Counted from the stretch's first letter, positions 1 through 64,000 are shown. The stretch is 64,000 bases of DNA from Candidatus Poribacteria bacterium (GCA_965205025.1 CBDBFU010000003.1:1-64000), one strand, 5' to 3'. Numbers and translations: made by a program. The notes: a model not told the origin generated them from the sequence alone.

Positions 1-2037
1 GATCTAACACTTTTTTCAGAAATGGTAGATTTAAGGAAATTGTCTCTTTGGGAAGGTGAAATCACTGACATTACACCCATTGCTGGTTTGAAGAATCTAA
101 CTGAACTAAACCTTATGAGAAACTCAATCAGCAACATAAAACCGATTGCGGATTTTATGAATCTTGAGAAGTTAATCCTTGTAGAAAATCAGATTAGTGA
201 TATTACACCTATTACTGAACTAACGAATATTAAAACCTTATGGTTTGATGATAATCAAATCAAGGACATTACTCCCCTTGCTGGATTGACAGAGCTGACT
301 GATTTAACCCTTATGGATAATCAAGTCAGTGATCTTACACCGATTTCTGGCTTGACAAAGATAACATGGTTGCGACTATGGAACAATCAAATTAATGATT
401 TAACACCCCTAACGAACTTAAAACAACTAAAAAATCTTAACCTATATTCGAATGAGATAAAAGACCTAACACCTTTAGTAGAATTGAAACAATTAACAAC
501 CTTAGGACTTGAAGAGAATTTCATAAGTGATTTAAGTCCACTCTCTGATATGAAACAATTAGATTCATTATTTCTTAGTGATAATGAGATTAGTGATATT
601 AGTCCAATCTCAGAATTAACACAGTTGACAAGATTATACCTCAGTGGTAACAATATCAATGACATCACTCCACTTTCTAAGTTGAACAATTTACAGAATT
701 TATTACTTGATGTAAACAATATTGATTCCATAGAAGTTCTGAATGGGATGACGCAACTTAAGCAGTTATGGTTAGGGCAAAATAAAATACATGATATCAC
801 TCCACTTGCTGGGATGACTGAACTTCGAGAATTGCATATATCTAATAATCAGATCCGTGACATTACTCCACTTGCTAATTTAACTCAACTGATAGAGTTA
901 TGGATATGGGACAATAAAATCAATGACATTCAAGCGTTAAGCGAGTTAACGCAATTGACGAATTTGGCTATACAAGGTAATCAGATCCAAGATATTAGTC
1001 CAGTAGAAAACCTAAACAGATTAAGAAATTTAGGCGTTAGCGGAAATCCGATAAAAAACACAGAAATACTTCATAAACTTTTAGATCAGTTTCCAAATTT
1101 GAAATTGGACATCAAATCTGAACTGCCATCATTAAAGTCAGATACAACATTTCCAGATGTCAATTTAGCCGATGCAATACGAAGTCAAATCGGTATAGCA
1201 CGTAATGACCCCATACCGTTAGAAAGTTTGGATCAATTAGAGACACTATCTGTGGTAGACAGAAACATAATAAACCTAACTGGACTAGAAAAAGCAGAAA
1301 ATCTAAAGGAATTAGTACTCAGAGGTAATCAAATCAGCGATATTACATCCCTTGCCACATTAACTAAGTTAACTAAACTATCCCTTAGAGATAATCAAGT
1401 CAAGGATCTTACACCACTCAAAGGTTTAACACAGTTACAACAACTGCTTCTTATGGAAAATCAGATTGAAGACATCACACCGTTGTCAGAAATGACACAA
1501 TTAAAGCATCTGTGGTTATGGGAGAATCAAATTACTGATATCACGCCTCTTGCGGGGTTAACATTATTAGAAGAGTTAAATCTATCACGGAACAAAATCA
1601 ACGACATTAGTCCACTTGCCAATCTAACAAAGTTAAAACAATTGCGACTCCACAGAAATCAGATTTCTGACATTAAATCCCTAAAAGAATTGATAAATTT
1701 AGTAGAATTAAACCTTGGGGGTAATCAGATTAGTGATATAACCCAACTATCAGGTATGACAAAACTTACGAAGTTATGGCTATGGAGAAACCAGATAAAA
1801 GATATATCACCGATTTCAGGATCAACTCTATTAACTTTATTACACATTGAACGCAATCAAATACAATACATTGATGGTATTGAGAACCTTACAAAATTAA
1901 CCAGTTTAAATGTAGAAATGAACCCGATTATAGATATGGATCCACTACGTAAACTGCTGAAATTGAATACAGTTGTAAGAGTGGATATCCCAGCACCCGT
2001 AGAACTGAATATTAAGCCTCCACCTGCAAATAAATAA
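1..2037 (+). CDS. Internalin-like leucine-rich repeat protein (5' end lies outside the window)
   Basis: About 22-aa repeats LxxLxLxxNxIxDIxPL throughout; two LRR blocks joined by an FPDxNLADAIR cap; frame is open from base 1. Confidence 0.93.
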   Translation, partial: DLTLFSEMVDLRKLSLWEGEITDITPIAGLKNLTELNLMRNSISNIKPIADFMNLEKLILVENQISDITPITELTNIKTLWFDDNQIKDITPLAGLTELTDLTLMDNQVSDLTPISGLTKITWLRLWNNQINDLTPLTNLKQLKNLNLYSNEIKDLTPLVELKQLTTLGLEENFISDLSPLSDMKQLDSLFLSDNEISDISPISELTQLTRLYLSGNNINDITPLSKLNNLQNLLLDVNNIDSIEVLNGMTQLKQLWLGQNKIHDITPLAGMTELRELHISNNQIRDITPLANLTQLIELWIWDNKINDIQALSELTQLTNLAIQGNQIQDISPVENLNRLRNLGVSGNPIKNTEILHKLLDQFPNLKLDIKSELPSLKSDTTFPDVNLADAIRSQIGIARNDPIPLESLDQLETLSVVDRNIINLTGLEKAENLKELVLRGNQISDITSLATLTKLTKLSLRDNQVKDLTPLKGLTQLQQLLLMENQIEDITPLSEMTQLKHLWLWENQITDITPLAGLTLLEELNLSRNKINDISPLANLTKLKQLRLHRNQISDIKSLKELINLVELNLGGNQISDITQLSGMTKLTKLWLWRNQIKDISPISGSTLLTLLHIERNQIQYIDGIENLTKLTSLNVEMNPIIDMDPLRKLLKLNTVVRVDIPAPVELNIKPPPANK

Positions 2038-2083
2038 AGTGAGTGATATACCAAAATCATAGCAGGTAGGAAAAGGAGTTATT

Positions 2084-3562
2084 ATGGACCCGATTCGAGA
2101 ATATCTGAAACTTGAAACACGACGCCAGTTCTTTAGCAAATGTGCGACAGGTCTTGGTGGTGCAGCACTTGCATCACTATTACCAAAAAGTATTGTCAAT
2201 GCACTTGAACAGCAAGCAGGAACGCGAGTGGGTGGTCTACCTGATTTACCACACTTCGCTCCAAAAGCAAAACGCGCTATTTATCTATTTATGTCCGGTG
2301 CTCCTTCACAAATGGATTTGTTTGACTATAAACCCACAATGGGTGAATGGTTCGATAAAGACCTACCAGAAACAGTTCGGATGGGGCAACGCCTAACGAC
2401 AATGACATCAGGTCAAGCACGTTTCCCAATCGCTCCTTCTATTTTCGAATTCAAACAGTACGACAACGGAAACGAAGGCGTATGGTTAAGTGAATTACTA
2501 CCTCATACCGCATCAATGGTAAAAGATATTGCCATAATCAAATCAGTACATACCGAAGCAATAAATCACGACCCAGCAATAACGTTTGTCTGTACTGGAG
2601 ACGAAACTCCTGGCAAACCGAGTCTCGGTGCTTGGCTCAGTTATGGTCTCGGTACAGAAAATGAAAATCTTCCATCTTTCATTGTAATGAATGCTACTTG
2701 GAGTGGTCCAAAAGGAGCACAAGCACTCTATAACCGTTTATGGGGATCAGGTTTCCTCCCCTCTGAACACCAAGGTGTCCTTCTTCGTAGCCAAGGTGAT
2801 CCTGTCCTTTTCCTATCAAACCCGAACGGGATGAGTGAAAAAGCACGAAAACGGATGCTTGATTCACTTGTTAAACTCAACCAAGAACTCTATGACGAAG
2901 TTGGGGATCCAGAAACACATGCACGCATCTCACAATACGAGATGGCATTCCGTATGCAGTCCTCTGTTCCAGAACTCACCGATCTAAAACAAGAGACTGA
3001 TAAAGTAAAAGAGATGTATGGACCTGAAGTTGATACACCAGGTACATTCGCAAATTGCTGTATCCTCGCGCGTAGAATGATGGAACGGGATGTGCGACTT
3101 GTACAGATATTCCATCGCGGTTGGGATCAACACGGAGACCTTCCCAAGAATATCCGAAATCAAGCACGCGATATTGATCAACCCGCAACTGCTCTTGTAC
3201 AAGACTTAAAACAGCGCGGCATGTTGGATGAAACTCTCGTTGTTTGGGGAGGGGAATTCGGACGGACAGTATACTGTCAAGGTGCACTCAAAAAGGATAA
3301 CTACGGACGAGATCATCATCCCAAGTGCTTCACACTCTGGATGGCAGGTGGTGGTATTAAAGGCGGGGTTGTTCACGGTAAAACTGACGATTTCAGTTAT
3401 AACATCGTCAAAGATCCTGTTTCAGTTCGAGACCTAAACGCTACAATACTCAACCAACTCGGAATTGATCACGAAAGATTGACCTTTAAGTTCCAAGGTC
3501 TTGACCATCGCTTAACAGGTGTTGAGGAAAAAGCAAGGATCGTAAACGAAATCTTGGCATAG
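2084..3562 (+). CDS. DUF1501 family protein (alkaline-phosphatase/sulfatase-like), Tat-like leader, copy 1
   Basis: TRRQFF leader; [29 protein letters not shown] and GRDHH motifs; AAGGAG RBS. Confidence 0.92.
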
Positions 3563-3650
3563 TTACATAAATCGTATATAATATCGTTTAGGATTACAGT
3601 ATACGTTCATTTGTATTCAGTCAGAAGCAGAAATGATAAGGAGATAAATA

Positions 3651-5129
3651 ATGGATCCACTTAAGGAATATCTCAAACTTGAAACACGCCGACAGTTCTT
3701 CGGTAAATGTGCTATGGGACTCGGTGGTGCAGCCCTCGCCTCATTGCTGCCAAATACGATTGTAAATGCACTTGAGCAGCAAACTGAAATATCAACAGGT
3801 GGGTTGCCAAATCTACCACATTTTGCTCCAAAAGCAAAACGGGCAATCTACCTATTCATGTCCGGGGCACCGTCTCAGATGGATATGTTTGACTATAAAC
3901 CTACGATGGGTGAATGGTTCGACAAAGACCTACCCGAAACTGTCAGGATGGGACAACGTCTAACGACTATGACATCCGGACAATCTCGATTCCCAATTGC
4001 ACCCTCTATCTTTGAATTTAAAATGCATGACAACGGTGGTGATGGAGCATGGATAAGTGAATTACTCCCGCATACCGCATCTATGGTAAAAGATATTGCT
4101 ATCATCAGATCAGTACATACGGAAGCTATTAACCACGATCCTGCTATAACTTTTGTCTGTACAGGAGATGAAACCCCCGGCAAACCAAGTCTTGGTGCAT
4201 GGCTTAGTTATGGTTTAGGAACTGAAAACCGAAACCTTCCTTCATTCATCGTCATGAATGCAACTTGGACAGGACGAAAATCCGCACAAGCACTCTATAA
4301 CCGTCTATGGGGGTCTGGATTTCTTCCATCAGAACACCAAGGTGTTCTTCTTCGTAGCCAAGGTGATCCGGTATTATTCCTTTCAAATCCAAATGGAATG
4401 AGTGATAAAGCACGAAAACGTATGTTGGATTCCCTTGTTAAACTCAACCAAGAACTCTATGAAGAAGTCGGAGATCCAGAAACACATGCACGCATCTCAC
4501 AATATGAAATGGCATATCGTATGCAGTCCTCTGTTCCTGAACTCGCCGATTTGAACCAAGAACCGGACAATATTAAAGAGATGTATGGACCGGATGTTAA
4601 TACACCCGGAACATTCGCAAATTGTTGCATTCTCGCACGCCGAATGATGGAACGCGACGTACGACTTGTACAGATATTCCATCGTGGATGGGACCAACAT
4701 GGGAACCTACCAAATGACATTCGCAATCAGTGCCGTGATATTGACCAACCCGCCACTGCTCTTGTCCAAGATCTGAAACAGCGTGGTATGCTTGATGATA
4801 CACTTGTTGTATGGGGTGGCGAGTTCGGACGAACCGTATACTGTCAAGGCGCTCTCAGAAAAGACAACTATGGGCGCGATCATCATCCCAAATGCTTTAC
4901 CATGTGGATGGCAGGGGCAGGTATTAAAGGCGGGATCGTACATGGTGAAACGGACGATTTCAGTTACAACATTGTCAAAGATCCCGTTTCTGTCCGAGAC
5001 CTAAACGCTACAATTCTAAATCAACTCGGAATTGATCATGAAAGATTGACCTTTAAGTTCCAAGGGCTTGATCATCGTTTAACTGGCGTTGAGGAAAAAG
5101 CAAGGATAGTCAACGAAATCTTAGTATAA
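3651..5129 (+). CDS. DUF1501 family protein, tandem copy 2
   Basis: Same length (492 aa) and near-identical protein to 2084..3562; AAGGAG RBS. Confidence 0.92.
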
Positions 5130-5239
5130 CCTAAACATTTTCTGGTGGTCGTGTTCTGGAATAGATAACTACTGCATATTCATCTCTGTCTACACACAAT
5201 ACTTTTGCATTTTCAGTTTTCAAGACATAAGGTGTATAA

Positions 5240-6400
5240 ATGCAAGTTTACCATGGAACCGAACAGACACTTGATGCAGATACATTCCTTTCAATTTTGC
5301 AAGCGGATTATGAAAGCATATTTTTGACAAGTTGTATAATTGAAGGTGTATTCATATATTCAACTCAATACCCAGAAAAAGTTGAAGAACAGCTCATAGT
5401 TGACAAGGAAATCGTCTGCATCCGTTGTGAGTTTAAAGACGCATTCAAATTCGAGAAAACCATTTTTCAAAAAGACGTCTTTTTTGGAAATTCTGTTTTC
5501 CATGATGCTGTTCACTTCGGTGGAACTGTTTTTCAAAATACCTGTGACTTTGGAGAATCGGTGTTTGAGGGTCCAGTATTTTTCCGCGGAGCAGTATTTA
5601 ACGGAATGGCACGCTTTTCCGAAACCCGTTTTCAGCAGGTGATAGATTTTAAGGATGTGTTATTTACGGAAAACACAATCTTCAGAAGTGCAATCTTCAA
5701 GGATGCATTACATTTCAACCAAGGGATTTTTGGTAAGAAATCAGATTTCGTACAAGCACGATTCTCAGATGCCGCTGTCTTCAATGAGGCTGCGTTTCGT
5801 GGTGAAACTGATTTCACTGCTGCACGGTTCGCTGTTGCAGCTTCTTATCGAAACGTGAGTTTTAATGAAAACACGATATGGCAGTGGGTACGGAACAAGT
5901 TAACTGATCAGCCAGAACAACCCACAGAATTCTATTTAGATAGTGAAGACATTAACGGGGTTTTGAACCCATTTTTCAAACGTTACGTATCGGATCAACA
6001 ATTCATACGCGCTTTCAAAGAAAAGCATCCGTTTTGGGCATTGGTTTGGAGATGGAGTTCAGATTATGGTCGCAGTCTCGGTCTTTGGGCACTCTGGTCA
6101 CTATTGATTGCTCTCTCGTTCTCTTTTGTGTATATGCCTGCACCGACGTGGTTTCCAGCATGGCTACAGGAAGTTATGCCACAATTCCACCAAGTAACCG
6201 TTACGGACTCAAGCACAGACTTAACATTTTGGAAATCTTTTTACTTTAGCATCGTAACCTTTACCACATTGGGGTTCGGAGACGTGGTCGCAGCAAATAC
6301 CTCAGCACGTATTCTCGTCACAATGGAAGTAATTTTCGGATATGTTATGCTGGGTGGACTGATAAGTATTTTTGCCAATAAACTTGCCAGCAGGAGTTGA
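5240..6400 (+). CDS. Pentapeptide-repeat protein fused to a 2-TM potassium-channel pore, copy 1
   Basis: FxxAxF repeats; DYGRS motif; YFSIVTFTTLGFGD selectivity filter. Confidence 0.88.
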   Translation: MQVYHGTEQTLDADTFLSILQADYESIFLTSCIIEGVFIYSTQYPEKVEEQLIVDKEIVCIRCEFKDAFKFEKTIFQKDVFFGNSVFHDAVHFGGTVFQNTCDFGESVFEGPVFFRGAVFNGMARFSETRFQQVIDFKDVLFTENTIFRSAIFKDALHFNQGIFGKKSDFVQARFSDAAVFNEAAFRGETDFTAARFAVAASYRNVSFNENTIWQWVRNKLTDQPEQPTEFYLDSEDINGVLNPFFKRYVSDQQFIRAFKEKHPFWALVWRWSSDYGRSLGLWALWSLLIALSFSFVYMPAPTWFPAWLQEVMPQFHQVTVTDSSTDLTFWKSFYFSIVTFTTLGFGDVVAANTSARILVTMEVIFGYVMLGGLISIFANKLASRS

Positions 6401-6558
6401 TATCAAATATCGTGATAAGTTACAGGACCTTGAAGTAATATATAATCAGTTCCTGATTCTGGTTGATATTTCTTAGGAGAGTAAGTATCTAAACTAAGAT
6501 TTACAGAAGTAAATTGATCTTTACAAAGTTCAATAATTTTTTAAGTTTTTATTTCGTA

Positions 6559-6666
6559 TCATATCCCCTTATATAAATAATCTGTAATTCCCTCAAAAAT
6601 CTGAGATGAAATTGAGTACATCTTATATTCATCCAGATAGATGAAATTTTTAATCTCTTGCTCCAC
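6559..6666 (-). pseudogene. Truncated N-terminal fragment resembling DUF6414-type proteins
   Basis: GTG start, VEQEIKNFIYLDEYKMYSISSQIFEGITDYLYKGI*; overlaps the end of the upstream small ORF; family assignment recalled, not searched. Confidence 0.5.
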
Positions 6667-6784
6667 GTTTTCTCCTCATATATTCCTCATAATGCCGTTT
6701 TCTGGTGTTAATAATGGACCAAACTGAGAAACCGATACCTATTACTCCAAGAATTGATCCTGTGATAATAACTGCAGTAGTCAT
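6650..6784 (-). CDS. 44-aa single-TM small protein
   Basis: MTTAVIITGSILGVIGIGFSVWSIINTRKRHYEEYMRRKRGARD*; GAGG RBS; below the ORF-track cutoff. Confidence 0.6.
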   Translation of the reverse strand: MTTAVIITGSILGVIGIGFSVWSIINTRKRHYEEYMRRKRGARD

Positions 6785-6809
6785 TGATTAATCCTCATTT
6801 GACGTCCAT

Positions 6810-7229
6810 CTATGATGTCGTCTCATATGAAATCTGTCTTATTTTAGAAATTCTATCATACACGATAAAACTGATTAGAAGTGACACGATACTCAAACAC
6901 ATTGAAACGTATGTTATACTTCGAACACTGATCAAACCTGGATTGGATTGACCTAATAAGGAACAAGCAAATAAGACACTATAGAATGATATAAAAGCGA
7001 TAGAGATTCCATTATGTATTGTTTTCCATGATTTTTCACGATCATTGAAATGTTCTATCTCATTAATGTTAGATATATGGAGAATCAAACCAAACACGAC
7101 AAAGTCAGCAGCATGCAGGAAATTCATTGTTCGATTTTGTGATATGAACCAAATTAATGCTCAAGATAGGACAGGAATTAACCCCACAAGTACCGTATAT
7201 ATAAGCCACTTGGCTTTTACATTTCCCAT
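6810..7229 (-). pseudogene. Multi-TM membrane protein with an in-frame TGA at codon 23
   Basis: MGNVKAKWLIYTVLVGLIPVLS*ALIWFISQNRT continues in frame into the listed 105-aa ORF; stop at 7161-7163. Confidence 0.65.
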
Positions 7230-7375
7230 ATTGGATTCCCTGTGTTCTGCAACTTCACACTCAACATTATCCTATGCAGTTTCTCCATAATTTAGAGTAT
7301 TAACCATTAATAAAAATAATACCCTATTTAATGGTAATAATCAAGAATAATAGGAACCAATCAATGTATATTTTA

Positions 7376-7403
7376 TTGAAATTTAGGAGTATTGTGTTAT
7401 AAT
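7376..7403 (+). promoter_or_regulatory. Sigma70-like promoter
   Basis: TTGAAA-16 nt-TATAAT with extended TG. Confidence 0.5.
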
Positions 7404-7498
7404 GGTGATGATAACAAATCCAAAATATCAATATGTAAAGTAAGGGGTTAGGAACAATTATCACACGGACTACACTATAGAGTGATACAAAATTAGTA

Positions 7499-8662
7499 AT
7501 GATGAAAAAACTAAAAGCAGTTGTTGTTGGTGCGGGGTGGTCAGCGGAAGGACATACAAAAGCGTTTCAACATTATGGGGTTGAAGTACTTGCTATTTGT
7601 GCACGTAAACCTGATATCGTCAAAAAAGTTGCTGATGGTTTAGAAGTAGCTGATGCATCAATTGACTGGCGAAAGAGTTTGTTGGAACATAAACCGGATA
7701 TTGTTGCGGTGACAACACCTGCCATTTTACGGACAGAGGTGATAGAATTAGCTGTTGAACTTTGTTGTCACATTATCTGTGAAAAACCGTTAGCACTTAA
7801 TGCTGAAGAAGCGGAACATATTTACAATCTCATAAAAGACACCGACCTAAAGCACGCATTCGCTGCAACACACCTATACGATCCAAGTGTCGCATACATT
7901 CGCGATCTGATTACAAAGCAGAAAGTCATTGGTGAATTGACTGCAGTTGATATTGGATACACACGCCGAATACAAGGATCTCCTTCTTCTTCTAATATGG
8001 TAAAACCGTGGAATTGGATGAGTTCGCTTGCACACGGTGGGGGCGCGTTAAACAATGGACTGACACATCGACTCGGTATGCTTGAACGCATGACAGGAAT
8101 GATTGCAACTTCGGCTGTAGGTGAAGCCAAGATTTATCCACATAAGGCACCAGTTGTACCAGAAATTCGAGACTTTCGTGTATGGCGAAGTAAGATGATT
8201 ACCCGCGAAGAAGCAAAAAATTATGAGTGGCAACAATGTGATGCGGAATGGGATTATTCAGCATTTTTCAAACTGAGAAATCCAAATTCTGAGGACACTA
8301 ATTCTATTCTGGCAACAATGCGTACACATCCGGGGGTGCCATCGCATAAACCAACAGGTGGATGGTTTTTCTATGGAAGAGAAGGGACATTGGTTGGACG
8401 AGGCGGACATATTCTATCACCTATTACAAAACATATAGGTGAGGAAACTGAAGAATTGTCTGTTCCACAGAACTTTACAGATGATTTACCACAAATAGGA
8501 GAAGAAATTCAGAATAAGTGGACTGCACTCGTTCGTGATTTTCTGGCTGATATTCAGAGAAAACCACATGAACCGTATTTGACGCTATACGATGGATACC
8601 GTTATCAAGTTGCTATTGATGCTATACGTGAGAGCAAAGGATGGGCGGAAATGTGTGATTAA
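7499..8662 (+). CDS. Gfo/Idh/MocA family NAD(P)-dependent oxidoreductase
   Basis: VVGAGW Rossmann motif; ICEKPLA motif. Confidence 0.9.
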   Translation: MMKKLKAVVVGAGWSAEGHTKAFQHYGVEVLAICARKPDIVKKVADGLEVADASIDWRKSLLEHKPDIVAVTTPAILRTEVIELAVELCCHIICEKPLALNAEEAEHIYNLIKDTDLKHAFAATHLYDPSVAYIRDLITKQKVIGELTAVDIGYTRRIQGSPSSSNMVKPWNWMSSLAHGGGALNNGLTHRLGMLERMTGMIATSAVGEAKIYPHKAPVVPEIRDFRVWRSKMITREEAKNYEWQQCDAEWDYSAFFKLRNPNSEDTNSILATMRTHPGVPSHKPTGGWFFYGREGTLVGRGGHILSPITKHIGEETEELSVPQNFTDDLPQIGEEIQNKWTALVRDFLADIQRKPHEPYLTLYDGYRYQVAIDAIRESKGWAEMCD

Positions 8663-8688
8663 TCAGAAGGAACGCGTTTCATAGGAGA

Positions 8689-9855
8689 TTGATGTATATG
8701 TACGAAAAATATGATGAAACGATTGAGGCGCGTGAATTACTTGATGCATTAGAAGGAGATGCATCTGGAATACTACTGAATAATTGTACGATTGAAGGAG
8801 TCGTAGACCTTCATTCAACACATCTGGAACGAGACGAAAACGACAAAATCTGTATCAACAAAATACTCGCCTTTAATGGATGTATATTTAAAAATGTAGT
8901 CAATTTCAGAACCGTTGTATTTAATGAAGAAATCTCCTTCCGACGTTCTATTTTTGAAGCGGATATAGACTTAGACGAAGCAACAATCTACATTCAATGC
9001 GGCTTCCGCGAAGCAGCATTCCACGGACGTGCTAATTTTCATAGTGCTATCTTCCACAAAGGTGCAAGTTTTTGGCGTGCATATTTTTGTAATGTTTGCG
9101 ACTTCCATCAAGCAGAATTTCACGATAATGTTATGTTTCACGAAGCTCAATTTCTGAAGGAAGCAAACTATAGCAACACACTTTTCCGACAGACCCTTGA
9201 CTTTACAGGGGCACAATTTGCTGAAGGAATAGTCTTTAACCGTGCGATTTTCTATGGAAGGTCACTTTTCACCGGTGCAAAATTCGCTGATGTTGCATCG
9301 TTTAGGGATGTACAATACACTCCAAACACAATTCGACAATCCCTAAAAAGTAGATTCAATAAGAATTCTAAAACCCCTACGGAATTCTATTTAGATAGTC
9401 AGCACGTGGATGAAGTTGCAAATCCGTTCTTTAAAAGGTATGTTGCCGATCAACAGTTTATCCGCGCATTCAATAAAGCGAACCCGATATTGGCAGGTTT
9501 ATGGCGGTGGAGTTCTGACTACGGACGCAATCTTGTACTTTGGGCATTTTGGTCAATCTTTATCGCGTTCCTATTTGCCATAGCATATTTACCCTATCCA
9601 TCTTGGACACCAGAATGGATGCAAAGTTGGTCCCCACAATTTCATCAGGCAACTGGTATGTATAGTGGTGAACCGTTATCATTTTGGAATTCGTTTTATT
9701 TTAGCATCGTCACCTTCACGACACTCGGTTTTGGCGATGTTGTTGCTGACAACGCCACAGCACGTCTTCTTGTCACCTTGGAAGTGATATTTGGATATAT
9801 GATGCTGGGTGGATTAATCAGCATCTTCGCAAACAAATTAGCAAGTCGGAGTTAG
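8689..9855 (+). CDS. Pentapeptide-repeat potassium-channel protein, copy 2
   Basis: Paralog of 5240..6400; TTLGFGD filter; same C-terminus LISIFANKLASRS. Confidence 0.88.
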   Translation: MMYMYEKYDETIEARELLDALEGDASGILLNNCTIEGVVDLHSTHLERDENDKICINKILAFNGCIFKNVVNFRTVVFNEEISFRRSIFEADIDLDEATIYIQCGFREAAFHGRANFHSAIFHKGASFWRAYFCNVCDFHQAEFHDNVMFHEAQFLKEANYSNTLFRQTLDFTGAQFAEGIVFNRAIFYGRSLFTGAKFADVASFRDVQYTPNTIRQSLKSRFNKNSKTPTEFYLDSQHVDEVANPFFKRYVADQQFIRAFNKANPILAGLWRWSSDYGRNLVLWAFWSIFIAFLFAIAYLPYPSWTPEWMQSWSPQFHQATGMYSGEPLSFWNSFYFSIVTFTTLGFGDVVADNATARLLVTLEVIFGYMMLGGLISIFANKLASRS

Positions 9856-9916
9856 TCATTTAAAATAACAATTCTTCTTTGATTTGAATATCCTGTAATA
9901 GGTATACCATATTAAC

Positions 9917-9945
9917 TTGATAGTCACTGTAAACAGAAATATAAT
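9917..9945 (+). promoter_or_regulatory. Sigma70-like promoter
   Basis: TTGATA-17 nt-TATAAT. Confidence 0.55.
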
Positions 9946-9990
9946 AGCAGTCAAATGCTATAAATTAACTATTCCATTTCAGAGTATAAT

Positions 9991-12399
9991 ATGACTAAGG
10001 ATTTACTGATGTCATTTAGGTGTTTGACTACCTGCATTGTTTCGGGCTTTATATTCCTCCTACTGTTTGTCTTCACATCATACATAACTGCACAGGATTC
10101 CTCTAACACATCCCCTACCGACTACTTCAACCACATCACCCTATTCTCCGATGGCAGAATCACCCGATTCACACATACTCCAATTCAGATATATATCTCC
10201 CCTATCATAAAAGAGAGTCCGTTTTTACCTGAAATCCGATATGCTATGGAGAAATGGGAATCAGTCTCTGAAGGAAAAATCAAATTCCAAGAGACAGACA
10301 CCTCAACAGATGCAGACATCCGTATCTCATGGGGATATTCCAATCTTATGGATGTTCATGATACCCGCTTAGGAAGCGCAGTCTTAAGACGGTTAACCGA
10401 TAAGACGTCCCCTACTACTAATGTCGATTATCAAGTGGAAGGCATTACATCAAAACACAGAAAAGACATCAGTGTTGAAGTCATCCTTATTATGGAGGGA
10501 GATGAACCTGATACAGAACTATCCCAAGAAGAAATGCGGACAGTATGTCTACATGAGATTGGGCATGCAATCGGTCTATGGGGACACAGTCCTCATCCGG
10601 GGGATATCTGTTATCCAACAGCATCAGCACAAACTCCTTCTCAACGAGATATAAACACATTACTAAGACTCTATGATACACCAATTGATACACCACAACA
10701 CGATATTGCGATAAAGGCATTAAAGACCGAAATCATATTGGAACCAAGAGAACACTATCCTCGCTTTTTACTTGGGACTGTGTATTATGATAAAGGTGAT
10801 ATGGATTCTGCGATCCATCATTTAAAGGATTGTATTAAACTAAATAAATCCTTTAAACCTGCAATTGAAAAACTCCTTCAAGCATATAAGAATTCGGGTC
10901 AATTAGATACTGCTATAGACCTTCTTGAACAGAGGATAAAAAAGAAACCGAGTGCTACTGACTATAACACCCTCGGTATTTACTATTACAAACAAGGTGA
11001 TTTCAATACAGCAATTAATGCTTTTGAAAGCGCTGTGAAACTTGACCCATACCTAAAAGCAGCAAAACACAACCTTCATCAACTATTTAGAGAAAAGGCG
11101 TTCACTGCTATGAAGGCAAAGAATTATTCAGTTGCAACAGAAGCTCTTGAAAGAGTAATACAACTTAATCCTCTTGATTCAAGATCGTATACCCTAATTG
11201 CTGATGGATATGCACATGTTGATGACTACGTTTCTGCAATAAAATACTATAAAAAGGCATTGGAACTTAATCCTGTCAGTAAGCTAACTAAAAAAGGACT
11301 GGCAAGATGTTATAATAACTACGGTGTGAAACTAAGAAATAGTCAAAAATGGGATGAAGCAATAAATACTTATCGTAAAGCACTGGAATTACATCCCAAC
11401 CTTCATATTGCTCGAGTCAATCTCAGTGATGCATTTTGGCAAAAAGCAAACACTCTACGAAATTCTGGTGAGGTAGCAAAAGCAATCGATACCTATCTTG
11501 AATTGCAAAAACTCAATCCAAACGACACCCGAATCTCCAGTCTACTTGGTGAATTATACCTAAAGAAAGGTAATTTCCCAGCTGCTGTTTCTGCTTTTCA
11601 TAAGGTATATACGTCCAAACCTGACGAACCACAGGCACGGCACAATTTAATTGCTGCATACCATCAGTCAGCACTAAACTTAATTAACCAACGAAATTAT
11701 CAATCCGCTATAAATCTACTTCAGAAAGCAGTTGTTGTAGCTCCTGACGAACCGAATATACGTGTTAGTTTGGCACATGCATTTCAGAATATTGGGGACT
11801 ATGACAGGGCACAAGTCCAACTGACACAGGTTTTAAAGGACAAACCCAACAATGAACAGGCATCAACTGAACAGATTAACCTATATATTCGACGTGGGAA
11901 CTCTTTAGTTAAACAGAAAAAATATACAGCCGCACTCACTCAATTTACATCTATTCCTGACGAACAAAGGGATACGGTAATTCACAACATTATCGGTTAT
12001 TTATATCTCGTGCGACGTAAATATTCAGAGGCATTGACTGCATTTGAAAAAGTTATTGCCATTGAACCACACAATTTTTCCACATATCAAAATCTTATAT
12101 CCCTTGAATCGCAAATATCAAGTCGACTATTTGAGAAACAGAAAAATGAAAAACTTATCCGGGCACGTTGTGCACTTGCTATTTGCTTGATGAGTCAGCA
12201 ACAATTCGATTCTGCCCTTACAAAATATAAAGAGGCAATGGATACAAATTCAGATGAATATAAACAGTTATTGGTTAACACTGGAATAAAATTGGTGCGT
12301 GGTTTTGAAGCACAAAACGATACAGTTCGTAGTGCAGAAATACAAAGCTTACTGCATGAATTAAAGCCTGATATAGATAAAACAATTAATGATCGGTAA
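9991..12399 (+). CDS. Exported matrixin-like zinc metalloprotease with a long TPR array
   Basis: Hydrophobic N-terminus; HEIGHAIGLWGHS zinc motif; many TPR units (e.g. YNTLGIYYYKQGDFNTAINAFESAVKLDP). Confidence 0.88.
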   Translation: MTKDLLMSFRCLTTCIVSGFIFLLLFVFTSYITAQDSSNTSPTDYFNHITLFSDGRITRFTHTPIQIYISPIIKESPFLPEIRYAMEKWESVSEGKIKFQETDTSTDADIRISWGYSNLMDVHDTRLGSAVLRRLTDKTSPTTNVDYQVEGITSKHRKDISVEVILIMEGDEPDTELSQEEMRTVCLHEIGHAIGLWGHSPHPGDICYPTASAQTPSQRDINTLLRLYDTPIDTPQHDIAIKALKTEIILEPREHYPRFLLGTVYYDKGDMDSAIHHLKDCIKLNKSFKPAIEKLLQAYKNSGQLDTAIDLLEQRIKKKPSATDYNTLGIYYYKQGDFNTAINAFESAVKLDPYLKAAKHNLHQLFREKAFTAMKAKNYSVATEALERVIQLNPLDSRSYTLIADGYAHVDDYVSAIKYYKKALELNPVSKLTKKGLARCYNNYGVKLRNSQKWDEAINTYRKALELHPNLHIARVNLSDAFWQKANTLRNSGEVAKAIDTYLELQKLNPNDTRISSLLGELYLKKGNFPAAVSAFHKVYTSKPDEPQARHNLIAAYHQSALNLINQRNYQSAINLLQKAVVVAPDEPNIRVSLAHAFQNIGDYDRAQVQLTQVLKDKPNNEQASTEQINLYIRRGNSLVKQKKYTAALTQFTSIPDEQRDTVIHNIIGYLYLVRRKYSEALTAFEKVIAIEPHNFSTYQNLISLESQISSRLFEKQKNEKLIRARCALAICLMSQQQFDSALTKYKEAMDTNSDEYKQLLVNTGIKLVRGFEAQNDTVRSAEIQSLLHELKPDIDKTINDR

Positions 12400-12530
12400 A
12401 TGATCTGATGTATTTCAAACAGTTCTATTGTACCGTTAGGTATACTCCCACCAAGACTATACTATATAATACCAATTCTATTTAAATAGTTCACATTACG
12501 AATACTCTTGGTAGTCCCCCTGATAAGGGG

Positions 12531-12584
12531 CGGGGAATGCCATAAGGCATTCATACCCGGGGAATGCTAAATAGCATTCATACC
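12531..12584. repeat. Two tandem 27-bp palindromic units
   Basis: CGGGGAATGCCATAAGGCATTCATACC and CGGGGAATGCTAAATAGCATTCATACC. Confidence 0.8.
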
Positions 12585-12620
12585 GTTGGTTCCTTGATTC
12601 TTTAGGGGGTTTCTTCAATT

Positions 12621-12783
12621 AACGTGAGTTTGATAAGTAGTTAGGTCTTTCACATTTCCTCTTAAAGTCCCCCTGATAAGGGGGATTTAGGGGGTTAAAA
12701 ACACCAAAATGACGATTTTTTCAGCAAATATGTCCGTTCTCTGTTCATTTTGCGTCCATCTTGTTAATTATCAAACTCACGTT
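12621..12783. mobile_element. MITE-like element with perfect 16-bp TIR AACGTGAGTTTGATAA
   Basis: TIRs at 12621-12636 and 12768-12783; CAATT duplicated at 12616-12620 and 12784-12788; internal core shared with 39081-39150. Confidence 0.8.
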
Positions 12784-12844
12784 CAATTAATAATGGGCGA
12801 TCATTATTTAGAAATGGTATAACTCACAACTCAGGTTATAAATA

Positions 12845-12874
12845 AAAAGGTCGGATTGTAACATCCGACCTTTT
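12845..12874. terminator. Bidirectional intrinsic terminator
   Basis: AAAAGGTCGGAT-6 nt-ATCCGACCTTTT between convergent genes. Confidence 0.8.
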
Positions 12875-12894
12875 CTTTGAAAATGTATGGAAAT

Positions 12895-13461
12895 TTATGG
12901 AGTATCGCGTAATTCACGTCTACCTTGTCCGCGTTGACCATCATCCCCACCTTGTTGTCTGCCACGGAACCTATTCCGGCGTTGTGCATCCGCTTCTATC
13001 CGTTTTTTCATAGAATCCGTCAATTGCTTCATCTGCTCTTCAGACAATACCTCTTTCAGACCAGTCTGTAATTCTTTGATTGCCGTCGTTGAAATAGTGC
13101 GCATACCTTGCATCATAGCTTGGAAATCACCTGACTCACGTAACTTAGTCATTTCCTTCATTTTTGCAGTAATCTTATCGCGTGCTTCTTGGTGAACAGA
13201 ACGTGCCTTAATGAGTGTTTCGTCATCCACCTTTATAGCAAAAGTCAAATCCAACCATGAATTATCAATAAAGGAAGATGGATTAAAATTCCCCATCGTA
13301 TTACCACCACGACGCTCTTCTCCTCCACGATCCCCACGTTGTCCACGTTCTGGTTGATCATTTCTATCTGGACGTTGTGCTGAAGTAACATGTTCAAAAA
13401 CAAAGAGACAAACTACTGCCAAAAGTGCGATTATGCCGAGTGTGAAAAATTTCTGTTTCAT
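12895..13461 (-). CDS. Exported helical protein with Arg/Gly-rich ends (Spy/CpxP-like architecture)
   Basis: Signal peptide; LSEEQ motif; RG-rich disordered tails; AAGGAG RBS. Confidence 0.7.
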   Translation of the reverse strand: MKQKFFTLGIIALLAVVCLFVFEHVTSAQRPDRNDQPERGQRGDRGGEERRGGNTMGNFNPSSFIDNSWLDLTFAIKVDDETLIKARSVHQEARDKITAKMKEMTKLRESGDFQAMMQGMRTISTTAIKELQTGLKEVLSEEQMKQLTDSMKKRIEADAQRRNRFRGRQQGGDDGQRGQGRRELRDTP

Positions 13462-13686
13462 TTCTTTCTCCTTAGTTTAATGTATAATCCTAATTTCAGT
13501 TTCAAAGTTATTGCTTAATCAAAAGTCTTAATGTAAGAATCGAATTGAACACCATCAAGTCGCTTCAAAATGCATGTACATCTAATTTCGAATGTTTAGT
13601 CAAGTTAAATAAAAAAAGGTTCGATTTCATTTTCATTAAAACGGCTTATTAAATCCAAACTTACATCTCTAATACAATTTGGGATG

Positions 13687-13908
13687 TTAGTTCTTCTCAA
13701 TATCTCGTTTATCCGTTCTTAATAGTGGGTCTGTCTTTGTCAGTTCTCCATTTGGCAACTCATAATAGAGGTGTCCATTAAAATCATAGACATTTGGAAT
13801 ACCTTTCTTCCGATTTACATCTTGTGCTTTTTTTACTGCACGATTCCCAATACGTAAAAACTCTTGTACTTGTAATAGGTTTTTGAATTTCATTTCGTTA
13901 CGATTCAT
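13687..13908 (-). CDS. Small protein coupled to a zeta-toxin-like ATPase (putative antitoxin)
   Basis: ATGA overlap with the upstream gene; GNRAVKKAQ..NRKKGIPNVY pattern typical of such partners. Confidence 0.7.
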   Translation of the reverse strand: MNRNEMKFKNLLQVQEFLRIGNRAVKKAQDVNRKKGIPNVYDFNGHLYYELPNGELTKTDPLLRTDKRDIEKN

Positions 13909-14495
13909 GGTATACCTTTTTCTTTCAAGTCCGACATAAATGTCTCAAATACGCTTTCATTCACTATTGTAAACTGGTTATTCTCACCAAAAACAACTTC
14001 ATGAAAATGGTTCTCTGAATTATAGAACAAATACCATTGATGAACTTGTTTTTTATAGATGTGCCAAAAGTTGTATTTGCTCCGATAGAAGCGACGAATG
14101 ATGTCTTCTGTTGGCACATGATGTCCACCTAACCTTACTCGGTTTCTTACTCGAGCAATACAGGTTTCAGGGGATTTAAGAAATATGAAGATTATCGTGA
14201 CAGTATATCCCGCCTGTTTTAATTGAGAAATTACTTTCTGGAACCCTTTACCAGCGAGAGTCACTTCAACAATAAAATCTTTCTCCATCTGGATAAGACT
14301 ATAGATTTCTTCAAAAAAGAGTCGTCCCGCTTGTATGCGTACTGAATTGAACATTTCTGGAGAATGCACGAGTCTTTCTGCTATTGCATCAGCACTAATA
14401 TATACCAGATCCTCCAAACTATGTAAATATTCTGTAGCGAATGTAGTTTTACCAGATCCGTTCGGTCCAGCGACGATTATAGCGTTTCTTGACAA
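13905..14495 (-). CDS. Zeta-toxin-like P-loop kinase/ATPase
   Basis: AGPNGSGKTT Walker A; RVRNRVRLGGHHVP motif. Confidence 0.85.
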   Translation of the reverse strand: MSRNAIIVAGPNGSGKTTFATEYLHSLEDLVYISADAIAERLVHSPEMFNSVRIQAGRLFFEEIYSLIQMEKDFIVEVTLAGKGFQKVISQLKQAGYTVTIIFIFLKSPETCIARVRNRVRLGGHHVPTEDIIRRFYRSKYNFWHIYKKQVHQWYLFYNSENHFHEVVFGENNQFTIVNESVFETFMSDLKEKGIP

Positions 14496-14684
14496 AGATT
14501 ATGCTCCAAATTTAATCTATAATTTTGTTCTTAACAATTGGGTTGTATCGTTATATGTCTATAAACAAACTCTTCATCTATTATATCAAGTAACCTATTT
14601 CTGCAGGAATAATATTTGCATATAATAAACCCTTTCTTGATACCTGACAATGGATATGTTAAAATTGAAACAGAAGGATAACAA

Positions 14685-15617
14685 ATGGATTGGAAAACTG
14701 CCCTACCCGATATAGTAACCCAACCCACAACAAGACTCAGGTTTGGTGAATCTCTCGCAAAGCATACTCACTTTGGAATTGGTGGCAAAACATCCGCCTT
14801 TATTGAAGTTAGTTCTGTAGATGAATTATCAGAATTAGCACTGTTTCAACATAAATGGCAAGTCCCCGTTGCTGTCATTGGACGAGGATCAAACCTGCTG
14901 GTCAGCGATAACGGTTTTGATGGCATCTGTATTAAGTTAAAAGATGATTTAGCTAAACTTGAGATACAAGGCAATAACGTCACAGTTGGAGCAGGTCTTT
15001 CATTACCAAATCTATCCAAAACGATGTCTCGGAATGGATTGAGTGGTCTCGAATTTGCTTTAGGTATCCCTGGTGCTGTAGGTGGGGCACTCATTATGAA
15101 CGCGGGGGCATGGGGAAGTAGCTTTGGAGATGTGGTTAAAAACGTAACTGTGATGAGTGATACAGGTGAACTCATTAAATTAACACACGATGACGCAGGT
15201 TTTGAATATAGACGTAGTGGTTTAGATAAATATTTCTGTATTACCCAGGCCACTCTGACGCTTGAATTTGGTGATGTTGATACAATTACAGATAAAATGC
15301 AGAAACTCTTCAAACAGAAGACAGATACACAACCTTTTGTTGAAGAAAACGCAGGATGTATGTTTAAAAATCCCTCCGGTGATTCCGCTGGTCGTCTAAT
15401 TGATATATGCGGATTAAAAGGTCATCGGATCGGTGGGGCAGAAGTCTCTACGGTTCACGGTAATTTCATTCTAAATATTGACAATGCAACTGCACAAGAT
15501 GTACTGGACTTAGTAGCATATATTCAAAAACAGGTCCGAGAGAAAACAGGGATTTACCTACACACCGAGGTGAAAAGATTAGGATTTGATGAACAAATGA
15601 ACTCAAATTTACCATGA
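14685..15617 (+). CDS. murB: UDP-N-acetylenolpyruvoylglucosamine reductase
   Basis: GRGSNLL, GLEFALGIPGAVGGALIMNAGA, FEYRRS, GCMFKNP and HGNFILN motifs. Confidence 0.96.
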   Translation: MDWKTALPDIVTQPTTRLRFGESLAKHTHFGIGGKTSAFIEVSSVDELSELALFQHKWQVPVAVIGRGSNLLVSDNGFDGICIKLKDDLAKLEIQGNNVTVGAGLSLPNLSKTMSRNGLSGLEFALGIPGAVGGALIMNAGAWGSSFGDVVKNVTVMSDTGELIKLTHDDAGFEYRRSGLDKYFCITQATLTLEFGDVDTITDKMQKLFKQKTDTQPFVEENAGCMFKNPSGDSAGRLIDICGLKGHRIGGAEVSTVHGNFILNIDNATAQDVLDLVAYIQKQVREKTGIYLHTEVKRLGFDEQMNSNLP

Positions 15618-15721
15618 TTTAAACTGAATGCTGTCATACTACCAATCCTAACCTAAATATATACATTGACACCTGTGCCTAATTACTTCTCAAAATAATA
15701 TTCTAACATCTTAGACATATC

Positions 15722-16081
15722 ATGGATTATATCCTCTTAAAAGACATCCGATTTCATGGGTTTCACGGTGTTCCCGCTGAAGAACGTCAAGTCGGAGGAC
15801 ACTACGAAGTCGATGCTATTTTAAAATACTCACTTAAAAATGCTGGAAATACTGATGCTCTTGAACATACGATTGACTATGCAAAGGTCGTTGACCTTAT
15901 TACTGACATTGGAACACAACAATCATTCAAATTGATAGAAGCCTTAGCAGAGACTATTGCTTCTGATATTTTAAAACAATTTCCAGTGGAATCTGTCAAA
16001 TTAATTGTGAAAAAACTAAATCCACCAATTAAACAACCTATTACCTATTTCGCCGTTGAAATCTGTCGTAAAAAGGAATAA
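15722..16081 (+). CDS. folB: Dihydroneopterin aldolase
   Basis: FHGFHGVPAEE, TIDY, LIEALAE and KLNPPI motifs. Confidence 0.95.
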   Translation: MDYILLKDIRFHGFHGVPAEERQVGGHYEVDAILKYSLKNAGNTDALEHTIDYAKVVDLITDIGTQQSFKLIEALAETIASDILKQFPVESVKLIVKKLNPPIKQPITYFAVEICRKKE

Positions 16082-16083
16082 AC

Positions 16084-17286
16084 ATGAGATCTGCTGCACA
16101 CCTATCTATCATCATTCTATTGTTCTGTTTAATAAACATCACTATACAAGCAGGAGGAAAGAAAACACAACTCTTTCCAGAATTGTCACATGGACTAAAT
16201 ATCTACCGGTATGAATGGGATGTTGAAACATGTGTTATGTATGTAGCTGAAATGTCAAGGGACGAGTCCACATTGCAATTTGAGGTCGCTCTTGGTAATT
16301 CACAAGTCTTAGGTAAAGAAACTGTTCGATCTATGGCAGATAGTCGCGACCAAAATGGGGATCGTCAGGTCCTCGTAGCAGTCAACGGCGGATTCGGCGT
16401 TTTAGGGGATATGCGTGGATACGGTGGTGTCTTGGAAAACCTACACATTCAGGATGGGGAATTAATCACACAACCAACTGATATAGATGCATGCTTCGGT
16501 GTAACCAATGATGGTGAATTCATTAGTGATCCTGTGCAAATGAAGGCAAACATTCAGATTAACAATCATAAACTTGAAATCGGATGTATAAATCAACGAA
16601 GACTTGATGGGTGCAAGATTACACTTTATACACCCCGATTGGGAGAGTCAACCCATACACTACGACGTAGAGGTAAAGAAATAATACTAACCGGTCTACA
16701 ACTTCCATTGACACAATACTATGAGAATCCTTATCAAGTTAAAAGGGTTAATAACAACGGGAATGCAACGATCCCGAGTGATGGGGCTGTTCTTTGGATT
16801 AGTTCTCAAATAAAGGATACAGCTGTTCAACAATTCAATCCTGGTGCCAGTGGAACACTTTCGGTGTCTCTTTCACCTTCTAAGTGGAATCAAGTACGTT
16901 ATGGAATTGGTGGACGAATTCGCCTACTCAAGAACGGAAAAGTGAATCGGGAAATTGCTGATAGACATTTTAAAGAAAAGAAACACGTTCCCGGCAAACG
17001 GGATCAGTTCCTAAATTTAAGCCATGAACCCAGAACTGCACTTGGATACAATGATAATACACTCTTCTTAATTGTTGCTGACGGAAGGCAACCTAAATAT
17101 AGCACAGGATTAACACTCTATGAACTTGCCAGTATTCTGATAGAACTTGGCGCGAAAGAAGCTATAAATCTGGATGGTGGTTCATCCAGCACTTTTATCG
17201 TTGATGGTAAAGTCATAAATAAACCCTCAGGTAAAGAAGAAAGAGAAGTCCTTAACGCTGTTTTTATCACAAAAGACTTACAATAG
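16084..17286 (+). CDS. Phosphodiester glycosidase (NAGPA/DUF2233) family exported protein
   Basis: Signal peptide; AVNGGF, EPRTALG, DGRQ and AINLDGGSSS motifs. Confidence 0.88.
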   Translation: MRSAAHLSIIILLFCLINITIQAGGKKTQLFPELSHGLNIYRYEWDVETCVMYVAEMSRDESTLQFEVALGNSQVLGKETVRSMADSRDQNGDRQVLVAVNGGFGVLGDMRGYGGVLENLHIQDGELITQPTDIDACFGVTNDGEFISDPVQMKANIQINNHKLEIGCINQRRLDGCKITLYTPRLGESTHTLRRRGKEIILTGLQLPLTQYYENPYQVKRVNNNGNATIPSDGAVLWISSQIKDTAVQQFNPGASGTLSVSLSPSKWNQVRYGIGGRIRLLKNGKVNREIADRHFKEKKHVPGKRDQFLNLSHEPRTALGYNDNTLFLIVADGRQPKYSTGLTLYELASILIELGAKEAINLDGGSSSTFIVDGKVINKPSGKEEREVLNAVFITKDLQ

Positions 17287-17306
17287 AATAATCATGGAGA
17301 TTTAAC

Positions 17307-18350
17307 GTGAAACATTACACTACAATTATAAGCATCTTTTGTCTAATTTTCTCTGTAGCGGAAAATCTACAAGCAGAAGATAAACCTACATTATTAAAAG
17401 CAATTCCACTCTCTCAAACCACCATTCTACTACAATTTGACTGGGAGTTGAATGCAGAAGAAGCAGAAAACCATTTACATTACCAAATTACACCTGATAT
17501 TACTATTGAAATGGCATTATATGGAAATACCCCAGACCGAGTACTATTATTCACATCTCAGATGGAAATTGAGAAATCATACCGTCTTAATCTAAAAATC
17601 ACTGAATCTGAAATAGACATAAAACTACCTGCTGAAAACGAGATTACCTTCGGGGCAGGGGACAACGTCACATTCTCTGGAGGTTTACAAGATACCACAC
17701 TTATAGTGAATAAGAATCGAAAAACAAGAAATAATAACGTCGGTGCTGAACCTACACTCAACTGTGAACCATCAGGAAGTATATTCTTTATTGCCTTTGA
17801 CCTATACGATGCATTTGAGGATATGGGAATAAGAGATCCAAATCAAGTATTAGATGTTTCAATCAGTTTACATTCCAATAATAATGAAATTGATTCAGAC
17901 CATACTCTTATCTTACGAAGAGTACTACTCCCCTGGCGGGAAGGAAGAGGAACAGGAGACAAAGCAAAAGATAACGAACTTACTTTCAACAGTCCTTTAC
18001 ATCGTAACCTACCATGGAATAAACCACCTGCTCAAGCCATGTTATCCGGAATTGATGGCGACAATGAAAGCGATTACAACGGGTCAGAGGATGTTGCTCA
18101 TCGGATTGATGGTGAATTTAAAATACAAAAAACAGGAAAACGTCATACATTCAAAAGCGAATTAATGACGGAAGCAGTCCGTTTTTGGGTGGCAAATCCC
18201 GATTATAATTACGGTTATCTTTTCGCATTACGTGAGGGTAACAAACCCATCATATTCTCTTCAAAAGAAGCACCTGATGAAACACTTCGTCCTGTCCTAA
18301 CTATCCGATACAACACAAAATCAGAGGTCGAAACAACAGATGCAAAATAA
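17307..18350 (+). CDS. Exported DNRLRE/TGF-beta-propeptide-like domain protein
   Basis: Signal peptide; QDTTL, WVANPDYNYG and FSSKEA..RPVLTIRY motifs. Confidence 0.7.
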   Translation: MKHYTTIISIFCLIFSVAENLQAEDKPTLLKAIPLSQTTILLQFDWELNAEEAENHLHYQITPDITIEMALYGNTPDRVLLFTSQMEIEKSYRLNLKITESEIDIKLPAENEITFGAGDNVTFSGGLQDTTLIVNKNRKTRNNNVGAEPTLNCEPSGSIFFIAFDLYDAFEDMGIRDPNQVLDVSISLHSNNNEIDSDHTLILRRVLLPWREGRGTGDKAKDNELTFNSPLHRNLPWNKPPAQAMLSGIDGDNESDYNGSEDVAHRIDGEFKIQKTGKRHTFKSELMTEAVRFWVANPDYNYGYLFALREGNKPIIFSSKEAPDETLRPVLTIRYNTKSEVETTDAK

Positions 18351-18359
18351 ATAAAAACC

Positions 18360-18393
18360 TTATTGGGACAATCGAATAACATTGTCCCAATAA
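18360..18393. terminator. 13-bp inverted repeat (terminator or operator) upstream of rpn
   Basis: TTATTGGGACAAT-8 nt-ATTGTCCCAATAA. Confidence 0.55.
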
Positions 18394-18432
18394 ACAGGGA
18401 TGTGATATAATTAGTATTACTTAAAGGGTAGA

Positions 18433-19374
18433 ATGGCAATATTTGATACAGTTACGAAATCACAGGTTCAAGCATATCCTATGGATTTCGTAAATTATTG
18501 TTTAGGTCTTCAACAAGATGATGTAACCTTTGTTGAACTGATTACACCAGAACAACCAACTATTGAGATGCATCAAGCAGATCTTCTCATTAAGGTTAAA
18601 CTTGGTGGTCAGGATAAGTTGGTACATTTAGAGTTTCAAACCTCCGATAGTTACGATCCTGATATGTCTCTACGGATGGCAGGTTACGTAATACGAATTC
18701 TTGAAACTTACCAAATGCCAGTATATTCCAATGTCATTTACCTTCGTCCGGATGCTGGTAGAAGAGATGTCGGATACTATGAGCAAGCCATAACTGGAAA
18801 CCGTGTTTTCGTTGAATACCAAGTAATCCGTCTAGCTGAGATGGATGGACAACAGATTCTTGAGACTAAACCTGTGGGGTTACTACCATTCTCACCCCTC
18901 ATGAAACGTCCTGATAATCTGGATGCTAAACAGTGGTTGCGACAATGTATTCAAGTGGCAGATAGTATGGAGGTTCAAGATAAACCGGCATATCTCGCGG
19001 GTATTGCAGTTTTAGGAAATTTGATTTATGACCACCAAACAATCTTAAATATTATTATGGAGGAAACCATGCACGAATCCACTCTCGTTGAATACTTAAC
19101 GGAAAAAGCTGCGGCCGAAGCACATAAACAAGGGGTGCAACAGGGGGTGCAACAGGGGGTGCAACAGGGGGTGCAACAGGGGGAGAAAAAAAGGGCAATT
19201 GAGGATATACTTGATGTGTTGGAAATTCGCCTAAATCCTAATGAAGCGAACGACTTGAAACCAGAGTTGGAGATAATTGACGACTTACAACGTCTTAAGC
19301 AGTTACATCGCGCAGCAATCATTGCAAATACAACTGAGGATTTCAAGAAAGTCTTAGATTCAGACGATAATTGA
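18433..19374 (+). CDS. Rpn/YhgA-like PD-(D/E)xK recombination-promoting nuclease
   Basis: ADLL..VHLEFQ..MSLRMAGY core; QQGVQ repeats; DDLQRLKQLHRAAI C-terminal domain. Confidence 0.88.
   Translation: MAIFDTVTKSQVQAYPMDFVNYCLGLQQDDVTFVELITPEQPTIEMHQADLLIKVKLGGQDKLVHLEFQTSDSYDPDMSLRMAGYVIRILETYQMPVYSNVIYLRPDAGRRDVGYYEQAITGNRVFVEYQVIRLAEMDGQQILETKPVGLLPFSPLMKRPDNLDAKQWLRQCIQVADSMEVQDKPAYLAGIAVLGNLIYDHQTILNIIMEETMHESTLVEYLTEKAAAEAHKQGVQQGVQQGVQQGVQQGEKKRAIEDILDVLEIRLNPNEANDLKPELEIIDDLQRLKQLHRAAIIANTTEDFKKVLDSDDN
19069..19374 (+). CDS. Putative internally initiated small Rpn C-terminal protein (RpnS-like antitoxin, 101 aa)
   Basis: GGAGG at 19059-19063, 5 nt before the in-frame ATG at 19069. Confidence 0.6.
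   Translation: MHESTLVEYLTEKAAAEAHKQGVQQGVQQGVQQGVQQGEKKRAIEDILDVLEIRLNPNEANDLKPELEIIDDLQRLKQLHRAAIIANTTEDFKKVLDSDDN
19129..19182 (+). repeat. 12-bp coding tandem repeat (CAGGGGGTGCAA x4 plus a partial unit)
   Basis: Encodes QGVQ QGVQ QGVQ QGVQ QG. Confidence 0.9.
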
Positions 19375-19381
19375 AGGATTC

Positions 19382-20674
19382 CTATCTATACACATACTTC
19401 TGTAAATGTTCAAATGTTCGTTCCACTGCTCCTATATTCTCCTCAATAACCTGTCTTCCAATCTTACCGGCAGAAATTCTTGCATCATCACAACCCATCC
19501 ATTCAACAATTACATTCGCCATCTGTTTAGGAGTCTCCACGCGTTTTGCTGCCCCTCTATCCAATAATAAAGATGCTTCGTAGGCATTATGGATAGTAGG
19601 ACCAAAAATCACAGGTTTCGACATCGCAGCCGGTTCCATCACATTGTGAACCTTACCCTGAAAACTACCCCCAACAAACACTATATCAGCTATTTGATAC
19701 AATTTAGCTAAAATACCTACTGTATCTATTATCAGTACATCAATATCGATTAAATCAACATCATTGCTTAGTTTAGTATAACAGTGGTACGATAATCCTC
19801 TATGATCCAATTCGTCTATAATCTCTGCAATCCGTTCGGGCGTAGGTTCATGCGGAACCAAGATTAATTGTGGAGTAAGTTCAGGATTATCTTCAGCGAG
19901 AATTTCATACGTATCTAATACTACCTTTTCATCATCCCTATATGTACTACCGGCAATAAAGACAGGTCGGGTTAGAGTAGATTGTCCAGGGAAAAAGTTC
20001 GTATCCGGGGCAACTGAAATTGCTCGTTTGTAAACCTGATCAAAACGAGTATCCCCAGTAACAACTATTTCCTGATTTGCTTTACATAGTATTCGAAACC
20101 TATCCGCATCTGACTCAGATATAGTACAATACAACGTCATATACTGGTGTATACTCTTAAAGAAAGATTTACTGAACCAAGATAGACTTTTTGAGCCAGG
20201 ATGAAGTGTACCAGCAATTAGTATGAGAGGTATATCGTTCTTGGAAGCTTGCCATACAAGATTAGGCCAAATATCGGATTTCGAAAACACCAGACAGGTC
20301 GGTTTAATAAGATTAATTATACGTTTAGCATTTCGATCTGTGTCAAATGGAAGATAAACTCCTGCATCAAGATATGTATATTTCTTTACATTAGATGCAA
20401 CCGAAGGTGAAAAAAAGGTTGAAACAATACGTACATCTGAATAGATCGCTTCAATCAGCGGTTTTGCCTGTTCAAATTCTCCAACAGAAGTAAAATGAAA
20501 CCAAACTGTCTTATCTAATTTTCTGGATTGACTAAGTTGATTCTCTAATTCCTGAAATACCTTCCGACGACCAATTATGCCCTCGCGTATTTTGGAATTA
20601 AAAATCCCTACCACCTTAAAACCTATGAATATCGCAGGAAGCGCGAAGATGTTATAAATAAATCGCCAAAACAT
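19382..20674 (-). CDS. waaA: 3-deoxy-D-manno-octulosonic acid (Kdo) transferase
   Basis: WFHFTSVGE, YLPFD, GDTRFD and FVGGSF..HNVMEPA motifs. Confidence 0.93.
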   Translation of the reverse strand: MFWRFIYNIFALPAIFIGFKVVGIFNSKIREGIIGRRKVFQELENQLSQSRKLDKTVWFHFTSVGEFEQAKPLIEAIYSDVRIVSTFFSPSVASNVKKYTYLDAGVYLPFDTDRNAKRIINLIKPTCLVFSKSDIWPNLVWQASKNDIPLILIAGTLHPGSKSLSWFSKSFFKSIHQYMTLYCTISESDADRFRILCKANQEIVVTGDTRFDQVYKRAISVAPDTNFFPGQSTLTRPVFIAGSTYRDDEKVVLDTYEILAEDNPELTPQLILVPHEPTPERIAEIIDELDHRGLSYHCYTKLSNDVDLIDIDVLIIDTVGILAKLYQIADIVFVGGSFQGKVHNVMEPAAMSKPVIFGPTIHNAYEASLLLDRGAAKRVETPKQMANVIVEWMGCDDARISAGKIGRQVIEENIGAVERTFEHLQKYVYR

Positions 20675-20779
20675 AATACAATATTATACTAAGGAGCAGA
20701 GAAAAGATAGGTATTTGTATAGAAGCATACCGGAGCAACACACCCCGGTTCTATTGCTTCTAATCTTATTATAGGTAGG

Positions 20780-21109
20780 TTATATTGCGTCTAAAATTTT
20801 CTTTTTAAGGGCATCTTTAGCCATTGCACCAACAATCTGATCAGCAACTTCGCCATCTTTAAAAACAAGCAACGTAGGAATACTTCTTACGCTATATTTC
20901 ATTGCTGTTTCTCGATTATCGTCTACATTGACCTTGCCAACTTTGAATTTATCTGAGTTTTCAGCGGCAAGTTCATCTAAAATCGGTGCAATCATTTTGC
21001 ACGGTCCACACCATTCCGCCCAGAAGTCAACAACGACAGGTGTATCTGAGGTCAACACCATTCCTTCAAATGTGTCGTCGGTTATTTCAAATGTGTTTTC
21101 AGCCATCAT
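20780..21109 (-). CDS. trxA: Thioredoxin
   Basis: DFWAEWCGPCKM active site; AAGGAG RBS. Confidence 0.97.
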   Translation of the reverse strand: MMAENTFEITDDTFEGMVLTSDTPVVVDFWAEWCGPCKMIAPILDELAAENSDKFKVGKVNVDDNRETAMKYSVRSIPTLLVFKDGEVADQIVGAMAKDALKKKILDAI

Positions 21110-21527
21110 AACTCCTTAATACACTGTGAATGCAAAGATGTTTAGGGTATGTTTCCACCAAAATGTCAATGGGTCTTACAATTATGTAACCAAAATTGTG
21201 ATACTAATTCCTACTATTGATGGAATGATAACATTCTGCTTATAACGAATTTATAATGTATTATTTTACAGCATTCTGGAATAAAATTCCAATCAATTAA
21301 TGCTGCAGAATGTAAAGTTCTGTCATAAGCAAAAATAAAAATTGGAGCAACTTAAGCTATTCTGGGTGTAAACCCTATCAGATTCTATTTTCACACTTTT
21401 CTTATACAAATAAAATGAAGAATAATTAAGAATCTAACAACTAATATACATATATCACAAAAACATAAAAAAATAGTAATAATACTTGAAAAAATAAGTG
21501 CTACGAAAAAAACATAGGTTAGAACAC

Positions 21528-21569
21528 AAACTAAAAACTATAAACTAATAACTAAAAACTAATGACTAT
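21528..21569. repeat. Imperfect 7-bp tandem repeat (AAACTAA, 5-6 units)
   Basis: aaactaa aaactat aaactaa taactaa aaactaa tgactat. Confidence 0.6.
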
Positions 21570-22532
21570 CTATAAAAACGATCCTAATTACAAAGTTTCA
21601 TATACGTCAAATATGCATACCTTTATAACCGATGGGAATCTCAAAATCAGAAAGGACAACAATAACACAAAATCACACAATTTGGAATTTCCTATAAAAC
21701 CAATTCAAAGTGGAGTAAAGTCAGTATATAACAGGGTTTACAGAAGTAATTTACACCAATTTCAATGTCACACCGTGTGACAAAAAGTGTAACTTTTTCA
21801 TTTATTCGGTACATAGATGAATACAACATTAATACGATCTACTGTCTGAGTATTTAGGATTAAATGACTGTTTTTACACCTGATTTATTGTCTGTATATT
21901 AGGATTAACAATTCTAATTCAGGAGAAACTGAGTATCTAATGATAAGTCTATTTTTTATTCAGTTTTGTATATCTAAAATACCGTACTCCAACGGAGTGC
22001 TATGTCCTAATACACTTCGTATGAAAAACATATAAGTACTTAATACACACTTAAGTTATATTGTAATTAACGTATGTGATTCACGGAGAATTGGTATCAT
22101 TAAATTATAAACCTATATAGAATAAGGGTTCGTAAAATTGCTCCGTGAAGGTTTCCGTGAAAGTGTATACACTTCAAGACGATAAAAATTAACAGATTTT
22201 TACAATACATAGTATCCATACATCTAACATATCTGGAGTTGAGATGAATACTAAAGATGATACTTGAGATAAAATTGGTATCCAAGTACGATAGCAGCGT
22301 AATGTTTAGTGACAAAACTTACATACCCATCAGGTTAGATTTTCTTGACATTTCTTCAGAGATGTGTAATACTATATCGTAGTAATGATTAAATGTGATA
22401 CCACTTGGTCAGTATGACCTTGTAGAATTGTTGTATAACGAAATACTATCATAAAGTTTTATGTTTTTTAGGTAAAACATTATATAACTTTTTGTAACTT
22501 ACAACTTTATAGAAGAAAGGATATTAAGTTAG

Positions 22533-22859
22533 ATGTTGAAAACACATCAGAAAACAATTGGATATGTAATTATCGCTTTGATGTATGTTGGTGGTTGCAT
22601 TTTCCTGATGTCAGGAAGTAATGTTACCTCAGAAACCGAATCCGCATGTTCTTGCTGCAGTGGAACTAATCAATTGTCTAATTCTGAAGTTTGTTGTTCT
22701 GTTGTTGCAAATTCAGCTGGTAACCCTACAGATAATAATACCAGTGATGACGCATTCGTAGTTATTAGCAAAAATAAAAGTGGCTTTACTACTACTACAT
22801 GTAACGGCAAAATGAACCTTTGTACAATCCCTGGGTGTTGTGACAAAACAGTATTATAA
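22533..22859 (+). CDS. Small Cys-rich exported or membrane-anchored protein
   Basis: AAGGA RBS; hydrophobic N-terminus; 10 Cys including CSCC, CC and CxxxxxxCxxxxCC. Confidence 0.65.
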   Translation: MLKTHQKTIGYVIIALMYVGGCIFLMSGSNVTSETESACSCCSGTNQLSNSEVCCSVVANSAGNPTDNNTSDDAFVVISKNKSGFTTTTCNGKMNLCTIPGCCDKTVL

Positions 22860-22886
22860 ATAGTGCGTAACAATGTGGTAAGAATA

Positions 22887-23232
22887 ATGGGTGTACAGTC
22901 AAGAGTAATTCATCAATTCGTCTTCTCACCTAACAGTCAGTATTTCGCTGCTACCACGAGTCGTGTATATATTGTTGAGAATGGAAAGCGGTAAGTCTGG
23001 TTACACGTACCCATGAGGATAAGAAGTGTGGGGTGAATACCTCTCATTTATCAAATGGGTCGCGTTTAACTTTTGCTACGTTAAGGGAATTTTACGTCTG
23101 GAATGCTGAAAACCCAAACCTATAACAAGTCCCACATACCATATTAACCCACTAACAGTTTTAGTGTTTTTGACACACGCAGATATTTTGGTGAGTGGGT
23201 GTTGGAATGTGGGCATCTTTTTATGAGATATA
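22887..23232 (+). pseudogene. Decayed WD40-repeat gene remnant
   Basis: Fragments IHQFVFSPNSQYFAAT and PLTVLVFLTHADILVSGCWNVGIFL*DI, with TGA where the WD Trp is expected. Confidence 0.55.
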
Positions 23233-23291
23233 ATTCCGCGATTGAAAATTGTAATTACAGGACATTATAGTCTGAAGTTGGATTTGTTATT

Positions 23292-25001
23292 ATGGATGAG
23301 ATAAAGTCAGCAATAGCTACAATCTTACAGGAAGCAATTCAGGATGCAATTGATGCAAGTGAATTACCAATAAACACCCCTCCAGATATTCCATTTTCTC
23401 CTACCAAAACACCAGATCATGGTGATATAGCAACCCCCATAGCATTAGGGTTGGCAAAAACTGCGAAAATGCCGCCTCGGACAATCGCTGAAACAATTCA
23501 TAAGCATGTGGATTTAGAAAAACATTCTATAATCAATGATATTGAAATTGCTGGACCTGGATTTATTAATATATACTTGTCAAATGAATGGTTATTTAAT
23601 ACGATAAGAAGCATACTCTCAGAACGGCAAGAATATGGAAAAACTAATGCCGGTTTAGAGAAAAAAATACAGATTGAATTTGTTAGTGCAAACCCTACTG
23701 GTCCCTTAAATATCGTCAGTGGACGTGCTGCTGCTGTAGGGGATACTCTGGTAAACCTATTAAATGCTGTAGGTTATGATGCTGTGAGAGAATTCTATGT
23801 CAATGATGCTGGTGGACAAGTAGAACGACTTGGACAGTCAATTGATATTAGATATAGACAAGCATTAGGTGAAGAGAACTTAGAGATTCCTGAGGGTGGT
23901 TATAATGGAGAATATATTACAGAATTTGCTAAAAAAATCGTTGATGAGGATAGTAATACACATCTACAACTTAGTGATGATAAGCGTATTTCACTTTTTA
24001 AGGAAAAAGGTATAGCACATCTACTTGGAAAACAAAAAACTACCCTTGAACGATTTGGGGTTAACTTTGATGTATGGGCAAGTGAGAAAGCAATACGGGA
24101 TAGTGGAAAACCTGATGAAATTATAAATATATTTCGGGAAAAAAACTATCTCTATGAAAACGAAGGTGCTACATGGTTTAAGATGACAGATTTTGGTGAC
24201 GATAAAGATTGTGTCGTCATTCGAACAAATGGGGAATATACCTATTTTGTTCCAGATGCTGCTTACCATTTAGATAAACATGATAGAGGATTCACTAAAG
24301 TAATCGACCTGTTTGGACCAGATCATCAAGGACATATTACCAGACTCAAGAATTTCGTTCAGGCACTGGGATTATCAGATGATTGGTTAGAAGTAGATAT
24401 TATACAACAAGTAAATCTTGTAGATTCAGATGGGAATCGTCAAGATATGTCTAAACGTCAAGGACAATTCTATACTCTTGATCTCTTAATTGACGAACTT
24501 GCTGAAGCAGTTGGTGAAAGATATGCAGTGGATGTCGCTCGATACTTCTTTCTAATGCGTGCTAACAACACACACCTTGACTTTAACATTGAATTAGCTG
24601 TAACCCAAGCAAATGAGAACCCCGTTTTTTATATTCAATATGCGCATGCAAGATGCTGTAGTATTTTTCAACAAGCAAAAGAACAGGGATATGAGATAAA
24701 ACCCGTTGAAGAAGTGAATTTAGAATTACTTGATCAACCACAAGAGCATGAATTAATTCGTAAAGCTGCAGATTATCCATCAATCATTATTTCAAGTGCA
24801 GAGGATCGAGAAGCACACAGAATTCCACACTTTCTTCATGAATTAGCCGGATTATTCCATCCATATTACAATCAATATCGTGTACTTGATTCATCGAATA
24901 ATGATAGATCCTATGCCAGGTTATTACTTATTGATTGTATACAAACTGTATTAGCAAACGGTCTCAGACTATTAGGTATTTCTGCACCAGAATCAATGTG
25001 A
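23292..25001 (+). CDS. argS: Arginyl-tRNA synthetase
   Basis: AGPGFIN, EFVSANPTGPL, FYVNDAG, MSKR, YIQYAHAR and ISAPESM motifs. Confidence 0.97.
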   Translation: MDEIKSAIATILQEAIQDAIDASELPINTPPDIPFSPTKTPDHGDIATPIALGLAKTAKMPPRTIAETIHKHVDLEKHSIINDIEIAGPGFINIYLSNEWLFNTIRSILSERQEYGKTNAGLEKKIQIEFVSANPTGPLNIVSGRAAAVGDTLVNLLNAVGYDAVREFYVNDAGGQVERLGQSIDIRYRQALGEENLEIPEGGYNGEYITEFAKKIVDEDSNTHLQLSDDKRISLFKEKGIAHLLGKQKTTLERFGVNFDVWASEKAIRDSGKPDEIINIFREKNYLYENEGATWFKMTDFGDDKDCVVIRTNGEYTYFVPDAAYHLDKHDRGFTKVIDLFGPDHQGHITRLKNFVQALGLSDDWLEVDIIQQVNLVDSDGNRQDMSKRQGQFYTLDLLIDELAEAVGERYAVDVARYFFLMRANNTHLDFNIELAVTQANENPVFYIQYAHARCCSIFQQAKEQGYEIKPVEEVNLELLDQPQEHELIRKAADYPSIIISSAEDREAHRIPHFLHELAGLFHPYYNQYRVLDSSNNDRSYARLLLIDCIQTVLANGLRLLGISAPESM

Positions 25002-25070
25002 TCAAATACAATTAAACATTAGTATTGAATAGTGTAATCGGATCTAAACTCTTATAGGAGATAAATATCA

Positions 25071-26417
25071 ATGGCAGTAAATTATAGAGAAATTGATAAA
25101 TCACATGTATGGCATCCGCTTTTTCAACACCAGAGTTTAAATGATTCTGATTTAACAGTTTTTAAATATGCTGACGGTTGTACAATTGTTGATGATAATG
25201 GTAAGGAATATCTGGATGCATATTCCGCATTATGGAATGTCAATGTGGGTTATGGAAGGCAAGAGATCGTTGATGCTGTATATAATCAGATGAAGGATTT
25301 ACCCTACTATCCTCATTCACAAATCAATGTCCCTGCAACACAATTAGCTGAGAAATTAGCTTCCATTCTTCCTGGTGATTTGAACCATGTTTATTTTTGT
25401 AACAGTGGGTCCGAAGCAAATGAAACAGCGATAAAAATTGCACGGCAATATGGCAAATTAACATATCCCGATCAAAACAGATATAAGATCATTAGTCGTT
25501 ATCAGGGGTATCATGGGTTTACATTTGGAGCAATGTCAGCAACTGGTCAGGTTGTTAGACGTAAAGCCTTTGAACCACTTGTACCTGGATTCCATCATGC
25601 ACACCCACCCTATTGTCATAGGTGTCCATTAGGTTTAGAATATCCATCCTGTGAAGTGGCATGTGTAGAAGAAATTGAAAGGATGATCAGAGCAGAAGGG
25701 GCAGATACTGTTATTGCAGTAATTGCCGAACCCATAATTGGGGGTGGTGGGATCATAGTTCCACCTGATGACTACTTCCCAAGGCTCCGACAAATATGTG
25801 ATGACTATGGATTACTACTCATCCTTGATGAAGTGATTACTGGTTTCGGACGAACCGGAAAAATGTTTGCTTGTGAGCAGTGGGATGTGCAACCTGATAT
25901 AATCACATTGGCAAAAGGTTTAACAAGTGGGTATTTACCACTCGGAGCATGTGTCACCTCAACAGAAGTATTCAACACATTCCTTGGATCACCAGAAGAG
26001 AAACGTGAATTCTCACAAGTATGTACCTATGGTGGACATCCTGCAGCATGTGCTGCAGGTGTAGCAAACTTGAAGATATTAGAAACAGAAAGACTTTGGG
26101 AGAATGCTGAAAAGATAGGAAAGTATTTATTTGACAAACTCTCTACCTTGAAATCAATACCAATCGTTAGTGACGTTCGTGGAAAAGGTTTGATGATTGC
26201 TGTAGAATTATGTGAATCAGATGGTTCGCGTCTATTAACTAAAAAGACAAACAAAATTGCTGGACTACTAAAGGAAAACGGGTTGATTGTTGGGAAAATT
26301 GGGCATGCAATTGAAGAGGAAGAAAATATACTTCATATCGCACCACCACTAATTCTATCTGAAGCAGAAGCAGATACTATTTACCAGATATTACGTGATG
26401 TACTTCTGAAGCAATAA
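25071..26417 (+). CDS. Class III PLP aminotransferase (omega-amine/taurine-pyruvate type)
   Basis: SGSEANE, YHG, DEVITGFGRTG and AKGLTSGYLP motifs. Confidence 0.92.
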   Translation: MAVNYREIDKSHVWHPLFQHQSLNDSDLTVFKYADGCTIVDDNGKEYLDAYSALWNVNVGYGRQEIVDAVYNQMKDLPYYPHSQINVPATQLAEKLASILPGDLNHVYFCNSGSEANETAIKIARQYGKLTYPDQNRYKIISRYQGYHGFTFGAMSATGQVVRRKAFEPLVPGFHHAHPPYCHRCPLGLEYPSCEVACVEEIERMIRAEGADTVIAVIAEPIIGGGGIIVPPDDYFPRLRQICDDYGLLLILDEVITGFGRTGKMFACEQWDVQPDIITLAKGLTSGYLPLGACVTSTEVFNTFLGSPEEKREFSQVCTYGGHPAACAAGVANLKILETERLWENAEKIGKYLFDKLSTLKSIPIVSDVRGKGLMIAVELCESDGSRLLTKKTNKIAGLLKENGLIVGKIGHAIEEEENILHIAPPLILSEAEADTIYQILRDVLLKQ

Positions 26418-27254
26418 TTTCAATTGGTGTTTCTTAGTAATTGGTATCTTGTCTGCTTGTGTTGCAATGGCATATTGTAGAGCATTTGAACATCCACAAT
26501 TCCGTTCTTCGCCGGATATCTTTGAAACTAAGTTTTTTACAATCTGTTTGGACACCTCTACATTGGAACGAAGATTATCAAGTATCATCTCTGTGGTAAC
26601 ATTATCGTGTTCAGCATGCCAACAATCATAATCTGTTGAGCATGCAAGGACGGTAAAACAGATTTCTGCTTCACGAGCAAGTTTTGCCTCTGGGACAGCT
26701 GTCATACCAATAATGTCAAAACCAAGTTGTCGATAAACATTGGATTCTGCTTGTGTAGAAAATGCTGGGCCCTCCATACAAATATAGGTTCCGCCATTAT
26801 GTACAGTCACTCCTTCTTCAACAGCGGTATCATAGAGTAACTTACTTAAATCCTGACAAAATGGATGAGCAAGACTAATGTGAGCAGCAATTCCTTGACC
26901 AAAAAAGGTGGATATTCTGTCCTTTGTATGATCATAAAGTTGATCGGGTATAACGAAATGGCGAGGTTCTATTTCTTCCCTAAGACTGCCAACTGCACTA
27001 ACCGATATAATTGATTCAACACCTAACGACTTTAATGCATATATATTCGCTCGAACATTTATGTCAGAAGGAAGAAGTGGATGACCAACGCCATGACGCG
27101 GTAGGAAGACTACGGATTGTCCCTCAAGTTTGCCGATAATTAGGTCATCACTCGGTTTACCAAATGGTGTTTCTACATCTATTGCTTCTATATCAGTTAA
27201 CCCCTCTATCTGATAAAAACCACTACCACCTATAATGCCTATTTTTACATTCAT
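26391..27254 (-). CDS. mtnP: S-methyl-5'-thioadenosine phosphorylase
   Basis: GIIGGSG, FLPRHG, EGPAFSTQAES, GMT and TDYDCWH motifs. Confidence 0.95.
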   Translation of the reverse strand: MNVKIGIIGGSGFYQIEGLTDIEAIDVETPFGKPSDDLIIGKLEGQSVVFLPRHGVGHPLLPSDINVRANIYALKSLGVESIISVSAVGSLREEIEPRHFVIPDQLYDHTKDRISTFFGQGIAAHISLAHPFCQDLSKLLYDTAVEEGVTVHNGGTYICMEGPAFSTQAESNVYRQLGFDIIGMTAVPEAKLAREAEICFTVLACSTDYDCWHAEHDNVTTEMILDNLRSNVEVSKQIVKNLVSKISGEERNCGCSNALQYAIATQADKIPITKKHQLKLLLQKYIT

Positions 27255-27302
27255 AAATACATTATCTCCAAAGGAAAGCAGAATAATCTGTTAAACACAA
27301 TT

Positions 27303-28124
27303 ATGCCATTGTTACAATGTGGAAATTGGATCTTGGAAGGAAAATCAAGTTCAGCCGTTGCAACATATATTAGAATAAAAGAACTTGATTTGATTTTTGA
27401 TTTGGGTAGATGTCCAATGAACTTCATCGGCACTAATCACGTCTTTATTTCACATTTTCATCTTGACCACTATTTTGGTTTACCAATTTATATAAGTCAA
27501 CGTTGGTTAGCTGGAATGCCACCTGGAAATATATATGTTCCATCATCTGGTTTCAAGCAACTCAAAGATATACTCAATAAACTTTCAGATCTTGATGCAG
27601 GAAAAGTTTGGAATTATCACATTATACCAGTAGAAACAGGAGATGTCATACCATTTCGTCGCAATCTTATTGCACATATCTTACCTGGTAATCATAGTGT
27701 TCCCGCTGTTTCCTATCTAATATGTGAAATTCGAAATAAATTAAAAGATAAATATAGAAATCTATCTGGTAAAGAAATAGTCGAACTAAAAAAATCAGGT
27801 ACACAAATTACCAAAGAAATTCAGTTACCCTTAGTTGCTTATCTTGGAGATACTCGAGGAATTTCAAGTGATTCACATCCACTACTTAACCAATGCAAAC
27901 TATTAATTTGTGAGTGTACCTTCATTACACCTGACCACCGTGAACGTGCAAAGAAGACCAGACATTTTCATCTTGATATGTTGCCAAATTTCTTAGAAAG
28001 GTTTGAGAGTGAATATATAGTGCTTAATCACTTCTCAAGGAGATATACACCCGATTTAATACGAGAAGTAGTCTATAACCAATTACCACCTTCAGAACAC
28101 TCTCGCGTTAGTCTATTTATATAA
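27303..28124 (+). CDS. Metallo-beta-lactamase-fold hydrolase, short RNase Z-like
   Basis: SHFHLDH, GDT, ECTF and HFSRRY motifs. Confidence 0.82.
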   Translation: MPLLQCGNWILEGKSSSAVATYIRIKELDLIFDLGRCPMNFIGTNHVFISHFHLDHYFGLPIYISQRWLAGMPPGNIYVPSSGFKQLKDILNKLSDLDAGKVWNYHIIPVETGDVIPFRRNLIAHILPGNHSVPAVSYLICEIRNKLKDKYRNLSGKEIVELKKSGTQITKEIQLPLVAYLGDTRGISSDSHPLLNQCKLLICECTFITPDHRERAKKTRHFHLDMLPNFLERFESEYIVLNHFSRRYTPDLIREVVYNQLPPSEHSRVSLFI

Positions 28125-28456
28125 TACCATTGATTCTACAAATATTCTATTATAGGTTATTGAACTACAACGGAGGGATTGTGAGAAGATACAGGATGAT
28201 ATGAATATAGTACGTTCCTGTCTACTACTCATATAAACATCTGGTTGGTGGAATTGACTAAGGTAGTATGTGAACACACTTATTTATATATAGATTTAAT
28301 ATATCTTTTGCCACAGTCTAATAAATAAAGTTAATTATCAAACTCCAATGATGAATTAGGGAGTGGATCAGCAAATAGACCTAAACTCAGTCTGAATTCC
28401 ACTCCACTAATATATGTCCATACCCACTAAATTTACCCAGAATGTATCGTGAAAAA

Positions 28457-29863
28457 TTAATTTCCTGCTCCAGGATATGAATTAGGATCTTGATCGGATG
28501 TACCGTTTTCTTGTTCAACATAAAACTTGTAACCATCCTGATCTTGATCGAGTTCATATTGGCGGACAATTTGTTCTGCCTCACGGAAATAAGGTGTGTC
28601 ACCTTTGGTTAGACTCATATATGTCTTGAAACCTTCATAAGCATTACTAAATTCTCTGATCGCCCGATAGCATACAGCCTGCTGATATACTGCTTCATTA
28701 CGCCATGTAGACTCAGCGGCGTTATCAAATAAATTTTCATACGCACCAATTGCTCTTTCGTATTGCCCATTTTGTTGATATAGATAAGCAGCTCTAAATA
28801 ATGCATGTGCAACAGCAAACTTCTTATGTGATAAGTCTTTAATAATGACTTTATAGGTATCAACTGCATTAGGGTAGTTCCTTATATCTTCCCAATTCTT
28901 AGCAATTTGTTGATAATTCTGAACAATTAAATCTGTCTTGCCTTGAATCCATTTCTCTGATGGCAGTACGTATCTACCCATTTCTTCATAGAGTTGTGCT
29001 TTTTTACTCTTATTTCTCAGAATTTCATCTTGTAGCTGTTTGATCTCAGTCAATAATGTATCAGTTTTTTTCAACATAGTAGTTACCTGTTCTGCTTCAT
29101 AGGTATCAGGAAACTTTTGAACAACTGCTACAAATGCACCCCATCCACCAGAATTAGTATAATCATACAATTTATAGAAATAGATGTTTCCAACCTGGTT
29201 TTGTGCTTGTACTGATTTATCATGTTTTGGAAATTCCTCTACCATTCTTTCATAGGAAGTAATAGCTTCAGGATAATTCTCTAATGCCTCATACGACTGC
29301 GCAACTTTGTATAGAGATTGTGCTGCAATATCATATGCTTCATCAGTTCCTTCAGTATCATATAATGCCTTATAGTTTTGGTAGTTAGCAAGTTCTTGCG
29401 TAATTAATTGACGGTTCTTAAGAATACCAGCAATACTTGCTTTAGCTTCACTGGCATAATAACCAGTTGGATCTAATTCTACGATTGCCTGATAGTGTTC
29501 ATTTGCTTTATCCCATTCATAAGATCTTTTATATATTTCACCTATCTGAAAGTGGGCACGTTGCGCATACTTACCTTTAGAATCCCGCTCTATAATCTCA
29601 AGATATAGAGACATAGCATCCTCATAAAGTTTCTGCTTCTTTGCTAATGCCTTCTGTTTCTCATCAGGATCTTCTGAACGAGTTGTAACCGCCTCTGCTT
29701 CTTCAAAAGCATTATCTGCATTCTGAATTTTCGCACTTAATGGAACTAAATTTACACCTCCGATACATCCAGTATAAGTTATAACAAATATACTGAAGAT
29801 CAAAAGTGGCAAACATCTACCTAAATATCGTCTTAATTGGTTTCTGGGTATTAGATGAGTCAT
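28457..29863 (-). CDS. TPR/BamD-like lipoprotein with a C-terminal Ca-binding-like DxDxDG motif
   Basis: AGGAGG RBS before ATG 29863; TGC lipobox; TPR repeats; DQDQDG..GTSDQDPNSYP tail. Confidence 0.8.
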   Translation of the reverse strand: MTHLIPRNQLRRYLGRCLPLLIFSIFVITYTGCIGGVNLVPLSAKIQNADNAFEEAEAVTTRSEDPDEKQKALAKKQKLYEDAMSLYLEIIERDSKGKYAQRAHFQIGEIYKRSYEWDKANEHYQAIVELDPTGYYASEAKASIAGILKNRQLITQELANYQNYKALYDTEGTDEAYDIAAQSLYKVAQSYEALENYPEAITSYERMVEEFPKHDKSVQAQNQVGNIYFYKLYDYTNSGGWGAFVAVVQKFPDTYEAEQVTTMLKKTDTLLTEIKQLQDEILRNKSKKAQLYEEMGRYVLPSEKWIQGKTDLIVQNYQQIAKNWEDIRNYPNAVDTYKVIIKDLSHKKFAVAHALFRAAYLYQQNGQYERAIGAYENLFDNAAESTWRNEAVYQQAVCYRAIREFSNAYEGFKTYMSLTKGDTPYFREAEQIVRQYELDQDQDGYKFYVEQENGTSDQDPNSYPGAGN

Positions 29864-29942
29864 CAATGTAAATCCTCCTAAGGAATAAAGTGAAACCAAC
29901 CAGTGAGTTGATGAAATTCACTGGTTATCGTTTTATAGATTC

Positions 29943-29970
29943 AGTATAACAAAAAACAAAATTTTGTCAA
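29943..29970 (-). promoter_or_regulatory. Sigma70-like promoter (leftward of a divergent pair)
   Basis: TTGACA-16 nt-TATACT on the minus strand. Confidence 0.6.
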
Positions 29971-30059
29971 GTAAAATGAAATGTCAGAATCTATTACTTA
30001 AACCCAAGTTGCAAGTACGTAAATAATTTCTTACTAATTGAATCGTATTCATAAAGTTA

Positions 30060-30088
30060 TTGACAAACTGGAATGAAATTCGTAAAAT
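30060..30088 (+). promoter_or_regulatory. Sigma70-like promoter (rightward of a divergent pair)
   Basis: TTGACA-17 nt-TAAAAT. Confidence 0.65.
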
Positions 30089-30147
30089 AAACGAATAAAT
30101 GACAATTGTTAATCTTGGGTTTTCACGATTTTAATGGGGAGACTGGT

Positions 30148-31050
30148 ATGTCAAATGCAGATTATAAAATTGGAGTTGTAGGGGTTGGACGAATGGGGGC
30201 AAATATCGCACGACACCTAAATGATGAAGGATTTCAGCTTACTGTAGTATACGACGTTAGTTCAGAACGTTCTCAGGAATTGGCAGATGAAATTGATGCA
30301 ACTGCCGCAAACGAATTATCTCAGGTTACCACCCTTGCAGATTATATCATCACTGTTGTAACAGATGATAATGCAATGCGGGAAATATATTCTGATTCTG
30401 CAGAAGACAGTTTGCTAAAAGGGGCATCAGGAAAGGTCTTTATCAATTGTGCTACTATCAGTCCACAAGTTCACGTTGACATTGAAGCACTGGCTGAGAA
30501 ACATGGTGGTGAGAGTCTTGAAGGATGTATGGCAAGTAGTATCACACAAGCCAGAGAAGGAACACTATATCTAATGTGTGGTGGTAAAAAACAAACTTTC
30601 AACAAAGCACATCCAATTTTAGACTCTATGAGTGTTTCACTAAGGTATATAGGAGAATCTGGAAAAGCAGCACAAGTTAAGGCATTGGTAAATATGGTTA
30701 TGAATATCAATACTGCAGGATTAGCAGAAGGACTTGGATTAGGTGCTGCACTTGGTTTAGACCTTGAAATGTTACAGGAAGTATTTGCACAGACTGGGGC
30801 TAATTCACGTGTACTTGAGACTGATGGGGAAGATATGCAAATACGCGACCATGAATGTTACTTTTCTGCTGCACATGCATCAAAAGATTCTGGAATTGCT
30901 CTTGACTTAGCTGATGAAAAAGGAATTTCTCTACCTCTCGCACAAGCAACAAAAGATCAGTATGATAGGATGATAGAACAGGGTTTGGGAGAATTAGATA
31001 AATCAGGTGTTGCTGAATTGACCTTTCCTGATCGTGGTAAAAATTCCTAA
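30148..31050 (+). CDS. 3-hydroxyisobutyrate/6-phosphogluconate dehydrogenase-family oxidoreductase
   Basis: GVGRMG Rossmann motif; AQVKALVN catalytic Lys; GGAG RBS before ATG 30148. Confidence 0.9.
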   Translation: MSNADYKIGVVGVGRMGANIARHLNDEGFQLTVVYDVSSERSQELADEIDATAANELSQVTTLADYIITVVTDDNAMREIYSDSAEDSLLKGASGKVFINCATISPQVHVDIEALAEKHGGESLEGCMASSITQAREGTLYLMCGGKKQTFNKAHPILDSMSVSLRYIGESGKAAQVKALVNMVMNINTAGLAEGLGLGAALGLDLEMLQEVFAQTGANSRVLETDGEDMQIRDHECYFSAAHASKDSGIALDLADEKGISLPLAQATKDQYDRMIEQGLGELDKSGVAELTFPDRGKNS

Positions 31051-31131
31051 GTATTAGATCAATTCTATTTAAAATCCTGTCGGAATATATCCTGTTAAGT
31101 TGTATTTATTGTTAAATCCATAAGAGATATT

Positions 31132-31851
31132 ATGTTGAAAGGTGTAATCCTCGCAGGAGGACTTGGTACTCGTTTATATCCCTCCACTAAGAACACCAGT
31201 AAACACCTACTACCTGTTGGCAATGAGCCGATGGTTTTTCATAGTATAAGACAACTTACTACATCTGGCATTAAAGATATACTTATTGTAACGAATCCAT
31301 CATATCTTGAAGATTTCAAAGATGTGATAGGTACGGGGGAACAGTTTGGTTGTCAAATTGATTACCAAGTGCAAGTAGAAGCAAAAGGCATCGCACATGC
31401 ACTTGCTTTAGCAGAAGAATTCACTATAAGACATCGAATTGTTGTCTTACTAGGGGATAATATATTTGAAACAACAATTAAGACATATATTGAAGATTAT
31501 TTAAAACAGGAATGCGGAGCCAGAGTAGTACTTAAACAGGTAATTGACCCTGAACGGTACGGTGTAGCCAATATTGAAGAAAATAAAATATCCTCAATTC
31601 AGGAAAAACCTGATAACCCTCATAGTGATTATGCTGTCATAGGACTGTATTTTTATGATTCGACTGTATTTGACATCATACGAACAATTAAACCTTCATC
31701 TCGAGGTGAATTTGAGATTACATCGGTTAACAATGTTTATCTTAGACGTGGACAACTCGAATATAGTATTCTTCAAGGTGCATGGGTAGATGCAGGAACC
31801 CACGAATCCCTTGTGATTGCTAATGAAATGCTTTTGAATAGGACGGAATAG
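31132..31851 (+). CDS. Sugar-phosphate nucleotidyltransferase (RmlA/SpsI-like)
   Basis: ILAGGLGTRL, LGDN, EKP, RGEFEIT and WVDAGT motifs. Confidence 0.9.
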   Translation: MLKGVILAGGLGTRLYPSTKNTSKHLLPVGNEPMVFHSIRQLTTSGIKDILIVTNPSYLEDFKDVIGTGEQFGCQIDYQVQVEAKGIAHALALAEEFTIRHRIVVLLGDNIFETTIKTYIEDYLKQECGARVVLKQVIDPERYGVANIEENKISSIQEKPDNPHSDYAVIGLYFYDSTVFDIIRTIKPSSRGEFEITSVNNVYLRRGQLEYSILQGAWVDAGTHESLVIANEMLLNRTE

Positions 31852-31853
31852 CC

Positions 31854-33077
31854 TTGAAGGCAACACAAAAACCCTTTTTATCTATTGTTGTTCCAGTCTA
31901 CAATGAGGAGCATAATGTTGAACCTTTATATGAAAAAATACGGAATGTCTGTGAGACAGTTGGGAAATCCTTTGAAGTATTATTTGTCGATGACGGGAGC
32001 AATGATAAGACATTCGAAGTACTTTCAAATTTAAGGGATATTGAACCAAATTTGGCTGTAATCCGGTTTCAGAAGAATGCTGGGCAGACTTCTGCAATGG
32101 CTGCAGGTTTTGAATATGCACAAGGTGAAATTATAATCAGTATGGATGGAGATCTACAGAATGATCCGGCTGATATACCAAAACTACTTGAAAAACTCGA
32201 TGATGGGTACGATTTAGTCTGTGGATGGCGTAAGGAAAGGCATGACAAATTTTGGAGTCGTAAAGTTCCTTCCATAATTGCAAACTGGATAATAGGAATA
32301 GTTACAGGGGTAGCAATACATGATAACGGTTGTTCTCTAAAAGCATACCGGTCTGAAATGATAAAACAGGTCCCTTTATATGGGGAGATGCATCGTTTCA
32401 TTCCTGCAATGTCTACTGTTGTTGGTGCTCGGATTTCAGAAATTGTTGTCACACATCATCCTCGACAATTTGGTACAAGTAAATATGGTCTCGGAAGAGT
32501 TTGGAAGGTCTTCCTTGATATTTTAGCCTTTAAATTACTGCTTTCAATATTTGCACAGACTACAAATAATGACAGAATTGACGCAACACAAGAATCTATT
32601 AGCCATCAATACATAAAATATAATATATATCGTATATCTGCATTCCTTAGCCTTCCATTCTTAATCTCTGGTTTCTTCTTGTTTAATATATCCAATATCA
32701 TAGGATTTAGTCTTATGAGTATTTTTGCTTCCATAATCGGAATTGGTATAATTACTGGTACCACTGTATCAAAAGCTCATAGAGAAGCTGCAGATTTCAG
32801 TACACTTGCTCGATTTTTTATAATTCACTGTTCAAGACGTCCTATTCGATACTTTGGACCATTTAGTACGCTAATTGTCTTAATTGGATGTATAGTTTAT
32901 GGGTTTTTCCCAAGTTTCGCTCCTTTTATTATTACTCTTGGAATATTGGGGTTTTACATTGGACTCTTTGGTGAAGTCATTTCTTATACAAACGCAAAAA
33001 AAGTTCATGATTATACAGTGGAAATCTTCCTAAATTCCAGAAACGAGGTTATGGGTCTTGACAACAATATTCAATGA
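31854..33077 (+). CDS. GT2 polyprenol-phosphate glycosyltransferase (ArnC/GtrB-like)
   Basis: PVYNE, VDDGS, DGDLQ and MHRFIP motifs; C-terminal TM helices. Confidence 0.9.
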   Translation: MKATQKPFLSIVVPVYNEEHNVEPLYEKIRNVCETVGKSFEVLFVDDGSNDKTFEVLSNLRDIEPNLAVIRFQKNAGQTSAMAAGFEYAQGEIIISMDGDLQNDPADIPKLLEKLDDGYDLVCGWRKERHDKFWSRKVPSIIANWIIGIVTGVAIHDNGCSLKAYRSEMIKQVPLYGEMHRFIPAMSTVVGARISEIVVTHHPRQFGTSKYGLGRVWKVFLDILAFKLLLSIFAQTTNNDRIDATQESISHQYIKYNIYRISAFLSLPFLISGFFLFNISNIIGFSLMSIFASIIGIGIITGTTVSKAHREAADFSTLARFFIIHCSRRPIRYFGPFSTLIVLIGCIVYGFFPSFAPFIITLGILGFYIGLFGEVISYTNAKKVHDYTVEIFLNSRNEVMGLDNNIQ

Positions 33078-34194
33078 TTGGCAATCAGAATTCCCTGTAA
33101 CTCAGAAATATGTCTATATGAACCATGCTGGTGTAGCCCCGCTATCAAAGCGTGTACAAAAGGCTATGGTGAATTTCGTTGAAGATGCAACTGTGAATGG
33201 GGCAGTTAATGTAGATGATTGGGTTGATACAATTGAGGAGTGTAGAGATAGTGCAGCAAAGCTATTGAATGCTAATAACTCTGAAATTGCATTTATGAAG
33301 AATACCACACAAGGTATACTCATCGCTGCAAACGGAATTGATTGGAATGACGGTGATAATGTTGTAACTACTGCAGTTGAATTCCCTGCAAATATCTATC
33401 CTTGGTGGAGTTTAAATCAACGATACGGTGTAGAAACCCGTATGGTATCAGAAAAAAATGGTAAGATATATTTACAAGATCTTATTGATACTATTGATGA
33501 TAGAACACGGGCTTTAACAATAAGTCATGTTGAATTTGCATCTGGTTACCGAAATGACATTACTGCAATCGGTAAAATATGTCATGAACGAGATATATGG
33601 TTTGTTGTTGATGCTATTCAGAGTCTTGGGGCAATTAAGGTTGATGTCAAGAAGAGTAAAATCGATATACTTGCTGCTGATGGTCATAAATGGATGTTAG
33701 CCCCTGAGGGTGCCGCTGTTTTCTATTGTTCAGACAGTAAACGTGACCGACTTATCAATACTAATCTTGGATGGGCAGGTGTAGTAAATCCACGAGATTT
33801 TCTTGATTATGATATAACTCAAAAACCTGATGCCACACGATTTGAAGAAGGATCATATAACACGACAGGTATATATGGACTTAATGCTGCAATAAATTTA
33901 CTAAAGCAAGTTACAATAAAGAACATTGAGGAGAGGATACTTGATCTAACTGGTAAGTTAATAATAGGTTTGGAGAAAAAAGGTTATATAGTTGTTACAC
34001 CAAAAACCAATTCTGATCGCGCAGGGATAGTTATTTTTGAGAGCGACAAATACACTCCAACTGATTTATTCAAATTACTTCAAGATAATTACATCATTGC
34101 AGCAGAACGTGGAAGTGGTATAAGAATTTCTCCACATTTCTATAATTCTGAATCTGAAGTTGAAAGACTACTAAATACACTTCCTGATAATTAA
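33058..34194 (+). CDS. Class V PLP aminotransferase (cysteine desulfurase-like fold)
   Basis: YMNHAG, DAIQSLG, GHKWM and RISPHFYN motifs. Confidence 0.9.
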   Translation: MTTIFNDWQSEFPVTQKYVYMNHAGVAPLSKRVQKAMVNFVEDATVNGAVNVDDWVDTIEECRDSAAKLLNANNSEIAFMKNTTQGILIAANGIDWNDGDNVVTTAVEFPANIYPWWSLNQRYGVETRMVSEKNGKIYLQDLIDTIDDRTRALTISHVEFASGYRNDITAIGKICHERDIWFVVDAIQSLGAIKVDVKKSKIDILAADGHKWMLAPEGAAVFYCSDSKRDRLINTNLGWAGVVNPRDFLDYDITQKPDATRFEEGSYNTTGIYGLNAAINLLKQVTIKNIEERILDLTGKLIIGLEKKGYIVVTPKTNSDRAGIVIFESDKYTPTDLFKLLQDNYIIAAERGSGIRISPHFYNSESEVERLLNTLPDN

Positions 34195-34233
34195 TTATAA
34201 CTTTCAAATAAGAAAACAATCTGAGAAAACAGA

Positions 34234-35661
34234 GTGATATTACAAACTATGAGAATTCTTCAACTTAATAAGATATTAAAATTATACTTTCTCTCAATAT
34301 TAATCTTATATATTGGATGTACTTTCCCTGGTAGTAAAAAAGATACCAACCGAATTAGATTTACAATCCAAAATACACTGACAGAACCTCAGAAGAACAT
34401 ACCAATCAATCTATCGTTAGAACGACTAAGAACAGTAAAATCTGATTTTTCTTTGAAAGCATTCTCAGTTGTTACAGGAAAAGCACCAAAAGAAGCGATG
34501 ATTCCAGCTCAAGCTGATGATTTAGATTATGATGGAGTCCGTGATCAACTTACTTTCTTATTAGATTTTATCCCACAAGAAACAAAAGAAATCTCAATAT
34601 TATATGATCCTGATGTACAAGCAACATTTACACTTGAAGTGAAAAAACAGTCTCGTGCCGGGATATTCCCTGAATTAGACGCTTCAGGGGCAATTGAATC
34701 TGACCTAATGGCTTATATATTAAAAGCAGATGGTTCTGTAGTTCCCTATGGAAAAAGAAGAGTAGATTTATTCAGTGTAGATGGCATGTTTCAAAATGAA
34801 TTGGACTTCAATGATCAACTTACACCAGAATTCAGGCAGCATTTTGAATCGAATAATATACAACTTACACAGACTCCTCAGGCATTAGATATAGAGATAA
34901 TTACTCCTGAATTTAGTTGGATAATCCACGACTTTGATAACCAAGAAGATTATTATATACGTAAATCAGACGAACAACTGAATCTGTATAAATCAATAGG
35001 GTTATCTTTAAACCAATTATTAACAGACGATAATACCACATTTGTCCCTCTTACTTCTCAAGAAACAATCATTGGATGTGGGGGGTATGTTATATACAAC
35101 AAAGTAAGTAGAAAAATATTTTCATTGAATAATCAGAATGATTACGTACGAATTCTTGCAAATGGTGGAATGAGATCAGTCATTCAAAGAGTATTACCTG
35201 AGGTAAAAATATTGGGTGAAAAATATAAGATGACAATCAGTACTTTCATCTATAGTAGAAATACATGGATTAACCAGACTATACATTTCGATAAACAATT
35301 ATCCTCTGATATAGCTTTGGCAGTTGGGATACCTAAATTTGAGAGCGAATTCGGTATTGATGAAGAATTACAATTGATCTGGTCTTGGGGAACTGATCCG
35401 AATGGTTCACATCCACTCGGTTATGCACTTTTTTATGATGAACCTAAGAGTGATGGAATCATAGAAATTGATCCTTCAATATTATCTATTTCATTAAAAC
35501 CTAATGAACGTGGACACATATATTACCGTGTATTATCTATTTGGGATGGAGGAATTAATACTATTCTTACAAAAACAGAATTTCTAAAATATCTAAAGAA
35601 TATGAGAACAATTATGGAAAATAAACCAACAATTAATTTCATACATGGAGAAGATAATTAG
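34234..35661 (+). CDS. Lipoprotein, DUF4861-like
   Basis: IGC lipobox; PAQADDLDYDG..DQLTF motif. Confidence 0.6.
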   Translation: MILQTMRILQLNKILKLYFLSILILYIGCTFPGSKKDTNRIRFTIQNTLTEPQKNIPINLSLERLRTVKSDFSLKAFSVVTGKAPKEAMIPAQADDLDYDGVRDQLTFLLDFIPQETKEISILYDPDVQATFTLEVKKQSRAGIFPELDASGAIESDLMAYILKADGSVVPYGKRRVDLFSVDGMFQNELDFNDQLTPEFRQHFESNNIQLTQTPQALDIEIITPEFSWIIHDFDNQEDYYIRKSDEQLNLYKSIGLSLNQLLTDDNTTFVPLTSQETIIGCGGYVIYNKVSRKIFSLNNQNDYVRILANGGMRSVIQRVLPEVKILGEKYKMTISTFIYSRNTWINQTIHFDKQLSSDIALAVGIPKFESEFGIDEELQLIWSWGTDPNGSHPLGYALFYDEPKSDGIIEIDPSILSISLKPNERGHIYYRVLSIWDGGINTILTKTEFLKYLKNMRTIMENKPTINFIHGEDN

Positions 35662-35693
35662 ACTTAGATTGACTCTAAACCTATGGAGGATTA

Positions 35694-36290
35694 ATGCTCA
35701 ATAAAGAAGAATGTCTCAGTGTGATAGCATCCCAACGTAATGATGAAATTGTCATCACAACTATGGGGACGAGTGTGCCTTGGGCAAGAATCTCCTCACA
35801 TCCATTGGATTATGCATCGGTTGGTAGTGCGATGGGACATGCTGCTGATTTAGCTATCGGTATCGCTTTGGCAAGACCGGATAATAAGGTAGTTGTATTA
35901 AATGGTGATGGAAGCATGTTGATGTGTTTAGGTACGCTTGCAACAATTACTGGCTTGGATAAAATGCCTACTAATTATATATTATTTGTTTGTGATAATG
36001 GTACCTATGAAGTAACTGGGAATCAACCAGTTCCTCGAAATCCAGATTTATCATGGATAACCATTGCAAAAGGTGTAGGTTTTCAGGAAGTGTATGAATT
36101 TGATGACATTAAAGTCCTTCAGGACAATCTACCAAAGATATGGAATAAGTCAGGTCCAACATTTGTGAGTTTAAAAATTGAACAAGCAAATGAACCACCC
36201 CCAGACAGATGGGGAGGATTCAATTTTCCATATTTACAAGAAACCTTGGCAACATCAACCCATAATTTAAGGACTGCTTTATCACAATAA
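35694..36290 (+). CDS. Thiamine-diphosphate-binding subunit (sulfopyruvate/phosphonopyruvate decarboxylase beta-like)
   Basis: AMGH, GDGSMLM..DNGTYEVTGNQP TPP motif; GGAGG RBS. Confidence 0.85.
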   Translation: MLNKEECLSVIASQRNDEIVITTMGTSVPWARISSHPLDYASVGSAMGHAADLAIGIALARPDNKVVVLNGDGSMLMCLGTLATITGLDKMPTNYILFVCDNGTYEVTGNQPVPRNPDLSWITIAKGVGFQEVYEFDDIKVLQDNLPKIWNKSGPTFVSLKIEQANEPPPDRWGGFNFPYLQETLATSTHNLRTALSQ

Positions 36291-36313
36291 ATAATCCGAT
36301 AGGAATTACTACT

Positions 36314-37210
36314 ATGGTAACAAAATTAGAAAAACGGAGAATGGGACGGACTGAAATGCATCCAAATTCATTAGGACTTGGTGCTGCATGGTTATGTCAT
36401 AAACCTGATGATGAGGTCATCAATTCAATTCGTCGGGCAATTGAACTTGGAATTAATTATATTGATACTTATCCTGGACATGCAGAACATCTTTGGGGTA
36501 AAGCTCTTTCTGATGGATTAAGAGAAAGGATCTATCTACAAGCAAAAGTAGGTACACATCCTGAAAGAAGGAAAGATTTTACTGAAGATGGAACACGTTG
36601 GAGCGTTACCAACAGTATTAGAGATTTACAGACAGAATATCTTGATGCAGTCTTGATTCATGATCCAGAAAATATGGAGAGTGTATTAGACAAAGGTTGT
36701 GCATTAGACACACTCTTGGAGATGAAGTCAGAAGGTATTATACGACACATTGGTGCGGGAGTACGATCTCATGAATTCCATAAAGAATTGATACAAACGG
36801 GACATATAGATATCATACTTACCTTCCTTGATTACACACTACTATCACAAACTGTTGCCAAAACAACAATCCCGTTAGCACGTGAATATGATGTAGGACT
36901 AATTCTTGCCAGTCCATTAGGAATGGGAAGTTTAACAGGTGTAGAACCAAACATTGAAGATGAACGTAGAAGAAATCCTGATGGCGAACCCCAAGCACAT
37001 TCAATGTGGAAATGGTGTAAAGAAAAAGGTGTCAATATCCGTCATATAGCAATGCAGTTTTGTCTTGCTGCACCGATAGATGGCATAGTAATGTTCGGAC
37101 CAGCAGATAAATCTCAAGTGGAAGATGGTTATGAAGCAGCTACCACAACAATTCCTGAGGAAGTATGGGAATCTTTTGAAAATGAATTTGGTATAAGACG
37201 TGGTATGTAA
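36314..37210 (+). CDS. Aldo/keto reductase
   Basis: LGLG, GINYIDT, AKVG, IHDP and GIIRHIG motifs. Confidence 0.9.
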   Translation: MVTKLEKRRMGRTEMHPNSLGLGAAWLCHKPDDEVINSIRRAIELGINYIDTYPGHAEHLWGKALSDGLRERIYLQAKVGTHPERRKDFTEDGTRWSVTNSIRDLQTEYLDAVLIHDPENMESVLDKGCALDTLLEMKSEGIIRHIGAGVRSHEFHKELIQTGHIDIILTFLDYTLLSQTVAKTTIPLAREYDVGLILASPLGMGSLTGVEPNIEDERRRNPDGEPQAHSMWKWCKEKGVNIRHIAMQFCLAAPIDGIVMFGPADKSQVEDGYEAATTTIPEEVWESFENEFGIRRGM

Positions 37211-37216
37211 ACCAAC

Positions 37217-37299
37217 AGGACTTACCCACTTCCTTGGTAGGTGCGGTTTCTATCCCAACCATAAAATGAAGTTTATTTGTCTATCATCAAACTCACGTT
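37217..37299. repeat. Mosaic of repeat fragments (AGGACTTAC arm, GTAG REP half, ATCAAACTCACGTT arm)
   Basis: Matches the arms at 39063, 44872 and 12770; the last arm overlaps the trpA stop codon. Confidence 0.6.
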
Positions 37300-38098
37300 A
37301 AGATTTAACACCTTCAGACAATTCAGACGCAAACTTCTTTACTGCCTTTAACATTCGTTCTTTATTGTGCATATTATCTTCAACTACATTTACAATTGCA
37401 CTCCCAACAATTACACCATCCGCAATCTCTGATACCTCTTTCGCATGTTCAGGAGTTGATACTCCAAACCCAACACCCACAGGCTTATCTGTGTGTTCTC
37501 TGAGATTAGTTATCATAGGAGCTATTTCATCCGATAGAGTTGCACGCACTCCTGTCACTCCTATTAATGAAACACCATAGATAAATCCTGTACTGACCGA
37601 ACCAATTAATTCCATTCGATCAGAGGAACTAGTAGGTGCCACAAGAAAAATGGTTGATATATTATATTTTGAAGCTACTTCCAATAAAGGTTGACCTTCT
37701 TCCGGTGGCAAATCCGGTACAATCACCCCATCTACTCCTGCTTCTTGTGCTGATCTACAAAAAACTGATTCCCCCATTGAGAAGATTGGGTTGTAATAAC
37801 TCATCAAGGCAATAGGTATTTTTGTCTTCTGTCTAAGGTTAGAAACCATGTCTAAGATTTGTTCGAGGGAAATGTTGTGAGTAAGAGCACGTTCACTGGC
37901 TCTTTGAACTGTGGGACCGTCTGCTATTGGATCAGAAAATGGAACACCTAATTCTATCAGGTCTGCACCTGCATCTTCAAGTGTTAGAAGTAAATCTGGA
38001 GTTAATTCGGGGGTGGGATCACCTGCACAAAGGTAAGGCATAAAGGCACAGGTATCTGACTGTCTGAGCTCTTGAAATGTCTTGTCAATTCGATTCAT
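37298..38098 (-). CDS. trpA: Tryptophan synthase alpha chain
   Basis: IELGVPFSDPIADGP, YYNP, VPDLPPEE, GVTG and GVIVGSA motifs. Confidence 0.97.
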   Translation of the reverse strand: MNRIDKTFQELRQSDTCAFMPYLCAGDPTPELTPDLLLTLEDAGADLIELGVPFSDPIADGPTVQRASERALTHNISLEQILDMVSNLRQKTKIPIALMSYYNPIFSMGESVFCRSAQEAGVDGVIVPDLPPEEGQPLLEVASKYNISTIFLVAPTSSSDRMELIGSVSTGFIYGVSLIGVTGVRATLSDEIAPMITNLREHTDKPVGVGFGVSTPEHAKEVSEIADGVIVGSAIVNVVEDNMHNKERMLKAVKKFASELSEGVKS

Positions 38099-38143
38099 GT
38101 ATAATTATTTGAGAGTTCCACTAAGGATATTTTCAATTATACA

Positions 38144-38509
38144 TTGTCGATAATGTCTTGTCAAGTATCAGGGTTATTACCCAGTCAAAATATAGTTGTG
38201 AAATACTACCGAATAAACGCAAATACATTTATGAAAATAGAAGTTAAGCGTCAAAAAGATGCAAAGGTCTCTCCAACAACGCAGAGGAAGCGCATTAACC
38301 TTAAGATGGATACTGATAATATGACTCCAGAGGAAAAGGAGAAATTCAATAAAACATTTGAGATGCTACGAACTGAGGATGAATACGAAATCCGTGCTTG
38401 GAGAGCAAGCGGAGGTGAAGACCCTTATATTCTGTTCCAAGGTACGAAAGAAGCATGCGAAACAGAATATGCTAAACTCAAGCGCATACTAACAACTTCG
38501 GAATCTTAG
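38144..38509 (+). CDS. Hypothetical protein (true start probably further downstream)
   Basis: ORF with a plausible charged C-terminal half; no recognised motif. Confidence 0.4.
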   Translation: MSIMSCQVSGLLPSQNIVVKYYRINANTFMKIEVKRQKDAKVSPTTQRKRINLKMDTDNMTPEEKEKFNKTFEMLRTEDEYEIRAWRASGGEDPYILFQGTKEACETEYAKLKRILTTSES

Positions 38510-38680
38510 GTTAGGGTATGTTATATCGGATTGAGAGTGCAGGCATCGGATTTCGCTGCCAGCATTACATAATCAGAAAGAGGATGGATCGTTAGATAAA
38601 TTGTTAATATATGCTTTCAAATCAAAAGCGTTGTCGCCAACAAATAGACGTTTGAATATTTCATCAAAAACATAGTTTTT

Positions 38681-39283
38681 CACACTGGGTTATCTTCTAC
38701 TTGAGGGTCTTGCGTTGTTGTAGGAATATTGAAATCAGCTGCAGATGGTATTGGTTCAGTGAATGTCTCCCCACGTGCTTCAGCTGCCTGCCTACGCCGA
38801 TCCCAGTCTAAAAATTGTTGAATTATATCCATTTTTTATTTATTGTGCGCTTCCTGATTTTTTCTTTTTCTCTCTTCCCAGAGTAATCGAAATAAGAACA
38901 CAATGACACCTCCACCTTCCAAAAATGTAATGATTAAGGTTAAAGTCGCAAAGATTTTCGGACTATTATTGAATAACGTTGTGATGGCACCCAAAGAAGG
39001 TTAACCGGAAACAAAAAATATTAAGTATAGGATATATCCAATGACAACAATAAAAAATATTCAGGACTTATGCATTTCATCTTAAAGTCCCCCTGATAAG
39101 GGGGATTTAGGGGGTTAAAACACTGAAATGACGGCTTTTTAAGTCAAATTTTACCTTTTTCTGCTTAAGTTGCGTAAGTCCTAATATTAAGAAATAGTTT
39201 TTTGATGCCTTAGCATACCACGTATAACGAGCTAAATTATGTTCTTTATCTTGTTGGGTGCTTTCATGATTTTCTATAGACAT
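38681..39283 (-). pseudogene. Membrane-protein pseudogene split by a MITE and carrying two in-frame TAA stops
   Basis: Removing 39062-39182 plus one AATATT restores ..KNYFLIFFIVVIGYILYLIF..; C-terminus WDRRRQAAEARGETFTEPIP. Confidence 0.7.
39062..39182. mobile_element. 121-bp MITE with AGGACTTA(C/T)GCA TIR and 6-bp TSD AATATT
   Basis: TIRs at 39063-39074 and 39171-39182; AATATT at 39056-39061 and 39183-39188; core CTTAAAGTCCCCCTGATAAGGGGGATTTAGGGGGTTAAAA identical to 12661-12700. Confidence 0.85.
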
Positions 39284-39495
39284 TTCGTCCCTACGGGACT
39301 CCAATTTTTACAGCTAATTAATTCTATTTAGACGAAAATCGTAATGTAGATATTTCAATTGAAAACGGTATTATGCTACATAAAACGCGAGTTGGTAACC
39401 CATAGTTTTGGATTCCGCTGGAAAAATGTAAAATTGGACAAATTGAAGGATTAAATGTACTATTAATCATCTCTATTTTGGCTATAGGTAATGAA

Positions 39496-40458
39496 ATGAA
39501 ACAAGTTCTTATTGATACTGATCCAGGGGTAGATGATGCCTTAGCATTAATCTACGCTTTCAAATCGCCGGATATCAAGGTAGAAGCCATTACAACGGTT
39601 AGTGGGAATGTCAATCTTGAGACTACATCACAAAATCTCCTCAAAATACTAAATTTGATGAATCTTTCAGAATTTCCTATTATTGCAAAGGGTGAAGCAC
39701 AACCGTTGATAAAACCACCAGTAGTTGCTGAGGATGTTCATGGGAAGGATGGTTTAGGTAATATCAGTGAATTACTCAATTCTGCGGGGAAGTTGAAATA
39801 TGATACTGCAGATTGTCAATTTACAGATCAATCCGCAGATGACTTAATTCTTGAGATGGTAGACTGTTATCCTGACGAGTTGATTATAGTAGCTTTAGGT
39901 CCATTAACCAATATAGCTAAAGCAATTCAAAAGGATTTGACTCGTTTTCAAAAGGTACACAGTCTTTATCTCATGGGTGGTGTATTTACTGAATATGGTA
40001 ATATTACTACAAATGCGGAATTCAATGTTTTTGTTGATCCACACGCAGCCCACGAAGTATTTAAATCAGGTGTACCTATTCACATTGCCCCATTAGATGT
40101 GACACATCAAGTCAAATTGACAGGTGAACGGTTACAAATAGAACTTGGAGGACGGGAGGATATAATCTCATATTTTATATATGATTCTACACAAGCAGTG
40201 ATGCGGTTTTACCAAGAAAACGTTGGCTTCTATGGATTTCATATTCATGATGCACTACCAATTGGCATGCTCAATCATCCGGAATTATTCAAGAGTGTAG
40301 AAACTCACGTACAAGTAGAAACGGAGGGAGAATTAACCAGTGGCATGACAGTGGCTGATCTTCGTAAAAAGACTGTTACAGATCCAAATGCTAAAGTATA
40401 TGTTGAGGTAGATGCGGATTCTTTTCTTGACCTTTTCTTTAAAACAATCCTAACCTAA
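39496..40458 (+). CDS. Nucleoside hydrolase (IUNH family)
   Basis: DTDPGVDDA, HGKDGLG, GPLTN, AEFN and HD motifs. Confidence 0.94.
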   Translation: MKQVLIDTDPGVDDALALIYAFKSPDIKVEAITTVSGNVNLETTSQNLLKILNLMNLSEFPIIAKGEAQPLIKPPVVAEDVHGKDGLGNISELLNSAGKLKYDTADCQFTDQSADDLILEMVDCYPDELIIVALGPLTNIAKAIQKDLTRFQKVHSLYLMGGVFTEYGNITTNAEFNVFVDPHAAHEVFKSGVPIHIAPLDVTHQVKLTGERLQIELGGREDIISYFIYDSTQAVMRFYQENVGFYGFHIHDALPIGMLNHPELFKSVETHVQVETEGELTSGMTVADLRKKTVTDPNAKVYVEVDADSFLDLFFKTILT

Positions 40459-40473
40459 GCAATGCATACCCTA

Positions 40474-40986
40474 TCATCTTATCCCCATTGGATTCCTTGG
40501 AATATACCGAAAATCTGCAGTGGGATCTCTCCTTAAACTTCGTGGTATATCCAATTCAGGCATTTTCAGACTATTAAATACAATCCGTTGTTTTTCAGTT
40601 AGCTCATTTGTAATTTCTTGTAGTAATTTTCCTATCTCTTTTAAGAGGACATTCCTATGTGTAAGGAACTTCCTTACTTTTATACGTACATTCGAAAGTC
40701 TCCGTTGTCTTTGAGCTGTGCTTAGACCACCATCGTAACGGTAAAGCTGTCTATCTTGCGTCATGACGCGATACTCTCTTAAATCAGACTCAATCTGTCT
40801 TTTTTCAAAATCGTAATCATCTAATACATCCTGAATTAACTTCAATTTTGGATGAATTATATTCTTTTGCTTGTCAGAGAGTTGCAATGCATCAGTACTT
40901 TTGGAAATCTGAGTAAGCCTAACCTTACCACACCCGACTATTAGAAGGATGAAAAATAGTAAGGACATGTTCTGTAGAATATTCAT
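40474..40986 (-). CDS. Hypothetical helical lipoprotein
   Basis: IVGC lipobox; coiled-coil body; GAGG RBS. Confidence 0.65.
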   Translation of the reverse strand: MNILQNMSLLFFILLIVGCGKVRLTQISKSTDALQLSDKQKNIIHPKLKLIQDVLDDYDFEKRQIESDLREYRVMTQDRQLYRYDGGLSTAQRQRRLSNVRIKVRKFLTHRNVLLKEIGKLLQEITNELTEKQRIVFNSLKMPELDIPRSLRRDPTADFRYIPRNPMGIR

Positions 40987-41139
40987 ATCTGTAACCTCAG
41001 AAATTGTTCCAAACAGTGAATATATGACAAATGATTTAATCAGAAGTCAATGGTTTATAATTGGATTGTATTTTACTTACTAAGTTAATCCATTGAACGA
41101 TAGACGAGATATTATGATTACAGAATGAAAGTTTTCAAC

Positions 41140-42651
41140 TTATGAATCCAGAGAATACAATTCACCATACTTTGTTCTTAGATATTTCATATATGGTTCA
41201 ATTGTCATAGATTTCCCTGTTGCACGTTCAATTAACTCTGGAGCAGTAAATTTCGATCCATGTTGATAGACATTCTCTATTAACCAATTGTGTAGTGTCT
41301 GGAATTCACCATTCTCAATTTCATTTGGAATTTCAGGATGTGCTTCCAACGCTGTCATATAAAATTGTGCTCCTAATATATTCCCTAATGTATATCCTTG
41401 AAATCCTCCACCAATGAGATTGTAATACCAGTGTACATCCTGTAATACACCATCTTTATCATCAGGTGGAACGATCCCAAAATCTGCTTCAAATCTTTCT
41501 CTCCACGCATCAGGTAGGTCTTTGATTTCCATTTCTCCTTCCAATAATGCGAGCTCAAAATCAAAACGTAACATGACATGTAGATTGTAGGTTACCTCGT
41601 CAGCTTCCGTACGTATAAGTGAGCGTTCTACCTTATTAATTGCGCGATGGAATGTATCAAGAGACACATCATTTAGTTGGTCTGGAAATAACTGTTGTAA
41701 TTGTGGATAAAAACACTTCCAGAATCCCTTACTTCTTCCAACAATATTTTCCCAGAGTCTGGATTGGCTTTCATGAACACCTGCTGAAGTTCCTCTTGCC
41801 AAAGGTGTTCCTTCAAAATCCATGCGAATTCCTTGTTCATATAAGGCATGTCCAGTTTCATGCATTGTACAGAACATGGCTTCTCCCAAACTATCCTCTT
41901 TAGATCGGGTGGTAATGCGGACATCTCCTAACGAGAATTTGGTCATGAATGGATGGTGTGTTTTATCTGACCGTCCCCGATTTAAATCATACCCAAATTT
42001 CTGTGCAATGTCTAAACCGAATGACAACTGTTTTTCTTCTGGGTAGATTTTGTGTAAACAGGTGTCATCTGTTGGGGGTTGTGAAGTAATTGCAGATGCA
42101 ATCGGAACCAGTTGTTCACGTAGTTCTGCAAAAACTCTCTTTACGTCCGTTGCTTTCATGCCATAATCTCTGGGTTCAATTAATGGATCTGCAATGTGGT
42201 CATATCCAGGGAAGAAATTTGCGGCTTGACGACTATATTCCAGCGTTTTTTCAAGGTAGGGTCGTACCCTTTCAAAGTCATTTGCAGGACGTGCTTCAGT
42301 CCATACTTGATAGGATTCCGATGAATGTGTTGCAACTTCTGCTAAAAATTCGGATGGAATTTTTATTGCTCTATCATACTGTCTACGAGTAAGTCGTATT
42401 AGACTCGCTTCATCTGAACTATAATCAAGACTCTGTTCGTAAGGCATTAAATCGTCAAGTAGTTTTCCGATTGCAGGGTCAGTAAACTTCTCATGTGCCA
42501 ATCGCCTTAGAGTGGCAGATTGTCGGGCGCGTGCTGCTGCACCACCAGGTGGCATGTAAGTAGATTGATCCCAATGAAGCAGGCCAGCAGCAGCTTGTAT
42601 ATCATTTACTTCAATTAAACGAGTTTTAAGTAGGTTATAATTTGTTTCCAA
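41140..42651 (-). CDS. Carboxypeptidase Taq (M32 family)
   Basis: HPF, HETGH, HESQ, IRTEADE and LQDVHW motifs. Confidence 0.95.
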   Translation of the reverse strand: METNYNLLKTRLIEVNDIQAAAGLLHWDQSTYMPPGGAAARARQSATLRRLAHEKFTDPAIGKLLDDLMPYEQSLDYSSDEASLIRLTRRQYDRAIKIPSEFLAEVATHSSESYQVWTEARPANDFERVRPYLEKTLEYSRQAANFFPGYDHIADPLIEPRDYGMKATDVKRVFAELREQLVPIASAITSQPPTDDTCLHKIYPEEKQLSFGLDIAQKFGYDLNRGRSDKTHHPFMTKFSLGDVRITTRSKEDSLGEAMFCTMHETGHALYEQGIRMDFEGTPLARGTSAGVHESQSRLWENIVGRSKGFWKCFYPQLQQLFPDQLNDVSLDTFHRAINKVERSLIRTEADEVTYNLHVMLRFDFELALLEGEMEIKDLPDAWRERFEADFGIVPPDDKDGVLQDVHWYYNLIGGGFQGYTLGNILGAQFYMTALEAHPEIPNEIENGEFQTLHNWLIENVYQHGSKFTAPELIERATGKSMTIEPYMKYLRTKYGELYSLDS

Positions 42652-42843
42652 GATACTTCTCCTCTAAGGTTGGTCTCCTCACATTCTACCATAGTTTGTT
42701 ATGCCATACAAAAGAATTCACAGCACAACTGACTGTTGTTAGTTGGAACTCCTTCATTCCTTACTATTTATGTCCAAAACATTATAGTTTAATTTAGAGA
42801 ATTCATGTAAAATAGTTTACAAATTATTTAGATAGGAAAACGA

Positions 42844-44790
42844 ATGAAATATATTTATCTATATCTACTGTTTTTGTTAGTTGCTACATCTGTTTTTGCA
42901 CAAGAAATCACATTCTCCACAACAGACTATCGACAGGACATGTTATTATCAAACGAACCAAATGTTATCGGTTTTGAAGGTTCATCTGTGATAGTTGAAT
43001 TTGAAACGATAATTGATGCACCAACCAGTGTTGTCTACTATGGAGTTCCACATACAGAAGATTACTTGACAACACCGCGATATCGTAAGAGTGCTTTGGG
43101 AATACATATTGATGAAAAGAAAACCGAACATCAAATAAAGATTGACGTATCTAAGCTTGAAGATGTTCATTACGATACGGGTCTAATTAAAGGGAATGGA
43201 GGCACTATAGTTTACCGAATTGAGGTATTCGATTCCCGTGTAAATACAACTCGTGCGTATGATCGTAGATTAAAGTATAAAAGAGAAGGAGATCCAAAAA
43301 CAGGGATCTATTCTACTCTTACAACGATCACAGAAGGTCCATTTATTGATCTCCTAACTCATAATTCAGCAGTTATATCCTGGATGACAGATAAACCTAC
43401 TGAAGGAATTGTCAGGATATATACACAGGATAAGACCAATACCCTAACTGAAAAAGAAGACTTTTCCTCTAAAGAAGATAGTACACATCATGAGGTAACT
43501 GTGGCAAATCTTCAACCCGATACAACCTATTTCTACCAAATTTATACTGATGAGTTTTCCAATACTTATCCCTTCAAAACCGCCCCGATACCAGGGAATG
43601 CATCCACATTCAAGTTTGGATTTATGTCAGATTCACGTGCAGGTGTAGGAGGAGGAGAACGTGCTCAGAACGGAGTCAATGCAAAAGATTTAGGACGATT
43701 TGCAATAGAACTCTACACTAAGAAAGCTGATTTTGTTTGTTTTGGAGGGGATTTAATCAACGGATATACATCCGATGTATGGGATTTTACTTCACAACTG
43801 AAAACTTGGAAACGTACTATACAACCTGTTGGCGCGCTTATCCCTTTTTATGAATCAATTGGGAATCATGAGCAGGTTGGAACATATTACACAGTGAAAT
43901 CTTCAGACATGAAACAGGATGAAAATTACATACAATTCGCAGGCACCGTTGGTGAGAATAGTGCTGAGAATATATTTGCAAAAGAATTTGTAAATCCAAC
44001 AGGTAGTTTTTATGGACACGGCATACCAGACCCAGAGAGGAAATGGAGTTCCAACATCGGTGGTAAGGATATTGGTCCATCCTACGAAGAGAATGTCTAT
44101 TCATTTAATTATGGTAGGATACATTTTATATCTCTAAATAGTAATTATTGGACAACAGGTTATAGAAGTCAAAGTAAATTTGGACAAAAGTCCCAGGATA
44201 AAGATGCTATCAATCTTGCCCTAAATCTTTTTGGTGGAAACAGGGAAGGTTATTTGATGAATTACCAGTTGAATTGGTTAAAAAAGGAATTAGATGCAGC
44301 ACAAAACGATTCAAAAATTGATTGGATATTTATCATATTGCACGAACCGCCATTTCCAAATGGTGGACATGTAAAAGATGCAATGTATTGGGGGACACCA
44401 GGACAGGGTGAACTTGGCGGATATAACGATATAGATGCTCCGATAGGAGATGTAATTGATATGCGGAATAGGTTTTGGACAGTCGTATCCAGTAAATCTA
44501 AAGTCTTAGGAGTTTTATGTGGGGATGAACACAACTATAGCAGAACATTAATCGATTCTTCACTGAATCCAGAATTCAAACATCCCGTATGGCAAATTAT
44601 CAGTGGTGGATGTGGGGCTCCCTATTATGTACAAGATAAATCTGTTCCTTGGGTAGACAATGTCAGAGCATTTACTATTGATAAACATTTCTGTTTGTTC
44701 TCAGTTGATAATAAACAGATAGGTTTGGAAGTCTATAATGATAATAGTCAACTGTTGGATAGCATACCTGATTTAACAAATATTCGATAG
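42844..44790 (+). CDS. Exported purple-acid-phosphatase-like metallophosphoesterase with FN3 domain
   Basis: Signal peptide; SDSR, GDL, GNHE and GDEHNY motifs; FN3-like HEVTVANLQPDTTYFY. Confidence 0.88.
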   Translation: MKYIYLYLLFLLVATSVFAQEITFSTTDYRQDMLLSNEPNVIGFEGSSVIVEFETIIDAPTSVVYYGVPHTEDYLTTPRYRKSALGIHIDEKKTEHQIKIDVSKLEDVHYDTGLIKGNGGTIVYRIEVFDSRVNTTRAYDRRLKYKREGDPKTGIYSTLTTITEGPFIDLLTHNSAVISWMTDKPTEGIVRIYTQDKTNTLTEKEDFSSKEDSTHHEVTVANLQPDTTYFYQIYTDEFSNTYPFKTAPIPGNASTFKFGFMSDSRAGVGGGERAQNGVNAKDLGRFAIELYTKKADFVCFGGDLINGYTSDVWDFTSQLKTWKRTIQPVGALIPFYESIGNHEQVGTYYTVKSSDMKQDENYIQFAGTVGENSAENIFAKEFVNPTGSFYGHGIPDPERKWSSNIGGKDIGPSYEENVYSFNYGRIHFISLNSNYWTTGYRSQSKFGQKSQDKDAINLALNLFGGNREGYLMNYQLNWLKKELDAAQNDSKIDWIFIILHEPPFPNGGHVKDAMYWGTPGQGELGGYNDIDAPIGDVIDMRNRFWTVVSSKSKVLGVLCGDEHNYSRTLIDSSLNPEFKHPVWQIISGGCGAPYYVQDKSVPWVDNVRAFTIDKHFCLFSVDNKQIGLEVYNDNSQLLDSIPDLTNIR

Positions 44791-44814
44791 GATGCTATTT
44801 ATGAAAGTTAAATC

Positions 44815-44953
44815 GGCTCGGTTAGATGAGGATTTAGTAAATATTTCGGTAATTCTAATTTTCCCAGACCCGGTAGGTGCGGTTTCCTAACCGCACTGGA
44901 TTTTTTCCAAAACTACCGATTTAAAAAATTAATCTTCATGAAACCGAGCCTAC
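44815..44953. mobile_element. GTAG REP split in its loop by a 114-bp element (44826-44939) that itself carries a REP
   Basis: GGCTCGGTTAG | insert | GAAACCGAGCCTAC; insert ends ATGAGGATT/AATCTTCAT; inner REP GGTAGGTGCGGTTTCCTAACCGCAC. Confidence 0.8.
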
Positions 44954-44967
44954 CAATGGGTGGGAAA

Positions 44968-44986
44968 GATCGGAATCCCCTCCTAC
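44968..44986 (-). repeat. GTAG-type REP half
   Basis: Reverse complement GTAGGAGGGGATTCCGATC; resembles 63028 and 58220. Confidence 0.55.
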
Positions 44987-45109
44987 GGAAGAGGTTAATG
45001 CTTAAATTGACGCTTATGAATCAACAAAATAAATATATAGTATTGTCTAAATTTCGTAACAATTGTTTGTTATAATACAGTATATAGAAATACCGTCATA
45101 GGAATTATT

Positions 45110-46036
45110 TTGACTGTTATGTTTTTCAGAAAAAACTTCGTTATTCTCATGAACCTAATTATTCTTGTATGTGCAATTTTTTTCATTGGTTGCTCTTCAA
45201 ATTCGAGTGGTGAAAATGGATCACAGAAAACAGAACGATCCGTTATCAGAAATAAGGGGTCGGATACAATGGTAAATTTAGCTCAGGCATGGGCAGAGGA
45301 GTATGACGAGGTGTCCACCACTATTTCTGTCTCAGTGTCAGGGGGCGGTTCTGGAACAGGAGTTGCAGCATTAATCAATGGAACAGTAGACATAGCTAAC
45401 TGCAGTAGACAAATAAAAGAAAAAGAAAAGCAGCAGGCATTAGATAACACAGGAAAAGAACCGATAGAATTTATTGTCGGATATGATGCATTGGCTGTAT
45501 ATGTACATAAAGATAATCCACTCTCACAAGTTACAATACCGCAACTCGCCGAGATATATGGAGAAGATGGTGAACTCAAGAAGTGGAACCAATTGGGTAT
45601 AGCAAATTCTGGATGTAAAAGTGATAAGATAATACGCATTAGTCGGCAATCCAACTCCGGGACTTTTTTCTATTTTAGAGAAGCACTTTTGGGAAAAAAC
45701 CGAGATTTTGAATTGGGGTCATTGGACTTACACGGGTCAAAGGATGTTGTGGAGGTAGTAGGTCGTACACCTTGTGCTATCGGTTATAGCGGCATGGGAT
45801 ATGCCACCGAACATGTGAAAATGTTAGAAGTTGCAACAGACAACAATGTCCTATACTATGCTCCGAATCTTGACAATGTAATTGCCAAAACATACCCTAT
45901 CGCACGACCATTATATATGTATTCACTTGGCGTACCAGAAGGAGCATCAAAAATATATCTTGATTGGATCTTGTCTGAGGATGGTCAAAAAATCGTTGAA
46001 AAACTTGGGTTTGTACCCTTAACGAAGAATCAATAA
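45110..46036 (+). CDS. pstS: Phosphate ABC transporter substrate-binding lipoprotein
   Basis: IGC lipobox; GSDT, GGGSGTG, SR, RQSNSGT and YPIARPLY motifs. Confidence 0.93.
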   Translation: MTVMFFRKNFVILMNLIILVCAIFFIGCSSNSSGENGSQKTERSVIRNKGSDTMVNLAQAWAEEYDEVSTTISVSVSGGGSGTGVAALINGTVDIANCSRQIKEKEKQQALDNTGKEPIEFIVGYDALAVYVHKDNPLSQVTIPQLAEIYGEDGELKKWNQLGIANSGCKSDKIIRISRQSNSGTFFYFREALLGKNRDFELGSLDLHGSKDVVEVVGRTPCAIGYSGMGYATEHVKMLEVATDNNVLYYAPNLDNVIAKTYPIARPLYMYSLGVPEGASKIYLDWILSEDGQKIVEKLGFVPLTKNQ

Positions 46037-46087
46037 GATCTACATATCTACTCTCACAACAAAATTGATCTCAATAGTTAAATCTTA

Positions 46088-46990
46088 ATGAGTAAACAAC
46101 CTAATAAAACTACAAACCGTCCATTTTCTGAAATAGTCATAGAACTTTTCATTCGCCTCTGTGGGATTAGTTCGATAATATTTGTTTTTGGAATTTTCTT
46201 CTTTGTATTTAAAGAGGGGGCAAGTTTTCTATTTAATGGATTGAATCTTTGGGAGTTTTTAACAAGCGAAGAATGGTATCCGACATCGCTAAACAACATA
46301 AGGTATGGTACTTTAGCTTTAATATTGGGTACATTCAGTGTAACTGTCTTAGCGATGTTAATGGCAGTTCCATTTGGACTTGGTGCTGCTATTTTTGTCT
46401 CAGAGTTCTGTTCCCCCAAATTAAGAGAGACATTCAAAATAGTTATAGAATTACTTGCTGCGATTCCTTCTGTTGTCTGGGGTTTCATCGGTTTGACTTT
46501 GATGAATCAACTGATTATCCAAGTATTTAATGCTCCAATCGGTTTGACTATGCTCAACGGTAGCATCATGCTTGCGTTAATGAGTGTTCCGATCATTGTC
46601 TCTATCGCTGAAGACGCACTAAAAGCGGTACCTGACTCCTATCGTGAAGCAGCCGAGGCACTTGGTGCAACGAGATGGCAGGTCATCTACCGTGTGTTAT
46701 TACCCGCTGCAAAGAATGGGTTATTGGCAGCTGTCTTACTTGGAGCAGCCAGATCTATCGGTGAAACAATGGCAGTATTAATGGCGACAGGGCATTCAGT
46801 GAATATCCCTACAAGTCCGTTATCTTGGATTCGCACACTGACTGCTACGATTGCTGCTGAATTAGGAGAGGTAGCGAGAGGGGGAGAACATTGGCAAGTA
46901 CTATTCATCATCGGTATCCTTCTATTCAGCATCACATTCATTGTGAATTTAATTGCAGATTTAGTTATCAAAGGGATACGCCAAAGTTAA
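46088..46990 (+). CDS. pstC: Phosphate ABC transporter permease PstC
   Basis: ELLAAIPSVV, EAA loop and RSIGETMAV motifs. Confidence 0.93.
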   Translation: MSKQPNKTTNRPFSEIVIELFIRLCGISSIIFVFGIFFFVFKEGASFLFNGLNLWEFLTSEEWYPTSLNNIRYGTLALILGTFSVTVLAMLMAVPFGLGAAIFVSEFCSPKLRETFKIVIELLAAIPSVVWGFIGLTLMNQLIIQVFNAPIGLTMLNGSIMLALMSVPIIVSIAEDALKAVPDSYREAAEALGATRWQVIYRVLLPAAKNGLLAAVLLGAARSIGETMAVLMATGHSVNIPTSPLSWIRTLTATIAAELGEVARGGEHWQVLFIIGILLFSITFIVNLIADLVIKGIRQS

Positions 46991-47011
46991 ACTCAGAGAA
47001 TAAAGCAAATT

Positions 47012-47929
47012 ATGGATGTAAATACCGACATATCACCAGAATTAATGTTTACCGAATCTCAAATAGGTAGACGGAACAGGTACATTGAAAATGGTGTGAA
47101 GATATTCTTCCTGATAATGACCTGTCTGATGATACTTCCACTACTTCTAATTATTGGGTATCTTTTCTATAAAGCATATCCAGGACTGTCATTCGAATTT
47201 TTATTCACAAATCCAAAAGACAATATGCGGGCGGGTGGGGTATGGGCACCGTTATTAGGTACAATTTATTTGGTTGTAGTTTCACTTGTGGTTGCTGCAC
47301 CCATTGGAGTCTTTTCTGCAGTATACCTAAATGAGTATGCAAGGGATAATTGGTTTACCCGAATAGTGAATTTGGCAGTCGTGAATCTTGCTGGTGTCCC
47401 AAGCATAGTTCATGCCTTATTTGGTGTAGGAGCATTTGTTCTATTCGCCGGTTTTGGGGAATCTATTTTGGCGGCTTCCCTCACATTAGCAATTATGACT
47501 CTCCCTGTAATCATTGCAAGTACGAAAGAAGCCTTAAACGCCGTACCCATGTCGTTCAGAGAAGCGTGTTGGAATTTAGGTGCAACCCGTTGGCAAACAA
47601 TTCGACGAATTGTTCTCCCCAATTCTATTAGTGGGATCTTGACAGGTGTTATCTTACAAGTTTCTCGTGCTGCTGGTGAAACAGCCCCTATCATGTTTAC
47701 AGGAGCAGTATTCTATAAGGCTATTCCTGAAGGGAATCCCTTTGCCTATCATATTATGGACCAGTGTATGGCACTCTCACTACATCTTTATACCATTTCT
47801 ACCCAGGCTCGAGATGTACCCGATATAATAATTTATGGAACAGCAATTGTACTTGTAGGGATTGTTCTCTTTGTCAATGCCGCAGCAATATGTGTTCGTG
47901 TATATCTTAGAACTCGGAAGAAATGGTAA
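47012..47929 (+). CDS. pstA: Phosphate ABC transporter permease PstA
   Basis: YLNEYA, LAGVPSIV and RAAGETAP motifs. Confidence 0.93.
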   Translation: MDVNTDISPELMFTESQIGRRNRYIENGVKIFFLIMTCLMILPLLLIIGYLFYKAYPGLSFEFLFTNPKDNMRAGGVWAPLLGTIYLVVVSLVVAAPIGVFSAVYLNEYARDNWFTRIVNLAVVNLAGVPSIVHALFGVGAFVLFAGFGESILAASLTLAIMTLPVIIASTKEALNAVPMSFREACWNLGATRWQTIRRIVLPNSISGILTGVILQVSRAAGETAPIMFTGAVFYKAIPEGNPFAYHIMDQCMALSLHLYTISTQARDVPDIIIYGTAIVLVGIVLFVNAAAICVRVYLRTRKKW

Positions 47930-47966
47930 TTGTTTTATTATTACAATAAACATCTTGATATAACTG

Positions 47967-48728
47967 ATGAACAATCACTTAAATAACGAACAAACCGATA
48001 AAAAACAGCGATTGGCCGGTATAGTTGAAAATACTGTATTTAATATTATAATTCAACTACTCATTCTCGGTTCAGCAATCGCTTTTGTACTTGAAACTGA
48101 GCCAGAATTAGCAGAGTATAATTCATACTTTCTGATAGCAGATTGGTCTTTTCTTATCTTATTTACGTTAGAGTATGCATTACGTATATATGCTGCCCCG
48201 GATAAGAAGGCTTTCATCTTTAGTTTTTTCGGTTTAGTGGACCTAATTGCAATTCTACCATCGCTCGTGCTAATTCCTGGATTGGGACATCTACCCGGTT
48301 TTCATGTTTTACGTGTATTAAGATTCTTACGTGTATTCAGAATCTTTAAAGCAACCCGTTTTATTTTAGCGGTAGATAGGATGATAGACGCATTAGCGGA
48401 GGTAAGAAGGGAACTCCTTGCTCTTGTGATTTTATCTGCCATGATGGTTTATCTGTCTGCCTGTGGTATCTACTACTTTGAAAAGGTGGCTCAACCTGAG
48501 CATTTTGGCACAATTCCAAAATCAATGTGGTGGGCAATTGTATCACTCACAACAATTGGTTATGGTGATGCTTATCCAATTACACCCGGGGGAAAAGTCT
48601 TCACTGCGTTTGTAGCATTAGTTGGGGTTGGACTCATTGCCATTCCCTCTGGATTGTTAGCCTCTGTTTTAACAGAAGCAAGAGTGGAGGAAAGATTGGA
48701 GGAAGAACATGATAATAGGAATGACTAA
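47967..48728 (+). CDS. 6-TM voltage-gated potassium channel
   Basis: S4 segment LRVLRFLRVFRIFK; WWAIVSLTTIGYGD filter. Confidence 0.92.
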   Translation: MNNHLNNEQTDKKQRLAGIVENTVFNIIIQLLILGSAIAFVLETEPELAEYNSYFLIADWSFLILFTLEYALRIYAAPDKKAFIFSFFGLVDLIAILPSLVLIPGLGHLPGFHVLRVLRFLRVFRIFKATRFILAVDRMIDALAEVRRELLALVILSAMMVYLSACGIYYFEKVAQPEHFGTIPKSMWWAIVSLTTIGYGDAYPITPGGKVFTAFVALVGVGLIAIPSGLLASVLTEARVEERLEEEHDNRND

Positions 48729-49056
48729 TCAGAATTTTCTAAGAATAACCATAGCTTTGGTTGTAATTTCATTTGTAATAGTTTTTCTCTCTGGTTGTGG
48801 AATTTACTTCTTTGAAAAAGATATACAACCTGAAGTATTTGGTTCAGTGTTGAATTCTGTCACCTATACTTTATTGATATATACAACAATTGGTTATGTA
48901 AATACTGCACCTGTTACATTAGGGGGTACAATAATGAGTTCCATGGTGGCATTTGTTGGTTCTATTATAGGGATACTGTTTTTAGTTAACATAATCATTG
49001 GAACATTACGAACCTGTACAATAATACGTCGAGAAACTAAGAAACTTTTTGGATAA
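48709..49056 (+). CDS. Pore-only (2-TM) channel paralog with altered filter TTIGYVN
   Basis: GCGIYFFEKDIQPEVFGS matches ACGIYYFEKVAQPEHFGT of the upstream gene; GGAGG RBS; overlapping start. Confidence 0.75.
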   Translation: MIIGMTNQNFLRITIALVVISFVIVFLSGCGIYFFEKDIQPEVFGSVLNSVTYTLLIYTTIGYVNTAPVTLGGTIMSSMVAFVGSIIGILFLVNIIIGTLRTCTIIRRETKKLFG

Positions 49057-49072
49057 TTGAGTAAAGGGAATA

Positions 49073-49828
49073 GTGATAAACAAAATTGAGATTGCAGATC
49101 TTAGGGTTCATTATGGAGATATACCCGCACTAAATGGTATATCTTTTAATGTAATTGAGAATGAAATACTTGGGATCATCGGTCCAGCACAATCTGGGAA
49201 AACCACACTATTAAAAGCAATTAATCGAACTCTCGATTTTACACAAGGTGTAACAATCCAAGGTTCGGTAAAACTGGACGGAATTGATGTCAGCTCAATT
49301 AGGGATGTCTACGGATTACGGAAAAGGATTGGCATGGTCTTACCATTGCCTGTCGGTTTACCTCTATCAATTTACGATAACGTAGCATTTGCCCCAAGAA
49401 CATCAGGACTTCGAAACAAAGCTGAATTAGATGTTATCGTTGAACGATGCCTACATCAGGCTGCATTATGGGATGAAGTTAAGGATAGATTAGATTCACT
49501 GGGAACAAAATTATCGGGTGGTCAACAACAAAGATTGACGATCGCAAGAGCACTATCCCATCAACCTGAAATTCTATGCTTGGATGAATTCTCTATCGCT
49601 GTTGATCCAATTACAACCATGCGGATTGAAGAAGTACTGAATACATTAAAAAATGAGATGACTATTCTGCTGGTAACCAACCTTGTTCAACAAGCAAAAA
49701 GGTTAGCAAATCGTACAGCATTTATGTTAAATGGTGATCTGATAGAAATTGATGACACAGAAGTGATTTTTTCAGAGAATCCCGCACAACAATCAACTTA
49801 CGATTATATCAACGGTAATTTTGGATAA
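49073..49828 (+). CDS. pstB: Phosphate ABC transporter ATPase, copy 1
   Basis: GPAQSGKT; LSGGQQQRL; DEFS; H-loop reads VTNL. Confidence 0.88.
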   Translation: MINKIEIADLRVHYGDIPALNGISFNVIENEILGIIGPAQSGKTTLLKAINRTLDFTQGVTIQGSVKLDGIDVSSIRDVYGLRKRIGMVLPLPVGLPLSIYDNVAFAPRTSGLRNKAELDVIVERCLHQAALWDEVKDRLDSLGTKLSGGQQQRLTIARALSHQPEILCLDEFSIAVDPITTMRIEEVLNTLKNEMTILLVTNLVQQAKRLANRTAFMLNGDLIEIDDTEVIFSENPAQQSTYDYINGNFG

Positions 49829-49886
49829 CATAGAATTATTCCATAAATAAATTTGCTTCATATAACTGAAGTGGGACGAAGTTCAA

Positions 49887-50660
49887 TTGGATACGAATAA
49901 CTACTGTATTGAAACTGAGAATCTTAATCTATGGTATGGGGATTTCCAAGCCTTAATAGATGTTACTGTAAGAATCCCTGAAGGACAGATTACATCTCTA
50001 ATTGGACCATCTGGTTGTGGAAAAACTACACTGCTTAGATGTTTTAATCGGGTAAATGAACGTTACGGGAACGTAACTACTAAAGGTGAAATACATATTT
50101 TAGGGAAAAACATCTACGATCCTGATGTTTCACTCTTAGAACTGAGAAAAACTGTCGGAATGGTGTTTCAAAGACCAAATCCACTCCCAATTTCTGTGTA
50201 TGATAACATTCTTTTCGGTATTCGTATTCATTCTCAATTTAGAAGTCTAACACGGTCCCAATCAGATGAAATCGTTGAGGAAGCACTTACCTCTGTATTT
50301 CTGTGGGATGATTTAAAGGATAAACTTAAGACAAAAGCGACTTCGTTACAATTAGAACAACAACAGAAACTCTGCATTGCAAGACTCTTACCTCTTAAGC
50401 CGAAGGTCATCCTGATGGATGAACCATGTTCAGCACTCGATGCAAAAGGAACGCAAGCAGTCGAAGAATTGATGTCTATCCTCGAAGGATCATATACGTT
50501 TCTAATAGTCACTCATAATATGGCACAGGCTCGACGTGTAAGTAAGGAGTGTATTTTTATGTTTCTTGGAGAATTAATAGAACACAAAGATACACAGACA
50601 CTATTTGAATCACCTGAACATGAGAGAACTGCTGATTATGTCCAGATGCGATATGGTTAA
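49887..50660 (+). CDS. pstB: Phosphate ABC transporter ATPase, copy 2
   Basis: GPSGCGKT; VFQRPNP; signature LQLEQQQKL; DEPCSALD; VTHN. Confidence 0.9.
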   Translation: MDTNNYCIETENLNLWYGDFQALIDVTVRIPEGQITSLIGPSGCGKTTLLRCFNRVNERYGNVTTKGEIHILGKNIYDPDVSLLELRKTVGMVFQRPNPLPISVYDNILFGIRIHSQFRSLTRSQSDEIVEEALTSVFLWDDLKDKLKTKATSLQLEQQQKLCIARLLPLKPKVILMDEPCSALDAKGTQAVEELMSILEGSYTFLIVTHNMAQARRVSKECIFMFLGELIEHKDTQTLFESPEHERTADYVQMRYG

Positions 50661-50802
50661 GTTGCAATAAACAAACTACACTTTGACAATTTTCATAGAT
50701 TTCCCAAACATCATTGCTAAACAATTATTCAATTCAAAGGGAGATTAACAACCAAATTTTTGTTCCCAGTCTAGTATAATTCAATCTTGACATCCAATTA
50801 TC

Positions 50803-51531
50803 ATGGACAAGACAAAACTGCTTTTTAATTCAGTTGCAGTTCTAATTCTAATAATAGTCCTATTTGTATACTTGATTCTAACATTCAAAGTTCCAACGGT
50901 TGATAGTGAATTTAGTTTCGAGAGAATGAACATCAACCGAATAAACTTATTGAAGGTACGGTTGTTGTGGATGATTCCTGTCTTGTGTGCGGCAATAGTC
51001 CTGAGTATTGTGTTGGCGTTTGTTATAGAGGAATGGCTACCAACAACAAATTTAATTCGTAGGATTATTGTTCCTCAAATTGCCATACTGTCAGGTATAC
51101 CATCAATTATCTATGGAATATTTGCTATCTATTATCTTGTATTTAATTTGATTTCCTCCTCGAATACAAGTCTTGCTATTATTGTCATTCTGTTGGTAAT
51201 CCCACTTACAACTTTGTCCGCTCAAAATGCTATTAGAAATGTTGACATATCAATCCGACATGCAGCGTATGCAGTTGGTGCTACGAAATGGCAGGTAATC
51301 TTTGATCATGTATTACCACTTTCACTAATTGAAATCTTGGGTGGTATCTGTCACACAATATCACGAGTACTGTCAGTTGCAGCATTTTGTATATTAGTAT
51401 CAATTATGATGGAATCTCCAATTAATGAACAAACAGTCATAAACATAATATACAATATTGGAATTTTACTTGTGTTGGTATTGTTATTCAGTTTTATATC
51501 AACTTTTCTGAAGAAAAATCCAAATAGATAA
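50803..51531 (+). CDS. Divergent PstA-like permease
   Basis: LSGIPSIIYGIF and HAAYAVGATKWQ..HVLP motifs. Confidence 0.75.
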   Translation: MDKTKLLFNSVAVLILIIVLFVYLILTFKVPTVDSEFSFERMNINRINLLKVRLLWMIPVLCAAIVLSIVLAFVIEEWLPTTNLIRRIIVPQIAILSGIPSIIYGIFAIYYLVFNLISSSNTSLAIIVILLVIPLTTLSAQNAIRNVDISIRHAAYAVGATKWQVIFDHVLPLSLIEILGGICHTISRVLSVAAFCILVSIMMESPINEQTVINIIYNIGILLVLVLLFSFISTFLKKNPNR

Positions 51532-51676
51532 GGAGAGTAGGCATCAGTGTTATTATGCAACTGATGCAGGAACTCAAAAAGAATCAGTCAATTCAACAGT
51601 ATGAATGTCGTTAATGCAATCTCCGTATAGAATTCGTTGGAAATCTGCCTTTACCGGATTATTCAATCAGAATCTT

Positions 51677-51905
51677 ATACCATTTCTATAGATTATTGTC
51701 TAATTAGGCGGTTATTATCGTAGTCATTTTTCAGGTCACAAACTGAATGAGGATTAAGTTTTAAATTCGGTAATTCCCATTTTCCCAAACTTGGTAGGTT
51801 CGGTTTCCTAACCGAACCGAATTTCTAACACATTACCGAATTATTATTTTAATCTTCATAAAGTTTGTGGTACAAAAAAGAGACATTTTCAATTAGAAAT
51901 GGTAT
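51677..51905. mobile_element. Nested composite element with perfect 12-bp TIR ATACCATTTCTA
   Basis: TIRs at 51677-51688 and 51894-51905; inside, a CACAAACT/AGTTTGTG hairpin split by a 113-bp element (51747-51859) homologous to 44826-44939. Confidence 0.8.
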
Positions 51906-51946
51906 TAGGTAAGAATCAACATACAATATTTCCATTGGTATAATCT

Positions 51947-52702
51947 ATGGCACCAATTATACAAGTCAATAATCTAAATGTTTGGTTTGGAAATAGACGT
52001 ATTCTCAGAAATCTATCATTTGATATTGAACCAAAACAGGTAACTGCATTTATAGGTCCTTCAAACTGTGGAAAGACTACAGTAATCCGTTGTCTAAATA
52101 GGTTGAATGATTTACAAGCAAATTATAGACATACAGGCGAAATACTTTTTAATGGTGAGGAATTATATGCTCGAAAAAACAAAACCGCAGACATTGCGCG
52201 AAAAATTAGTATGGTTTTTGAGAAACCTATTCTCTTCAAAAGGTCCATATATGAAAATGTGGCTTATAGCGCGAGGATACGCGGTATTAAACAAGTAAGT
52301 CAAATGAGTAACATTGTTGATGAATGTCTGATGAAGGCACAATTGTGGAATGAAGTTAAGGATAAACTTCACACCGATCCAAACTTTCTATCTATTGGTC
52401 AACAACAACAACTTTGTATTGCTCGTGCATTAGCATGTGATCCGGAAATCCTAATTTTTGATGAACCCTGTGCACAATTAGATGCAACAGAGACTCCCAC
52501 ACTTGAGACAATTATACAAACTCTTAAACAGCAGGTTACAATCATTTTTGTTACAAATAAGAGAAGGCAAGCTGCGCGTGTATCAGATGTAGCAGGTTTT
52601 CTATACAATGGTGAATTAGTAGAAATAGGTAAGACAGAACAGATTTTTACGACACCTACAGATAACCGCACAGAAAACTATGTTACCGGTAGATTAGGTT
52701 AA
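51947..52702 (+). CDS. pstB: Phosphate ABC transporter ATPase, copy 3 (degenerate motifs)
   Basis: GPSNCGKT; LSIGQQQQL; DEPCAQLD; VTNK; TENYVTGRLG C-terminus. Confidence 0.85.
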   Translation: MAPIIQVNNLNVWFGNRRILRNLSFDIEPKQVTAFIGPSNCGKTTVIRCLNRLNDLQANYRHTGEILFNGEELYARKNKTADIARKISMVFEKPILFKRSIYENVAYSARIRGIKQVSQMSNIVDECLMKAQLWNEVKDKLHTDPNFLSIGQQQQLCIARALACDPEILIFDEPCAQLDATETPTLETIIQTLKQQVTIIFVTNKRRQAARVSDVAGFLYNGELVEIGKTEQIFTTPTDNRTENYVTGRLG

Positions 52703-52726
52703 TACATATATTGTTTTGAGGTATAT

Positions 52727-53380
52727 ATGCAAAACCGTCTTGAATCTGAATTAAAAGCACTTCAACACCAACTACTCAATATGGGTGGTATTGCAGAAAA
52801 CATGCTGCAGGACGCTATTCAATCAGTTTTAAATAGAGATGATAGTTTGGCTGAAAGAGTAATCGCTTTAGATGACTCAGTGGATAAACTCGAAAATGAA
52901 ATAGAAGCTAAATGTATACATATAATTGCAAGACACCAACCTGTAGCTTTTGAATTACGTTTCCTTACGATGACACTCAAAGTAAACCAGAATATAGAAA
53001 GGTTAGCGGATAAGTGTGTTTCTATTGCGAGAAGATCTATCGAACTCATAGAATATCCACCTATTCAACCTTTCGTGGATCTTCCATCGGTATGTGGAAT
53101 AATTCAAGAAATGGTTAAAGACTCTCTTGATTCACTTGTGCATCGAGATGCAGAACTTGCTGAGCAACTTCGAGAACGCGATAATGAGGTGGATGAAATC
53201 TATGAACAGACTTTAAGCGATTTGTGTGTGATACTGAGGCGTCATCCTGAAAATATACAAGCAGGTATAAGTATGTTGTTATTATTCAGACATTTAGAAA
53301 GGATAGGGGATCTCGCTGTAAATATCGGTGAGGAGGTGTTTTATCTGGTTAAAGGGGAAGTTTTACGTCACTCAAATTAG
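52727..53380 (+). CDS. phoU: Phosphate signalling complex protein PhoU
   Basis: IARHQPVAFELR, IERLAD and LERIGDLAVNI motifs. Confidence 0.95.
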   Translation: MQNRLESELKALQHQLLNMGGIAENMLQDAIQSVLNRDDSLAERVIALDDSVDKLENEIEAKCIHIIARHQPVAFELRFLTMTLKVNQNIERLADKCVSIARRSIELIEYPPIQPFVDLPSVCGIIQEMVKDSLDSLVHRDAELAEQLRERDNEVDEIYEQTLSDLCVILRRHPENIQAGISMLLLFRHLERIGDLAVNIGEEVFYLVKGEVLRHSN

Positions 53381-53402
53381 ATTGATAAATGACAAAATTC
53401 TT

Positions 53403-54650
53403 TTATCCATCTGATGAATTTTCTTTCTCTTGATAAAAATGAACATCTCGTTGGGGAAATGGGATTTTAATACCATATTTTTTTAGTTTATCCCAAACCA
53501 TAAAATGTAAATCACTGGCAACATCAAACCGCATAAATGAATCAGGAATCCACACAAATAATTCAAAGTCTAATGAAGATTCTCCAAAACTTGTAAACCT
53601 GACAAATGGCACGGTGACATTTTCCATTTTTGGAGAAGGATCTTTTATCACCAATTCATGTTCGGCAGCAGCTTCTAAGAGTGCTTTCTTTACAATTTGT
53701 ACATCCGAACTATATGACACTCCTACCGGAACTCGAACCCGAAAACGGTTATTATAATGTGTGAGATTATGCACTGGTTCTGTAATTAATTTGGAATTAG
53801 GTACAATAATCTCTTTTTCATCAAGAGCCACAATCACAGTTGATCTTAAGTTAATACTACTAACTCTACCAAATATATCCACATCCATTACCTCTACCAA
53901 ATCACCAATTTTTATTGGACGTTCAAAGATCAAAATAAAACCTGAGATTAAGTTCGCAACTGTATTCTGTAGACCGAATCCTATTCCAATACTTAACCCT
54001 CCGAAAACTATCGCTAAACTTGTGAAATTCATACCGATATTTCTTAGACAAATTAGAACTCCGATTGTAATCATTATAAAATGAAAGATTCGAAGGATTA
54101 TAAACTGTGTATGTCGTTCAATTTGAAATGCTTGCAATACTTGGTTCTGTAGAATCCACTGTGTGTATTTAGATAGTATAAACATGCCAAATATAATTGC
54201 AAAGCCGTAGAATATATTGGCTAATGTTAAGGTGGGTTGTTCGGTGTCTGACTTAACAGTATCGGCATCTGTTTCAACATCATCTTCCGATATAGGATCT
54301 TCGACTGCTGGTTTTGAACTATCTTCAGAAGATTTAAAAAGTTTAACAAGATCATATCGAAAAACCTTATCAAATATATCTATAGTAATACCTGAAAATC
54401 TGAATGCAAATCCAATACCGAGAATTAATGTGATGAGAAATAGGATAGCTACAATCCTATTATCTATATTATTAGCAAATTTCAGTTTGGAAATTACACG
54501 CCGAAACGATCTACGTAAAAGTGCAGTCCCAAGTAACCAAACTGCTACAAACCCAATTAATTTAACAATTTGGAATACCTTAACTTCATCATCTAAGGTT
54601 AGGACAGTTATATTCAGTATTTCATTTAATTGGCTTAGCAAATTTTCCAT
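53403..54650 (-). CDS. Small-conductance mechanosensitive channel (MscS family)
   Basis: GIGFGLQ..NLISG, ERPIKIGD, VPNS, FGESSLDF and IPFPQRD motifs. Confidence 0.93.
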   Translation of the reverse strand: MENLLSQLNEILNITVLTLDDEVKVFQIVKLIGFVAVWLLGTALLRRSFRRVISKLKFANNIDNRIVAILFLITLILGIGFAFRFSGITIDIFDKVFRYDLVKLFKSSEDSSKPAVEDPISEDDVETDADTVKSDTEQPTLTLANIFYGFAIIFGMFILSKYTQWILQNQVLQAFQIERHTQFIILRIFHFIMITIGVLICLRNIGMNFTSLAIVFGGLSIGIGFGLQNTVANLISGFILIFERPIKIGDLVEVMDVDIFGRVSSINLRSTVIVALDEKEIIVPNSKLITEPVHNLTHYNNRFRVRVPVGVSYSSDVQIVKKALLEAAAEHELVIKDPSPKMENVTVPFVRFTSFGESSLDFELFVWIPDSFMRFDVASDLHFMVWDKLKKYGIKIPFPQRDVHFYQEKENSSDG

Positions 54651-54822
54651 AATTTAGCTTGGATAATTCCCTCAGACAGAAAATAATTTCTCTGATGTCA
54701 TAAAAATTGCTTCACTGTATTGGCTAACAGCACTTCTATAACTTGGAAATTCACTATAGAAATAACGAATTCAGCATTGAAGATATATCAAGGAATTAAA
54801 GGAATAATGGATGGTATCTATT

Positions 54823-57096
54823 TTAATCGATTGAAATAGACTGTTTTGAGTGGACGAATAATACATCATTCACACCTGCATATCTTTGCAGGATAAGGTC
54901 CAATTCATTAGAATTTAGATCTTCACTTGTTAGACCTACAATGACCAAATCCGCTTGTGCTGATCTATGGGCAACTTCTTCCTCCATAGTTGCCTCATTC
55001 TCATAAGAAACAGAAGTGACATTTTGCATGGATATGGGTAATCTACCTTCCTTGATAACAGTGGATAGATGATCAGTATCGAGTTCAGTATCCCAAGAGT
55101 CAGCACAGGCGAACAGACGTATTTTCGCCTTTTTCCATTCTGGATGACCAACGAGTATATAGGCAAGCAATAGCATCATTGGGACATTTGAGATGTTGTC
55201 ATTTGTAACCCATACATGAATTGATGATCTATAGCCAAAACGATACTTAGTTGACCTAAGGATCAGTACATTGAACAGTGAATCTACTGCCAGAAGAGCT
55301 CCTTGTTGAACTTCATCAATCTCTTCTGGATGCTCTTTATCAAATTCAAGTAATATTGAGTTATTAGGTAGACCTGATATACCGGGCATCTGCATTACAT
55401 GGGACAAAGCAAGTTGGAAATTTGGACAAATGAGTGAATCCACAAAAACACCTGCACCACTTGCTTCCGATTGTTGAATCAATGCCTCAACATGCATTCG
55501 TGCTGATATTTCATCGGTAAACGAATAATCCCCTTGAAAATACTGTATAAATTGTCCGAATCCCTGTCTATGACAAATCCAACGTAATAAATCAAAGTGC
55601 CCGAGACGTCTTTCCCCAAATTGTGTGATTGCAACTATGGAAGGACGCCACCCACTTTCAGATATATTTGCCCGTTCCTTTTGTAATGTTGTTTGCAGCC
55701 ATCGTGTCAATTGAAACATTGCACCTTGAAAAATTCCTGATAAACCACGGTGTTCATCACGACCTCTACGCAATCCTATGTATATCGCCATCATGATTGT
55801 TATAGATATGATTGCAGAGAGAAAACTGATTTGAAACATCATGATACCGCACATTATTGTTCCAAGTAAGGATACATACCATCGAGAATGGAAAGTTGGA
55901 CGATACGAGGGATTCCCCGCAAAATGTTCGAGGAAGGAGACGATACAAAGGGCACCATAGGTTACAAGGAAAAACATAGTCAATATCTTTGCAATGAAGT
56001 TTATTCCACCTATAGCAACGAAGACTACTGCGATAATTCCTGAGACAAAGGTCGCTGGGACAGGATCTTGTTCTTTACCAACACCAAAACGTAGCAATCT
56101 ATTTAGACTTGGGATTGGCATGACATTGTCTCTTGCAAGTGCTTGAAGTGTTCTCGGTGCCACCATAATTGACCCAAGAGCAGAAGATAATGACGCTGCA
56201 CCTAACCCAATGTAAATGACTGGTTCCCACAGAGAGATCTTGCCCATGATAAACTGATCATTAGCAAGGTCGTCTGGTGTGGCATTCCAGCTTAACTTCA
56301 CTGCCACCAGAATATAGACTACCATACCTGCTAAGGTTGCACTAATTGTGCCAAGTGGTATACTCCGCTGAGGATTATTGAGGTCACCAGATAAACCCAG
56401 ACCTGCAATCATACCTGTAAATGCAGGAAAACATGTGGCGAAAACTATACCGAATCTGTCTGGTTCAGAGATAGTTGCAATGATATTCAGTGCCATTGGA
56501 GTCTCGCCTTGTTCAGGTCTACCGAATAAAAATGACAAAAGTGCACCACCCAGAATAATACAAATTGCCCACAGCATTGAAACCCCAATATTCGCTCCTT
56601 TAGTCAGCATGATTATGACTAAAACCACTGTTCCAGGAATACTTAACCAGCGTAGATTAATATCACTCTCAAATTCATAGCGAAATTGAATATAATCAAA
56701 GATAGGGTCAAATGCTTCAGCAAATGCAACCATATAGAAAGCAATTGATATCGCCTGTGAAAGGAATAAGGCTATACCTATGGTTCCACCAATACTGGTA
56801 CCAAAGGATCGACTTACAATATAGTAAGCACCACCCCCTGCAACTCTTCGATTAGTGGCTACTTCTGAAACAGCAAGTACAGTAGGAATTGTTACCAAAT
56901 GACCAAGTACTATAATGGCAAGAGTCTTCAATAAACCGACATTCCCTACGACATAACCGAAACGCAAGAACAATATCGCACCAAGAATCGTACTTATTGA
57001 TGCTAAGAAGACTGGGGCAGTGCCAAACCCATGACCGAATTGAGGGGTATTTCCATTACCTGATGTACTGGTTTGTTGACCTAACTTTGAAATCAT
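54823..57096 (-). CDS. Cation-chloride cotransporter-like (SLC12/APC) permease
   Basis: GAILFLR, GGAYYIVSRSFG, FPAFTGMIAG, GDL..P..SIP and PRTLQALA motifs; WRP-led cytoplasmic domain. Confidence 0.85.
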   Translation of the reverse strand: MISKLGQQTSTSGNGNTPQFGHGFGTAPVFLASISTILGAILFLRFGYVVGNVGLLKTLAIIVLGHLVTIPTVLAVSEVATNRRVAGGGAYYIVSRSFGTSIGGTIGIALFLSQAISIAFYMVAFAEAFDPIFDYIQFRYEFESDINLRWLSIPGTVVLVIIMLTKGANIGVSMLWAICIILGGALLSFLFGRPEQGETPMALNIIATISEPDRFGIVFATCFPAFTGMIAGLGLSGDLNNPQRSIPLGTISATLAGMVVYILVAVKLSWNATPDDLANDQFIMGKISLWEPVIYIGLGAASLSSALGSIMVAPRTLQALARDNVMPIPSLNRLLRFGVGKEQDPVPATFVSGIIAVVFVAIGGINFIAKILTMFFLVTYGALCIVSFLEHFAGNPSYRPTFHSRWYVSLLGTIMCGIMMFQISFLSAIISITIMMAIYIGLRRGRDEHRGLSGIFQGAMFQLTRWLQTTLQKERANISESGWRPSIVAITQFGERRLGHFDLLRWICHRQGFGQFIQYFQGDYSFTDEISARMHVEALIQQSEASGAGVFVDSLICPNFQLALSHVMQMPGISGLPNNSILLEFDKEHPEEIDEVQQGALLAVDSLFNVLILRSTKYRFGYRSSIHVWVTNDNISNVPMMLLLAYILVGHPEWKKAKIRLFACADSWDTELDTDHLSTVIKEGRLPISMQNVTSVSYENEATMEEEVAHRSAQADLVIVGLTSEDLNSNELDLILQRYAGVNDVLFVHSKQSISID

Positions 57097-57218
57097 GGTT
57101 GATATCCTTCTTCGAATGGACTTACTGATATGATTAATCTAAAAATCCTATCTCAACAAACACTACACTAAACAAAGCAGAAGATAGAAAATGATAATCA
57201 ATTATAAATAGTGAAAAA

Positions 57219-57926
57219 TTAGAGTTTAAATCTAAAGATAGTCAGATACTTATGATGTAATTTCTTTGTTAAAGGTTCACTATCGTAACTAAGTGAACCA
57301 CTCAATCGCAACCCTAATCGAGTTGTTAGGTTGAACGTGAGTGCCGGTTCTGCTAAATACTTAAAGTTTTGAAATCCAACTTGCGGGGTGAATTTCATTG
57401 ATATATTCAATTTTCGCCAACCGATTGATGAAAATGCTAACCACCTGAAGGATGTAGGATCAAATTTTCTGACAGTTAGATCTTTATAGGGTTGTATATT
57501 CTCAAGAAAATACCCTAATCCACCAGATATCCTTAATGTTCCTTTTTCATAAATTCCAGGTCGAATATATCCACCTATCTGTACTGTGAGTGCAGTTCCT
57601 TGGGTTATATTCCGTTCTAAATCCGTGAACACCTCAATACCATAAGTCTGGATTCGCATCCCACCCTGGATCCGTCCTTTTGCAATCTCTGTAATTACAC
57701 CCTCTTTACCCGAACCACGGGACCCAAATATTCCTGCCCAACCATTAATTGTCTTAAATGGTACTACTGCTGTTAGAGTGATAGTCTGTAAGGCATCATC
57801 CCCAGCAATACCAATATCTAATGTCTTAGAATCCTGCGGTAAATCGGCAAACTGGCTATATGTTGGTATTACAAAGTAGATCGAGAATAGGACAATAAAA
57901 ATGATTCTAATAACAATCTGATTCAT
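57219..57926 (-). CDS. Putative outer-membrane beta-barrel protein, paralog 1
   Basis: Signal peptide; alternating beta pattern; C-terminus LTIFRFKL. Confidence 0.65.
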   Translation of the reverse strand: MNQIVIRIIFIVLFSIYFVIPTYSQFADLPQDSKTLDIGIAGDDALQTITLTAVVPFKTINGWAGIFGSRGSGKEGVITEIAKGRIQGGMRIQTYGIEVFTDLERNITQGTALTVQIGGYIRPGIYEKGTLRISGGLGYFLENIQPYKDLTVRKFDPTSFRWLAFSSIGWRKLNISMKFTPQVGFQNFKYLAEPALTFNLTTRLGLRLSGSLSYDSEPLTKKLHHKYLTIFRFKL

Positions 57927-58219
57927 ATCCTATATTACATCCAATTATCATTATTCATTCTTATAGAGCATTTATAGTAATACAAGATAGTTAAATGATA
58001 AAGTTGATCTTAAGTTATTCCTTTGTTGATACCATTTTCGATTAAGATACAATCTTGATTGAATAAATAGAATCCTTAGATAAACGGACATATATTACCC
58101 GTTAATATAGCAAATGTCAAGTAAATAGACATAGAAGGGTGTGTAATGTTATGGCTCTATCGGCGTAAATATAAGTATTAGACTCTTTGTTGGAGTAGAT
58201 TCAGATCTTCTCCTCATCT

Positions 58220-58244
58220 GTAAGAGGGAATTCCGATTCCCGAC
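58220..58244 (+). repeat. REP-like hairpin
   Basis: GTAAGAGGGAATTCCGATTCCCGAC; resembles 62982. Confidence 0.55.
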
Positions 58245-58278
58245 TCTTCTGGGGTTTCAAGAACACACATTAAAATAA

Positions 58279-58318
58279 AAAAGTTTGGTACTTCATAACT
58301 ATGAAATACCAAACTTTT
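58279..58318. terminator. Intrinsic terminator hairpin
   Basis: AAAAGTTTGGTA.TTCATA-AC-TATGAA.TACCAAACTTTT downstream of 58420..59172. Confidence 0.65.
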
Positions 58319-58419
58319 ATTTGTTCAACTCAAAATAAGGATAAAATTATCCAATTTACAATGAGTAGGATAAAACTCTATAAGAATTTAGGTAATAATA
58401 CATCTATATACTATATTCA

Positions 58420-59172
58420 CTATAAAGTTATACGTAAAATAGAAAGATAAATATACTGTAAATTGTCTGTTAGGGGTTCACTGTTATAGGTTACAGTTCC
58501 ACTGACACGAAACCCAAAACGATCAGATAGATCGAAGGTTACAGCGGGTTCCGCACAAATCCTGTAGTTTTTAAACCCTATTTCAGGTGTGAAGGTTAAC
58601 TCAGTATTGATCTTATTCCAGTCAAGCGTAGAAGAAACTAACCATCTAAATGCCGTTGGGTCAAATTGTCTAATTTTTAATTCTTCAAATGGTCGTATAG
58701 TTTCTAAAAAGTAACCAAAATTTGCTGAAATACTCAGTGAACCCTTTTTATACTCTCCAGGTTGAATAGTACCACCAACTTGAGCAGTCAATGCACTTCC
58801 ATCCATCAGATTACGTTCAAAATATGAAAATGCTTCTAATTCAAGCTCTTTAACATTTATGATACTTTCAACATGTAACTTTACTATTTCTGAATGTACC
58901 CCATTTTCACCTGAGGAACGAGAACCGAAAAAACCTGCCCAACCATTAATGTTTGTAACCGGTACAACGGCGGTAAGGGTTACGGTCCTATGATTTGAAT
59001 CACCAGTAACACCAATATCAACTGTATTTTGATCCTCAGGTAAATCGGTAAATTGTCCATAAACTGGTAATGAAATAAAAAACAAGAGAAACACAATAAA
59101 CGCAAGTATACTTTTCTTTAAAACACAATCTAATCGGGATAACCCTACTTGTGTTTCTGTTACGTAATGCAT
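58420..59172 (-). CDS. Putative outer-membrane beta-barrel protein, paralog 2
   Basis: Homologous to 57219..57926 (QF.DLP, INGWAG, FDPT.FRWL, EPA.TF). Confidence 0.65.
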   Translation of the reverse strand: MHYVTETQVGLSRLDCVLKKSILAFIVFLLFFISLPVYGQFTDLPEDQNTVDIGVTGDSNHRTVTLTAVVPVTNINGWAGFFGSRSSGENGVHSEIVKLHVESIINVKELELEAFSYFERNLMDGSALTAQVGGTIQPGEYKKGSLSISANFGYFLETIRPFEELKIRQFDPTAFRWLVSSTLDWNKINTELTFTPEIGFKNYRICAEPAVTFDLSDRFGFRVSGTVTYNSEPLTDNLQYIYLSILRITL

Positions 59173-59535
59173 ACAGGGGGTTTGGAAACTTACGGGTTAA
59201 TTCTGAACGCTAAAATAATCGAAAAAATATTCGATTAAAACACCTGCCAAACAGTGAGAAGTCATACCTCCAAGATATAACCTACAAAGTCTAATTGTAT
59301 ATTTGTAATGTAAAATTTAATGTATTCAGAATTATATCAACTTAGACGATGATGATATTCCGACTATTTATTGTTGTTTAACAACGAAATTATTCAGTTA
59401 TGGTTTCTACAAAATTGCATAATTTTTGTAGTAAATTTAATATACCAAAATTATGGAAAATCCCATAAAAATGATTGTGATATTTTACTCTCTAAATTAT
59501 GAAATTTCAAATAAAAATGCAGGAAATTTACCTTT

Positions 59536-59609
59536 ATGTCGCGATTCGGAGATCGCTCCTACAGAAAAAATTACAAATATGTCGCGATTCGGAGATCGCT
59601 CCTACAGAA
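59536..59609 (-). repeat. Two identical 31-bp GTAG-type REP copies in tandem
   Basis: ATGTCGCGATTCGGAGATCGCTCCTACAGAA at 59536 and 59579 (43-bp period). Confidence 0.85.
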
Positions 59610-59673
59610 GATAAATAGTAGAATGTATCTATATTCGACCATTGAATGCATTTGGCATGCGAATTCTATTCTC

Positions 59674-59702
59674 TTGTCACAATACAAAATACATGATAGA
59701 CT
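59674..59702 (+). promoter_or_regulatory. Sigma70-like promoter
   Basis: TTGTCA-17 nt-TAGACT with extended TG. Confidence 0.45.
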
Positions 59703-59738
59703 GATGATGTTTGAGTATCGTATTTGAGGTAGATTTTT

Positions 59739-60668
59739 ATGGAATATAATGAACTTGCAACAAAGAAACCGTTTATAGTAAACAAAAATCTTGGGAGTGC
59801 TGTAGAAGTAGAACCTGAAGAATTAACAGCAACAAATGCTGATGGATTACCTATAATTCTTCCTACCCAAAAACAAAAATACGATTTTGATCGTAAAGGG
59901 TGGCTACTTGTTCCAGAAGTATTATCGAAAGAAGAAATATCTGAAATACAGGCATTTTGTCATGAATCAATAAGTAATGATCAAAATATAACTGAATCCC
60001 AAATTTGTGGTTTAGAAGGACCATTACAAAAATTAGTGGATCATCCCGTTGTTGTTGGATTATTAAATGAATTTCTTGCATATCCCCCTGCTGCCAGTGA
60101 GGAATGTTACGGGTTTCGACTTGAAAAATCTGATGTCATATTCGGAGAGCTAAAGGATGAGAAGCAGAACGACAAGCAAAATTACAATGGAAATGGTCTG
60201 TTTCGTCTACCCGGTGATTCACATATTTATCGATGTGTCCCGGGCAGAGCATGGAGTGGATTGACACGGGTGATATGGGAATTATCCGATGTCAAAGCAG
60301 AGTCTAACGATATTCGGGTCATTACAGGAAGCCACAAGAGTGCTTATGTTTTTCCGCAACACATTCATACAGACAATTCGGCAATCTGGGAGACCTATGA
60401 ATGTCCACCAGGATCTCTTATCCTACTTACTGAATCTATAACTACAAAGCATATTACGACTGCCACAGATCAGAAAGTTGATCGATTACGAATTACGAAT
60501 TTATATAATACAGTGGCAAGCCGTTGGTGTAATTGGTTACCCTCTTCTGAACTACTCGAATCAATGCCACCAAAACGACAATCCCTCTTTAGAGAAACTT
60601 ATGCAGGTGGCAATGTCACCAAGGGACATTTTGGTGATCGTACTTCTGCATATCCAATTAATATCTAA
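59739..60668 (+). CDS. PhyH-like Fe/2-oxoglutarate-fold protein lacking the Fe-binding His residues
   Basis: FDRKGWL and GSHKS motifs; aligned His positions read NYNG and ESITT. Confidence 0.78.
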   Translation: MEYNELATKKPFIVNKNLGSAVEVEPEELTATNADGLPIILPTQKQKYDFDRKGWLLVPEVLSKEEISEIQAFCHESISNDQNITESQICGLEGPLQKLVDHPVVVGLLNEFLAYPPAASEECYGFRLEKSDVIFGELKDEKQNDKQNYNGNGLFRLPGDSHIYRCVPGRAWSGLTRVIWELSDVKAESNDIRVITGSHKSAYVFPQHIHTDNSAIWETYECPPGSLILLTESITTKHITTATDQKVDRLRITNLYNTVASRWCNWLPSSELLESMPPKRQSLFRETYAGGNVTKGHFGDRTSAYPINI

Positions 60669-60680
60669 AATAGGTATAAG

Positions 60681-61553
60681 ATGAATACACAAACAGACGT
60701 TCTCACACATAATTCTCAAGAGGTTATCATTCCTCATGAACACTTTGAATTACCTACGCACAACTCTGATGGTGATTCTATTCCCCCGTTGACACCAGAG
60801 CAGATCTATGAATTTGATACACATGGGTGGATACTATTTCCTGAAATCATCACAGGGGATGATCTCAAAGAAATGCAGGAGTTCGCATATCGTCTTCATC
60901 ACGATCCAGATTCGATCCCTGAACATGAAAGGAATACACTTGGTGGACCATTACAGAAATTGATTGACCACCCTCTTGTGGTGTCATTACTGAATGAATT
61001 CACTGCACATCCGTCTGTTACAAATTCACACTGCTACGGTTATACAGTAGAAAGTACAAATCTGTTCTATAGAACGGAGGGTATGGGAGGATTCGGTCCA
61101 CATAATGGGAACGGTATGCTACGTTTTCCTGGAGACGTCCATTATTATAATGCTTTTCCTGGAAAAGGATATAGTCCACATACCCGAATCGTATGGGAAT
61201 TGAATGAAGTAAAGAAGGGACAAGGTGGCACGCTATTGGTTACAGGTAGTCATAAATCTGTATACACCGCTCCTGCAGAAATCCAAAACCCAGATTCAGA
61301 CATTTGGACGACTTACGGATGTCCTCCAGGTACACTCATCATCTTTACTGAAGCATTAACACATAGCGCAAACCCTTGGACGAATACGGATAACGACAGA
61401 ATGGCTATTTTCAACCTGTATAGTCCAGTTGACAGCGGTTATGCAAGAGTCTATCAACCCCATCCAAAACTTCTCGAATCAATGACAGAGATGAGACGTA
61501 CCCTCTTTAGAAGTCGCTTTGTTGTTGACAATAGTGATAACTCAGATAGTTGA
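60681..61553 (+). CDS. PhyH-like Fe/2-oxoglutarate oxygenase with an HxG motif
   Basis: FDTHGW, PHNG, GSHKS, EALTHS and a downstream Arg (NDRMAIF). Confidence 0.85.
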   Translation: MNTQTDVLTHNSQEVIIPHEHFELPTHNSDGDSIPPLTPEQIYEFDTHGWILFPEIITGDDLKEMQEFAYRLHHDPDSIPEHERNTLGGPLQKLIDHPLVVSLLNEFTAHPSVTNSHCYGYTVESTNLFYRTEGMGGFGPHNGNGMLRFPGDVHYYNAFPGKGYSPHTRIVWELNEVKKGQGGTLLVTGSHKSVYTAPAEIQNPDSDIWTTYGCPPGTLIIFTEALTHSANPWTNTDNDRMAIFNLYSPVDSGYARVYQPHPKLLESMTEMRRTLFRSRFVVDNSDNSDS

Positions 61554-61574
61554 TTGAATTGAAAGGAGACCCAC

Positions 61575-62948
61575 TTGTCAAATCAACCTAACATATTATG
61601 GATATATGGAGAAGATCTATCTCCTGACTTAGGATGTTATGGTACACCCGCAGTGAGTACACCAAACATTGATAGGATTGCTGAAGAAGGTACACGTTTC
61701 CCAAACGCATTTGTAACATGTCCTGTATGTTCACCGAGTAGGTCAGCACTAATTACCGGGACCTACCAAACCCATTTTGACGCGCATAATCATCGTAGTA
61801 ATCGGGATAAACCTTTGCGCGAAGATATGAAATTGATTACCGATTACTTCCATGAAGCAGGATACTACACATGCAACAGTCCAGGTCCTCCGTATAATCG
61901 TAAAGGTAAAACTGATTTCAATTTCCATAGAGATAACCCATTCGATGGGATTGATTGGCGTGAACGGTCCGATGGTCAACCCTTTTATGCTCAAATAAAT
62001 ATACCAGATACCCATAGAGTTTTTAAACCTGATCCAGATAGACCAATCAATCCAGAGGATGTTGAGCTGCCTCCGTATTATCCGGATCATCCCTTGATTC
62101 GTAAGGATTGGGCACTCTATCTTGAAAGTATCCAGATTTTAGATAAGAAGATAGGGAAAATTCTGGACCGATTGGACGAAGAAGGTTTAACTGAGAATAC
62201 AATTCTCTTCTTCATGAGTGATCATGGACGCGCACATATACGTTGTAAGCAATTTCTCTATGATGGTGGTATTCATATACCATTAATTGTAAGATTTCCT
62301 GGACAGGTTCACGCGGGAGAAGTTAATGAAAAATTAGTGAGTGGTGTGGACTTTATGCCAACTTCACTGTCAATGGCTGGAATTGATATTCCTGATTATG
62401 TACAAGGTGAAGTGTTCCTTGGTGAAAATGCTACAGAACGAGAAGCAGTCTTTGCAGCACGAGACAGATGCGATGGCACTGATGACCGTATACGATGTGT
62501 TCGGACACACAATTACAAACTCATCCGAAATTATCATCCTGAACTCCCCTATATGCAGTTTAATGGATATAAGAAACTTCAATATCCTCTGTGGTCTTTA
62601 ATTAATGTTCTAAATGAGAAGGACGAACTCACAACAGCACAACAACATTTTTGTCAGGACACCCGTCCTTATGAAGAGTTGTATGATTTACAATCTGATC
62701 CGTATGAGACAAAAAATCTAATTGATGATGAAAAGTATGTTACAGTTAGAACGGATCTCACAGGAAAATTGGATACATGGATTGAAACTACTGGAGATAT
62801 GGGAGTTACACCTGAATCTGATGAAGTGAAAACCTACTGGGATGAACACATGCTGGAAGGTTATAATGACAGAATGGAAGATCGAGGTCTATCACCTGAC
62901 ATTAGTGATGAGGACTATGTGAAATGGTGGGAAAATAAACTGCTATAA
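61575..62948 (+). CDS. Formylglycine-dependent sulfatase
   Basis: CSPSRSALITG, SDHG and EELYDL..DPYE motifs; AAGGAG RBS. Confidence 0.94.
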   Translation: MSNQPNILWIYGEDLSPDLGCYGTPAVSTPNIDRIAEEGTRFPNAFVTCPVCSPSRSALITGTYQTHFDAHNHRSNRDKPLREDMKLITDYFHEAGYYTCNSPGPPYNRKGKTDFNFHRDNPFDGIDWRERSDGQPFYAQINIPDTHRVFKPDPDRPINPEDVELPPYYPDHPLIRKDWALYLESIQILDKKIGKILDRLDEEGLTENTILFFMSDHGRAHIRCKQFLYDGGIHIPLIVRFPGQVHAGEVNEKLVSGVDFMPTSLSMAGIDIPDYVQGEVFLGENATEREAVFAARDRCDGTDDRIRCVRTHNYKLIRNYHPELPYMQFNGYKKLQYPLWSLINVLNEKDELTTAQQHFCQDTRPYEELYDLQSDPYETKNLIDDEKYVTVRTDLTGKLDTWIETTGDMGVTPESDEVKTYWDEHMLEGYNDRMEDRGLSPDISDEDYVKWWENKLL

Positions 62949-62981
62949 AATCCTGCCTGTCCCAACTCTTTCCACCCCCTT

Positions 62982-63086
62982 GTAGGCGGGAATTCCGATT
63001 CCCAGCCATTCCATCCTTCCTTCTTCTGTGGGAGGGATTCCGATCCCCGATCTTCTCTTCTGTAGGAGCGACCTCCTGGTCGCTAC
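62982..63086 (+). repeat. Cluster of three GTAG-type REP hairpins
   Basis: Units at 62982, 63028 and 63062 between convergent genes. Confidence 0.75.
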
Positions 63087-63098
63087 ATGATTCACCTA

Positions 63099-64000
63099 TT
63101 ACCTACCGGTATATGCCTTCTTGAGTTCAGACCAACGCACCGATTTCTTGCCAGCAGGTGAAACCGACAACGCACCTTCATGCCAATCTGCCCCACTACC
63201 CTCAGCCAACTGTGTGAATATGTTTGAAGTTAGATCGTATTTATATATACGATATGTAGGTTTAGTATAGCGTCCGTTTACATATTCAAAAGCACTGAAG
63301 AGCACTGATCGTCCTTCATTCATCCAAGAAAGAGATGTACAAAACCAATTATCTGGAATATCCAATATCTGTTTCACATCATCCTCAATATTGTGTATGA
63401 TATACCGAAAATGTCCTATCCTCCAATGTTTGACTACTATGCCATTATTACCTTGCACTTCTTCGGGAATCAATTCTGACTCACAGTATAGTATCTGTTT
63501 TCCATCCGATGACCAGCGTGGGTAATAATGATACCGAGGACCTCTTTCAGGATCGGGTTTTGTCCATTGGCGTGGATTGTCTCCGTTGGTATCCATCATC
63601 CAAAGGTGCTTTTCAACAAATTTATGGTCATCATTGACATATATAATCGTTTTACCATCGGGTGACCAGTCAACCTGATTGATATGGGACCTTGATATTA
63701 GACTCAGTTCACCTGTATCTATGTCTATCACATAATGAGCGGATAGGCCTCGGGTGAAAACGATTTTCTTTCCATCAGGAGAAAACGAAAAGTCAATCAT
63801 TCCCATATCTATGTCCGTGACTTGTTGAATACCGGTACCGTCAGCATGCATGAGATAGACATTTGTGTCCCCTTTCTGGTCTGGTAACGTAGTGTTACGT
63901 GTAAATGCAATCCGTTTACCATTAGGTGACCAATACGGGATTCTGTCGTAATAAGGCGTGTCGGTGATTTGTTCCATGTTCTGACCGTCATCGTCCATAA
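63099..64000 (-). CDS. TolB-like/PD40 beta-propeller protein (5' end lies outside the window)
   Basis: WSPNGKRIAF, FSPDGKKIVF and WSPDGK repeats; C-terminal LSVSPAGKKSVRWSELKK motif. Confidence 0.88.
   Translation of the reverse strand, partial: MDDDGQNMEQITDTPYYDRIPYWSPNGKRIAFTRNTTLPDQKGDTNVYLMHADGTGIQQVTDIDMGMIDFSFSPDGKKIVFTRGLSAHYVIDIDTGELSLISRSHINQVDWSPDGKTIIYVNDDHKFVEKHLWMMDTNGDNPRQWTKPDPERGPRYHYYPRWSSDGKQILYCESELIPEEVQGNNGIVVKHWRIGHFRYIIHNIEDDVKQILDIPDNWFCTSLSWMNEGRSVLFSAFEYVNGRYTKPTYRIYKYDLTSNIFTQLAEGSGADWHEGALSVSPAGKKSVRWSELKKAYTGR

Follow-up and report, generated by a model that had tools for sequence, protein, structure and literature searches.

Questions raised by the locus

The window, a 64,000-nt stretch of the genome of a Candidatus Poribacteria bacterium (GCA_965205025.1 CBDBFU010000003.1:1-64000), contains two homologous elements of about 113 bp, each lying in the loop of a different hairpin. 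What is this element, which enzyme moves it and how is its target chosen? The original prediction, made from sequence alone, was of a non-autonomous mobile element that recognises hairpin structure and brings a new hairpin target with each jump. The explanation that we favour, and hold as a whole to be highly probable, is that the elements are MITEs of an IS630-family insertion sequence (IS) whose clade inserts at hairpin tips irrespective of the stem sequence.

The two copies in the window

Copy 1 (114 bp, 44826..44939, + strand) has terminal inverted repeats (TIRs) of ~28 nt at 44826-44853 and 44912-44939. Its host is a REP of the GTAG-REP family (222 copies), with the stem CTCGGTT/AACCGAG. 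The left half of the host (44815..44825, +) consists of the stem arm GGCTCGGTT and the loop bases AG, and the right half (44940..44953, +) of the loop bases GA, the arm AACCGAGCC and then TAC. Copy 1 also holds an internal GTAG REP hairpin (44872..44896, +), a TGC/GCA stem variant with a TCCT loop.

Copy 2 (113 bp, 51747..51859, +) has its internal GTAG REP hairpin at 51793..51817 (+) in a TTC/GAA stem variant, and 100%-identity copies at C13:32905 and C13:148275. The different hairpin that it was predicted to occupy turns out to be the central hairpin of another MITE, whose TIR is that of a second IS630-like IS. The left arm of this outer host (51677..51746, unstranded) has the TIR ATACCATTTCTA.., the hairpin arm CACAAACT (51737-51744) and the retained loop bases GA (51745-51746). 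The right arm (51860..51905, also unstranded) has the retained loop bases AA, the hairpin arm AGTTTGTG at 51862-51869 and the TIR ..TAGAAATGGTAT. Copy 2's flank group has 12 copies, among which homology begins at the ATACCATTT end.

Both copies are intergenic and are present as predicted, with the ends ATGAGGATT..AATCTTCAT, the inner pair TTCGGTAAT / (T/C)TACCGA and the central REP all confirmed. They are 77% identical by BLASTN over 114 nt, and a MAFFT alignment gives 80% mean column identity with the unrelated flanks counted in. With two dots standing for the element, as in all junctions below, the flanks read GGCTCGGTTAG..GAAACCGAGCCTAC at copy 1 and CACAAACTGA..AAAGTTTGTG at copy 2, so that each copy is bordered by an identical base (G..G and A..A, respectively). 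The 25-nt REP pattern occurs twice in the window and not once in 100 shuffles; the 9-nt end motif by itself does not reach significance (36 window matches with at most one mismatch, 29.5 expected). Compensatory changes in the REP stem (paired G and C in one copy, T and A in the other) are real and general: of the 222 REPs with this form in the genome, 160 have Watson-Crick pairs at all three stem positions that vary, and these represent seven different paired variants.

Family and parent IS

The family has ~130 copies in the 5.66-Mb genome, and the prediction of a non-autonomous mobile element is supported. BLASTN of the genome found 89 full-length MITE copies, and a scan for paired ends found 129 elements: 13 of ~101 bp, 51 of 113-116 bp, 34 of 143-148 bp, seven IS and 24 others. 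The non-coding forms of 101-148 bp (98 copies in three size classes) have TIRs in common with the IS, in keeping with the definition of MITEs; size variants other than that of the window copies have the same ends and different cores.

The IS, found elsewhere in the genome, is 1241 bp long, with one ORF and the same ~28-bp TIRs as the MITEs. The right end of copy 1 (element positions 89-114) matches its ends over 26 nt at 96-100%. The 113-bp elements are MITEs of this IS. A RAYT, IS110 or IS200/605 gene had been predicted as the partner, but the MITE ends are those of an IS630-family DDE transposon. Its 384-aa transposase contains the Pfam domains DDE_3 (1.4e-22; 80.6 bits, cut-off 28.6), HTH_32, HTH_29 and HTH_23, and matches the NCBIfam IS630 equivalog NF033545 (transpos_IS630) over residues 32-367 with 181.7 bits (cut-off 100). 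In the NCBIfam scan IS630 alone was above threshold, an IS481 match being sub-threshold. Eight copies of the transposase ORF are listed at 100% identity over residues 1-384, and seven complete pairs of IS TIRs were found.

Residues D191, D273 and E334 are invariant across nine clade members and, from their motif context, probably form the catalytic acidic triad. The second D and the E are 60 residues apart, unlike the ~34-35 residues of the classical IS630 family. A protein search with the transposase gave 736 clusters; among the 120 listed, identity is 59-100% and no name goes beyond 'transposase'. There was no phmmer match among PDB sequences at E <= 1, and an AlphaFold model from the 9-sequence alignment (mean pLDDT 54.7) was too poor for use. 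Most likely the transposase moves the MITEs in trans through the common TIRs.

Insertion into hairpin loops

When flanks were tabulated genome-wide for the BLASTN copies, as the original prediction had suggested, they proved to be mostly hairpins, not random sequence, and the element was not limited to two positions. A perfect stem of at least 7 bp flanks 76 of 89 copies (85%), compared with 0.675% of 20,000 random positions, and one of at least 6 bp flanks 108 of the 129 paired elements, including all seven complete IS. Those lacking such a stem (21 of 129) are mostly of the 'other' size class, in which the ends may be mispaired or rearranged. In 66 of 81 cases the element has exactly two unpaired bases on either side.

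Stem sequences, unrelated to one another, number well over a dozen across the 53 distinct hairpin sites that are occupied. The targets include REPs, hairpins at the centre of other MITEs, a hairpin module GAATGNC and palindromes present in single copy. The element is precisely associated with hairpins, and its presence in the loops of many unrelated ones strongly supports a target chosen by structure, not sequence, as first proposed. Both orientations are about equally frequent (GA..AA 14, TT..TC 12), as expected from a two-fold symmetric target. The hairpin association is conserved in related genomes: of the related IS copies there (59-84% amino acid identity), 37 of 39 and 42 of 44 are placed in hairpins. 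The predicted self-nesting system fared less well: only one of 129 elements lies within the central REP of another copy, so that delivery of its own next target is a minor effect.

The insertions are not all independent, many being in repeated hosts, e.g. the 12 copies within copy 2's outer MITE type. In the sequencing runs contigs break at MITEs. All four runs contain a joint 51745>51860, by which 114 nt are skipped, with sides of at most 48 nt; it is not locus-specific because the sides fall within the repeated host MITE.

Junctions and empty sites

Unoccupied paralogues were found for 34 of the 53 sites. Compared with these, occupied loops are one base longer where the paralogue has 3 nt, of equal length where it has 4 and one base shorter where it has 5. 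At 30 of the 34 sites an empty loop starts and ends with the two bases retained on each side; the fitting sites number 17, 7 and 10 for loops of 3, 4 and 5 nt, respectively, where one site may count under several lengths. MITEs and IS have the same flank pattern. According to loop length there is a 1-nt duplication, none or a 1-nt loss. For GAATGAC stems every empty loop is 5 nt long (ATTTA, TAAAT, CTAAT, ATTAA), and occupied sites read AT..TA, TA..AT, CT..AT and AT..AA. In one of the related genomes the host repeat has 238 unoccupied pattern matches; the 100 that were listed have loops of 3 nt without exception (GTA in 96), and occupied repeats read GT..TA.

Four of the 34 sites with empties break the two-base rule. 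Among exceptions, TTCC loops are occupied as TTC..CC, and in one related genome eight of the 44 sites have TG..CA or the like, for which the 50 empty sites listed there offer no counterpart with a 4-nt loop.

The same single base, which may be any base, stands on both sides of 107 of 123 elements. The predicted lack of duplication holds only in part: the commonest REP loop, TCCT (167 of 222), would restore copy 1's host unchanged, but empty paralogues that match each host exactly (2 for copy 1, 23 for copy 2) are one base shorter, and the outcome depends on loop length. Several fixed rules were rejected. Of 68 distinct sites, 9 have an exact empty counterpart under 'always no duplication' and 19 under 'always 1-nt duplication', and neither rule covers 5-nt-loop hosts. 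The canonical TA duplication was not found, the flanks not being TA..TA, and a TA duplication with shifted ends suits just the T..A sites, which are a minority.

Empty sites exist in related genomes as well. At the orthologous position in three of them the hairpin of C28:188069 exists without an insertion, and at C4:82552 the nearest relative has GGATT-TAC-AATC where this genome has GATT-TA..AC-AATC around a MITE. For copy 1 no orthologous empty site was found, the intergenic region not being conserved in the relatives compared, and several further loci, repeat-rich or rearranged, gave no usable one. The direction of the 5-nt loop relation is read from paralogue comparison; that these loops are excision footprints, excision having added a base instead of insertion removing one, is less likely since TAAAT/ATTTA occurs 54 times and TATAT/ATATA never.

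How the target is recognised

In the favoured explanation the transposase clade does not use the usual TA target and inserts at the tip of short inverted repeats with a 3-5-nt spacer, through two symmetric junctions that each mostly leave two loop bases beside the stem. Such junctions would give a 3-nt loop a 1-nt duplication, leave a 4-nt loop unchanged and remove the middle base of a 5-nt loop. As to the physical mechanism, we tentatively suggest, with slightly more doubt than confidence, that the target is bound as an extruded hairpin or cruciform and that each strand transfer is measured from the stem. Perhaps, then, this IS630/Tc1-mariner clade swapped TA recognition for the capture of extruded tips, with strand transfer two nt from the stem on each strand, so that the 'target duplication' would be +1, 0 or -1 by loop length. 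In duplex DNA, short stems of 5-9 bp should not readily extrude as cruciforms.

An unlikely alternative, though the best of those considered, is recognition of sequence in duplex DNA (a degenerate loop motif or an AT-rich bendable centre), palindromy being incidental because the preferred hosts are palindromic repeats. Some loops do seem to be favoured: the GAATGCC family has 47 empty ATAA/TTAT loops and no occupied one, while TA..AT and AT..TA are common, and occupation in the CACAAACT family is far more frequent for 3-nt loops than for the 53 TTCC/GGAA loops. However, the retained dinucleotides are diverse (on one side TT, GA, AT, TC, TA, AA, GG, AG and GT) with no common motif, the stems have no common sequence, and the apparent stagger varies with loop length, which fixed duplex geometry would not predict.

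It is more improbable still that survival and not choice accounts for the pattern, insertion being wide and persistence limited to harmless intergenic hairpins or repeats. Purifying selection acts against genic insertions generally, and all hosts seen, like those of the window copies, are intergenic repeats or gene-end palindromes. Selection cannot, however, account for single-nucleotide precision, with two bases kept per side; the same precision is found in all seven IS copies, which are recent given their identical or near-identical transposases, and in 42 of 44 copies of another genome, and non-hairpin intergenic DNA is abundant here.

We give almost no credence to movement of a REP-type element by a RAYT, IS200/IS605 or IS110 enzyme: the element contains a GTAG REP, the genome has three Y1_Tnp genes, and IS110 and IS3 members are known to target REPs, but the 28-bp TIRs are identical to those of the DDE_3 IS, the REP is absent from 5 of 6 displayed copies of the 101-bp variant with the same ends and target pattern, and no GTAG REP was found within 1.5 kb of the genome's only Y1/HUH genes (three copies, contig C27). 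Equally hard to credit is that the flanking inverted repeats are the element's own variable outer TIRs or were made by insertion; they bracket every copy, and local alignment of IS ends extends into the flanks, but IS with identical protein and TIRs have different flanking stems, and the same hairpins are unoccupied in many paralogues and in the three related genomes, which refutes it.

Comparison with known systems

Insertion at hairpin tips by an IS630-family transposase combines a familiar enzyme with an unfamiliar target. The IS resembles IS630/Tc1-mariner elements such as ISY100 of Synechocystis in its N-terminal HTH pair with DDE_3, its IS630 equivalog match, its single ORF, its length of ~1.2 kb, its TIRs and its MITE derivatives. 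ISY100 is reported to insert almost exclusively at TA, which is duplicated; here, in contrast, TA is neither needed nor duplicated, and insertion into a hairpin loop has a +1, 0 or -1 outcome. We found no published hairpin-loop targeting by an IS630/Tc1-mariner transposase in a search of the openly accessible literature, and the term 'hairpin' is absent from a 2024 MITE review.

The closest analogue of the hairpin targeting is IS1272/TnSha1 of staphylococci (IS1182 family), a behavioural resemblance alone. IS1272 is reported to use hairpin targets with no primary-sequence consensus, with insertion in both orientations and no target duplication, and to make cuts in the stem that delete part of the hairpin or 'replace' the inverted repeat. 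Its transposase is of another family, and here the stem stays whole, the element lying in the loop with two bases between it and either arm. IS1397 and ISKpn1 (IS3), ISPpu9, ISPpu10, ISPa11 and IS621 (IS110) insert into REP palindromes (Tobes and Pareja 2006, and others), and IS110 target choice is RNA-guided and sequence-specific; each is specific for one host REP family, unlike the present elements, which use many unrelated hairpins. The 2006 survey names IS3, IS110, IS4, IS256 and IS5, and IS630 is absent from it. With RAG1/2, a DDE-type enzyme, hairpin or cruciform targets are reported to stimulate integration in vitro strongly, and the four tip bases to modulate it. That system is eukaryotic, without sequence relation, and the integration is an in vitro side reaction, whereas here we see a natural, conserved rule of a proliferating IS and its MITEs.

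REPIN/RAYT systems are similar in that internal and host REPs have GTAG plus a hairpin, high copy number and compensatory stem variants. They differ in that each 113-bp element has one REP, not an inverted pair, and IS630-type TIRs, and a REP-flanked RAYT was not found. Derivatives of IS200/IS605 or IS110 have no TIRs, and are marked by subterminal hairpins and an HUH enzyme, or by a DEDD enzyme whose target is sequence-guided; the elements here end in 28-bp TIRs identical to those of the DDE_3 IS.

Implications

Tc1/mariner/IS630 elements serve as the textbook example of targeting by a simple sequence, TA. If the proposed targeting is true, structure-measured integration would be a mode not described for this superfamily, and a natural clade that reads DNA shape would show how a DDE transposase can be retargeted. 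The transposase might then serve as a tool that integrates at a set position of any designed palindrome, and the system would be a tractable one for hairpin and cruciform formation in living bacteria. For annotation, the repeats that look 'REP-like' and those that look 'MITE-like' in these genomes stand to each other as target and invader. The IS and its MITEs could, on the same condition, colonise any REP, terminator or other MITE irrespective of sequence, which would account for the layered repeats (MITE in MITE in REP) of repeat-rich genomes.

Element family and parent IS

Two elements of about 113 bp lie in intergenic DNA of the window, copy 1 at 44826-44939 and copy 2 at 51747-51859, and, as the original prediction had it, both have the same terminal sequences, with an inverted pair further in and a GTAG-type REP in the middle. 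They are 77% identical within the elements and unalignable in the flanking DNA. Whereas the REP pattern greatly exceeds chance expectation, with 2 matches in the window versus 0 in 100 shuffles, the end motif of 9 nt does not when taken by itself (36 matches, 29.5 expected).

The genome containing the window (C3:1-64000 in a total of 5.66 Mb, 33 contigs, about 38% G+C) holds 89 full-length copies, found by BLASTN with the two window copies as queries, nearly all of which are bracketed by an inverted repeat not belonging to the element. A scan for paired ends yielded 129 elements, of which 13 measure about 101 bp, 51 are 113-116 bp long, 34 are 143-148 bp long, 7 span 1241-1244 bp and 24 have other lengths. 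The 1241-bp elements carry one 384-aa ORF and the same terminal inverted repeat of about 28 bp as the short forms, which are therefore MITEs of this IS. The encoded protein is an IS630-family transposase, with Pfam matches to DDE_3 plus three HTH families and an NCBIfam NF033545 score of 181.7 bits (cut-off 100). Eight copies of the ORF are listed at 100% identity to the query across all 384 residues; the closest transposases in named records (70-84% identity) are from Candidatus Poribacteria MAGs. Within this clade D191, D273 and E334 are invariant, and the second D and the E are spaced by 60 residues through a conserved insertion of about 25 residues, a candidate target-sensing part.

A RAYT, IS110 or IS200/605 enzyme had been proposed as the mover, and the IS630-family transposase encoded between the same repeats does not support this. 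Three near-identical 170-aa open frames on another contig (C27:72631-72975, 86996-87340 and 53137-53481) match Y1_Tnp (PF01797, 100 bits). They sit in repeat-rich DNA, no more than 35 kb apart, and the 1.5 kb on either side of each is free of GTAG REPs.

The cores differ between MITE size forms. In the 113-116-bp form the core holds one REP; in the 144-bp form, a GAATGC hairpin module joined to a REP; and in most of the 101-bp copies displayed, an unrelated GC-rich hairpin. The family of the internal REP, which has a 4-nt TCCT loop, numbers 222 copies in the genome; in 160 of these the three variable positions of the stem are all paired, with seven paired combinations represented, so that the compensatory change is real. 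A hairpin module, GAATGNC-loop-GNCATTCATACC, is found genome-wide (e.g. C20:97650-98980 and C2:364190-365510), often in tandem with itself, beside TTGATTCC repeats, and fused to a truncated REP (..CCTAACC-ACGGGGAATGC..); its loop length (4 or 5 nt) tracks the stem variant.

Summed contig depth in the bins holding the two MITEs (window 44703-45003 and 51626-51926) was hundreds-fold above the flanks in all four sequencing runs, and contigs from these runs end inside MITEs, which thus fragment short-read assemblies of the organism.

Hairpin targets

A perfect stem of at least 7 bp, required within 8 nt of the junctions, brackets 76 of the 89 copies, as against 0.675% of 20,000 random genome positions. 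With stems of at least 6 bp the figures are 81/89 and 2.5%, and in the paired-end set 108/129, made up of 11/13 in the ~101-bp class, 48/51 in the 113-116-bp class, 31/34 in the 143-148-bp class, all seven complete ISs and 11/24 of the other sizes. The occupied stems are diverse. Among them are those of GTAG REPs, of the GAATGNC module and of the CACAAACT hairpin in the middle of other MITEs, along with single-copy palindromes, for example TCTGTGTGT, TACCGTAT, AAACATAAT and GGCACGGT. The central inference of the original prediction, targeting by structure rather than sequence, is strongly supported by the stem frequency and this diversity. Both orientations are used (GA|AA 14 versus TT|TC 12, the bar separating the loop bases left and right of the element). 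In some MITE copies just one flank carries a hairpin arm (C14:125823-125966, C15:305852-305962), a pattern suggestive of post-insertion recombination or deletion between copies.

REPs are one target class among several. Of the 129 elements, only one is nested in the REP carried by a different copy of the same MITE, with a further handful in solo REPs, and the self-nesting system once envisaged finds no support in these numbers. Copy 2 is hosted by the central hairpin of an outer MITE of about 115 bp (window 51677-51905), in the orientation opposite to the 11 other copies of its flank group. The ends of this outer MITE, ATACCATTT..AAATGGTAT, are identical to the ends of another IS630-like IS, a distant one of about 1160 bp with four copies in the genome (C15:265689-266850, C24:58913-60073, C12:314566-315728 and C9:166412-167571); its protein shares just 23.6% identity with the hairpin-targeting transposase. 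The MITE of one IS630 lineage thus supplies hairpin targets to another lineage.

Empty sites and the junction rule

Empty copies of the occupied hairpins are common in the genome: for 34 of the 53 distinct sites that are occupied there is an unfilled paralogue of identical 9+9-nt context. Two single-copy sites also have unoccupied counterparts in relatives. The hairpin that hosts the MITE at C28:188069 occurs unfilled in three of them, with stems differing at a few positions and with different loops, and C4:82552 reads GATT-TA|MITE|AC-AATC here versus GGATT-TAC-AATC in the nearest relative; the remaining orthologous comparisons gave no information, as the intergenic DNA lacks conservation. Judged from these sequence comparisons, the hairpin targets pre-date insertion.

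Of the 81 copies whose stem reaches 6 bp, 66 have exactly two unpaired bases on each side, and the same base is found on both sides in 107/123 elements (52/68 distinct sites). No one fixed duplication suits every site: exact empties are obtained by removing one base at 19 sites and none at 9. Empties of the CACAAACT family have the 3-nt loops TCC, TTC, TTT, GTT and their complements, and its occupied sites read TC|CC, TT|TC, TT|TT and GT|TT. GAATGAC stems have 5-nt loops in 17/17 empties, and their occupied sites retain the outer two bases of the same loops, even for rare variants (CTAAT becoming CT|AT and ATTAA becoming AT|AA). Two bases kept on each side account for 30 of the 34 sites with empty paralogues, 4 being misfits; the fitting sites number 17 with 3-nt, 7 with 4-nt and 10 with 5-nt loops, where one site may count under several lengths. 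An exception is TTCC loops occupied as TTC|CC. Applied across 3-, 4- and 5-nt loops, the two-base rule gives an apparent stagger of +1, 0 and -1, and a strict no-duplication rule is not supported. The host hairpin of copy 1 is compatible with the TCCT loop of the majority, without change, and also with a TCT variant (+1); that of copy 2 has 23 exact empties, all with a 3-nt loop.

The 5-nt relation may be read as a base lost on insertion or as one gained on excision, and its direction is one that we infer. TAAAT/ATTTA loops occur 54 times and TATAT/ATATA never, which speaks against symmetric excision footprints.

Related genomes

Hairpins hold 10/10 copies of related ISs in related genome G005 (transposase identity 82%), 14/15 in related genome G041 (59%), 8/8 in a second genus of another family (68-69%) and 5/6 in other relatives (60-84%), a total of 37/39, with the same base on both sides in 30/39. 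In G041 the repeat serving as host is CAGTCCC-GTA-GGGAC, a pattern matched by 238 empty sites; the loop is 3 nt long in each of the 100 listed, GTA in 96 of them, and occupied copies read GT|TA.

In a related 6.7-Mb record, 42 of 44 IS copies with both ends found lie in hairpins, mostly GTAG REPs. Among the empty REPs listed, 49/50 have a 3-nt loop, most commonly TGC/GCA; the TGG/CCA loop corresponds to TG|GG, the most frequent form among occupied sites. In eight of the 44, a G on one flank faces a C on the other, six of them being TG|CA on REP-type hairpins. This group, to which loci L119, L140, L149, L152 and L161 belong, has no 4-nt-loop counterpart among the listed empties, and fits neither a one-base duplication nor the two-base rule.

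Discussion

The data establish an IS630-type DDE transposase, ends common to the IS and its MITEs, and structure-correlated, nucleotide-precise insertion in both orientations. The +1, 0 and -1 outcomes would not be expected from a fixed stagger on ordinary duplex DNA. The transposase might instead bind an extruded form of the palindrome, either a cruciform or hairpins that arise while the DNA is transiently single-stranded; the 3′ ends of the transposon would each attack their own strand two nucleotides upstream of the 3′ arm, and repair would then fill, seal or trim the leftover base. It counts against an extruded target that short stems extrude poorly, and the distance between the two hairpin tips of a cruciform also argues against it; a two-step or replication-coupled route is possible.

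ISY100, the IS630 member that has been studied, uses TA as its target and duplicates it, whereas the present elements enter hairpin loops with +1, 0 or -1. A survey by Tobes & Pareja (2006) lists REP-targeting ISs from the IS3, IS110, IS4, IS256 and IS5 families, IS630 not being among them. For RAG, hairpin tips are reported to stimulate transposition in vitro. IS1272 and TnSha1 (IS1182 family) target hairpins with no sequence consensus and no duplication but delete part of the stem-loop, whereas the present elements sit two bases from each arm. Literature searches, with ISfinder, TnPedia and subscription journals outside their scope, returned no report of hairpin-loop targeting by the IS630 family, nor did a term search of a 2024 MITE review. 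What emerges is an IS630-family IS and its MITEs with an unusual and conserved target rule, and one that is testable.
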